A DNA stretch of 64,000 nucleotides from Pecten maximus (taxonomy: Eukaryota), in NCBI RefSeq assembly GCF_902652985.1, contig NC_047015.1, positions 40,672,001-40,736,000 of the forward strand. Direction: 5' to 3'. The notes under the pieces are model-generated. The model was given only the letters and a program-made list of their open reading frames with translations, did no database searches and was not told the DNA's origin. The position numbers and the translations under genes are program-made. Each line of letters starts with the position of its first letter. Positions within the stretch are counted from its first letter, which is position 1. Positions 1 through 64,000 of the stretch are shown here, one piece after another.

Positions 1-90
1 GTCTGTCAAGTTAATAGAGGACTATATAGCAGATTCTCATACCAGCACAAACATCTACATAGAGAAAAAAAAACGTAAAGGTATAATAAA

Positions 91-238
91 ACAGTTATCA
101 AATGGGGTAATTCGGGCGATAGCAATTTTGTCAGCCCTTCTTCAACAACGGTTGCCCTCGGGCTAAAGCCCTCGTGCAACAGTTGTTGCTTCGGGGCTGA
201 CAAACTTACTATCGCCCCCATACCCATTTGATAACTGT
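91..238. mobile_element. Palindromic (foldback) MITE
   Basis: Nested inverted repeats ACAGTTATCAAATGGG/CCCATTTGATAACTGT, GGGCGATAG/CTATCGCCC, TTTGTCAGCCC/GGGCTGACAAA and CAACAAC/GTTGTTG surround a GGGCTAAAGCCC hairpin. Confidence 0.75.
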
Positions 239-444
239 ATACTATCACATGGTATTTCTTAATCCAATGCTTAGTTCATCTAAAGTTTTCTCACTGAATT
301 ATTCCGACGTCATAGAATTAAATCGTATGTATGTCTTCTCTTTATATAACCGGAATGACATATAGATGTGAATGATACCAACTGTTTATCTATATGAATT
401 ACCTAACCTGGTTGAAATACAGATCGTCATTATACATTACGTTA

Positions 445-1051
445 ATATATAATGATGATCTTCTGATTAAAATACAGATCATCATTGTAATGATCTGTAT
501 ATTAATTAGTAGTGTATAATGATGATTTATATCTTAATAAGCAGTGTATACTGATGATCTGTATATTAATTAGTGGTGTATAATGATGATCTGTATATTA
601 AGTATTAGTGTATAATAATGATCTGTATATAAATTAGTAGTGTATAATGATGATCTGTATTTTAATTAGTAGTGTATAATGATGATCTGTATATTAATTA
701 GTAGTGTATAATGATGATCTGTATATAAATTAGTAGTGTATAATAATGATCTGTATTTTAATTAGTGCATAATGATGATCTGTATTTCAATTAGTTGTGT
801 ATAATGATGATCTTTATTTTAATCAGTAGTGTATAATGATGATCTATATTTTAATCAGTAGTGTATAATGATGATCTGTATTTCAATTAGTTGTGTATAA
901 TGATGATCTTTATTTTAATCAGTAGTGTATAATGATGATCTATAATTTAATCAGTAGTGTATAATGATGATCTGTATTTCAATTAGTGGTGTATAATGAT
1001 GATCTATATTTTAATCAGTGGTGTATAATGATGATCTGTATTTTAATCAGA
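445..1051. repeat. 32-bp minisatellite
   Basis: Unit ATAATGATGATCTGTATATTAATTAGTAGTGT, about 18 copies. Confidence 0.95.
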
Positions 1052-2442
1052 TTGATAAATTACATGTAACTTTCGTAATTTCATCATTGGGCTGACACCT
1101 CTAATACACACATAGTGAATAGGTATAATGGTACTCTCATATTACCGGCAGTCAATTCATCACTGCGACCAGGCTGATACTGCCGAGTGTTTGACCACTG
1201 TGGTAGAATGACCAGGGTTGCTGAAAATGTGTGTTTACAATGTGTATATGGCATAACTAAAGTCAGACTGAGTCAAGTTTTCATTGTATCGAATACAAAC
1301 TTGATGCCCGTTGCCATTTGTTACATTCATTCCGGTTTTCATTCAGCTGGAAAGTGGAAATTTCTTTCTTAATAAACGCATCGTTATTGCCTGTGCTTTT
1401 CAGAGCTCTAATTCTACTTCTTGCCAAACTTCCATTTAAATAGTTACAGAAACAAAATCCTTTGTCTCAAAGTTTTGTATATTACAGCCGAACTAATTTT
1501 CATTTATCATAGCAGAACTCTACTGTAAGTATTTTACTCTGCTATTTTAACGGTTACAGGTTCCAATTTAACGTACGTTACAGTACAGGCGTTCCTTCAT
1601 TTTTGATAGTTGCATTAATATTTTATCAACCCATTTTGGACTGAAACGTTTATGGGCCCATTTACAGACTGGTAATCAGCTTGTCTGTAGGGTATAGAGC
1701 CAGCGTTTATTGACAAACATGCACATGGACCAGTCAAAGGACACGGAATTAGTCAGCCTTGGGCGGTCACAGGATAAGGCATTCTTTTGAACGCGTGTAA
1801 GCCTATCTACAGTCAATCGTGTTGATGGAATGGCTATACATGCATGATTATGTGCATATTTAGAAAGCATGCTACCATATTCATAAGACTCCAAATGGAA
1901 CACAGCGGGAAGTCTTTGTTAGCAAACACGAGGAAAACATGTAAAAACATTAAAGTCTGCATTCAGAGTCCTTTGTAAGACCCTGCCACAAATACATCAA
2001 AGTCAACATTTAATGACAAAAACATGGATGCCATCTCATTCATATGTGGAACCCTGTCGATTCCCAAGGGAGCTGGTCAAAGGCGTAGACGTGGCGTAGA
2101 TTGAAAGGCAACACTGATGCTACGTTTGTCCGGCGCCATGGTCATGTTTATGGGCAACCGGAACCTGCATGTATTAATAAAGGGTGGTATGACAGAGATT
2201 GATGTGGTGTTGTGTTCTATAAAACAGTAGTGTTTCGCATGGCTTCCGGGAAACAACAGTCCTGCACGAGTATTGCAAACACGCGCAATATTGTAGGTTT
2301 CAGCAATTGACTCGAATATAGATAGGAGGAATGTATTTTTTCTTGAAAGATGGTCAAAATTTAAAACTTTGAGAGATTGCAATAATAGAATAACTGAAAC
2401 AATTGTTTTTAAATAGACATATTTAAATAAGTGTTTGTTGTC

Positions 2443-2880
2443 ATTAGGTTATCTCGTAGACCCGAGGGTCAGGATAACCTATAACCATCGTGTTTCGTCC
2501 GTTACCGTGACCCGTGCGCCCTACGCTGTGTGTCGTGTACCATACATAAACGTTTCACATTTCAAACACAATTTCCACCAGTGAAACACAGCGCAGACAT
2601 TCATGAAATGATCCTGAGATGGTCCAAAACTTCGACACTGTAGCCACGGCGGCCATTTTGTAACATGATTGCGTACTCGTTCTTTCCCTGGGGTTTTTTT
2701 CCGGGTCGGTCCGAAGTCAAAAGTAACCGCCATCTTAAAAACACATTTTGAATTTCTCCAGTTCCACTGTTGCCATTGAACTAATAGTTTGTGGGGATGT
2801 TAAGGAAAGGAAGCCGACAAAATGTTTTCGGCCTCGTAATACTTCGGCACTGCAGCCACGGCGGCCATTTTATACAGTCA
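2443..2880 (+). mobile_element. HINE-like element fragment
   Basis: 5' hairpin AGGTTATC..GACCCGAGGGTC..GATAACCT, a CGTCCGT-type tract, and the internal repeat CTTCG.CACTG.AGCCACGGCGGCCATTTT at about 2630 and 2842. Confidence 0.55.
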
Positions 2881-3844
2881 TGTTTGTTTTCTGAACAACA
2901 CCTATTTCAGCCTTTTTCTCAAGTTTTACCTGTAGAAATAAGCGTAAACTTACTAGAAATGATTATATAAACATTTCACATGGAACCGGACATCACGAGA
3001 CTTCCTTAAATTAAAGAACGTTTGCATGGCAAAGAGCGGTCTCTTTATACACAGTAAACTGAATATCCAGTCAGTTCTCTTTAAGTTTTTAGAGCTGTCT
3101 GGGTAGACTTTGATATAACAATGACAACGCAACACTGTCTCTATTAGACAGAAACAAAGAAACGAGTGTATAGTTAAAATATCTGATGTCTTATGAAATA
3201 TGATGTAGGAAATGTTATCCCATCTTATGTATTTGATGCATAGACCATGTAGAGACTGGCGCGTTATCTCTTCACCTGACTTCCCAACAGTACACTTTTC
3301 CTCTATCTACCCATCAATCAATGCCTTTGTACGTCCTAGGGTTCTTCCATCCATCTCGATAGACATATACAGTCATCGTATTTGTCATCTCCTTCATCTG
3401 CCCAGTGTTCGTCATGGTGTCTGATGACTCGCGCCTGTAAGCACCAGACTGTGATGATTGGTAGCACTTCCAAAGGTGATACAACATACTCCCATCTATC
3501 TGCCAGGCTCCCAGCGGTGTCTCAAAACGCCTTGCGGTCACAAGCCAACCAACCATTCTCCAAATCGACTTGACATTTTAGAAATTGCTCTCTGGTTTTA
3601 AATCATTACTCAGACGTACATATGTATTGTATTGATTTTTTATTTCCACAACTGCTATAATGTATTTCCAGTAACTGTATGAACAGGGCGGTTATATCGA
3701 TCGTTTTAGACTATTTGCATTCTAATTAACCGGAAAGCTTTTATTTCAGTGGTGCATTGTTTTTTTTTTATTTGCATGTACATGTACTTATATTTGTTGC
3801 CGATATACGAATTAATAGTATGTCCGTCGTCTATTCAAGTATTT

Positions 3845-4580
3845 GACGGACGGACGTCAGAAATTCTGATGGACCTGTTCCTGACAGACGTAGATCTCTG
3901 AGGGACGAAGACCTCCGGTATATGTAGTCATCTGTCGCACGTACGCCACTTACGGGCGTAGACCTCTGTCGGACGTACGCCATTTATTTACGCAGATCAT
4001 TGACGGACATACGTCATTTACGGACGTAGACCTCTGTCGGACGTACGCCATTTATTGACGCAGATCTCTGACGGACATACGTCATTTACGAACGTAGAAC
4101 TCTGACGGATTTACGGCTATGACAGACGTACATCTCTTCTCTGACGGACGTCCTCCACTTACTGATGTAGATCTGTGATGGATGTAAGCCACATACGGAC
4201 GTAGATCTCTGACGGACGTACGCCACTTACGGATGCAGATCTCTGATAGACGTACGTCATTTACGGATGCAGATCTCTGACGGACGTACGCCACTTACGG
4301 ACGCAGATCTCTGATAGACGTACGCCACTTACGGATGCAGATCTCTGATAGACGTACGCCACTTACGGATGTAGATCTCTGTTAGACGTACGCCATTTAC
4401 GGACGTATATCTCTGACGGACGTACGCCACTTACGGATGTAGATCTCTGATAGACGTACACCACTTACGGATGTAGATCTTTGATAGACGTACGCCACTT
4501 ACGGATGCAGATCTCTGATAGACGTACGCCACTTACGGATGTAGATCTGTGATAGACGTACGTCACTTACGGATATAGAC
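3845..4580. repeat. 34-bp minisatellite
   Basis: Unit TTACGGATGCAGATCTCTGATAGACGTACGCCAC; more degenerate at the left end. Confidence 0.95.
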
Positions 4581-4599
4581 CACAGACTTCTAATAAGAT

Positions 4600-4882
4600 T
4601 AAGGCCCGGTGCATCCCATTGCATGTCGATCGTTTAAGGCGACTAAAAGTGGCACCCCTGAAGAATCAGGGAATTGTTTTCCTTGCTTTTTATTAAGGGT
4701 ATATTGGAGAGACCAAAATAGATCTTCTGTCCCCATTGCAGCAATCAAGATCATAAATCTTTCATTTCTTTGCTCGCTTCTCTGTCTTTCTGTGCTGTAT
4801 TTTTCTTCTATAGTTGTCGCGTCCTCTTATGACACTGGCTGTGGCGAGGAAGTTAAACGCCTAAAAACGAAACAAACGAACA
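4600..4882 (+). mobile_element. Truncated SINE/retroposon 3' portion
   Basis: The tail TGACACTGGCTGT...GTTAAACG...AAACAAAC resembles the tail of the 26783 SINE (TGACCCTGGCTATT...GTTAAACAAAAACAAAC). The head carries a GCATGTCG...AGGCGACTAAA motif. Confidence 0.5.
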
Positions 4883-6249
4883 AGCTTCAAACTAATTATC
4901 TAGATCGATTTTTGAACAAAATACTAATGTTACATCAGAAAATCGATTTTCATTTTAAATCGAATTCTTCCTTAAAGTGATATTTTTTTGGAAAACATTT
5001 AGCAAGAATGAAAAGTAGGCCCTATTAAGAATAACATGAGTTTACATGCACAACGACGTAATAACGACTCGTAAACGAAATCGTAATTCTAACTCAAAAT
5101 CGATAAATTTTGCGCGGGTAACAAATTCACCCACGCGTTTTATTTGTAAAGTGTGTTGTATTTATAAAAAAAAATGTTCAAAAGAATAAAGGTAATCGAT
5201 CGCAGAAATATTAGTATAGTTTACGTATAGAAACCACGAAATTAAATCCTCGTGGAAATAACCACTTTTACAGTATTCCTTTACAGCTGTCTAGACGTTA
5301 CAACGTTTTTTCAGTATTCCCTGTACTAACAATCAAATTATGACATGGACAAACACCTGAAACTACCACGATGATGGTTCTGTGAACACACTAAGACTTG
5401 ATGCTTTCTCTCTATATGCTGATCGACAAGTCTCACCTATACTCAAAACCTGTACAGCATCGCCATTAAAATGATTTTAACAACAAAATAACAATTTCGA
5501 ATTCAATGTCGGTCCCGCACATGACAACACGAGGCTATCCCCCGAGTGCTACGTCGCCGATTTAAAGTTTCTGTATTATCTGGGAGTGTTTTGCAGGTTA
5601 GCCCTGTGTTTCTTTACATTTTAATTTTACAAAGTGATCAGTGGTGTTTCCAGATATGTGGGGAGTATGAGGTCCCGTCACATCACTTTCCAAGCGCCAG
5701 GAAATCGAAGCCCCTATCTCGCTCCTCCAAATTAAACGTTAGGCTGACCTAGTTTCATAAACGTGTTCTTTTTCCTTTAACAATTTTCCATAATTATGAA
5801 AACACACCTATAAAAATACAGGCGCATTCTTATAATAGTATTTGTATTGTGTAATTCAAAAACCTCTCACTAATTATACTGTTCAATTTCAAAACAATTA
5901 ACTGGTTGTTAAATGTCGATATGCATTTACGGGAACAAATGATTGGAAAGTAGTTTTCTTTAGGAATATCTTCCGTATATGGATACTCGACATTAACGTA
6001 GAAGGTAAATTTCTACAAGAAGTTATCTTTATTCTTTTGCACCATGTTTGTGTAGCAGGGCGTATACAACTCTTTAGCAAAACCTACATTCAATACCAAA
6101 CGACGATTGGAATGGTGTTTCAAGCAATGAAACAAAAATAGCGAATACCGACGCGTAAGCGACATCGTAGTATCGTAAATATCGAGGGCAAAATCTTAAC
6201 TAAACACAGATTAACAGGTAAACCACAGGTAAAGTGCAACAGGAATGTA

Positions 6250-6690
6250 GTAAAACTAGTTGTTTTTGGAAGGTTAAGTGCCTTCTGCTTCATCAACGAC
6301 ATAGATAGCACTTGGACATGAAACGCACTTTCTTATTATATATTATAGCTGGTAACACAATAGGAGAATATCTAACACACGCTTTTCATAGAGACATTTG
6401 AAAACACCAGCTGTTTCTAAAGGTTAAGCGTCTTTTGCTTCATCGACGACACAGATAACATTAAGATACATGATACATACTTTCTTTTTATACGTTATAG
6501 ATGGTAACATAATAGGATAATAAATAGCCCATTCTTTTCACGGAAACCCCAGAAAACCCCAGATGTCTGTTAAGCTTTAGCGCCTTCTGATTCATCGACG
6601 ACACAAATTACATTTTTATACATGCTACGCACTATTCTTATATGTTATAGCTGGTAGCATTTTTAGGACAATATATATAACGAACGCATT
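6250..6690. repeat. ~150-bp degenerate tandem repeat (3 copies)
   Basis: TTAAG.G.CTT.TGCTTCATC.ACGAC...TTATAG.TGGTA recurs at about 6273, 6423 and 6577. Confidence 0.8.
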
Positions 6691-9600
6691 TCATATTCAG
6701 ATGAAAGGCGTCGCGACATACTAACAATACTTCATTAAGAGGTACTGTGTGTCCTTAAAGTGTACATTAGCTTTAAAATAAGCATACCATTCACCGAATT
6801 ACCAGTTATCTCTGTATATATTTCAATGATATGGACAGAATATACATCATTGAAATCTTTACATAGTTATGGTATTTGTTGGTCGAGTCATTCTGTTTTT
6901 GTTTGAAAGCAATCGTATATCCAGGTACTCAGTTAATTTAAGTAGAATATCGGCTGCAAGGTGAATGGCAAAGAAGCATATTATTGTCAATGGCATTTAG
7001 GAATCTTAGAGTTCTATACAATTTGATTACAGGTCAATGCACTTTGAACTACCTATTTGGCTGGAAGAAAAACTCATTTTGTGTATCGCATTTAAGTACA
7101 GCATTTTCAAGCATTCATATCATGTATTTTCTGATAATTCATTGGGTAGCACAGCTGAGTTATACTAACACTGTTTAGAAAAAAAAACATTGATGGACAT
7201 GATGGACACTCGCCTGTAAAGATCCAATGAAATAGTACATTGTATAGTTAGAAATGCGGTCACATTTACAATCCGAATGAATTGCTGCATCATTTTAACT
7301 TTCTGGACGGATTTAACAATCTCTTAATGTGTGAGGAATGTATTCGCACCAGGAATGTAGCTTCATGTTCGTCTAGGTAGCTAGGTCATGATTATCTTTC
7401 CATTCTGAGCGAATATATAGTGAAGTTTTTGTTTTTGTAAGTATTCACAAATGATGATGAATGCGTCTGGGTTATTTAGGTAAAGTAACACTATCGGACA
7501 CGCACCTACTTAGCTGAGGTGACATATTATCTATTCTAATCGATGTCTAAATAAGCTCTGGGTGTTTCTGGTTAAGGTATTCATCTTGGTTTGCATCCGA
7601 ACAACCGTCACTGAATGGTAAGATGCATAATATTTTTATTGATTATCAGGGGCTTTCTAAAATGGTAGGCGACATCCCTGGCAGATAATTATGGAGATGA
7701 TGAATGGCATCACCCTTTTATAATCATACAATTGACATTTATCACGTGACACGACCCGACGTGTGTGGATTTATTATACATGGTTTCTGAAGGTCATAAA
7801 AGGTCAAAGCGATAAATATGATATTTCCAACTAATATATAAAACTAATTATTTCCTATGAAAATAATATTCTTCTGACATAAGTGAGTTAACGGGATGTT
7901 CAATACTGCAACAACTAACTATTCGCTAGGAAAGACAATGTATGGTGTATCTTTACCAGGCAGTCTTCTCCTCTAAGGGAGATGAAAACAATCATCTCTT
8001 TTGAAAAATCACCAGTTCAGTTAGGTTCTGGTGTTAATTAGTTTTTCGGCTTGAACAATGACCCGATGTTGACGAAGTGTTGTTATGGTCTTAAACGGGA
8101 GCAATTTAAAACTCTGTAATTAGGCCAACGCATGTGAAATGGTTTAAACCGAAGCCTAAGAACAATTCAACTGGTCCGTGTAGAATATTAGTCATCTGTC
8201 ATAACAAAAGAATAGTACCGCATTTATCTGAAGATGTATCCAGCTTTCATTGATCAACGTGTCTTCTTGTTATAGAATTAGGAATAATTGTTGCACATGC
8301 ATCAGTCCTACATGGGCGCTAGTGCAGTAAGTCGGTGAGGCGTTCGAGGGTATCAAAACCTACAAGGGTATTATTTAACGTAGTCACGCTTTGGAGATAA
8401 TTGGACATTATTACAGGGGTTTTACCAATACAATCACAAATAGATGACCAGCTATTAATCTTGCAATCTTCTTAGTCGTTGGGAACACGTATTCTGAATT
8501 GTGGGCGTGGTGTATATAGAACAATAGAAGCACATTTGCGAATACATGTATTAGGAATTAAATAGATTGTAACTATTGCAGTGAGTATATTCTTCTGAAT
8601 AGCTTCATGAGACATGACTGTTCCATCACCACTCTATGGAACAGGTAATGTTTCCATCACCACTTAATGGAACAGCTAAGGTTTTTTGGGGAATAATCAT
8701 ATTCCTAATTTATAGAAGATGCAGAAACCAAATAGTACCCTATTGCTATAAGGTTCTGTATAAATGCATGCACAATGACCAGGCCTAATCTATTTGGCAG
8801 TGTAATTAAATATTTGACCTCTGTTACGACTAGAACGGTAAGTTATGTGACATTAATTCGTAGTAAATCGTAAACCAAAATCACATGACTGTGGGATTTC
8901 GTAATTATGTTTGAAACAAAGGTAGTCGTATTTAATGAAAGGGACATGTTTCAATTAAAATTAAATGGCTTCACTTAGAAAAAGTACTGCTGGTATATCC
9001 TAGTGATTATCTGATTCGAAGTTCAGCTTTTTTCATAGGTTCTCTATCATAAATACAATGCCCTCTGGTAAGAGGTTAGATTTGTTTCTCTGCCCAATCT
9101 TCTAAAGAGACGTCTGTTCTGTTTTGCTGTTTTGTCTCTCATCTCTGTCGTATTAGTATCCTGATCTTTTGCCATTTTACGTTGCTATAGCCTTAAATAC
9201 AAGCTACTTTATTTTTATATATAGTAGCCATAGTTTCGTGTCTCTATATAATGCCTGCCCTTCACTGACATTATCACCACTATGTTGTCTGAGGCACTGC
9301 CCATTACTAATATGTAAATTACCGATTACCGCTTTGTTATTTTCTTGTAGATATAATTATGACAATCGGCAATTTAACTATTGGTTCTTTTTAAAATACT
9401 ACAATGATTTAGCACAACACCGTATAATTGTTGTGATAAAATTGACCTCGTCTCCTGCCTTGTTTAACAACACTGGGTGTCATTATTGCACACGTGCAAC
9501 AGACAGTTTGTTTCCACCGTAAGACGACGTGAAACACAGGATGGTTAGCTCGTTAGTTCTGAAGACCAGCCACCAGGTGAGGTGACCATTCAAAATACGT

Positions 9601-10146
9601 GAAGTTGATTATCGTAATTTATGTTCTAACGTTGTCAAAAATATCGTAAATTACATTTTCACACGAATGATTGTCATTCATGAAAAACTTCTTTTATGAC
9701 CTATATGACAAAGCAAATCTTTTGAATTCCTTCCTCGGAGTTAAGGACAACGGGAGGGTATTCAGTTTTAGCAAAGAACAAAAAAAGAAAAAATTCTATA
9801 GCGTGGATACAATACGACAAGACAACAAGACGGACTTAAACACAATAGGTGGCCATTGGACTCTACCATAATAGGTGGGGAAAGCTGGGGCCATACATTA
9901 ACACGGATCCTATCATACCAATTCAGGTCAAGAAAAGGACATCGCCCTCCAAAATTAGGCTTCTTAACCGTAGTATTATCAGAGTTCTGATTAGTGCTGC
10001 TTTACTTCATTACCCGGGACAGATTGTGTATTGTACCTCGAAAACAATATCTGATGAAGAAAAATGCTTCAAGTTGTTACTAATATATGTGTGTTATTAC
10101 ACGAAATAGTTGCTAAGAAAACGCGAAAATCTATGAAGTAATTTAC

Positions 10147-10588
10147 TTGAAATACTTCGTTCCATGTTTACCGTCTATATGACACAGCCTTTTGCTAGGC
10201 CCGTCTCGCCGATTATAATCTATGATCTGTCGGTGGTGTTGAAATACTTATTTCCATGTCTACATGGCTCAGCCTTTTGCTAGGCCCGTCTCACCGATTA
10301 TAATCTATGATCTGTCGGTGGTGTTGAAATACTTATTTCCATGTCTACATGGCTCAGCCTATTGCTAGGCCCGTCTCACCGATTATAGTCTATGATCTGT
10401 CGGTGGTGTTGAAATACTTATTTTCATGTCTACATGGCACAACTTATTGCTAGGCCCGTCTCACCGATTATAGTCTATAATTTGTCGGTGGTGTTGAAAT
10501 ACTTATTTCCATGTCTACATGGCACAACTTATTGCTAGGCCCGTCTCACCGATTATAATCTATGATCTGTCGGTGGTGTTGAAATACT
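10147..10588. repeat. 85-bp tandem repeat (~5 copies)
   Basis: TGCTAGGCCCGTCTC.CCGATTATA at 10193, 10278, 10363, 10448 and 10533. Confidence 0.95.
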
Positions 10589-13069
10589 GGGTAAATACTT
10601 ATTTGATACGAAAGTTGATTCCACGAAAATATCTTACTTGACTTTTTACCACGAAAGAAAGTACCCACAGTTATAAAGAACTGTATCTGTGATTGTAGGC
10701 CTGATTTAGGTATTCCATCATCACACTACTGAAGTTAGTGCAATGAACATATTTGTTTCAACACATTTGAAAAGTGTAATATGAGCTCCACATCGATGCA
10801 TTCCTCAGTCAGACCCAATCTGTCTGCCTAAAATGAACAGCGAACAGACACACACTTATGTCGGAAATCACGGCAATTAACTTCCGTCAATTTGCCAATG
10901 AAAAATGACACAATATCGCACAATACAGTCATTTTTATAGGTTACGAAAACCCCTTAGTCAGTCAAACGCTTGATATATTAATTGTTTACAACGGTTGGA
11001 AACAAAACAAGGCAAGAGTTTCGTTTTCGGTCTCCTTTTTATAGTTCGGTCGCATCTTGATTCCGTTTTTATATTTAGATACATATCACATGCAATATAC
11101 GTTTTTCTGGACGATGTGTAAAGTTAACAGTTCTTTCAATGTTCTCCCAGACACATCCATCTTCTGTCTTGTAAACTCGGAAGTCAATCCAATTCCATTT
11201 CTGTTGAAATGATATACGAATGTACTCATGAGTGGAGAAAGTACACTTCAATGTGCTCTCAATATCACATAAGGCCACAGATCGCTATGAAAATTATTTT
11301 TTGTAATTTCAACATTGAGTACAAACTTGACCCGTGTTTAAAGCTTGGGTTTCGACGACGAGGAATGGAAATAGTGTTATCAACTCTAGGTGTTAGGACA
11401 AGTTTCAAAGTAAACCACAAATTATAATGTAGATAATGATTTGGTGAAGATGGAGCCTCACTTTAATTCTCGTTATCGGAATTTCTATTGTATATTTTCT
11501 TTTAGTAGATTGTTGTTTATTTCTCTCATCACATGCCTGTAATCCAGATCCTGTAAATCCGGCCTGATAGCGATCTGTGCCCAGTGGCCGTTATGAGAGG
11601 GAAACAAAAGCTGACGACACCACGACCGAGTACACACAGTGTCACAATCAAGGCGGAGCGATAATGAAATGATGATAATTGTATCAAAGAGACATCTAAT
11701 TACTAGGGATTTTACGACCTCCACGGGCATTCGTCTGCCGTCTGCCAATTCTAATATGGTTTACGATACCCCTGGGAAATAGCACAAGAGAACTTTCGCG
11801 CCGAAAGTATCATCTTCGAAAGTAAGATAGGATAAAGTGAATGTGACCGTGACTTTGTCTAGCGTTTTGGTGCCTATGTTGAATTAGTTGTGGTAAATTA
11901 TTGATGATCACTACTTTGTATTAATGCACCCTGGCTGTGTTTTTCTAGGCACATTCTATAATTACAAAGGTTTATTCGCCATTGGGCAGCCGAGCAGACG
12001 ATACCGCTGGTATACATTAATTCGTTCCTTTTGCACAACTGAATAGTTTCACGATGATAAAAAGATAATCTTCTTTGAAAAATTAAATGTCAGATGAATT
12101 CCAGACTAGTATGTCTGTTTAAAAAAAACTGTATCTTAAAGAGTTATAATGTCTATCTAATATTTTGATATTTATTGAAATCCTCAGCTTTGTTCAACAT
12201 AACATATGTTGTAATTGTGTATCACATATATAAAGTATACATTACATATAGGTTCTTTTGTGGTGAAGTAATTCGTCTCAATAATAAATGTACAGATGGC
12301 ATTGCAGGTGTACAGTCGGAATTTCTGTAATTATCAATCGTCTGGTTCTGTCGCCATATATGGACACTTCTACAAAATTAATTTAAATAGGAGTAGACAA
12401 CAGCCCGTCCTTGACTTCAAGCACTTGTACTTTAATAATGTAAAGGTTCGAGGGATATATAGCAGATAACTATCCCTCATATGCTTTGATGAGTGGAAGA
12501 CCTACCAAGGTGTGATAGGATAATGCTGTATGTGATTACGCAATCCTTACTTGATCCTGGTAACTCCTAGCTTACGCATTGTACGTTTTTTCCTCAAAAC
12601 GACTGGCTTATTATTCTTTTCTTCCATATGGAATCTATCTAGTTTATATTGGATTTATGAACTTCATAAGAATCTTTACAATCAACGTTTTATTGCTGAC
12701 TACAGTAGTTCAAAACCTTTATCCAGACGTCTTTCTCCCATTCTTAGTACAATTGAGTCAGTGCTGCAGGCCTATTGGGATACTGTTTACTACAGGTGTA
12801 ATTACTGGAAAGTGGATTTTGAAGGAAAAAAAACACAAACAAATATCATTTATTCTATCTCAAAACGTTTGATTTTCCACTGTTTAAATTACCTTTATCC
12901 AAGAAGGGCGAACGACGTTAAAAGTACATTGTTGTGAACTATACGGGAACATACGACTAGGGCCCATAGGAAATACACAGACAATGAAATCGCGAGAATG
13001 ATTGAATTTCGTAGTTTTGCAACTAGATCTTTCAACACATTATTGGCAGTCCCATGGGAACAAACTGTG

Positions 13070-13093
13070 CCCCCCCCCCCCCCCCCCCCCCCT
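13070..13093. repeat. poly(C) tract
   Basis: Direct observation. Confidence 0.9.
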
Positions 13094-16000
13094 GTTAACT
13101 GACTTAATTTGTTTTCGATTTCATCTAATTTCTAAACTGACGATGTGCTGTCTTTACACAAAAAAAACTTTATTATTGACCATGCCGATCGCATATAACC
13201 TGTAGAAGTTGGACTCGTCGACCTACTGGCAATTCAACACCGACCGCTTTCTTCGATCTTTTCTTTTCTTGCAGCGTAACCAGCATGGACAGCTTTCTAA
13301 CTGAGCTGTGTATAATAATCTCATTTTCCCAGTTGATAATTTTCCATCTCTTGATAGAAACATGCCTGCTTCCTCTTCCAACGCTGTCCCAGTTGAATTT
13401 ATGTTCAAGGGATTGTTCCCATTACCGCAATTATCATAACAGACGTCGACTACTGACGGGAAAGTAACCAAAACAAGTTTTCCAGATATGCAGGTTGATG
13501 AAGACTAAAACAATTCCATTTGAAAACAATGTATTTTCTTGTACGGTATAACGTTAAACATTTTCGATGTTTGTTGAAATATTTACTGGTCTCGTTGTGA
13601 TCTTCCTACTTTTCATTTTGAGAATGAAACCTTACCCAGATTAATCTAGATTTGCATGTCGGCGGTTCTTGCTGAATCAGAAGATGCTTATTGTTCCGGA
13701 ACACCTGTTCCTATTCTCCTTGTATTTTGTCCATTTTGTTCATGCAAATCTAGATTATCTTGTTAGTATTTTGCCTTCGTTTTATCAATTTGAGTTAGAA
13801 TTACAACTTTGTTATTATGTCGGTAATATCAGTTGTTTATTTACGCATGCGACAAATTCATTTTCTTAGACCAAGACATGTAATAAGGTATAACATTGTG
13901 TTTTCGACCTGCTTAGCTGACTCAAATTCAATGTAACACAGTTTTTACACAAGTTGTTGATGTACTGCTAACATGGAATGCTGCCAGTCTAAATTTAAAG
14001 AAATCCAACAAAATAATGGATTTTTCATGAGATTGTAAATATTAGCCTAATATATTTAAAGCATTTTCGGCATATACAACATCACATATCTTGTACAAAA
14101 TAAGTCGAGTTTCAGGTTATTCTCAAGGGGGGAATGGAGGGTAGTGTCCGCCCGTCTGTCATGACATGTCGGACCATTTGTACACCATATTAGCATAACA
14201 TCAAGTTCTATACCTGATCATATATATGCTTGTAATCATCGGTCAGTGTTAAAGGTTAAATCTCGCATGTAACTACTTCTGAAGGGAACACAATATCATA
14301 CCTTGAACTCTTAATAGATTTGGTTCATATTGACACCATAGTGTCATAACATCACGGCCTTTACATAGAAGCAGATATTTACTAGTTGTATTTAATACAA
14401 ATCGTCGCGTTTTACTACACATAAAATGCACCAATAGTTACGATACCGATTTCACAGTTCCCCTATGACAAACATTTTCAAAAATCCATATAATCAGAAA
14501 AGTATATTCAGGATTTCATCATCAGCTGGAATGGCGTGATGCATTGTCAGAATGTTTGAGGAACCAGTACACGTAATTACAAATAGCTCTATACACCTTG
14601 TAATTTACTTGTCAATCAAAATCTAAGAAAATATCAACACACAAATGTACATAGCGGAGATCTTCCTCTACTGTTTACTTCTTTTATTTACATATATTTA
14701 TATAAGTAGTCACCATCACTAGCGCATCAAACCCACATCTCGGTACTACAATGTCATAAGATTAAGCTGAATGCAGCTGATTTGTAATGATTGGTTAGCT
14801 TTACTATTTCAGTCATGTACATGTATAATAGTTTTCTTAAACTCGGCATGTAGTACGTTCCATAGGCTGTTCTGATATGCAATGGAGCACCATTAAATGT
14901 TGTCTGTTCGTGATGTTTGAAGTGTTGTAGGATTATTTTGATCGAGTCACGATAGTTAAAATTTGTTTTAGTGTGATAATGTTCTAAAGTAGAAATATGT
15001 GGTAAACTTGTGATATTTTGATAAAACGATTAGAAAATATGGTGTTAAAAATTGCCTAATTACATTTCGATAATCATTTACGTGTAGCGATCTATTTCAC
15101 ATCCATTTAAATGGTTTTGCAACACAAAGAACATTTCAGAAACGATATGGAACGTCAGATTGTCTTTATTCTTAGTGACTAGTTAATGATGTGTAAATAA
15201 TCACCATTAATTAATCATTTTTTATCCAATGGTGATGTTACTTGTTGATGGTATCAGTTGCGTGATTTTATTTGAAAGTTTGAACATAAAAACTGTTTTT
15301 TATATACATGCACTGTAATAAAGGCGCTGTATTGTTACACATCAGACAATGGGCCCAAGGCGACAAGTAAGTACAATGGTGTCAGCTAAGTGCATTTCCC
15401 ACAATCTCTTTGGTGCAGTTGAGCAAAGTAATGACTTAATGTTATTTGCTGTTCCACAGATAAATAAAGGAAGGCATGCCATGCTAACGAACTGACACAA
15501 TACGATTGGTTTCCGTTATAACCGATATTTTTCAAATGTGAACAAATTTAACATGTTAATTGACCTAATGATTTATCTATAAGGAATCGCTAGAAGTCCT
15601 TTGGCGTGTGGGATGTTTGAACATTTACATTATCTTATTGATTTCTTGATAATGAAAAATAGAAACTCGAGCGTATGTTAAGATTATTGTCAATTGTGAT
15701 AAAAATTATATTTATGCTATTTCGATGTTGAGTTCTTCTGGCGCATTTTCAGTCTTAGGTTTTCCATTACTGCCACTAGTTCTTGATTGGTACACCAAAT
15801 GAGATTGGATCAGAAAACATGATGATTTATTATCCAAAATTACCAAAATAATAAGATATCCTCTTTCATCATTTAACATTTGTTTTGGTATATGATTTTA
15901 CTTTGGTCCAAACCAATCTCAAGGATTTCATTTTATCTCTTATTGTCACTGAATAGACCAACACCAACATAAAACTGTATAGTATAGGTTAATACTCATT

Positions 16001-18788
16001 TTTCGGTACACAATGTAAATCAGATTCCTATATTACTATGTTATCTACGATGTGTAAACTAGACGCTAGGATTGCCCCAGTTTGAGTTAACCATTATGCG
16101 ATGCTGTTCAAAAGATTCTAACATGAATTGCAGGAGAGTGATTTCATCTGATATTGTTACCGACTGCAACATCTATTACCATACTTTTATCGGTGACCAG
16201 TCCACATTAATGAATATGGCGTCATCATGATTTAGAGAAGACAGTTACGGTAATTTAGGGGGGAAAGTCTATTAGGCTACTTCTTTTTGTTGATAGAAAG
16301 CATCGGTAGAAAATGTAGGAGAACCAGGAATACAAAATAAAATAAAATATCTATAGTGCTTTCAAAGCCCGTATGAATATATGCAAAGCTACTGTAAATA
16401 GTGCCAATTAATTCCAAACGAAACCACGATCCTACATATTTGATGAATGAAAATGAAATTAATACACTTGAAGACACCACAAAGCGATTAAGACCACTGT
16501 ATCGCCATCGCTTCGTATTTATAACTCAGCGAGGAAACACCTTAGGCCTCGGGGAATGATGTCACAAAAGATTTTGGTGGAGAAACTGGGATCGTTGTTA
16601 CGCTATTCAAAGTAGAGCGGCGTCGGCGACTCGTCTCATTTACGTCACACCGAAATCTTCCATTTCAGTAACTCCAAGTTTTGTTATCTTGTTTTAAACG
16701 TGAAGAAAACAGAATAATTACAGTGTTTTATTATATACTCATAGTTTAGATATTGAATAAATAAAAAGCCGCATTAATCAAACATTAATATCCAAGTAAA
16801 TTTGTCAAATTTCGGAACTTGTAATAGACAGTGTTGTTGTGCTAAGCTGACGAAACAGTCGTCAATGTTGATCCTGTAGACATGATTATGGGGTATGGAT
16901 GAGTGAGAATCAATCAGTTAATTATACCCGTTAACGATACCCCTAGACCAATAGAAACCGATACATAGCAATTCCAATGTAATTTTCTATTTTGTTACAT
17001 CCTACAGAAAGTTTTTTCGTGTTCCTGATTAGAATGTCCCATTGTCGCCCTAAGGCACTAGCAGTAACAACATAATCCCCTCGGTGTTGTAAGTAACAAT
17101 AAAACCACACAATGGTTCCAGAATGATTGTCTATACAATATACTGGTTTTCCCATAATCTCAGCCTCAGGCTGTATTGTAGTTGAACAAGCAAAACGACT
17201 TTATGTTATAGGGGCGACCTTTCCACAACACATTTCCTATCCTATCGCTTTCTCAATTTGTTTGAAAGGAAAGTAGATTCTACAACCGAACATTTCGATT
17301 TTTTATATTGTATATAGCATTTGGCTTCGTATATCATTGACAAATACTAAACAAATGATCAGAAGCTATTGCGTATATACAGGGGATTAATAGGGTCTTT
17401 CCTCAGCTGGAAGATAGGACTGAGGAATCCTCACGCAAGAATCTTGTCTGTCAACCCTGAGGCTAGCGACAGGACAGCGAAATCTGCACACGATGATGGA
17501 ATTATTTACTGTCTGACACTAAGCTTTTCCGAGGGTATGACAGTCAAGCATCTTCTCGGAGGGTGGAGATTAACCTTTGTTTGCCTTCTTCGATATACAA
17601 TAATATCTATATTCAAGGCTTTAATAATAGTAATCAATAGAAGAAATGTACAAGAAAGGCAATTGAATAATATATTTAAACACGATTTTTTTTTTAAAGA
17701 TAGCGTATATTACGAATCATGAATATAAAGCTTTATCATATAGCACAAGAGAAGGTCTTAGACAAATAAACGGGCTTAAATTAATGCTAAAGTAAACTAA
17801 CCGATAGTGTTATCAATTATACTGTTTGAAAAAAAATTAGTATAATATTAAATGCTTCTTTTCAGAGCGCATGTTTATATTGTGATGACCAGTACCCTTT
17901 TGAATACAGATACCATTGCATGTAACATTATCTACATGTCGATATTCTAGCCGGGATTATTTACAAGAAGATAATTTATATACATATTGACCTCAATCTA
18001 AATGAATATTTGAATTCTAATATCGGTTGATATTGTGTATGATGATTCATAGCTTTGTTTTAACTTGACAATTAAATCATTTACCGTTTTTCGACAAATC
18101 TTGTTACTCGGCGAGTTTCAATATGGCGGTAAACTTTTGCGCGTTTAGCAAAGTAATCCAATTCGACGTGCTGTAAACAGGGGACTAAAACGGGGTAGTT
18201 TGGTGACATACTTATGACAAACGGGTTGTTGTATTATCTTTAATGATCATTGTACCTTGGACAAGTGAGGTTAGGCGGTACGAGTACGTACATATATATA
18301 GACCTTTCGGCTGCTCACCAATTTATTTGTCCATTCTAAACTTACAAAGGAATAACAAAATGTCTTATACTTCAGTGAAAGTAGACAGAAATTTCATGAA
18401 TAAGATTAGAAGAACATGGAATCGCCGAGATCTCGCGATTGTTTCTACATTAGGAAAACCCAGTCAATTCCTGCTGGCTGCCTTCTCACATAAGGCTCAG
18501 GCAATGACATGGAAGCACTAGATATGTGGTTCTTTCCACATCTACAGATGTCATCCACATGTTTCTGCCAAGAAAATAATTAATGATTTTCTGCCACTGT
18601 CTGTAACTAGTCCAATATGTAGACTGTTAGTGAAGACCTTGGAACTTGTAACGTTAATAAAACACACCAAACAGGAAGCTGAATGTTATAAACCTTGAGG
18701 TGTTTAGCAGCACCTAGTTTTTCTTCCATTCTATATCAGTAAACATGTCGTTCCTCTTTAGGTTTCTAGACCTGTAAACTGAACCACA

Positions 18789-19022
18789 GGCGTCTGTATC
18801 TGGTTAGTATTAACAAGGTGTAACACGTGAAGACCGAAGACAAAATATAATAGCAAGCGTTGTTACTTAAGGATTCTAAACCAGGGTAGGTTACGGAAGT
18901 ATGTGTGCATTTGATATTTCAGTCAGATTTTGAAATTCATAGTAAATCGACACTCGTCCCCTCTTCCGACTTTTCGAGTGTTACACCTTGTTTATATACT
19001 GGTAGTGGGAATAGCAGACGCC
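18789..19022. mobile_element. MITE-like inverted-repeat element
   Basis: AACAAGGTGTAACAC (18812) and GTGTTACACCTTGTT (ends 18992) form a perfect 15-bp inverted repeat. Outer arms are GGCGTCTG and CAGACGCC. Confidence 0.65.
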
Positions 19023-19251
19023 CGTGACTTACCATACGATATGCTCTTCAGTGACATCACTACCATCGCTCACGTGCGATTTAGATGACACGGAATCGCC
19101 TGGTCTGTGCTATTACCTGGCTCTAGTTAAACTAAACTAAATGGTGCCGCTGTAATCCTTAGTAGATATCTCTAAACGCTTGGTTAACTGGTTGCCCATA
19201 TAGACAAATGTAGTTTCCTTTCCGTTTCAAATGACGTCACACCGCTTCCAG

Positions 19252-19688
19252 TTTTTAGCTCACCGGTTACGAGTAACCAAGAGCTAATGCTGTCACCCCG
19301 TCGTCGGCGTCGGCGTCCCACCCCAAAACTTTAAAGTTTTTGGAAAGCGTATAAGTCCAAAAGTATACACCTCATACCCTTCTAATTTGATTTATACATT
19401 CATTAGAGGTCTAGGAGTGATGTTATGGCAAAATCATGCATTGCATTTTACCATTTAGTGGACTTTCATTTTTTGACACAAAAATCCACTTTAAAGATTT
19501 TTGGGGTTAGTTTTGGAAAGCTTGTAAGTCCACATCCTTCTTATTTGGTTTATACATCCATTAGAGGTCTAGGAGCGATATTATGTGACATACAATTTCA
19601 AAATGGCATGCTTATACATGCATAAAAAATGAATGCATAGTGCGATTGATGCCGCCGGTGAGCTTTCGCAATCATTGATTGAACTTGT
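19252..19688 (+). mobile_element. Non-autonomous Helentron-like element (HINE)
   Basis: T-run start, subterminal inverted repeats AGCTCACCGG (19257) and CCGGTGAGCT (19655), a (GTCGGC)n microsatellite, an internal duplication (TTTATACAT..ATTAGAGGTCTAGGAG x2) and a 3' hairpin CAATCATTGATTG. Confidence 0.8.
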
Positions 19689-19962
19689 ATATTGATAATC
19701 CACACGTACTCTTCATGTTTTGCAGCCTAACTTCAAATTGTTTTTATAGTTCTTCCGTTTTTCAAAATTGAATTTATTTAAACAATTGGTCTGTGATACG
19801 TTATTATCCCAAAATCTTGCAAAGATCCTGAAAAGGTAATTTTGGTTATTAAATATATAAATGTTGAAATAAGAAATGACACTAATAATTATAACATTTG
19901 ATCAGTGTACCAACGAAGTTCTAGATATTGATACCAACAACATCAATTTTTCATCAGTTTAA

Positions 19963-20253
19963 AGATGCTACATCGCCGATTGCGTATCTAGTGCATTTAA
20001 CAAAAATACATAAACGGCACCCATCGTTTAAAAATGATAACGCCCTTAAAGGAACTCTGTAATACCGAAGTTACATACAAAATATAGAGGCGGACCACGG
20101 TAGATTTTCCACGCGATACAATTAGTTATTAATTTTGGTCATTTCAAATTTAAAACATAAACAGAGATGCTTAAACCTTAGGAAGGTGTAAATGGCGTAA
20201 AGAATGTAGATTTCATTCTCTCGGTCATAAAACTCTTTGTCGGCGATGCATCT
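19963..20253. mobile_element. MITE with TTAA target duplication (Kolobok-like non-autonomous DNA transposon)
   Basis: TTAA|AGATGCTACATCGCCGA ... TCGGCGATGCATCT|TTAA: imperfect TIRs beginning with AG, with TTAA on both sides. Confidence 0.75.
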
Positions 20254-20643
20254 TTAAAGTCACAGGATCTCTCACGCCAAAAATGTACACTGTATGACAA
20301 ATTTTCAGTAAAAAATAACTCACAATGTGAATACATGAAATTTAGAAAAGTACCTTGTATATTTTTCTCTGTCATGATCGTAATTAAGGAGATATGTTCC
20401 AGCATCTCATTCTTATCTTACAGATAATAATTACCTGATTTGCAGCATGCAAAGATCGCATACCTCGCGTAACATTCATACATTTATATGAAAATAGGTT
20501 TATCAATAAAACAGATTATGTTTTGTGAGGAAATACTCTAGCTCATATGCCTTTAACAAAAAGCCATACCTTGTCGAGGGACAAGTATATTTAAACGTCA
20601 TATAGGTGGATAATACAATTAAATAATAATGATTATAAAACTG

Positions 20644-21006
20644 CATCATACAGCTGATTCATCCTTATAGGACTCGTCATTTATACTATGGACATCAGCA
20701 TCTACTTCGCCCTTCTAGGACTCGTAAGTGATACTTGGGACATCAAACAGCTGTTTCGTCTTTCTAGGATTCGTCAGTGAAGTTAAGGACACCATACAGC
20801 TGTTTTGTCCTTCAAGGACTTGTCAGTGATGCTAGGGACATAACTCTGCGGTTTGGTTCTTCTTGGTCTCCGTAGTGATGCAAGAACATCATACAGCTGT
20901 TACGTTCTTCTTGGAATCGTCAGTGATGCTAGTGACAAAATACAGCTGTTATGTCCCTCTATGTTCCGTCCGTGATGCTAGGGACACCATACAGCTCTTT
21001 CGTCCT
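20644..21006 (-). ncRNA. Tandem array (~7.5 x 49 bp) of degenerate minimal hammerhead ribozymes
   Basis: Units start at 20644, 20693, 20741, 20790, 20839, 20887, 20936 and 20985. The by-eye + consensus is CATCATACAGCTGTTTCGTCCTTCTAGGACTCGTCAGTGATGCTAGGGA. Its reverse complement, UCCCUAG CAUCA CUGACGA GUCC UAGAA GGAC GAAAC AGCU GUA UGAUG, reads as stem I, CUGANGA, stem II, GAAA, palindromic stem III, GUA cleavage triplet, stem I'. Each individual unit is mutated. Confidence 0.8.
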
Positions 21007-24000
21007 ATTGATAGGAGCGAAACGGATGGATATCCGGTATAGAAGCCAGGGAAATAAAAATAGGCATCAGGAAATGCCCACAAATGGACATGCATTAACC
21101 TCTGATTTTAATTAGTTTAGTACATTGTTGCTGTTAAACTTGGCCCCTTTTACCCTCTTGACTAATATGTGAAAATAAAGCTGGGCTAAAGTCAGACGTC
21201 TACTATAAAGTATTTTCTTTTAGCAGTCGTTGTAAGCTAGTTTATTCTTAGCGAATTGAACACTTAACGAAAAGAAAATACTTTATGCAAAGGTGGAAAC
21301 AAACAAAGCCAGGTGATGTCGTTTATACGTTACGGATTATACTCATTAACGTCCGTTAACATAACGTATCCCTTTCCTGAATAGTGACGATACAGATTTC
21401 AAATCCCGTTCTTCGTACAAATGCAATGCATGTCCTATTAGACCAATATAGAATATTCAAACTCCGTGATTCGTCGTAGTACAAAGGCAATATATGATTA
21501 TTCATAAACTCAGAAGCATAATTGGTTTCCTAACACATCTGGAGATGCTAAATAGTCTGAGTGGGCTATTGAGGGGATATCTCACTTGAGTGAACCAGGT
21601 CTGAAGTAGGACGAGTGTGCCTTGAGCGATGAATACAGACAGTGTGAATGAATCAAAATACAGTTATGTTGTACAAATTAACTTATTACAAGACATTATC
21701 GCAGTCGAATTATTGGATTGTTACCAAAAAGGTACGCCTAAATAATAGAGACAGCTTATACCCAACTCATTGAGGATGAGAGACTGCCATCTTATTCTAT
21801 CAAATGCTAATTGGTTCCTCACAAGTTTATAGCCAGACGATACGATCATTTCTTTCATGTACATGTCACGGTAAATGATGTGTAATTTTAAATGCAATTC
21901 ACTGAAGAATGGTCCTTTGAAACCCGCACCACTTAGCCAGGTAGTTTTCGCATTTTAGACATAGTACTCGGGTTATTTAATCAATAATTGAGCATTTTTC
22001 GTCTCTGATCAATGTCCGTTTTCAATCAGCAATGCATTATTAATAGGATATACTCCCTCCCGGCAGATCCTGGGCGAATGATAAGGAGATGATAAGGAAT
22101 TGTAGCAGTATAGATGTACTAATGGCCAAAGGTCACCTAGAGCAAATGTACTGTGCACATATATAGTTATGTATCTAATCATTTTATATTAATTGTATAT
22201 ACAAAACTTTCCATTTTCAAACAAAAATTTTATACATATAATCACAAAAACATCAGATCTTACAAGATGCGCGTGGTATAACTCTATCATTAGCGATGTA
22301 GCGATGTATCATGAGACATGTAGCGATACATGTGATGTATGCATTCAATGTTAATTTACCCATGGAAACATTGAAAAGAAACCTTATCCATAACTGGAGC
22401 AAAACATCACGTGGAAGAGCCTTATGTTCTCCTTTTCCAGTTTTGCAATTTCATTTGTCACAAACAGTGCACCGCATATTTATTATTTAGTATAGTACAA
22501 TAACGGGTCGAGCTGATGACGTATACTATATTGATGGCCTGTAGCACATGAAGCTGTGAAAAGATTTATTATTCCTTCGAGATATAAACAGATCTGAGAT
22601 ACCATATTTGTGCTTAAAGATTCATCCATGGATTTCGTTTTGTAGCTAAAGATGATTTTAAAGTACAAATAGTCTGCTGTTTCCAGACGGCCATACGAAT
22701 ATATATAATTTGCATGATGACAAGGAAGCCTAGTTTTTAGTTTTCTCCCTGGTGTGTGTAATGTATTTGTCCGATATTTTAACCGACAAATTGCTTCGAA
22801 GAATGTAACAAATTTCGCTATATGGCCTTTCGTTGTTATTCTCCGCTGTATATAAAACATATATTATTTCTTTCGAATGAAGCATGCAGCTGCGATACTG
22901 ATAATGTATTTTGAAAGCATACATAGCTTTTATTAGCGTTGAATAGAACAAAAAGGCACTCAACATATTCTGATATCGAGATATTTATTGACATTAATTT
23001 CTGTGGTTTCTTTTGTCATTTTTCTATTTTAACGATGCCTTCAAGGCGAGGAATACTTAGAGGTGATATCAGCACGAGCTAATCCTACGAAATGTCACAG
23101 CGTTGATACAATAACAGCGTGTTCATGAGGCACAATTGTGTTCTGAATGGCAAAGATTAAGTATAAACAGTAAACAGTCTCGAAAACAGCTGCCGGATCT
23201 TGTCGAGGAGATATTTTGCCGCCACCCCAGTGTTCCCAAACACATCAATCCTGTGCCCGAAGCAGATCAAACATTCGTTATAGAGACAGTTTCCGTTAGC
23301 CTGTTTTCTGGGCTTTATCACTTTAACGGCCTTGGACTTTTTCGATGTTGCCATAATACGAATTAGATCGCATAAAAAATAATTTCTGCAACACGTTTAA
23401 AAGCTGCAGTAAACAGAATTTTATTTCAAATGCCATCTCTCATGATTAAACACATTAAGTTCAATTTGGCTCATAACCATGGTGTCGGCACGCGCGGCAG
23501 GGTCTGAAGTCACACAATGGTTACTGTGTTCAGAAGTCAGCGAACGCACGCTGTGTCGGGTACGGTTATATATCAAGGGTTGTTATGATGACGGTAACAG
23601 GATACATTGATGTATTGTTAACTAAAGGAATACACTTTTTATAATTAAAGTATGTTTTACTGTCCTCTAGGTTTTGAGATAAGTTACGTATAACAACATT
23701 ATCCAATAATTTATGGGACAATCATAACGACACATTAAAAGCAGGATTCGTTTTATGATACTGAATATTAACACCCGCGATTGCTTCCTCCTTCTCCGGA
23801 TTTTTGTTTTATATTCAAGAATTGCAGTTATTGAATAGAATATATTTAAACGATTTAAACTTGACCGTGTCGCCCTGTATAATTATGATAAGATGTTTCC
23901 TGAACAGTCGCACTTCGTTGACCTGCCTGGTAAATCGATTTTCTAATCGTACATCACTTACATAAGAAAATGTTTTGAGCAGTTTTGTCTTCGATTTCAA

Positions 24001-26782
24001 CGTGTACATTATAAATGGACACGATGTAAAGGTCGGTCTCAGGCCGAAACTGTAAAGATTGAAAATAACATAAAAACACACAAGTGCACAGTACCAGTAA
24101 TATGATTTTTTGTAAAACCATATATTCTTTGTCAAGTGATGAATGAGCTATACAGCTGTTCCGTCGTTGTAGTGGCTAGAAAGAAGAAGAAAAACAGAAC
24201 ACGGACAATGAAGTCATAATTTAGAACTCAACGTCAATTAAAAGAGGGCAAATTATAATTAGAAATATAGATTTGCATGGTGCTCATGAAAACGTACAAA
24301 GAGAATACGACCTTGCGCTCCGCAAGATTACGAGTCCTCTGATTCAACGACGACACCCACCATACAAATGTAGGTTAACTCTGGATAAAGTCACTGTCGC
24401 AAATGAGAAATTGATAGTTATGGAACCACTAGGCATATCAACAAGTAACAAGCACGTCTGACTTCATATCACACCAGGCAATGACATATTTCCAAAATGA
24501 AAGCATGACGTCGCTGTTGAACGATCACCGGTATTCATAGGAACTCTGACGAGGCATATAGGGTAGAGGGAAACGTCGGGGACTAAACATTCACCAGAAG
24601 CGCCTATACCACTTAACGATTTCAAAGAAATGTACTAAACAGGTGAAAATCGCCTTTAAATATAAGTTTATAGAGTATGTGAAAAATTATAAACTGTTTT
24701 TATCGTTGAACTTTATATGAACTAGGTCTTTTCATTGATACTAAGGCTGAAAGTCTTGAAATAAAAGTTAAAGTCATGTGTGAAGGGGACCCTTATTCCA
24801 TATTGCAATTAATCATGTAAATAGGATTATTCGATAATTTTTAGATAACGCAAAATACGTGTGCTGAGTAATTTACATTAAAAAGGTTTCGTTGCTATTA
24901 TTGGAACATAACAGTTTTATTGTTTTAGAATTATAATGCTTGATTTTGGATGCTCAACTGAAGAGAATAAACCCCGGTTTTACAAATGTGCTAAAGCGAT
25001 CCAAGGGTTTTTATTGGTTTTGCCTAATGTTTCTCTGTTAGAAGGATTATATATTTTTCTGATACTTAAAATGTTGTTGATGTTACTTCCCTTATTTAAA
25101 ACCTCTTTTCTCACAACTGTTCTATCCTACAATGTGATCTCAACTACTCTTGAATGGCATGTAACTGACAATGACTGATGTTTGCTTCACTTAGTTTATA
25201 TATCCTGCCGTGATAGCTGGCCCGACCCTGTTATGGCCTGGCAGTGCCCCCGACAGTTTACGTGGTATTACAACCGTACATTACAGCTATCTCCAACACA
25301 TATCATTGTATACGGAGATGGAATTAGCACTGTAAAAAGCCTGCCTCAATTTATTATTAACAATGTGCGGTTTTATGCAATATACAAAATTACCCAGTAG
25401 TAAGATATAGATGGTCACGTGTTTACATAGAGTAATCTGTCCTCCTTGATGACTAGAGAAGAATTTACGTCATTTTAGATTCAAACGAGAATGGCTCTCT
25501 AGATAGCGCGTGTTGATTGATAATATAACCTGTGGGAATCGTTGTCTGAAAAAATATATGTCGATAGAATCCGAACATCACCATTATATGTGATTTACAC
25601 GTCACAGATAACCATCGTGTCTTCCGAATAACTACGGATTCCACTGGGCATGCGCAACAGACTTCGGTAACAAAGTAAATCACAACAGATTTGTGAATGA
25701 ACAACACAGTCATGAACTATTTCCGTGATTTAAAAGCAGACTTAATATATCTACATCTTAACTAATTTTACTTTAACTGGCATTATTGATTTCACCTTAT
25801 TACATTTAAGTAATTGCGAGTTTAAATTTTAAACGTTGCACAGACACTGATAAAATCATTTCCCTAGATATGGAAGTGGAGTACCCCTAGATTTTATTGT
25901 TTAATGTATGTTTTTGTCGATTGTCTTTAACAATTACATACAGATATACAATTAGCACTGTGACATGTTGGAATTATGTTAGTTTTCTATCATTTTCGCG
26001 TACTGTTTCCTAAATATATGTGCGTGTGTATCTGATGAATAGCAATATCGTTGTTATGTTTTATACTTCCCAAAGATGTAGTAATCATCTAAAAGTCCAT
26101 ATGACATTTTTTATAAACTACAATCGTATTTCCTCATCTAAATGTTCGTCGTTGCTCTGACGTTTTCGTACATTAATCTTTTCGGCTAGCTCTATTGTTT
26201 TAACGAACAAGAGAATTGGTTTTACTAAACTCTCTATCACGTTAGTACATCTGATCTGAGGGCAGATTATATCATTTGTTCAGATGGTGTTTCGAGTACT
26301 CTTAGATAGGCTAATAACTAGTTACCTATCTCTCCGAGAAATAAACCTAGCTAAAGACGATCTCACTGGGACATTTACCAGCACCTATCAGGAAGCTAGA
26401 TATTTGCCAATAAACAACTACATAAAAACTGTCGAACTGGACGATTGCGTGAACAAAAGGGGGCTATCAATTAAAGTCATTTGCGTGTAGTATACTATTC
26501 AAATATTTGTTGTTGGCTCATAGAAAAATTCAGGATTAAAATAGAGATGCACAATGAAAATTATATTGTTAAAGTTCATAACGATTGTCTTTGCACTTGT
26601 CGAATAGAAGCCACTCCACTTTCGAACATAGACTTCTAGTTTCTTAGAAAAAGTTGCTTAAAGCAATTCATTTGACGTAATGTTTATTCCCAAGGAGTTG
26701 ATAAAAATAAAAACGCCACGATCAATGGATGCGTCGTCAATATAAGCCCATATATAGTAAGAAACAAGATATAACAAGAAAT

Positions 26783-27001
26783 GGGGCCGCGGCGGCCAAG
26801 TGGTTAAGGTGTACCGACACTTTATCACTAGCCCTCCACCACTGGGTTGCGAGTTCGAAACCTACGTGGGGTAGTTGCCAGGTACTGACCGTAGGCCGGT
26901 GTTTTTTTCTCCGGGTACTCCGGCTTTCCTCCACCTCCAAAACCTGGCACGGCCTTAAATGACCCTGGCTATTAATAGGACGTTAAACAAAAACAAACCA
27001 A
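26783..27001 (+). mobile_element. Full-length tRNA-derived SINE with V-domain-like core and 14-bp TSD
   Basis: A box GGCCAAGTGG, B box GAGTTCGAAAC, core TTTCTCCGGGTACTCCGGCTTTCCTCCAC and an A/C-rich tail. Identical ATATAACAAGAAAT lies at 26769-26782 and 27002-27015. Confidence 0.92.
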
Positions 27002-28595
27002 ATATAACAAGAAATATCTTTAAAAAAAGATAAACGGCATAGTTTTAATGCTGGTGGTTATAATGTAAAACTGTTGGTGAAATAGATTAACGAAATGATG
27101 TGTTTCAGCGCAGATAAAATCATATCAGTTTGAATCATTTTTGGTGATAATAAGACTGCATTTAAATCAGGAATACAATTTGATTAATGCGTCATTTGAA
27201 AAGATGCATCCACTTATTCAGCTTGCATTCAATCTTAACGTTGTTTCCTTTTTAATTGCATATCTGCATTTTACATTTACCGCTACATTGACCAATCACT
27301 TTCTTCATCTTGACCAGTAACGCCACCTGTCGCGTCATATCCGGGGCCAAAAGAATATTATACAGCTATGCCGAAAAATCTACAATAATCGCAATAATTT
27401 TAGCGCAATGCTTTCATTTCGACCACCGTTAAATTATTGTTACGGCTAAAATTTGTACGACTACAGCACTCGCATGCAGTGTAATGATCGTATTTTATCT
27501 TATAGAACGTATTAGTGAATATATATATCTGTGCTAGACATCTCTACGATCAGGTGATTTATCAGTTACAGACATAAGGCTATTTATGGCGATGCACGAT
27601 CTATTCACGTAGGATGATAAAATGTCAGAGGTTTCCTGAAATATTTTTACCTGAGATAGGACACCTTGTTTCGTTGTGTAACGATCGCCTTGACTAAACA
27701 AGCTCTCTTCTTAAAGTGCCTATATCGTGTGTTTCTTTTGTACAATCCTTTGTAATCCGCCATGCTAGGAGCACATGTGCATTGTTAGTTTCTGAAAACC
27801 AGGCATTGTTTTTTGTCCGTTTGAAGGAATTCATTTGATAATATGTCTTACCGACACTTTTTAGATTCGGGTTGGTATCTTTTCGAACATACATGAAATT
27901 GATTCTTGTTCAGATTCTATTTTTTTCTGACAATACGATTTGTAAAAAGATTTGAAAGTACACCATGCAGTACGTAAAAGTGGATGTCGACCTCAAGCAT
28001 TAATCTACGTTAGCACTCAAGCAGTCCCAACATTTAATGAATTCTGAAAAAACCCAAACGCCTCAAAATTTCTTTCCAACACAAGCAAATCTTCTCAATT
28101 GATATAAATGGTAGCGGTGTAATAGAATGAAAGCCTTATGCGTGCCTAAATGTATTTTGGGGTTCATTTGCAAAACAAGTTGAAGGGAATTTTATTTTGT
28201 ATTGGCTCAAACTTCTGTTATATTGGTTTCCAAAGATGGTTTTCTGTCAACACTTTAAAACCTGAAACTCAATAACATTGCTAGATGCCACAAAGAAACA
28301 ACTGCCTCAGGCCTCGAGTTAGGCACGTAATTCAGTTATAGTTAAGGATCTCATTTTCGTTATAGGTCAATAAAGTTGAGAAACATTTGTATACCAATAG
28401 TTGAAGATCAACAAGATATTTTTTAAACCGGCCATTGGTGCAAAGCAAATTGCAAATAACAACAATTTTATTGTTGTAGGCTGTTAATCTTGAATTTCTT
28501 TTTTGCGCAAATGATATTTTATCAAAATCAGTATAGAAGAAAAAAAAAAGATATATATTCTGACAGTTGACACATATTTTACCATTTTAATCACG

Positions 28596-29354
28596 TCACA
28601 CACCTATGTGGTACACATGAAGTGTGAACGTTACACGCAAGAAATGCACCAAGTGTGAACCTTCCTGGCAGTGTCCAGCTCCGCTGTCGCCATTACAAGT
28701 TCATAATGCTATAATTTGATTAATGCTCTTTAATGAAAATGACAACAATAGCGTTGTTTCAAGATATAGATATGTACTTTTTGGAATTTTCATCTGATAT
28801 GCATTCTTAGCCCTACAGCAATTGGTTTGCTGATCAGTCAAGTAAGAGTTTGAAAACGATACTCAAAATTATCCTGAATTAACTAAGAATATTGATTTTA
28901 AAATCGAGTTTTTTTTTTGTCGCCTCCTTTAGACCCTGTATATCACTGATGAGTCCTTGGAAGGACGGAACAGCAACATTATATGTGTATGCTATAGTTT
29001 AATTCATTTTGTCTCTACAGTATCTTAACTATCAATTTGCATTGAAATCTATTAATATTAGTCACGTTTCCAATTATTCGAATTAAGTGCTGTAAACTTC
29101 TTTAAGGTTTGATTGACTACGTTACTTTTAAGACAGTATTTTACTGTTTATAGATTAACCCTTGTGAGCAGTCTAACACAAATTACTGTACATTTCACTT
29201 TAATTTACAGTTTTATTTGGGCGGACCCTATGTTGCTGTCTGTTTTATATCACATACAAAATGTATACAAATTCCCTATATATACTTTAGGTAGAAAGCT
29301 ACAATGTACGTTATTTATCGATAATTCAAAACGGAAGTAGTACATTTTATCATA
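28596..29354 (+). repeat. Local segmental duplication, copy A (flanked by 46-bp direct repeat)
   Basis: Highly similar to 32149-32895 along its length. Flanks 28550-28595 and 29355-29400 are the same 46-mer with 2 mismatches. Confidence 0.9.
28941..28993 (+). ncRNA. Degenerate solo hammerhead motif inside the duplicated segment
   Basis: TATCA CTGATGA GTCC TTGGAA GGAC GGAAC AGCA. GAAA has mutated to GGAA. Paralog of the 32491 copy. Confidence 0.65.
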
Positions 29355-29821
29355 GATATATATTCTGACAGTTAACACATATTTTATCATTTTAATCACG
29401 GAACGTCCTCGGATGATAATATATATCGTGGAGAACAGGAGCCCTATTATGACGTAACATATTATTTATTAGCAAGGGTACTAATGAAGAAAATAAATTT
29501 GGTCATATTGGTTGACAACACCAGCTACATAATCTTAATCTGGGTCAAATCAACAAAATACCACGTTCTCAAAATTAAAACTGGGGTAGCAACACAACTC
29601 TAGATATATTAAGGAGAACCGCGTCAAAGTTCTTAAAATATATTATTTTCTAATGAGGCCTGATGGTGATGATAATTAGTTCTCACTTTCTTTCATCAAC
29701 TGTTATCTCAAGAATTCTAAACTGCCTAGTTCGTTTTATCTCTGCTGCCGACGTCTTTCATGGAAACCGTGATATCGTGATAACAAACTGTTACATAAAT
29801 TGCGACATGTAAACCCGATAA

Positions 29822-29855
29822 GGGGTGGGGTGGGGGGGGGGGGGGGGGGGGGGGG
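29822..29855. repeat. G-rich/poly(G) tract bracketed by a direct repeat
   Basis: ATGTAAACCCGATA occurs immediately before and after the G tract. Confidence 0.85.
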
Positions 29856-30510
29856 ATGTAAACCCGATAGGGGAAGCAGAGATTTACTAAAACAGATAAC
29901 GGAGTTATAAATTATTATCTATTTATTTATTTATTTATTTATTTTGGTAAAATGAGACCATGATGCAATATATAAGTAATAAGATAACGTGAATGGTTGG
30001 AGTCATAATCACTAAGTTGTTGGCAAGCTTTTCACACAGAATGGTGAAATTGAGGAACAAATTACGCACTTCTGTTAGCCGAGTAGATAAGATTATATAC
30101 CAGGTTTAACGGAAAGTTTTTAACGGTTGTCATGTATTTAGCCTCGTTCTTTTAATTCTTGATATATTGAGAATGTGTTGTATTTACATGTAATAATATA
30201 GAAATTTGTTGACCATATTGATAGTGCATACCATTCAGGAACACATACTCTTCTACACTTACAACACGACCAATACGATAACCCGCTCTCCTCTTTATGG
30301 CTTTTAGATAACGATATACGCGATATACTATGATTCTCATGACAGATAATGACTGCTGACGAACAAACTTACACATACATGTGTACAGCAGCTGGTTCGA
30401 GAACTATAAGTGGATGTATAGTATGGGAAGTTTTTTATTATAGCACTAATGGTTTCGCCCGAAAACAATGCTTTTTTTGGATAGTGACATCCTAAATTTG
30501 ACCTAGAATT

Positions 30511-30570
30511 ACATGACGGGTGTCGTTGATTAAGCAGACGTTTTTTTCATCCATTCCGGAACAACTGTTC
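30511..30570 (+). repeat. Dispersed repeat family fragment (related copies at ~13655 +, ~52252-52300 -, ~63305-63345 -, and in the 6250-6690 array -)
   Basis: Shared motif CATGACGGGTGTCGT.GAT.AAGCA...GCTTA...TTCCGGAACA.CTG, seen in both orientations. Confidence 0.55.
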
Positions 30571-30852
30571 TTTTCCAGCTCCCACTTGTCTCGGTGTTTA
30601 CCTGTTTTGTTCATATTTTATGATATTTATTGATTTTCATTTAGAATTATGATTTCGTTTGGATGTATAAAGGTCGTCTTAGCTTGTCGCCATGCCTATT
30701 CCTGCTTCACGTAATTTAGTTTTCATTATCTTAGTTCTTACTTTGAGCAACGTGTAATGACATGTGTGTCTATTCAGTATCAATTACCATTACAGAAGAC
30801 TGGGTCTTTTCTGTTTGTAGTTTCAGATGGGTCCATGTGAAACTTTTGACTT

Positions 30853-31040
30853 TATTTATTTTACAATAATTGCGAAGCAAGTGATATCAACTTGTATCTA
30901 AGCACTATTGTTGGCCCGGATGGAAGTGCGCGAGGGGTCTTACTGTGGATGGAAACCGGATTACCCGGGGAAAACCCACATGGTCTGGGAGGTGACCCAT
31001 ACATTTTCACGTCCGATCGAGGTGTCGGACCCCGGCCGAC
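30853..31040 (-). mobile_element. 5'-truncated V-domain SINE (second family)
   Basis: The minus strand reads GTGGGTTTTCCCCGGGTAATCCGGTTTCCATCCACAGTAAGACCCC...TTGTAAAATAAATAAA: V-type core plus an (AAAT)n tail. Confidence 0.7.
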
Positions 31041-31043
31041 TAC

Positions 31044-31651
31044 ACGTCTGTCTGTCTGTAGACGCATTTTGTCCGGAAAACTCCTCCTAAACCGATGGGC
31101 CAATTCCGATGAAACTTCACACAAATATTAATGATCATGTGTAGATGTGCATGCCACTTTATTTTTCTCAAAATTATGGTTGCTATGGTTGCTATGGCAA
31201 CTGGTCACTATAAACAGGTTTTCCGATAAGAACCATAACTTTAAGTTTGTCCGGACAACTCCTCCTAAACTAAATGGCCAATTTCAATGAAACTTCACAC
31301 AAATATAGAGGACCATGTGTAGATGTGCATGCCACTTTCTTTTTTTCCAAAATTATGGTTGCTATGGCAACTGGTCACTATAAACAGGTTTTCTGATAAG
31401 AATCATAACTTTAAGTTGTCCGGACAACTCCTCCTAAACCGAAGGGCCGATTTCAATGAAACTTCACACAAATATAGAGGACCATGTGTAGATGTGCATG
31501 CCACTTTTTTTTCAAAATCATGGTTGCTATGGCAACTGGTCACTATTTTACTGGGTTATCTTAGTTAGCCTCTAATTAACAGTTCCAATTCACCATTGAC
31601 TCGTGCAGATTGCGGGGGTATTAGTCAGCCATCCTGGCGACAGTTCTAGTT
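31044..31651 (+). mobile_element. HINE/pearl-like element with ~170-180 bp internal tandem repeats (5' end missing)
   Basis: A (GTCT)n microsatellite is followed by about 2.7 repeats (GTCCGGA.AACTCCTCCTAAAC...GAAACTTCACACAAATAT...GGTTGCTATGGCAAC). The 3' end reads GCGGGGGTATTAGTCAGCC...GACAGTTCTAGTT. Confidence 0.7.
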
Positions 31652-32148
31652 ATATATTGAAGAGGTAACACAGATTCCATATATCCAGGAAAAAGCAGTA
31701 ACATTTCAATGACTTTGAAAATCGAGAATATCAAGGAGGTATGAACATGTTTATATTCAGTTATATGATGATGCACTAGATGGTCAATATACCGCCCGGT
31801 TGGATTTGTCTGGTAATTGTACAAAACTATACAGTGTCTTGTATTGGACAGACTGATTATATTATAAAATTATGCACCCACTAACGATATGCTCGGTACC
31901 ACCTAAATTAAGTCCGATCGACTGATCAAAAAGTAAATGTTATTGTCGGAAGATACATCGAAAGGTAATCGGATTTTTGTGTTGCAAAGATTCAATAAGA
32001 GAGAATTGCTCTGACATGATGGATTCCTAGCCGTACCCTCATGAGATAGTGTTCACTGCTACTGATAGACCGACAGTCGGAACGCATTAGACAACGTTCA
32101 CAGTAAATGATAGACTGACAGTCTCATGGTACACACGAAGTGCGAACG

Positions 32149-32895
32149 TCACACACATATGTGGTACACACGAAGTGTGAACGTTACACGCAAGAAATGC
32201 ACCAGGTGTGAACCTTCCTGGCAGTGTCCAGCTCCGCCGTCGCCATTACAAGTTCATAATGCTGTAATTTGATAAATGCTCTTTAATGAAATTGACAACA
32301 ATAGCGTTGTTTCAAGATATAGAATGGACTTTTTGGAATTTTCATCTGATATGTATTCTTAGCTCGACAGCAATTGGTTTGCTGATCAGTCAAGTAAGAG
32401 TTTGAAAAGGATACTCAAAGTTATCATGAATAAACTAAGAATATTGATTTTAAAATCGAGTTTTTTTTGTCGTCTCCTTTAGACCCTTTACATCACTGAT
32501 GAGTCCTGGAAGGACGAAACAGCTACATTATATGTGTATGCTACAGTTTAATTCATTTTGTCTCTACAGTATCTAACTATCAATTTGCATTGCAATCTAT
32601 TAATATTAGTCACGTTTCCAATTATTCAAATTAAGTGCTGTAAACTTCTTTAAGGTTTGGTGGACTACGTTACTTTTAAGACAGTATTTTACTGTCTATA
32701 GATTAACCCTTGTGAGCAGTCTAACACAAATTACTGTACATTTCACTTTAATTTGCAGTTTTATTTGGGCGGAGCCCTATGTTGCTGTCTGGTTTTATAT
32801 CACATATACAAATTCCCTATATATACTTTAGGTAACCAGATACAATGTACGTTATTTATCGATAATTTAAAACGGAAGTAGTAAATTTTAGCATA
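32149..32895 (+). repeat. Local segmental duplication, copy B (probable donor)
   Basis: Colinear match to 28596-29354. It lacks the 46-bp flanking repeat. Confidence 0.9.
32491..32542 (+). ncRNA. Solo hammerhead ribozyme motif (same family as the array); intact core and stem II, altered stem III and stem I'
   Basis: CATCA CTGATGA GTCC TGGAA GGAC GAAAC AGCT [ACATTATATGT] GTA TGCT. The CUGAUGA, stem II and GAAAC elements are perfect, with 11 extra nt before GUA. Confidence 0.75.
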
Positions 32896-34354
32896 GACAT
32901 ACATAAGTTCATATGTATTTAATAACTATGTGATAAAATTGAAACATCCGTCGGTAAAAATAGACTTAATTCTGAGCCATTGGAAATAATAACACTCAGT
33001 CATCCTACTTGTGTTTCTTCAATGAACTGTCTAATTATAAAATGATGTCTCCTTCGACATAGCCTCTGTTGTGTCTTCCCTTGGGTCGATCGACATTTTA
33101 TTGATTTTAAGACGAATTGAATAGAAGTGGTTGCAGTGCAGGGCAGAATGATTATACGGCATCTAATCACTACCAGCTAGGTCAAACCGACAGAGGAGAA
33201 AGGCAAGGATGGAAAGAAAATGTCAAATAGTGCATTTAAAATTCGGCTCATTAGTTTTCCAAGAGAAAAAAAAAAGACGGAGAGAATTTGATCTTGTGAA
33301 TTTTTGGCAAGGCAACTTGAGTAGTGAGAAACTTAAACCACTGCAGTGAGAATGGATATCGCTCTTTAACAGCTTTTGACAGTCGGTGGTTTCCTGGTTC
33401 ACCGCACCTGTACATCTGGGGATCAGGAATTTCTGAACAGAAAAAATATATCAATCAATCACTTCAGTTCTCGAGTTCTGATTTGGATTTATTCTATCCG
33501 ATCTTGAGTTCTGCTATGGGCAATATGGAAAACAAATCGATGAGGATATGGAATAAGAATGTTATATACAGGAACATAAATAAATGGTTGAACCCAAAAT
33601 ACCTTACATGATCAGACTGTTATCGGCATTTGTGAGCTGAATGTAATCATTTGTAGTTGCTATTTCGAGAAGATATGGAATTGTATCTCGCGATCTGTAA
33701 TTCAGTATGACTGAAGATCAGAGAAAACGTCTGAAGTATTAATGTTCTCATCGTTCTTTTAAAGCTAAATACTGACGACTTAAGCCTCAACCTGAGTCAC
33801 TGTTTCACAAAGTTAATTGAAAACATTTGAACCAATTCGTAAGCGACATAAAAACAAAAATAATCAAATCGTGATCTACGACAAAGCAGGCTCTGTGTCA
33901 GTTGTACTGATGTACGGAAGCTTTAAGGAAGTATTTTTACTTGATGGGTGACGTATTACTTCCCCCACCCCCTCCCCCCACTACATACATCCCACATCCT
34001 GCTCACTACACATCCCCCGATGATGAGCAGATGCCGTAGAATGTTGGGCGTAGTTCTGAATTATTATCGAATTAATCTCGATTTCACTTTTATAGAAAAC
34101 ACCTGCTTTAGATTTTAGCCTCTGTAAGGGAGATAAAGAGACACTGGACATTAAAATGTCTGTATAAACACATCCATCGCGTGTAACAATTGTTTCGATC
34201 ATACCTAACATCATATTTCTTGTTTTCCTTTACTGTTAGAGAACACGTGTCTCAACCATCTACCTTATACCACAAGTGTCTGAGGTAGTGGGTAAGATTC
34301 CAAAACTGACCAGGTATGTATACTATGTAATTTTAAGTTTTATTTATTTAAAGT

Positions 34355-34913
34355 GTTTCCTGGACGAAATTCCATTCAGGCGTTTCCCGAACGAAATTAT
34401 ATTCCACCATTTCCCTGACGATATTGTATTCCAGCGTTTCCAGGGCGATGTCCTAGTTCAGAGTTTCCCGTATGAAATATCATACCAGAGTTTCCCGGCC
34501 AATATTCCACTCAAGAGTTTCCCGGACAATATTCCACTCCAGAGTTTCCCGGACAATATTCCACTCCAGCGTTTCCCGAACAATGTTCCACTCCAGCCTT
34601 TCCCGGACAATATTCCACTCCAGCGTTTCCCGGACAATATTTCACTCCAGAGTTTCCCGGACAATATTCCACTCCAGCGTTTCCCGGACAATATTCCACT
34701 CCAGCGTTTCCCGGACAATATTTCACTCTAGAGTTTCCCGGACAATATTTCACTCTAGAGTTTCCCGGACAATATTTCACTCTAGAGTTTCCCGGACAAT
34801 ATTCCACTCCAGCGTTTCCCGGACAATATTTCACTCTAGAGTTTCCCGGACAATATTCCACTCCAGCGTTTCCCGGACAATATTTCACTCCAGAGTTTCC
34901 AGGACGATATTCC
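34355..34913. repeat. 27-bp minisatellite
   Basis: Unit TTCCCGGACAATATTCCACTCCAGCGT; explains the 9-aa-periodic ORFs in the track. Confidence 0.95.
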
Positions 34914-36139
34914 TTGGCAGATCGTGTTTGTGTATAAAACCCTATTGGACATAGATCAGATTAGATATCAACCCATGCCTCATCTATCTGAAGATTTAAA
35001 TGTACATTTGTGATGCCAAAAATACAATCAGACACGCTTTGAATTACTCACTCCCAGAACTTTCAATGAAAATGAACCAGATCCAAATGTTTTCATATGG
35101 ATGTCATGTGATACGCGGCTAGGAAAGCGCTTGGCATCTGTCAGAAATTCAATGAGGATTTTGTTGGTGTATTGATTAATTTGAATACGCACCGGATTTT
35201 TTTTTAAAACCGTTTTGATATGCACATTTTCAAACCCAACCTTTAGAAATCTGCAAATAATAATCTCTACAGGAAGAAATAAACTGGGTTGTTGGCAAGA
35301 AGCTGTAGTGTTTATCTTATTTTATAAAGAAATATTTTACATAAAAACCCATACATCGTGGCGAAAGTGCCACTTGGCATGTTTTGAGTGATAAGCCGAA
35401 GTTTTACGACATTTTAACGTAACTGATAGTAGTAGGCTATCAGAGATTTATCACTTAGACATACTAGGATATGTTTTCACATAATTGATTCGGAAAATAT
35501 TGGACAAATAGAAAAGACAGAAGTGTTTCCTGTAACTACACCTAACGGCAGACTGGTTTAACTGTGAGCTGTATTTTATCGAACCAATCACTTTGAAATC
35601 AGGGATACCGAAACTTGATATTTCCTGGTATTTCTGAATGTGCGTCGCAAACTATTGTTTATTCATAACTTTCCCTTGGTTTATCACACTACCTATTCCC
35701 AGCATCATCGAAGTGGCAACAATTGTATGATAAAGGTTTTATAGTTTAGTCGATGTTTTATATGACCAGGTTAAGAGCGTTCGGAGCTATTTACATGTGT
35801 TTATTATATACAACTTTTTATAATTGCCGAGGGGTAAGCTAAATATTGTTTTTGGTTCGGAGGTCTGTTCTCCATGCCACTTCTCAATTCAAATGACAAC
35901 CCGCCACCAATTCCAAAAGGCACACGTATCCAATGTTCTTTTATGCTCATAGGACTTACGATATTCATGATAAGGTATGTCTAGTTTTGAAGGAAACGTA
36001 AAAATGAACTTACGTTGTTTTGTTTCCACTGTCATAATCCCAATTAAGGCGATAGTGAGATACTGCTTTAAGCCAACTCATTATCCCGATAATAATGACA
36101 TACTGATATAACACACAAACATGTATTTAATCTAATAAT

Positions 36140-36395
36140 CATAATTTTGAGTTTACATACCGCAATATCACTTAAAAGTTGCCGTCTCAAAGAAGTACAC
36201 GAAATAGTATCCGTGGTTATTGGCCCTTAGCAACCAGCCATTGTTTTTCTCAACACCCTGGGGAGCATACATATATATGTAAATATGTGTAAAATATCTT
36301 GTTCATGGATACAAAACAGCGGCCGTGCAGAGACTCGAACTAGCGATCCTTCGGTGACGTAGCCCTGCGTCCTACCACTAGACCACGGTGTCTCC
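36140..36395 (-). mobile_element. tRNA-derived SINE with CORE-like remnant
   Basis: The minus strand starts GGAGACACCGTGGTCTAGTGG (A box), then TAGTTCGAGTC (B box), then TGTATCCATGAACAAGATATTTTAC, which resembles the CORE domain. The 3' end is approximate. Confidence 0.7.
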
Positions 36396-37742
36396 GTAAA
36401 AGTATTTCTCACGTTATATTCAACGTAATGAGAATGATAGAAAGATATTTCTCAAACTTCACATGTAGGTTCCCTTGGTCCCTAGTTGTGCCTATTCAGT
36501 TTTGAGTCTTATCGTGAAAACACAATGGCTGACAGTTGGTCATTGTTGTTTTTGTGAGTTGATTTTTTTATCACATTTCTCAGAAAGTTATTCTTACATC
36601 TTTCTTAGAGTTCATATGACGATTTTTCCTTGTTATCAAACCTTTAAGATAAAATAAGTGAAAAGTAGAGAAAAGGTCAGTCTTACATGGAGAAGTAGAA
36701 AGCATATTTTGAATATTTATTAACATAATCTAAATCCCACGTTATTTTCTATTCGTCTGTGTGCGATTCATTTTACTCCATATGTTTTCTGCTGCAGTAG
36801 GCAGTGGCTGTAGTATAATAAAGATCATGAAAATGCTAGCTAACTTTTTTTTTTTTATTAGGATAACTATGAATCACATTACCCTATGGGCTTCCACAGT
36901 TTATTCTTTGAAACTCCGGCAGTACCAGGCATGATGTAATTCCCATAACCACAAATAGGCATGTTAGTTCTAATTGGTGTTATTGAATTGTAATACGGTT
37001 ACAACCAATGTCCTGGTGTAAACGTTCAGTAAGCGGTCCATATATAACCATTTCCTTTTAATGACTCAATTTATCTTACAGAGGAATTATATCAATGTCA
37101 CCACACTGATATGAATCTATCGGGTATATCAATCTTCATTTGTAACAGAAACCGTTTACAGATACATATGAACGAAGGCATTACATAACGAGAAAAAAAA
37201 TCTACAAAAAATTCCTAGGGACGTCTGTTTCCGGATCTTTGCATGCTAAAGTTCAATTTTAGTCTCGCCGAGAGTAGGTAAACGGAAGCAGACAGGAGAG
37301 TGACAGACTAATTGCTTGTCAGATACCGACTGAGGAGTTCCGGACAATTACTTGAGATATAATTCATGTGTATGGCGTTTATCAAATCAACAGATATGAA
37401 GCACATGTTTCTTGAAGGAAAAATCAATTTTATCGCTACATTTTATAGGCTTTTAAGTGCGAACTCAGTACACTGTTGACAGTAAGTAATGCTTCCGTAT
37501 GCGTGATGTCCAAGTCGAGGCTTACGTTTAACTGTGTGATGCGTTTGTGATTGTCTGAAGAGCAACAATGTCGGACAAAATATGTTTTTTATCTGAAGAG
37601 TCAAATTGCTAAAAGGAAAAACGGTCGAAGGCGTTATCTTAAACCTTTCCTATGCGAGGAAATGTTATATTTGTTTGATCACGTGATTTGTGGTAAATGT
37701 TTGTTCAGGTCCATGTTTTCCCTTCTTGATCTACACACTCGT

Positions 37743-37890
37743 GGTCCATAACATCACGTTGGCGCACTCGCCGCTTACCTAGGCGACCACTTGCCCAACC
37801 ACGTGCATTTCTGTAGATATTCCGTTTTCCTTCCACAGTAAGACTCAGGGTTTATAAGTAAGTATAACTCGAGAATTTTGTCAAATAAAT
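37743..37890 (+). mobile_element. Degenerate copy of the SINE family at 30853-31040
   Basis: Shares CCACGTG...TTCCGTTTTCCTTCCACAGTAAGAC and a TTGTCAAATAAAT tail. Confidence 0.45.
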
Positions 37891-39430
37891 TCCACCGTTT
37901 TCATGGCATCAATGAGGAGTCCGAAAAGGACGTAACTACTACAAACACCAGTTTTGGAGTCAATAGTTGATATAGGTTTAAAGGTAGTATTCTCTGGTGT
38001 GTCTTTTGTAAAAGGATTTTCAAGGTATTAACATTGATGTTATCTTATTTGTAATTCAAACGGTTTGGCAAGGCAGACTGTAATTTTCGGTATTGTTGGA
38101 ATTTCCTTCAGAAAGTTTACGCAATAAATATCGAATGTAGGAGAAACATCACATTAACACGAGCCTGTAAATGTGTGAAGTATCTTCCCTGATAACCAAT
38201 ACAGACGACTCAGTGCGGCCGTTAATAAAGCTTTAGCTTTACCTTATAATTCAAGCGAGTACAACCTTGAAATTGACGTGACTGTTTGAACAAACAACAC
38301 GGAAATTACATACAAATACCGTAATCCAATTAAAAGATAGAAATAACGCGAAAATCCTATATAATAGACAGAGGTCGAGCATTCATCTTAAATATTTAAA
38401 GGAGCACAGCCATTTCTAATTGACTTTTTATCCAAGGTTAAATAGAATTGAGAAATGACGCTTGGATTTCATCGACATAATGGCCGTAAATGGAGTACAG
38501 AAATCTCACATAAGTCTGAATAGTTGAGATGTCGGATACATAAGTTAATTAGTTTTCAACATGTCGCTGACACAATGCGTGAATGGTCTAAACACCATCA
38601 TTAAAAGAGTTGTGTCCCCTTGGGACGACCGAGACCGGATGTGCTGAGGATGTGGTGTCGATTTCATGTTCCTTAACGAGGTAGGCCATTCTTCATACAA
38701 CCGACCATTGACGTATTTCATTGGATTTTTTTGCTATAATATCCCGTGAAAAGTGATATTTTGAATTATCGTTTTTAGAGGAAGGCTGACTGAGTAATAG
38801 GAATGGTATAGTATGTGACGGCACACAAATGGTTATTAATCGCGAGTACGAGGTATAACTAAGTGGCACAGAAAAGGACATTCAAATTAAAATTTGTCAT
38901 TAAAATATTTTACTTCAACAAAAAAATTGTTTAACATGGGAAATGATCAACGTACACAAACACAAAATTATTTCCTTAAATATAATATGATCTGATGAAA
39001 TATAATACCACATCGACACCTCAGCGTTATAGCATATTAGTATGCTCTCGCTTCTCCCAACGAATAAAAAACTAGATTATGTAATCTTAAATAAGAATTT
39101 AAATCTTCATTAATATTCATTCGTCAAACTTCACACTGGATTTAATCTCGTGTACCCCGAAAGTATGGACAAGCGTAATTTTTTTTTCTACACACCATAT
39201 ACAATTCTGTACTGTTCGAATCTTACCACATTTCGTTCTCGACCTTTACCCCATGCCAAAAGCTAATTATCTGCTTTCGGTGGAATACACTTGGAATCGG
39301 GGGTAATTTCGGCCATGATTGATATAAAAGGACAAAGCACGTGCCACTTTTCATCCGTAATTACCAAATCTATCAAAACGTTTATGAATATTTTATGAAA
39401 GCAATTATGATGTTCCTTATAATTGACCAT

Positions 39431-40046
39431 TCACGGCCATCCAAAATCGATGTTGGTCATTTGGTAAAATTTCTTGTTGAAGGGTCTATAAAAGTCTTGT
39501 AATCGCCTGATCACGTTCGGATCAACCCGCGGATGTTTTCGTCCTTTAGTTCCAACCAGACAATGTGGATATTTACTTCCGGTCTTTTGTATACACGGAA
39601 ACCCTCGGGTGTCATTCATGTAAAAATGACTATCATTAATGTATCTCCTCAATCCAAGAAAGTCTTGAAGTTTGAACATTTCTTCACTCGGACGCTTCAC
39701 CATGTTCTCTCCATTCACAAAATGAAACTGTTCCAGTGGAAAATAACGTAGCCATTCTTCTAAATGTTTTGCATAGATACCGATTTTGATGACGGGCCAT
39801 GACGTATCAACAAGACCCGTGTGATTGTCTGACAATGCCATTTGTTCAAATGGTTTCATGGAAGCACGTTTACTGGCAACCTGTGTGTAGTCTGAAATGG
39901 CTCGGGTCACGGGATCTCTTACAATCAGAACGAGTTTAACGTCACGTGACATATTGAAGACTCTTCCGGGGACTTCCTTCGTCACAAAGTATCGAGGTGT
40001 CTTTTCAATTGTCATTTGCTCGCCGTTCGTCTCGGGCATCAGATCC
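39431..40046 (-). CDS. HS3ST: Heparan sulfate glucosamine 3-O-sulfotransferase, terminal coding exon (HS3ST2/3/4/6 or Hs3st-B type); 5' exon not found in window
   Basis: Translation (R)DLMPETNGEQMTIEKTPRYFVT...KLVLIVRDPVTRAISDYTQ...VDTSW...GIYAKHLEEW...FHFVNGE...GFPC...HCL...KGRKHP...FYRPFNKKFYQMTNIDFGWP* matches HS3ST motifs: EKTP, the 3'-phosphate-binding RDPVTRAIS, the C-terminal Cys pair and KGRxHP. A pyrimidine-rich acceptor ttttcatcatatttttcag|G GAT CTG ATG at 40048-40047 implies a phase-2 intron at the WY-R/DLMP position used by two-exon HS3ST genes. The ORF-track Met is internal. Confidence 0.96.
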
Positions 40047-43000
40047 CTGAAAAATATGATGAAAATAAAATCTTAAGGATATTTACTTTTAAACCGAAAA
40101 AGCAGTATTATACTTAATGCTGTTTTTATTTTCATGCATGAAAATATCGTATACAAATGTATTATGTTGGTCGGGTAGAGTGATAGAATGAAGTGAAGCT
40201 CTGATGAAGACGCAATGCGCCATCCTCTTTTGTGTTTATTTTAAGAACAGGACACCGACTTGTTGATACCGAGACATCATGATCGATGTATCGTCCGTTG
40301 AGTCCTGATACCTTACGTGGTAAATTGGCACGGGAGGATATCATGGCATCCTGTTTAGCTGGTGGAATGTTTCAACTTCAATTTTATGTTTCAACAAAAC
40401 TGATGGAAAGGAAACGATACTAACTTGAAAAAGAGAAGATTCAAGTGAAGCGAACACTCGAGAATGATGAATTGTGACAGTACCAGTAAAATTGAAACAA
40501 TTTCCCCGGAAAGAAAATGTATTATTTCTTAAACAAATTGTTCAAATACCAATAAAATCCTTATCTAAATCAGCGGGTGAGGAACAAGTATTGGAGACTG
40601 GACTGTGCTTTGGAAATTGAAAAAGCATGGTTGTCTCCTTGGAATTTAGACATAGAAAACGTGGATGTTAAACGATAATAAAAATCAGTTCAATATTGCA
40701 TATTCGATTCTGAGGTGTTCGGTTCAATGTAAAAATATGTTAAAGAGATCTTTATCATGCGCTGTAAAAATGCAATCTGAGGTTATGATGATAACGCCTG
40801 AACCAGGTCCAGGTTAACTTCTGTGATAAACCCAGTACTCCCAAGTAGGATCCAACAATACTACCAACACTTGGTTGTTATGCACAATTTAAAAGGGATA
40901 CGGTTGTAATGAAACGATAAACAAAGGTTTGTTGTACTACCTGTCTTGGATCATTGGACCTCCTATAAAATGTTTTCCAGTCAGATGAAATTTGAAAAGA
41001 AGATATTGGAATTGATTATTAGAATCAGGCCATCAACTTGTTGGGTTCTTTTAGTGTGACCTGTTCGTTCAGTGTCATATCAAGTACATGTGCACTCAGC
41101 TTTTAGGGCCAATACATTATTTGTAGCCATTCAGGACCAGAGTCAAGACTTGTAGCAGTGCTAGAATATGCAAATTCATTTTATTTTTGCAAGTGGGCGA
41201 TAGTAAGCAAATACATACAATTCTGACCATATATATCCAGCACTGATTATTTGAATGATCGAATGACACCCGGGTGGTCTGCCGAGGTAGCATCTATGTT
41301 GAAAGGTTAACGATTACTCACAACTTGCTCAATACATTACCAAGGATATCTTATCGCTGTCACGTCTATGGTTTTAGACTAGTTTGAAAACACAGGATAC
41401 ATTGATGAACAGGGAAATGTTGTAAGATAGATGTTAGGAAAAAACAAGACCAAGAACACAACCGAAATTAACCTGAATCAATACATTAGTTAAATTGTAG
41501 AACAGCCGAACTAAACACCCTGACTGAATTTAGAAATGGTGGATTATAACACAACAGTCGGATCTACGGCGATGACACAATTGCAGGATTAAATAATAGC
41601 GTTACTAACCCACTAGGACCAATTCACACTGTCCGATTTTGGACTTGTCCAACTATAAGATTATACATGGTATAATAGGCGGATCTATAGAGCGCTGACT
41701 GGTTTCCAGAATTATTTGGCTGAGATCACTAGAACAGCCCTATCCGAGACACTAGAATCATTGAATTAAAATGCCATATGATAAGTAGATACTAACTATA
41801 TTAGTTGTCTAAGGGACCGATTGGGTTATAAGGTTCGTAATAAAACTAGCTTACGTTCTATAGCAGAAAAGCCGGGTGCAAACCCTGACAGCATAACAGT
41901 AGCGATGACCATTGCCCTTTTTATTCGTAATTTATCACGGACATGAAACATTAGCTGCTAAGGAGAATACGAGAAGAGAAGTTGACAAATATGTTTACAC
42001 TTAAAAGTTGCACTTTTGAATTCGTATTGTAAAAAAACAAATGTCACGATAGCATGCGCAGTTCTATTAGAGTTAGAACCAGTGATTGACACTCCAGAAA
42101 TATCAGCTGGTTTTTTGGGTGTTTTTTTTTTGTGTGTGACATTTATCAAGTCGTATCTGAAGTCTCTTTTGATCTGCTGAGAGTGGGGATAACATTTTAA
42201 TATTACACGTCAATATGAAGCATACAATTCCATTAAATAATCGGCATCAGGGTATTATCAAAGCCGCCGGGGAATCTCTTTTATGGCCGTAATTTTGAAA
42301 AATAAATCAATATAAATGTTGTAATAGGTTTTAAGTTTTATGCGTTTTCAGCCTGACTGGTAAATATTTGATAAACTGTCTACTTTTAAGTAGTTTTGTG
42401 TTTTATTACCAAATATAAAATTCTATTCTTATTTGTAACATTTGTTTATAGTGTCTGAAACGGAAATAAGCGATAATCTCGCGTGGAATTTATGGCATCT
42501 CGTGACAATGTCATAAGCAGGTTATATAGATTTGTTCCCCACTGGTACCTCACATTTCGTTTCCACCACTAAGTACAAATACTTATGTTTCCTTGGGGGT
42601 TATTTCACGTTATGACGCTAAATATGATACATTTGCATCGACTTGAATAATTTTGCTACAGGTTTTCGTTATAACAAACATCATGCATGAAAGGTTATTT
42701 TCACTTTTTGCACTATATTTGAATACAAAACGGAAGCCTTCAGCTCAAAACCATTACCACATGCCGAACTATTACAATATACGAATACACCATTTATAGA
42801 GTGAGCATGTCATAGAAGACAATGGGACGGCTTACCGACAAATGCATCCAGATCAAATTTTCGATAATTGCGAATGTCGTTTAGGGGCTTTGGCAAGTCT
42901 ATGTCCTATAATCACCGTAGGTCGACGTGACTTTATCATCTAACGGCATACTGTCAGGAAACAACCCAATGTTTTGCTCGGTGGTGGAGATTTAAATCAC

Positions 43001-44799
43001 GTCAGGTTGAATTTGATTTATCATCGACTCGGAGACATGAGCATTTATTCAAAATCAAATTAGGACTTTATTCTGGTGTAGATTTGTCTTAATCTGCTGA
43101 CAGCTTGAGTGATTGGGTCGGTGCAGTAATCGTTGACATTGATCGCTACCCTATTCTCCCCAGTTTGTACATTAACCATCGATTTTTTTCTCTAATTCTC
43201 CTTCACAGTAAAGCATTCATTCATAAAAAACCTTAACACACAATCAAGGTACGAAATCAGAATGCCATATTTGATATGCTTCATCAGCGAATACAGTTTC
43301 ATGGAGCGCACGTGCCTCGTAATAAAAAAAATAAAACAAAAACGGTGTACTCAATTATCTTATGAGCATGAATTGATAAAGTCATTAACACATCAAAAGA
43401 AGTAGTCTTTAATACCATGTATCGGGTTGCCAGCTTTAGCGTTATAGTTTCCATGGTAGTAGTAGTGTCGGTAGACAAATTGACGGAGTGATCTACAGTA
43501 CACCGTCATGTGATGAATCACGTGATTTATTACTGAGGGTCGACGGATCTAACAGGCAACAACCACTGGTATAGGGCAGGAGAACTCGCCCAAGACAGAG
43601 TAACGCTGGAACAGTCATTTTATGATAGGGCAAATCTTAACATGTACTTTATAAAAGTGATGCATTGTATAGATACACTATTGTTCAGATTGACAACGTG
43701 CAGTACCTTAATTCTGGTTATTCTACATAAAATAAGGATTACCTGAATGTCCCTGATTAAACCGATTGATTACAAACGCTCTATTAAGTTTGCTAAATAT
43801 GTTTAAATCGCAAAAATCGAAATCTTGAAGTTAACAGAAGTACGGTCTTGTTCATAATTAACGGTTTGTTAAATCTTAGAATATGAGTCGACAAACCAAA
43901 CAGAACAATACAATTGTTGATTTATAAGTATACTACCGTTGTCCTGTTGAATATTACAGGACTCGGTATGTTTAAATCCACTGATGAGCCTCTCGGTTGA
44001 TTTGCCACATCGTATACAATCCAAATTTTCATGTTTTTTTTTCAAATATTGTTTCCGATATATCGCGAGATTTTATCATCGAACTGATCCGGCAGCGTGA
44101 TGTTTACTTTCTTCCATCTAACTCCTTATAAGTCTTCGTCATAATATGACACCTCCGCCTTTTGTATCAAAACTAACCTAGACAATTTTGTGTAATAATG
44201 GTATTTCTGACATAAGGATATACGGATATACAAGAATAATGCTATAGATTCCAATGTTTATTACGAAACATTATATCATTTGTGGGCTGTAAACTTTCAG
44301 AATTTCCCAAAACATTGCCATTATCAGCATTTCTGATATGGAATAATGATCCTACTGCTAGTATGGATATCCTAAAACAATAACAAGTTGATATATATAT
44401 ATATATATAGGTTTATCACACCTTTATCTTAAAATCAGGTAAGCGAAACCTTTATAACAAATGGATATCGTGAAAATGATGGTAAAATTTAAACAATGGA
44501 TATACCTGCTAAGAGACCGTTGTTTAGTGCAAAGCGAATAAGATTAAGTTTCATCATGTCATCCTCCATGTAAATCTGGATTTGATTCAAGTCATGCAAC
44601 GTCCTCAATGTGACAACCGGGGCAGTGCCAGAAGAATAAGTTTTCCAGACATTAAATTAATCAATGAAAATATGTTATATATTTCGTCACTTTATGGTGA
44701 ATTCATCAACTATGTCCCTCTCTTGATAGCATATGAGGCTAACTTCATCAAAGGACTAATCAGAACAGGAAATGAAGACTTTGCCAATTCGTTCAATGT

Positions 44800-45060
44800 T
44801 ACCTTTAGGTAGGTACACTAAATAAAATATCTTTAGGTATACTAAATAAAATACCTTTAGGTATACTAAATAAAGTACCTTTAGGTATACTAAATAAAAT
44901 ACCTTTAGATATACTAAATAAAATACCTTTAGATATACTAAATAAAATGCCTGTATGTACCTTTGGGTATACTAAATAAAATACCTTTAGGTATACTAAA
45001 TAAAATACCTTTAGGTTTACTAAATAAAGTACCTTTAGGTACACTAAATAAAATACCTTT
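44800..45060. repeat. 24-bp minisatellite
   Basis: Unit ACTAAATAAAATACCTTTAGGTAT. Confidence 0.95.
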
Positions 45061-47897
45061 CCATATCACCGCTTTACTCGATCTTTACTTTGAAGATTAA
45101 ACGCTATCCCACAAAGACATTTTACAACTAACAGGATGATTCCAATTTCACAATTGTTAATTTTTTATATCTAGATGGTAACATCCATGCTTTCCTAACA
45201 AAAGATATTCCCATATCACTTTTTCGGCTTAGATGTCGAATGATGAAAAAAATGACACTAAAGTATGGAGGATGATTAAGACAAGTTTTAGTGAAGAGTC
45301 GTATTGATATTGTTCGATAATTATGAAGTTAGACGTATTATATGGTGAACGACACTCCTATCTTTAATTTTAGAACATGCCTGGATTTGACCTAGATTTA
45401 CATGGTTAGAAGGTTCTGGAAGACATTGTCTTATTCTCATTGTGTTTTTAGTAGTGCTATAGTCTTTTTATCAATACTGATATTCAAATTGATTTATTTT
45501 GTTAGTATTAACATTAATATGGATCTAATTTTTCATTTTCAAAGTTTTAATTTGTAATATGTAGGGTTTCCTTTCGGGAATTGGTTAAGATAGCATGCAG
45601 TTTTAGAACTTTTAGAGCCAGTAACGTATCACTTTGATTGAAAAACGTATTTGCCGCCTACATCCTTAACTAGCCGTGATCTATCAGCGGAACAAATTTT
45701 ATAGGGCGTGTTTCGGAAAGACAAGACTGCCTGTGGCCATTCATTCCTACACTGTTAAAATCATGGTCTGTTAATGTGATAATGCTACATGTACTAGCAA
45801 ACATTACATCCCCAAAAGTGCTTAATTAAGGACGCCATAAAAGTCGAGGATATTCTCGGAAAGGATGAGTCTACATTCTTCATCCCACCAGTGATTACAA
45901 CCCTAATTTGGTCACGAGACTCCGCGACCTGTGATGTTTCATTGAGACGGACACTTTCCCCGCTAATAGGGTGTTGCTGATGATGCACGAGATACAGACA
46001 GCTGCGTTATCCGCATTGTCAGGAACATTGTCATCGTCGGCAAGTACAACTTCCTCAAACGGGTTTATCCAATCATCTTAAGATTTTCCAAGAGTTTTTA
46101 GAATGTCTTTCCTAATTACATGTTGAATTACTGGTGTTGGAGGACTAAGCTTCGTTAGTTAACAGAGAAAGATCTACAGCAGACAAATTATTTACGTTGG
46201 TGGATCTGAGGTTTGGTTTAATGAGGTAAACGACAGAGTTGTTTTATGATTCACACACCGGTGTCTTTGTTTCACTGCAATAAAAGTGTACTAGTGTGAC
46301 CCGGCATCTCATAAAGCTTCAACGCAACATCAAATGGTGACATCACGCTTCCAAGAATTTCCTTTAAGAATATCTTATAAGATTACTCGAAAACAGATGA
46401 TGATTTTCTGGAAAACGATTAAGTTACAGATTGCAAGCAATGACGAGCATTCTGCAGCACCACGATACATCCTGAACATTTTCGAATACTCCTAATTCTG
46501 TACATTTTATGTGTTTTTGCTTTATTCTAATGGAAAATAAATTGAAAATTTCCGTTCCTTTATATAAAACAAACATTGCTTGTCATTAGTTTTCTTTCTT
46601 TCACGCTCTCGAGTTGTCTGCAGTTTTATAGAATATTATAATATTAATGTTTGATTTCAACGAACACCAAAATGAAATTACCATTGGTGAAAGCTTAATT
46701 ACGTCATGTAGTTTAATGACTCAGAAGAATTTAATTTAAATGCTATGATAAAAGTTAAATTATTAAAATTAATGAAATGTGGTTTTGTTGATAATTATAA
46801 AAGAACGGTATCAAGTATCTATAATAAAATACAAACGATAGTTACGGTTGTAGAATTTCCATGATTAAAAGTGCTTAACGAATCCATATTTTGGTTTACA
46901 TTTGCTTTTGAAAGTTCAATGAACTTTAGCATATTTTCAGAATAAAACATTAGACTGTAGAGAACGAAAGAAAAACAATTGCACTAAAACAACTTGAACA
47001 AACTATCGAACCATGCTTTAATGGTGATTCTGAAACAGTATCACAATCAATACATTTCGCAATGCTTCTAACCCTTTTTTATTTCAGTGTTTTTTTTAGG
47101 TCATAAACAACACTTTCAAAGACCGAGGGTCGGCAGAGAATCCGGTCATTACTAGAAATGCCAACACAACAACAACGCAATGTTTGGTAACCACGGGTTC
47201 ATAAATGGTACACAATAGACATTTGAATTTGCAAGGAAATGTCACCATGCTTATCGTAGGAACAAACACGGGCAAATTTCCGGATCAGGCTTTATTTATT
47301 AGAAGCACCTAACTGAGAATAAGAGTCATGGAATTTCTCGCTATTTCCCTCGATATCAAAGACCTGATTTAAACGATTCACGATCCTCGCTTCCAAACAT
47401 TGCCCATTACCATGTGTTGCATAACATAGTTTCAAAGATTACGTGTGTGATGCTAATAAACAAGTAACCGTGATTGGAGCATCTCGTTCGCTGCACTCTG
47501 TGTAGGATTAAACCCTGAGATGAAACGTCAGGGTTTTAAAGGATAATTACCGGTTTTATGAGAAACCTTAGGGCTATTTTTATTCTTTCTGGTAATAAAT
47601 AATGGACGTGATCCAATAACAACAGTTTGCAAACATTGCATGAGCATTTTGATACTTTGAGCAATGAAAGTCATTAGAATCTCGATATCTTATAGCACAT
47701 GATTTCAAATAACCTTTCATATACAATATTTGTACGATCACTTTTATAATTTATGCATGTACAAAGATGTACATATAAATGTTTATAGTTATTAGATATA
47801 TGACTTAGGTTTGATAAACTCGGTATGCCGAATTTAGATATTAGTTGTCATACAGTGTCTAAATCAGGCTGGTGGAAAATATTGATTCCGACAGGCA

Positions 47898-48455
47898 TCC
47901 TTACTGATTAGATATATTCTGTCCTCTTACTAACTAAACATCTCTGTCTTCTCAACAACTCAACAAACTCTATCTCCTTACTGACTCAATAGATTCTCCT
48001 GTTAATGACTAAACATCTCTGTCTTCTCAATAACTCAACAAACTCTATCTCCTTACTAACTCAATAGATTCTCCTGTTAATGACTAAACATCTCTGTTTT
48101 CTTAATAACTCAATAAAATATATCTCCTTACTGACTCAATAGAAACATCTGTCTTCTCAATAACTCAACAAAATCTATCTCCTTACTGACTCAATATATT
48201 CTCTTCTTACTGACTAAACAGACGCTGTCTTCTCAGTGACTCAACAAAGCTATCTCCTTATTGGTCAATCGAATCTCTTCTCCCTCACTAAACATACATC
48301 GTCTTCCCAATAACAAACTCTGTTTACTTGCTGACTAAATAGACCCTCTACACACTGTCATCTCAATATATATCAACAAACTATATCGCCTTACTGACTC
48401 AATAGATCCTCTACATACTGAGTAAATAGACACTGTCTTCTTAACGACTTACTGA
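47898..48455. repeat. ~75-bp degenerate tandem repeat
   Basis: ACTAAACATCTCTGT at 47933, 48008 and 48083, decaying rightwards. Confidence 0.85.
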
Positions 48456-51400
48456 ATTAATCAACAGAGGTTTGAATCTCAGCTTATTACTGAGTCATCT
48501 CAACGAGTTTTTACTCTTTTCCTTAGATGAATAATACATCAAAATTTTAATAATACGTATAATGAGATGGTGAATTGATAGATATAACATTACACTCAAC
48601 GCGATCTTTTGAACTATATTTGTATGAATTATGGGTATAGGGCGCCACTTGTATTCTGTTAATCGATATCGAAAGTGTTAGGTAATTGTCACCGAGCCTA
48701 GAAATGGAAAGTTGTTCCATTGATACATGCTATAGACATGTTACATGTGGCTGATAGTATCAATATACACCACCTGCCACAACAGGTACGTATTGAAAAT
48801 CTGCACACCTTTGAATGAATGTCGTCATGCTAACTTGCTGAATACAACACCACATGCATATTCCATTTAATACTATAAAAAGTGTCAATACTACGTTAAA
48901 CTAAACTCACAGCACGTTCAACTTCGTATGGCAAAAATTCATCATTTAATGGGAAAAGCATCTAAAATAATTATTGTTCATTATATATGTTAATATTATT
49001 TTCCGAATGGCAATGATCCTTATAGGGAAGTTCCATATTTCATTAGGTGACACCAATACAAATAAGTATAAAATAAGGAATTTTATGTTTCAAGCTTGCA
49101 ATGCGTGCCGTGGCCTTGTAGTTGAGTGTGCTATCGGGCGATTGGTTAGGTCGCCTATCCACGCGCGGGCTTATTAAGGGGCAGGGTAAGTTCATTAGAT
49201 ACACATAAATTGTACGGCTTGGCGGTTAAAAAGGACAGAATCATATACTCGAGAACGAATATTACTTAATGCTAGGTTAAGCGTACCTGATGTTTATATA
49301 CAGATCTTTTAACAACACTGTGTAAGAATATATTGGAACGGTAATGGAGTCGGCAGTAGAAACTAGCGATAATGGGTGAAAGGGTTTGCACACAGGGAAG
49401 GAAATGTGAAAAAATGATTTATATATGTAGATCAATACCAAATCAATGACGTAGACACATTGTGAATCATTCAACAGGATTTGGTAAACATGATTTTCGG
49501 AGATGTTTATGGACCGGTATTTACTTATCCAATCTTTTCTTTCTGGATTTGGTGATGATGAATACGATTGGCAAATGTCATTTTGTATACGACAGCATGA
49601 AACAGGTTTTCTTTGCGTCTTAAACCATTCATTTGTTGCACGAATCGTAAAATCAATGCAGAATGGTTTAATGGCATCAATTAAAAGAAGTAATAAAGCA
49701 GTTGTCTTTTGACACCAGTTTAATTAATGGTATCCCACCTTGACATATTTTAAATCGGGGTCAAGTAACGCTTTGGATTTTTCAATAAAATGGATAAACA
49801 TACTGCTATTAAATGAGATTAAACAACAATCCTCTGAGAAAAAACGAATAAAATAACATGCCGTTAACACGCGCGAATAAACAGCCAAGGTCATGGTTAC
49901 AGGTTTTCTGACACTACCAAATATGGTCGAGGCGTGTGTTTTCCTTGGGGCTTCCGGTACCAACCAGACAGACGAGGCCTTGCTTCATTTCACGCCAGAT
50001 ATGAGTGGTACGACCCACAACATATGTCAGCAGAAAATTCAATTAATTCCTTTTCATATGTCTGCGATGGCGGCTCCAAATATTTGCTTCCTTTTACCGG
50101 AAGCCAGGATGGAAGGGAAAATAATTCAATTTTTCCATCATCTTCGATATTCCGCAACCTTGAATGAAGATTTCTCACTTTTTTATACGGAGCATACGAC
50201 AAGTTCTTTTTATCCCCTAAATAACCACTATAGCGGTATGATTCAGTTTCGTCGAAAATGGACCAAGAAAAAGGTGCTCGAGGACATTTATGCAAATGGC
50301 GTCCACCATGCATGTTTTCCGGCGAAGGGAACATTTTCACAATACAAACTAAGATATTATGCGTATCACGTTTGTTTGAAAACTTCAAAAACATTCCTGA
50401 GAACAGAATTTGCATATGTCAATACTGGCAATATTGTTTTCTCAAGCGTTCCGATTGTTCAGTTACATTGTCTATCCAAATGTCGTCAATATTTGACAAA
50501 GCAGAAAAAGTCGGAGAATTTCATCTCTGGATGATAATATCAACGGTCTACATGCAAAATCGAAATTCAATGAAAACATTGAAAGTTGGAAGAAAATGTG
50601 AATGCCAGATCGCTTAATTAATCATGTTTGCAAACTCTCAACCCAAAACTTAAATTTATTTCTGAACAATTAATAAAAATCAAAAGCCCACAACATGAAA
50701 CGATTACACCAAGGTGATTACGAAATTGACACGTGACAAGAAGTATCAAATAAAAACGTAAATGTATTTGTTGACACTAATTGACAAATATCATTATACC
50801 TGTCAAGGAAAGCAACTATTCGCATTTAATTTATAATAATTCAGGGCTAAATGTCACTGCATGTGGCATAACACTCCAGTGAACGAAATGCCAATGCAGG
50901 ATGGTAACCAAAACGACACATCGAAGCTTGGTGTGTTTTATTTTTATAGCACACTTCAACCTAAATCTGTCAGAAACAAAAAAAAAATAATGACAATGTG
51001 AAACTGGAAAAAAACACCCAAGATGCAACACAACAGAGGATGTACTTCTGTAATAACTGAATATTGACGGTTTTAATTTGAGGTTTAATAACCTCCAGTA
51101 GCTTAGAGATTAGAGGACTGAACACAACCTTTGTTTAATGGTTGCATGGAAGAAGCGAGACCTCGCATCATATCCGACATAATCCTGCTTCACGTAGTGT
51201 TTGAAGGAAAAGAGTTTACGATTCAGAATCTAGTGTAATTCATAGAAAGGTCAGAGAAAGCAGGATGACACGAATCAGAAACGATACTGTTCTTTAGTAA
51301 ATTTATGAGGTAAGGGAAGGCAAGACCAAATTAATAAGAAACGATATTCTTCTATAGTGGAAAGATAAAAAGCACAACTGTCGACTGAAAACGTTTCCTC

Positions 51401-52210
51401 GATTACTTACACGATACTTCTGTTTGGTCAGAGAAGGCAAAAGCACACGAATCAGAAGCGATTCTTCCGTTCTGAGACTTTAAGTATTTAAAGAGAAGAA
51501 AACATATAAACCAGAAACGACATTTTTGTTTTGGGGAGTTTAAGAAGTAAGAGAAGACAAGGATTCACGAATAAGGCACGATAATCCTCTTGTGGGAGTT
51601 GAAGACAAGACAAGGTAATCCTCTTAAGAAGGTTAGACAAAGAGGGATTCCACGACTTAGCGATGATCCGCTGGCTTTGGAAGCAAGTACAGAGAGCCGA
51701 CGCATCACCAACGACACAGTGGCTTTGGAAGCAAGGTACAGAGGACAAACGTATCAGAAGCGATACTCTGTTTTCGTCCACTGTTAATAGACCTACACTA
51801 GGTACGGGATGTGTATAATGACCGGTGATGAGATCTACAACATTAAGATCGAGAATCAATGAAGTAAACCGTTCATGATGAAGTATTAGCGACTTATCGA
51901 TTGTTGACAAGATATAACGTACTGGCTAGGTCAATCCTGGTGTCCTCAAAGTAATCCTTCTTCTGCTTTAATTAGTTCTCTAGCCGCTATCTGGGCTAAC
52001 ACGGGATCAGGAAGCTAATCATACCTGCCGTGGTTTGTACACGTATCTGACCATATCCACTGAATCTGATGGATTTGAATAAATCGATCCTCTATTAATC
52101 TGAATTTACTATAACGCAGTTGGAGTTTTCGAAGATCTTGAAAGCGTTAAAAAGTACCATATGACGAAAACAGATTTATATGGTGACTTTCGACTTTAAG
52201 GAGGACAGGA

Positions 52211-52211
<1 letters not shown>

Positions 52212-52250
<39 letters not shown>
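52212..52250. repeat. poly(G) tract
   Basis: About 39 consecutive G. Confidence 0.9.
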
Positions 52251-52251
<1 letters not shown>

Positions 52252-53589
52252 AATTCCGGCAGGGTACACACCTTTTGCTTCATTGACGACACGTGTCATG
52301 CTAATGTAGGTTGAAATCAGGTGATGTCATGCTTTCAGGAAAGAACCATGGTTGCTACAAGGCTCAATTGAAAAAACAATAATAGACGTAAATTTTCATT
52401 ATCGTAATAATTAAGCTACGTAACACCTTATTACCATATTATTTGAAGTTGTATTCGATTTATTTTTTTATGATGTTTTATTCTAAATGTACTTCTATCA
52501 TACTGGAATCAAGCGGTTCACATGTCTTTAAATACATAATGTATTATTAAGAGGTCATTTAAAATATACTTATATATAGTAAATATATACTTTGTCTAGG
52601 TAAGTAATACCAAAATATGTTTTTATAGTTAAATATACCTCTGTAAAATGTCAAAATTTATCTCTTCCTCTTTGCCATATACCAGATCCATCAAACACTG
52701 TAATCAGTCTATATGTAATAGCCCCATCTCTTTATTGTATTGTTTGCGAGGGAAATTTACAACAAATCTACTTCAGTAGATGTAATTGTTACCGTAACGT
52801 TACACGCGATGTATGTGACAGTTTGAAGAGGGTGGATGGGCTAGTGTACAAACCAACAACCGCAGGCATTATTACATCAGAATAAAACATGTTGTATCCA
52901 CCAGGGCATTCACAATGAACAAATAGTTCGACTGTACTTTACAAAAAATAACTTATCAGTAAATTCGAATCCAATAATGCAGTTGCTTTCGATATCGTTA
53001 ATTTCAATATTACTGTACACATATTTTCTAAACTGTTTGAATTGAAGTCTAAGATTAATTGAAATTCGTGTATAACTATCAAATTGCTTCAAATAAACCT
53101 ATTTCTAGTATGTGTAGGGCGTAAATTATAATTACTCAATTTTATAATATAAATCATCAACCGTTATTTAGAATAAACATGAATATATAAACGGTCATTT
53201 GATTTTGACATACGTATACAAGGACGTCAACACTTCAACTTAACGCCATAATTTACATGTTGTGTAACATCCTCACAACAGCTAGGCTTTTTATCAGAAC
53301 AGTCACCAACGAGATAGCCAGAAAAGAAAAGAAATGGAAAAAAAAGTTCCTAACGGGTTGCAATGGGAGCTGCGGATCAATTTTCTTCCGTGTCCACATG
53401 AAGACGTGGACTAGAAGCCGTTATTTGCAGTCTTCTGATCAGCAGTGGGATTCGACAGGCTGAGTTTTTGGATTATCAAATATCATGGAGACATCGCAAA
53501 ACACCATATTCAAACACACTGGGAATAAAAGCAAAACTAAAAGTCCTTGACAGTAAAAAAAAACTAACAAACGAGACATAACATAACAA

Positions 53590-54015
53590 AACAACAAGAA
53601 AGATACCATAACGAAACAACAGGAAAGGAAAGACGCCATAATAAAATAACAAGAAAGGAAAGACACCACAACGAAACAACAGGAAAATAAAGACACCACA
53701 ACGAAACAACAGGAAAATAAAGACACCACAACTAAACAACAGGAAAATAAAGACACCACAACGAAACAACAGGAAAAGAAAGATACCACAACGAAACAAC
53801 AGGAAAAGAAAGACACCACAACGAAACAACAGTAAAAGAAAGACACCACAACGAAACAACAGGAAAAGAAAGACACCACAACGAAACAACAGGAAAATAA
53901 AGACACCACAACGAAACAACAGGAAAATAAAGACACCACAACGAAACAACAGGAACAGAAAGACACCACAACGAAACAACAGGAACAGAAAGACACCACA
54001 ACGAAACAACAGTAG
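53590..54015. repeat. 30-bp minisatellite
   Basis: Unit ACGAAACAACAGGAAAAGAAAGACACCACA. Confidence 0.95.
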
Positions 54016-54967
54016 AGTAAAGATATGAAAACAAACTTTAAGACATGGAAAGACGAAATACCAAACTTTAAGGAAAGGAAAAACACCAAAACTAACTCTG
54101 AGGAAAGGAAAGACACAAAAGCAAACTATTAGGAAAAGTTGACTTCGGGCTATGTATTGACGTTTCCGTCTTTTGACGTCAACTAAATAATGATAATGTA
54201 TATCTGAACTGATTCAGATGAAATGGTTCAGATGTTTCCAAGTTCTGACACAAGTCTTTAAATACAAAATATTCTGCAATGGGAAGTCATGTCAAGCTAC
54301 TTATGTCGAAACAACACACTTTCTACCTGGTTCAAATACAAATGTATATTAAATATATCAAATGAGTTTCAAGATAGCTAGATACAAATCCAGTCTTGAT
54401 AGGAAGCTTTATTTTTTACCAACTGTATTACGGCCGTGCCTTTTATGCGTACTAACAGATGTTTCACCAAATAATTAGCCAATGATCCTCGTAAAACACC
54501 AGTTAAGCGCCTGTGGCGAAAGACTCCCTCTCTAATTGTACACAGGTCATATGGGATCAGTTTGCCGAGCTTTAATTGACGATATCTCTCATACAGTGTT
54601 CCACGCCGACGCTATATGACCGTTTTGGCCTTCAATATGTTCAAAACATGTGTTTATTTAATTCTAAACATTCTCACAAGACAATGAGCGATTGGTATTT
54701 GATTCAAGACGAGTTGGTCAATAGGTGCAAGTTATTCCAATAATGTTAATGAAGACCTTCTTATATTCAGTGTGTTTATCACGAGTTTAATTGTGTGTAC
54801 GTCCGCAAACGTCAGTTGTCGCTGCCGCTAACATGCACGAGAAATGCATGAGTTATTATTCCAAAGCATGGTTAGTTTCAAACTGATTTTATTAAAAACA
54901 CAAAACCAAATACCAATCGTATAATAAGCTTCAAATCTGTACGTATGATGACCTCAGATGAGTTCAG

Positions 54968-55012
54968 GTCCTTATCGTCACTGACAAGTCCCAGAAGGAC
55001 AACACAGCTGTG
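54968..55012 (+). ncRNA. Degenerate solo hammerhead-family unit
   Basis: GTCCTTATCGTCACTGACAAGTCCCAGAAGGACAACACAGCTGTG aligns ungapped to the array consensus at 37 of 45 positions, including the linker. The core is mutated (CTGACAA; GAAA lost). Confidence 0.6.
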
Positions 55013-56187
55013 TTTTATTCTTCATTACTTTACTGTATCTTATTCTCGATTGGTTTTAAAGGTCCTAATATCTTGTGTCTTTTATACAATTATTTGATAA
55101 TTAGAAATGGAGCGTGCTATATAATCGCCCTATCAATGCTGTAGATAGGTAATATTACTGTAAACGAAGACTGTTTTCTCGTGTCGGTTAACTATCCTGT
55201 CAGACGTGCTACATTTGTATCTTTAAAGACGCAGAGTTGACAAGGCTTTCACGTACACCGAGATGTGATGCCAAATAACCCAATACCTGGTAACAACGCC
55301 AGTGCGAACAGCTGAGGGCTATGGAATTAATTTCTCGCATGATTTCTTGTAAACATGTTCAATTCCCCATCAGTGTAGTCTTATGCCAAGTTAAAAACAT
55401 TTAACGCCAAAACTTCGTTTTATAAAGAAACAACCGGTTCTTATTAGCCACGTTTGAACTTAATTAAAAAGCTAATATTCGAATTCGTGCTTCCATGTCT
55501 TTTTGTTGAAACGCGTTCGTGTGGACAGATAATAATCAGCTTAGACTTTAGGGGTGTTGCTTGAAGTCAAATTCAACGGACTGTCCGATAAGCATGGTGT
55601 GCACTACAGTCAAATTCATTCTGCAGCCAAAATCTCTGAACAGGCGATAATTCTGATCTGGAGCTTTATATATACAGACTTCCTAGCATATTACATTTGA
55701 CTTGGCAAGTGTGTCGATAAAACAGTAGACAAATACTCTTTCGAAACACCTGGTCTTATTATCGACTATTTTTCATTGTTCATATTCTTTCCGATATTTT
55801 ATGCAGTTTGAGATATAATTGTGATTTGATGTGCACGTTGGTATTCTCTTTTGATAGTTTCCTGTGTTGTTTAGCACAATACACTGACACCTGTTCTTGG
55901 GTGAGTAAAGGGGATACATACCAACCCTATAGTGACACCGATCCGAAGGAGGTGAAGGTAACGTTCGTGTTTAACTACACACTGGGAAGCAACCCTTAAA
56001 TAAGGTTTCATTTCAACAGAATAAAAAAAGGTTGAATGAAATAATATTAATCGACATTTCATAAACATAAAGGAGTCTTGTTATTAAGGACTCTTAAATG
56101 GAAAAGTAGGTAAACTATCCCTTTTCTGAAACCCTCAAGGCAATACGATTATTTTTAATAATTACAAAGATATATCTTTTTATTTTG

Positions 56188-56268
56188 GTCAATGGTTTGT
56201 TTTCAGTGTAATAAGTCCAATGGTTTGTTTTCAGTGTAATAAGTCCAATGGTTTGTTTTCAGTGTAAC
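56188..56268. repeat. 28-bp tandem repeat (~3 copies)
   Basis: AATGGTTTGTTTTCAGTGTAA at 56191, 56219 and 56247. Confidence 0.9.
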
Positions 56269-59200
56269 AAAAAGTCAACTATCGTTAAACACCAGGACAA
56301 TATACACCACAGCGTCAAAAGACTCTATGTGTTTCCTAGTTTAACAGTGATTTCATGTAAACAAATGCTATCCACCCCACCATTTGATATTGTATTCACT
56401 CGTTATTACATAACGATATGCTTGACCAGGTATAATCAGGCTAATTTAACAAAGATGACTAGTCCATGACGTCATTTCCTGTGTTCGAATGGAACTAGTG
56501 GAAGCACGTGGTACGAGGGTATGTAACCTCTCATACAACAGCGCAAGCGTTTTATATAAATCGTTTTGTTTTGTTAATAATATCACATGATATTACCGGC
56601 ATTGCCTTCCTGCCGCCTCATGATGCAAACTGCTTGCGTTAGTAGAAAGTTCCTCAATTCGTCGATGACTAACAGCGCCACTTGACATTCAGCCAGTGTT
56701 TATATAGTTTTGTGTAATTATCTGTCGGGCGTTTATTCTATCATAACCCCGGACATTACAATCTGTAGTCTTTGGTTTAGAGACATTATGCCGAATTGAT
56801 CAAAGAAAAGTGGGAGACGTAAGAAAGTGTCCCGGGTTTTGATGGGTCTACTATACGACTCTCAGAGAACTACGTGGCAACCAAGTACAATGGACGATGT
56901 CTCTTGCGCATAATTCTACAAGACCAAACCTCATACATTGGCATTTGTTAAGAATTTCTCGTCAAAATGCGCGGTAAATTAGGTCTGTGTCATTAACTTA
57001 CTATGATAAAACAGACGTTATATGATAAACATGTGAGAGAATTACCATAACAACCTGTTGTGGAACTGTTATAACATTGTTACATTGTGTCTAATGACTT
57101 ACTCACAATGTCCACGTCGATCCACTTTCGTTCTCTGTTCGTTGGTTGTGGACTCGACTTGTTAAAAGTTTTCTTTATTTGTTCTGTTTTCAAAAGTGAT
57201 TTATTTCACCATTCTTACAGATTCTAGTAAATGTACTTTCTTCGCCTGGATTCCAGACTAGTTTCTGTATAGTTACGATTTGGTCCTGTTACGGGAGAAA
57301 GAAAACTAATTTAAAGATTGAACTTAATTTCAGTTTGATGTTTCCATGTTAAGTAATCAAATACATGATTTAATCGAACTATTTTGAAGTACGCCTTATG
57401 CCATATATTGACCACCATGTATAAGGTTTAAGAAAGAAACGGTAAATCCGGTTAAAAACCCGAGAGCTTTGGTTATGATGGCTTCCCTACATAATTTTCT
57501 CCTTGGATGAGTCGTATCTTTGTGATGTGAATGTGCGCGCTTGATAGCATGGCCACATCAGAAACATAAGAGTACCATCTCTGGTCGAAGTGGATTGGGA
57601 TTTTAAACTCAACCTATTATATTGATGTCCTTTGATTTGTAAAATAATACTTTTGTGATATTGATGCAACCACCGTATGGCTTCGGTATGATTCGGAGAT
57701 TAATTGGGATTTATCTAAGTTCTGAATTCGCAGTTGTTTGCAAGACATTATTAATCTGAAGCATATGATTTGTTCATTGTTGAGCATGAATCATGTTAAA
57801 ATATACAACTTTCTTATTGCTCAATACTCCGTTCCCTGCATCAAATACTGGTGCATTAAGTTTAAAGGGGATAGCGACAGCCCCAGCAACCACCAGATAT
57901 ATGGAGATCTTTATTGTATTTGGTACACGCGCGAAGTACATATCGCCTTAGATGTTGAGCTTTTTATAAATTAGATATTCGGAAAATGATTAAGTTTACA
58001 AGCTGCGTTGAACTTGCGGAAATTTCATAAAAGGACACATACACCGAGAGGGAAGTACCGATATTATTTTATACAAGTTGATCATCAGCATGTTAGATGA
58101 GGCCAAGAGAGTTAGGGCCTACGTGTTCCGGATTCTAATAAGTATTCTCTGTCATGTGAACGCACCGGCGTTATTACAAACACAGCGGGATGCTCGAGTG
58201 ATTGACGAACCTTGGTCTAATTACATTACGTCATATTTGACCAGCTCGTAACCAGGGAAGGAAACGATTAGACGAAATTTGATATCATACACATCATTAC
58301 CGTTGTCATTAGATAGATAGTCGATTGGTCGTCGATTGTGTTCGGCAGCTGGTTCTGTGATGCAATCAACGATGAACAGCAAGCTACGCACCTTAATTGC
58401 TTATATAGTAAAATCAAAGAAATAATCATGGTAATATTGACCAAGGTCTGATGTATGACCAGTTACGCATATGTATAACGGAAATCATAACTTCAGAATC
58501 CAAACGGTGTAACATGGAAATGTTACCTCTATGGGAATTGTGACCAGAGGTACGATTTCACCTGAGGTCACATTTTCAGGTTTCACCGGTAACATACTGT
58601 GAATACAGTATTTCAGATTTTACTCAATTTACTGATTTTTGTGCTGAAAGCATTCCTCTTAATTATGATTACGTTAATTACACTTTCTTTACATGTTTGT
58701 TTTCTACAACAAGCACTTTGTGTGGGCTAATTTATCACAGCGCTCGAAGTGTTATCCGCTAATATTTTAATGCACAAAATCACCGCGTTACAGTTATACG
58801 TAAGAATGTCACAGCATGTTATAAAATACCTATTTGCTTTAACAAATTTTGTCTAAACGGTCGAATAACAATTTAGCTATATCGGGTACAATTCTCATAT
58901 GGCAACAAGAGAAACATTATATATATATACTTTTCTAATTAATAATAGAAAGCCTTCGGCGGACTAATTATCCACTGAAAGTTCATTAATACAAACAGTA
59001 ATCTACAATATTGTTCGTAGATATAATGTAACTGATTATGTATAATTTCGTTGAGTCCAGAAGCATACTACAAGTGTCATTGTCATGTTCTGTTGTCGCT
59101 GATAGTGTTTGTAAAATTCTTATATACATATACAAGTCATCAGTGGTTTTGGCAAACTAAAACCTGTTTTCATGGATCCCATTATTCGTCCATTAAGGTT

Positions 59201-60149
59201 ATGAATTAATGCTGCAGTCAAAGATAGTTAATATAAAGTGGACATAAAACGCGTGATTAAATATGATTTATAACTTTGAGAAATATTAATACAAACCAAT
59301 ATTATCTTACGGAACGTACATAACACAATTAATGCAGTCAGTAAGAAGATATGATATTTTGGCTAATGTATAACTCCCCATTAAATACCAACGTACTGTT
59401 TTAATTTTACATATAGGATTTCCCATTATAGTGAGCCGTAAAGGATATCGGTTTATTTTAAACATACTTTCCTCTCCGAAAGAGATAGCTGATACTGTCA
59501 GGAATTTCTTTCATCTAGTCCTGCCGCGTCAGAAGATCCCTTGTTAGCATAAATAGATCTAATTATACTGTTGACTTTGGCTCCTTAACTAATAATACTG
59601 TTTGTTGACAGCGGTCTTTAAACAAATCTCCAAATAACACCAAAGAGGATGTGTAAAATATATGTTGACTCAAGTAGTCAATTTATTTCAAACCATGAGA
59701 AAACTCAACAAATTAATGATATTCATATATGTTGACTCTTACCGTATTTCCTCTAGTAAAATAATTGACGTTGTGGCAGTAAAGCTCAAATACCACGATA
59801 AGTCACGCCATTTCTTCAAGTGAAAGAAAATGAAAGTACATGCATCGGCAAAACAAGTTAACTGTCATTGAATAGTTTACAGTATCTTTAATAGAATAGG
59901 GAAGACCTTTATATTGTTTACAGTATGTGTCAATACTTGGAAAGATTGATATATATATATGACTTACAGCCACTGTCTTATCGCGGGAATATTTTTTGTA
60001 TAGTTTACGGTATAATCACAGCGTTAGATTGTTTATATATTGTTAACGGTAACTGTCATACCTAATGGGGGTATTTTACATGTAGCTTGTTTATTATATG
60101 TAAATGTATCACAGGATGAGATATTGTTACAATATAGCTTATGATACAC

Positions 60150-60690
60150 CGAGAGGTTTTGTGTTATTTACGTTATCACGGCGTGGGAAGGTGTTTGTGT
60201 AGTTTACGGTATCACGGCGTGGGAAGGTTTTTGTGTAGTTTACGGTATCACGGCGTGGGAAGTTTTTGTGTAGTTTACGGTATTACAGCGTGGGAAGATT
60301 TTTGTGCAGTTTACGGTATCACGGCGTGGGACGATGTTTGTGTAGTTTACGGTATTACAGCGTGGGACGATTTTTGTGTAGTTAACGGTATTACAGCGTG
60401 GGAAGATTTTTGTGTAGTTTACGGTATCACAGCGTGGGAAGTTTTTGTGTAGTTTACGGTATTACAGCGTGGGAAGTTTTTTGTGCAGTTTACGGTATCA
60501 CGGCGTGGGAAGGTGTTTGTGTAGTTTACGGTATTACAGCGTGGGAAGGTTTTTGTGTAGTTTACAGTATAACGACGTGGGAAGGTTTTTGTGTTATTTA
60601 CGGTATTAAAGTGTAGGATGTTTTAAGTGTTGTTTACGGTATTACAGTGTGGGAAGGTTTTTGTGCTGTTTACGGTATTAAAGCCTGTGA
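60150..60690. repeat. 36-bp minisatellite
   Basis: Unit GTAGTTTACGGTATCACGGCGTGGGAAGGTTTTTGT. Confidence 0.95.
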
Positions 60691-62049
60691 AGGATGAAGT
60701 AATAAAAAGAAAAAAGATTGTGATCAATGACGTCAGCGATCAGTTTAATCAAAATGTTTGTTGATTCTGTAAAATTTCGTGTGTCACGTATCCCACTTCC
60801 ATCAAATTATTGTCCTATACAATGAGCCGCGACACGGAGGGATTACACTTCTGATTACGCTCCCAGTTTATGAAGTCTATATGTACTACGTCACCTCAAA
60901 TCAATAAATTTAAACTTCTGTTCTGTTTGCTTGCTTTTTAATCAACTGTACCGATATCTAATTGTGTAACAGATTGTTAAAGAACACATAGATGACAATT
61001 GAGAGTTACACATATATATATCTGTATATACAACGAATTCATGGCTTCCGTCTTTACACTCAAACGTTAGACTTTCAAAACAATTACTTTTCATATATGA
61101 ACCAATATTTATACCAGGACTTTTTAAAACAATATCCTATCGTTACAACTCTGTTATACCAATGTTGCTTTAAGTTGATTTCGACATCATTATGAAGAAT
61201 ATTTGTTGGTTCTAGAGGTTTTGAGATAGTAATCGTTGAATCGCTTCAATGACATTGTACTGGCTTTGGACCTATTTATGAACCTACAGCTAGGGATAAA
61301 ATATCATTGCCAGGTCTTTTTCATTTGGCATTTGTCTTCTATAAGTCAAATTGTGAGAGGATATTAATTGTCATGAAAAAAATTGTGACTTTGCTTTTAT
61401 AAGACGTACTTATATGACCAGTGTTTATAAGGTATGAATACTGTTTTGGGGGAAAGTGTGTGAAATAGTATATCTTATCAAAGAATGTATGGGTTTCTAA
61501 GTAAGTGTGTGTATAGTAAACAAGTATTCATTACACTCCTGATGAAAGAAACACAAAATTTAAAAAAAAAAAACTACAGTTAAATGGAAATGACATTGCA
61601 CATTATGATAAATTATCTGGTGTAATTCATTTTAAATATGCATGTCATGATATCCGCTTTCTTTCATGCACTTCTCTTAACTTAGAATAAAGTTGAAAAG
61701 GGAATCCTAACTATCCTTAATAAGGTCGTTTAATAAAAAAAATGTGTTCGTGACACAAGGAACTAATTGTCGAGTTTCAAGTTACGAAATTACCGGAACC
61801 ACTTTTTTCTTCCCTTTTTGAAAAATGTTGTAGCTTTAACGAATACACTGGCCTCCATGGCTAGATGGATCTACGGCATGATTTCCTGGACAGTTCAATT
61901 ATATATATATAGAGAGATAAATATATTATACACAGGGAATGAACTGAGATGAAAGCAAAATGAAAGATAGCAATAGAAATTCGGGAGATATCAACACAAA
62001 AAAGAAACATTGCCACAGTAACATAGGAGACGGCAAAAGAAAAGGGAAG

Positions 62050-62305
62050 ACAACAACGGGAACCGAGGAGACATTGACGGGTACTGTCAGAGGAGATATC
62101 AAACCAATAAGACAATACAGTGGGAACCGAGGAGACATTGGCGGGTACTGTCAGAGGAGATATCAAACCAATAAGACAACATAGTGGGAACCGAGGGTGG
62201 GAACCGAGGAGACGTTGACGGGTACTGTCAGAGGAGATATCAAACCAATAGGACAACAACGGGAACCGAGGAGACGTTGACGGGAACTTTCAGGGGACAT
62301 ATCAT
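62050..62305. repeat. ~64-bp tandem repeat
   Basis: GGGAACCGAGGAGAC.TTG.CGGGTACTGTCAGAGGAGATATCAAACCAATA, about 3.5 copies. Confidence 0.9.
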
Positions 62306-62309
62306 AACA

Positions 62310-63110
62310 AAAAGAAGACAGCACAACGAGAACTGTTGAGACATCAAAACTAAACAGAAGACAACACAACGAGAACTGTTGAGACATCAAAACTAAACAG
62401 AAGGCAACACAACGAGAACTGTTGAGACATCAAAACGAAACAGACGACATCACAATGAGAACTGATGAGACATCAAAACTAAACAGAAGACAACACAACA
62501 AGAACTGATGAGACATCAAAACTAAACAGAAGACAACACAGCAGAAACTGATGAGACATCAAGAACAGAATACAACATAATGAGAACTGATGAGACAGCA
62601 AAACTAAACAGAAGGCAACACAACGAGAATTGTTGAGACATCAAAACTAAGCAGACCGAAACACAACGAGAACTGATGAGACATCAAAACTAAACAAGAC
62701 AACAACACAACGAGAACTGATGAAACATCAAAACTAAACAGACCAAAACACAACGAGAACTGATGAGACATGAAAACAAACAAGACGACATCATAATGAG
62801 AACTGATGAGACATTAAGATAAAACAGACGACAACACAACGAGAACTGATGAGACATCAAAACTAAACAGACGACAACACAGCGAGAACTGATGAGACAT
62901 AAAAACGAACAAGATGACAACACAATGAGAATTTATGAGACATGAAAACAAAACAGACCAAAACACAACGAGAACTGATGAGAAATCAAAACAGAAGACA
63001 ACACAATGAGAACTGATGAGACATCAAAACTAAACAAAAGACAACACAACAAGAACTGATGAGACATCAAAACGAACGAAAACAAATGAAACTGAGGAAA
63101 CATCAAAACA
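62310..63110. repeat. ~43-bp minisatellite
   Basis: Unit AACGAGAACTGATGAGACATCAAAACTAAACAGAAGACAACAC, with shorter variants. Confidence 0.95.
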
Positions 63111-64000
63111 AAATGAAAACCAACCACTAAGGAGATATAAACAAAACAGGACAGCACAACGGAAATAGAATAATAAAACAAAATCAACAAGGAAATCGTG
63201 AACTCATAAACAAACCTGGCAACAGAGCAACCGAGGGGACAACAAAACGAACATCACTCCGACTTGGAGAACTTCATAATAAAAACTGTAGACAATAGAA
63301 AACAGCTGGAATTCCATAGCGTTCCGGATGGGTAAGCGTTTCTAAAAACCTTGCTTCTGTTATATCTTTATACCCGTTACATACAGTGTATACACAGCTG
63401 GTACAAATACCCATAAACAACTATTTCCGTCATATAAAAATAACGTGTTTTGTTTAACATCCTATCATTCTTACGTAAAGTTTATTTCATGCGAAACACT
63501 ACCCTGCAGTTCAAACAAAAACATAATAAACATTCCTCTACGCGTTGTTACGACAATGGGAAAATATATACCCCCTCAAAGTGAGCTGTATTAAGGTCTG
63601 GGAATACATTGGACGAAATTAGGCTTCAGTCACACCTGTTGTGAAATAGCTACTGTGCACGCCAATGAATCCGTCATAGTTAGCGTGTATACAGGCATAC
63701 AGCCATTGTCTCGGTTTAAATGAGATAGGTACTAATAGGGGTATGTTGACGCTGTATATTAGTTTTGTAAAACTTAACTGACTTATGACTTCAGTTGAAA
63801 ACAAAGATATGTACCCCCTGGAGAAAACAATTACCAAATATTAGTGTCTGCATATATGAACACAATAGCTTTGCCTTTACAAAAGAATATTGTGGTTTTG
63901 GAATAATGCAATTGACAATAACCATCTTTTTATATTACTGTAACGAAAGGGCTATGCTTCACCGTTTGAGGTCTATCCAAGTGGCTTTCTTTATATATAT

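Follow-up and report, generated by a model that had tools for sequence, protein, structure and literature searches.

Newt satellite 2, Schistosoma Sm-alpha and Dolichopoda pDo500 are the classical hammerhead satellites, which occur both dispersed and in tandem, and one of which (Sm-alpha) is SINE-like. Satellites of this kind are tandem DNA repeats whose transcripts contain a type I hammerhead (PMC7761336; PMC2837043), and they share with the non-LTR retrozymes units of 170-500 nt and the need for two copies to form helix III (PMC4209133; PMC7229834; PMC7761336). Metazoan non-LTR retrozymes, whose units measure ~170-400 nt, accumulate as circular RNAs (Cervera and de la Pena 2020, PMC7229834). 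Li, Clavereau and Pollet (2026 preprint, doi 10.64898/2026.07.22.740005) give non-LTR retrozyme consensus lengths of 51-972 bp, based on Tandem Repeats Finder and a hammerhead descriptor; the species surveyed are 31 vertebrates, three insects and one coral, with no mollusc among them, and retrozymes are connected there both with the pseudo-LTRs of Penelope and with unequal crossover as a source of local amplification. The minimal hammerheads of Penelope-like elements belong to type I and have a helix III of 1-2 bp and a palindromic loop, predicted to act as dimers (Cervera and de la Pena 2014, PMC4209133), and for the most part occur dispersed and one by one, as leftovers of truncated elements (PMC4209133). 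Bivalves, finally, harbour the CvA/pearl elements, which are short and non-autonomous, with conserved arms around a central repeat that is variable in copy number, and which can seed satellites (PMC5874043).

The 49-bp family that we describe here in the scallop Pecten maximus is a compact variant of these known ribozyme satellites. Like the hammerhead satellites, it is tandemly arranged, carries a type I motif and has a weak helix III that is stable only when two copies pair. In newt satellite 2, Sm-alpha and pDo500 (monomers of ~330-500 bp), as in the described retrozymes, the repeat runs to a few hundred bases and the ribozyme takes up little of it, whereas the 49-bp scallop repeat is the ribozyme alone. 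The scallop array is, in addition, nested in a larger element, most copies of which are not in tandem, and this sets it apart from the classical satellites. With metazoan non-LTR retrozymes the family has in common that it consists of non-coding tandem repeats with a type I hammerhead each, that it occurs in a mollusc (as in Mytilus) alongside Penelope-like elements, and that its sequence occurs in RNA-seq contigs, retrozymes being expressed as RNA (PMC7229834, PMC7761336). However, its 49-nt unit lies below their ~170-400 nt, and most of the arrays checked are fixed within a parent element and show satellite-type dynamics, retrozyme monomer size being better matched by the ~300-bp parent element itself. 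The ~51-bp retrozyme families, for which the preprint gives consensus lengths, are close to the scallop unit in size and may or may not consist of a hammerhead only. Penelope-like motifs usually have a helix II of 6-8 bp with a bulge and an open, poorly defined loop 1, with a position in a pseudo-LTR beside a reverse transcriptase ORF (PMC4209133); in contrast, the scallop hammerhead has a helix II of 4 bp and a loop 1 closed by the tandem context, and no reverse transcriptase ORF was present within 1.5 kb of it at any of 80 loci. Compared by description only, the scallop parent element resembles CvA/pearl elements in having arms and a variable repeat core, but the cores of the latter consist of ~156-bp units without a ribozyme, and these elements are regarded as DNA-transposon-like (PMC5874043).

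In the window (the whole stretch that was analysed, 64,000 nucleotides at positions 40,672,001 to 40,736,000 of contig NC_047015.1), the family is represented by a tandem array at 20644-21006, for which Tandem Repeats Finder gives a period of 49, 7.4 copies, 72% matches and a score of 325. An initial reading based on the letters alone (hereafter the sequence-only reading) had proposed ~7.5 head-to-tail units of 48-49 bp, with a monomer that is essentially only a hammerhead, and both points hold. The Tandem Repeats Finder consensus, once reverse-complemented, is the very hammerhead sequence of that reading, UCCCUAG-CAUCA-CUGACGA-GUCC-UAGAA-GGAC-GAAAC-AGCU-GUA-UGAUG, and on the minus strand it displays, as had been claimed, every conserved hammerhead nucleotide in the right order and strands that pair as stem I (5 bp) and stem II (4 bp), while helix III is limited to 2 bp with the palindrome AGCU as its cap. 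The hammerhead motif is far above chance in the window, where the pattern CTGANGA-N8-20-GAAACAGCTGTH matches once (vs 0.00 expected) and GAAACAGCTGTA, with at most one mismatch, six times (vs 0.35 expected).

Eight units can be recognised at this locus (Table 1), including an extra, internally deleted one at the upstream end. The sequence-only reading had considered the copies decayed, and indeed none of the eight keeps the full core, each of them missing at least one essential nucleotide or pair. It had also singled out unit 6 as the closest to a functional ribozyme, which is correct: both core boxes are intact and stem II is damaged (AUCC/AGAC), the 10.1-11.1 pair and one further stem II pair being broken. 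No Rfam match was found in the window at gathering score. For the hammerhead models of Rfam clan CL00010 (RF00163 for type I, RF00008 for type III), the best sub-threshold match is to Hammerhead_3 at 20748-20802 (29.8 bits, E 4.5e-4, threshold 48.5), which covers two units because neighbouring CAGCUG palindromes pair as a long helix III, and Hammerhead_1 reaches 14.1 bits (threshold 34) at 20648-20686 in unit 8. Judging from its sequence, the window copy is therefore an inactive fossil, predicted to be unable to self-cleave because an essential nucleotide or pair is gone in every unit, and it should be of no consequence for the window itself.

Table 1. Hammerhead array, parent-element arms and further parent-element copies in the window
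Feature	Position	Strand	Evidence
Parent-element 5' arm remnant, directly upstream of unit 1	21035..21077	-	nhmmer profile match
Unit 1, degenerate; CUGANGA box and 5' half of stem II deleted, remainder ...AGGACGAAAGAGCUGUAUGGUG	20985..21034	-	69% identity to consensus, no core boxes
Unit 2, dead; CUGANGA -> CGGACGG, GAAA -> AUAA	20936..20984	-	80% identity to consensus
Unit 3, CUGACGA intact; GAAA -> GUAA, stem II weakened (UUCC/GAAC)	20887..20935	-	90% identity
Unit 4, 48 bp, heavy decay, without core boxes	20839..20886	-	73% identity
Unit 5, best-kept stems; core G8>A (CUGACAA) and G12>A (AAAAC)	20790..20838	-	92% identity
Unit 6, nearest functional; CUGACGA and GAAAC intact, cleavage triplet GUU	20741..20789	-	Exact pattern match
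Unit 7, 48 bp; G5>U (CUUACGA), helix III region damaged	20693..20740	-	82% identity
Unit 8, last; C3>A and A14>U, ends ...GUAUGAUG, joined directly to 3' arm	20644..20692	-	Unit comparison, Hammerhead_1 14.1 bits
Parent-element 3' arm, decayed; starts CAGUUUUAUAAUC, far end approximate	20560..20643	-	Junction, profile and by-eye comparison with other 3' arms
Parent-element copy, single hammerhead	28905..29058	+	nhmmer, model positions 101-253, E 6.1e-18
Parent-element copy, single hammerhead	32456..32606	+	nhmmer, model positions 100-253, E 6e-25
Parent-element copy, single hammerhead and 3' arm	54961..55090	+	nhmmer, model positions 133-274, E 1.1e-20

In the P. maximus genome, the 42-nt hammerhead has 6,137 matches with at most three mismatches (vs 0 for controls), which is a lower bound for near-consensus units, and the unit-unit junction has 13,422 (vs 100 for controls). 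Judged from the junction places listed, there are ~500 arrays, which range from 2 to >130 units, the longest one seen being ~6.5 kb. Arrays that match the one in the window at 75-83% identity are present on most of the 19 chromosome-scale scaffolds; many of them are younger and have consensus units that are perfect hammerheads, as illustrated by an array of 22 units with 94% matches (L010), where the full core is intact in 68% of the units. This conserved core (C3 U4 G5 A6 N7 G8 A9, G12 A13 A14, A15.1-U16.1, H17) is present in both the family and the array consensus. Younger intact arrays of variable copy number, which the sequence-only reading had called for, thus exist genome-wide, but their phase relative to the flanking arms, expected to vary, is fixed. 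The units are arranged head-to-tail, with a type I hammerhead each and no coding capacity, which is how retrozymes are recognised, and the variable copy number, local homogenisation and higher-order repeats are those of minisatellite or satellite DNA. Neither a 49-bp satellite nor a ribozyme satellite is mentioned in the papers on scallop repeats that were consulted.

Array ends, when printed, reveal that the last unit is followed by conserved sequence. The junction between the last unit and this 3' arm (ACAGCTGTATGATG followed directly by CAG) has 982 matches in the genome (vs 1 for the control), and 30 loci sampled among them are split roughly in half between those with a single hammerhead and those with arrays of 2 to >31 units. 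Alignment of the single-hammerhead copies delineates a dispersed, non-coding parent element of ~290-350 bp, in which a 5' arm of ~140 bp (extended by ~60 bp in a number of copies) is followed by the ribozyme unit of 49 bp and this by a 3' arm of 84 bp, with copies sharing 70-84% identity. A profile built from 12 full copies matches both arms flanking arrays, for example those at L018, L021, L030, L031, L034, L039 and in the window, where the match spans 21077-20940 on the minus strand (model positions 59-185, E 1.3e-6) and continues into the 3' arm, to model position 198, reaching 20635. The junction between the last window unit and its arm (UCAGCUGUAUGAUG followed by CAG) is at most one mismatch away from the genome-wide pattern. 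Most of the arrays checked, including that of the window, therefore fill the ribozyme slot of an older parent element. Recognisable arms are lacking for both arrays on scaffold 6 (C6), at the 3' ends of the C15 array and of L002, and on the 5' side of L010, and these arrays may have lost their arms or spread in another way. Additional copies flanking the sampled loci suggest thousands to tens of thousands of parent elements, the number genome-wide being probably in the thousands. For annotation purposes, the arrays, these elements and the relatives found under at least two other organism labels make up one family. An apparent coincidence between array ends and the ribozyme cleavage site was discarded as a phase artefact of the model, the printed junctions showing conserved arms instead. 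Array-bearing elements could not be recognised as a subfamily of their own, no arm position being diagnostic (best Fisher p ~0.004, uncorrected, for 7-8 array-bearing vs 33-34 single-hammerhead elements).

The parent element is presumably mobile as a retroelement, via a helper reverse transcriptase. The genome contains >150 matches to GIY-YIG endonuclease, several of them in ORFs of 707-929 aa that are free of interruptions and turn up repeatedly with the same scores (L081-L083), which suggests that P. maximus has recently active Penelope-like families. Three sampled intact Penelope elements carry neither the hammerhead nor the parent element, and full-length parent copies have no SINE-type head (tRNA, 5S or 7SL; Rfam, E up to 0.05). 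The idea that the 84-nt 3' arm might duplicate the 5' end of the element in the manner of a Penelope tail, which would give circularly permuted copies, was rejected as unsupported, the similarity to the extended 5' region being no better than that in 181 of 1,000 shuffles and a tandem dimer occurring only once in 22 full copies. As for the architecture of individual copies, this single dimer (L060:1325-1670, on G000:C16 near 15057500) joins two whole elements and is retrozyme-like, with hammerheads ~300 bp apart. In another (L053, on G000:C5 near 12115900), the first ~48 bp of the 5' arm are repeated three to four times in tandem ~200 bp upstream of the element, and L064 has an internal duplication resembling this one, which suggests that further modules of the parent element can amplify too.

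With a probability of about 0.65, we consider the window array to be a decayed member of a minisatellite whose module is a hammerhead, formed by DNA-level expansion of an element-borne ribozyme, the intact copies of which should cleave as RNA. The starting point would be an element of ~290-350 bp carrying one minimal type I hammerhead between a 5' arm of ~140-200 bp and a 3' arm of ~84 bp. A 49-bp segment of it, made up of the complete ribozyme and of the 7 nt by which stem I is closed between adjacent copies, would have become tandemly duplicated and, in numerous parent-element copies, would then have expanded to between 2 and >130 units. These arrays would grow, shrink and be homogenised by unequal exchange or replication slippage, independently of ribozyme activity. 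At the RNA level, (i) the CAGCUG palindromes of adjacent intact units would pair into a 7-bp helix III, (ii) this helix, stem I (5 bp, 7-nt loop) and stem II (4 bp, 5-nt loop) would together form a complete three-way-junction hammerhead and (iii) the resulting two-unit hammerhead should cut after each GUA, freeing 49-nt monomers. The data document the anatomy of the family, its placement inside the parent element, the DNA-level behaviour of the arrays and their occurrence in RNA-seq contigs; self-cleavage, the origin of the first duplication and the movement of the parent element are what we infer. All arrays have a common unit length and a common junction, which suggests a single founding duplication that was spread by transposition, although no subfamily signal among array-bearing elements bears this out. 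Such a family would illustrate how the ribozyme module of a mobile element becomes an ordinary satellite.

The internal structure of the arrays is what speaks most directly about their dynamics, and growth, shrinkage and homogenisation all look DNA-level. Two arrays on scaffold 6 lie in a recent segmental duplication (L084 and L085, G000:C6:21849000-21868999, ~13.5 kb apart) with 600-bp flanks that are 98.3-98.8% identical, yet they comprise 71 vs 22 units, and alignment of the array interiors gives only ~91%. In many arrays, the identity of two units declines with the distance between them, while others show identity peaks at lags of 6, 9, 10 and 12, which are higher-order repeats. Among 19 independent arrays, ten have a core substitution in their consensus, at G12 in seven cases (six of these G12>A), and seven of the ten core-mutant arrays have no intact unit but nevertheless reach 8-34 copies; G12, within a CpG, is the most mutable position of the unit. 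Higher-order repeats, distance decay, dead variants shared by a whole array and the 71 vs 22 units are the reasons for placing turnover at the level of DNA. Edge units are not older than inner ones, the difference being negligible (0.082 vs 0.074).

These observations bear on the proposal of the sequence-only reading that the array is an ultra-minimal retrozyme, whose 49-nt monomers would circularise and be copied by a helper reverse transcriptase into a concatemer that integrates elsewhere. Several of its components stand, namely the hammerhead-only monomer, the younger intact arrays, the score of intact units with Hammerhead_1 and the array sequence in RNA-seq contigs; the part that does not is the free-standing spread of a 49-nt unit. 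A unit that is exactly one hammerhead, whose neighbours complete a canonical fold, is what such a retrozyme would look like, and the arrays are many and dispersed in a genome rich in Penelope-like ORFs for reverse transcriptase-endonuclease that are intact and up to 929 aa long. Arrays are also more alike internally than between each other (mostly 0.85-0.95 vs 0.83), as expected from one founding circle, and a few have no recognisable arms. However, random integration of cDNA concatemers does not produce a shared slot with both arms, and rather than having reached new loci with independent flanks, most of the arrays checked are confined to a constant position between the arms of a single parent element. 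Neither higher-order repeats nor distance decay are expected from rolling-circle copies of a single 49-nt circle, and the amplification to 8-34 copies of wholly G12-mutant, presumably inactive arrays is equally at odds with it. The armless scaffold 6 arrays are the segmental-duplication pair whose unit numbers changed at the DNA level. An element with a single hammerhead, moreover, cannot free a 49-nt monomer, so that this route could not start an array. We therefore regard this scenario as very improbable, and the alternative that the sequence-only reading had itself put forward, DNA-level amplification of one element-borne hammerhead, as a better fit.

Arrays could instead be born while the parent element retrotransposes, if the reverse transcriptase copied the 3' fragment up to the ribozyme-cut 5' end, jumped between cleaved 49-nt pieces (or slipped) and finished on the 5' fragment, so that each insertion would arrive with a new number of units between its arms, DNA turnover coming later. 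Such a scheme would account for arrays between arms, for the exact unit length and single junction, and for the presence of arrays in roughly half of the sampled elements, and it has a precedent in a Penelope reverse transcriptase for which both template jumping and internal initiation have been reported (PMC11167929). Pooled cleaved RNAs should, however, give mixed arrays, while the variants observed are private and array-wide. Array-bearing and single-hammerhead elements are alike in the divergence of their arms (75%), and the ~20-25% that separates arms from the family consensus, a figure inflated by subfamily differences, compared with the 4-14% between units and their own array consensus, favours turnover after insertion. 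The absence of reverse transcriptase ORFs at the 80 loci and of the parent element from the three Penelope elements also counts against birth during retrotransposition, which we find unlikely, and DNA-level expansion within elements already in place remains our preferred reading.

Are intact copies ribozymes? Five intact L010 units score 35.2-36.5 bits with Hammerhead_1 (RF00163), above the threshold of 34, and in a two-unit register intact units of this array reach 43.5-46.6 bits with Hammerhead_3 (RF00008), below its threshold of 48.5. Checking the motif against both models, as the sequence-only reading had advised, thus favours the hammerhead assignment for intact units with Hammerhead_1, while the window copy fails with both. 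Neighbouring intact units are predicted to pair into a type III hammerhead with a helix III of 7 bp, the tandem arrangement itself providing helix III and closing loop 1. The two-unit hammerhead fold has an energy of -16.5 kcal/mol, vs -19.8 for the minimum-free-energy fold, in which the linker pairs with the 3' strand of stem II and stems I and II are not formed. This competition of the linker for stem II suggests that activity may be modest. On sequence and modelled folding, intact tandem units are nonetheless credible as ribozymes.

A plain minisatellite with no RNA activity, in which the hammerhead would be an inheritance too minimal to cleave in cells and the 49-bp period incidental, has to be weighed against this. 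The minimal hammerheads of the Penelope type cleave poorly in vitro, even as dimers (PMC4209133), the minimum-free-energy fold differs from the hammerhead fold, and roughly half of the arrays are catalytically dead in consensus. There is, in addition, little compensatory covariation in the stems of single-hammerhead copies, and a highly expressed RNA contig of 2,130 nt (depth 448) retains ~4 uncut, diverged units. But no core nucleotide is missing from the family consensus, which also retains the two stems and the palindrome, a curated Rfam threshold is passed by intact units, and the tandem geometry corresponds to that of natural type III hammerheads with closed loops 1 and 2, unlike the open minimal motifs of Penelope. 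The hammerhead is, furthermore, the best-conserved 49-nt stretch of the parent element (0.91 in the core vs 0.80-0.82 in the arms, in 23 single-hammerhead elements drawn blind to the hammerhead). A wholly inert repeat thus appears quite unlikely, and we retain the reading in which intact units of a DNA-level minisatellite should cleave as RNA.

The contig just mentioned comes from a survey of 24 public runs, all of which are in the form of assembled contigs in which RNA ends cannot be seen. One RNA-seq library yielded 217 contigs on the array, this one among them, to which DNA carry-over may have contributed. Arrays also occur under two further organism labels, and at least one of these shows both arm junctions. 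Were transcribed intact arrays chopped into 49-nt RNAs, an RtcB-type ligase might close them into circles that a Penelope reverse transcriptase would occasionally copy back, starting or lengthening arrays, a scenario that we find doubtful. If true, the 49-nt circles would be the smallest natural ribozyme-bearing RNA unit known. The scallop family is in any case a natural test case for the minimum size of a self-cleaving, possibly circularising, RNA unit. In the same survey, a short segment beside the element at L018 (L018:1300-1351) has a summed depth of up to ~21,000 in the RNA-type runs of one organism (A) and of zero in two others (B and C); a further repeat, it is either abundant or expressed in the species of organism A.

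Several other repeats were noticed near members of the family. At G000:C1:17028600-17033304, the distances between recurring exact unit-unit junctions do not fit multiples of 49 (264, 332, 380, 239, 358, 550, 380, 620, 380, 598...), and this may be a tandem repeat of larger period with at least two hammerheads per unit, which would be the best candidate of retrozyme size. The paired arrays on scaffold 6 end mid-unit beside a CCTAAAC-like simple repeat, and between them lies a 32-bp tandem repeat of 24 copies with 94% matches (positions 14176-14953 of the joined 20-kb sequence). Upstream of the young L010 hammerhead array, in place of the 5' arm, there is an array with a 48-bp period and a palindromic unit (GTGATATCACCTATTCGAATAG...; L010:341-1001, that is, G000:C1:29053135-29053795), which may be an insertion. 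At L073:2321-2402, ~600 bp from a copy of the parent element, lies a palindromic hairpin that matches mir-33 on either strand with scores of 36.7 and 34.2 bits, below the threshold of 50. Finally, a different tandem repeat (L011/L012/L020, G000:C15:888063-889150) is found upstream of the C15 array, which is the largest hammerhead array sampled, and its short units (...SPYLRTSPSDITLP...), with a reported period of 49 bp, are open in all three phases.
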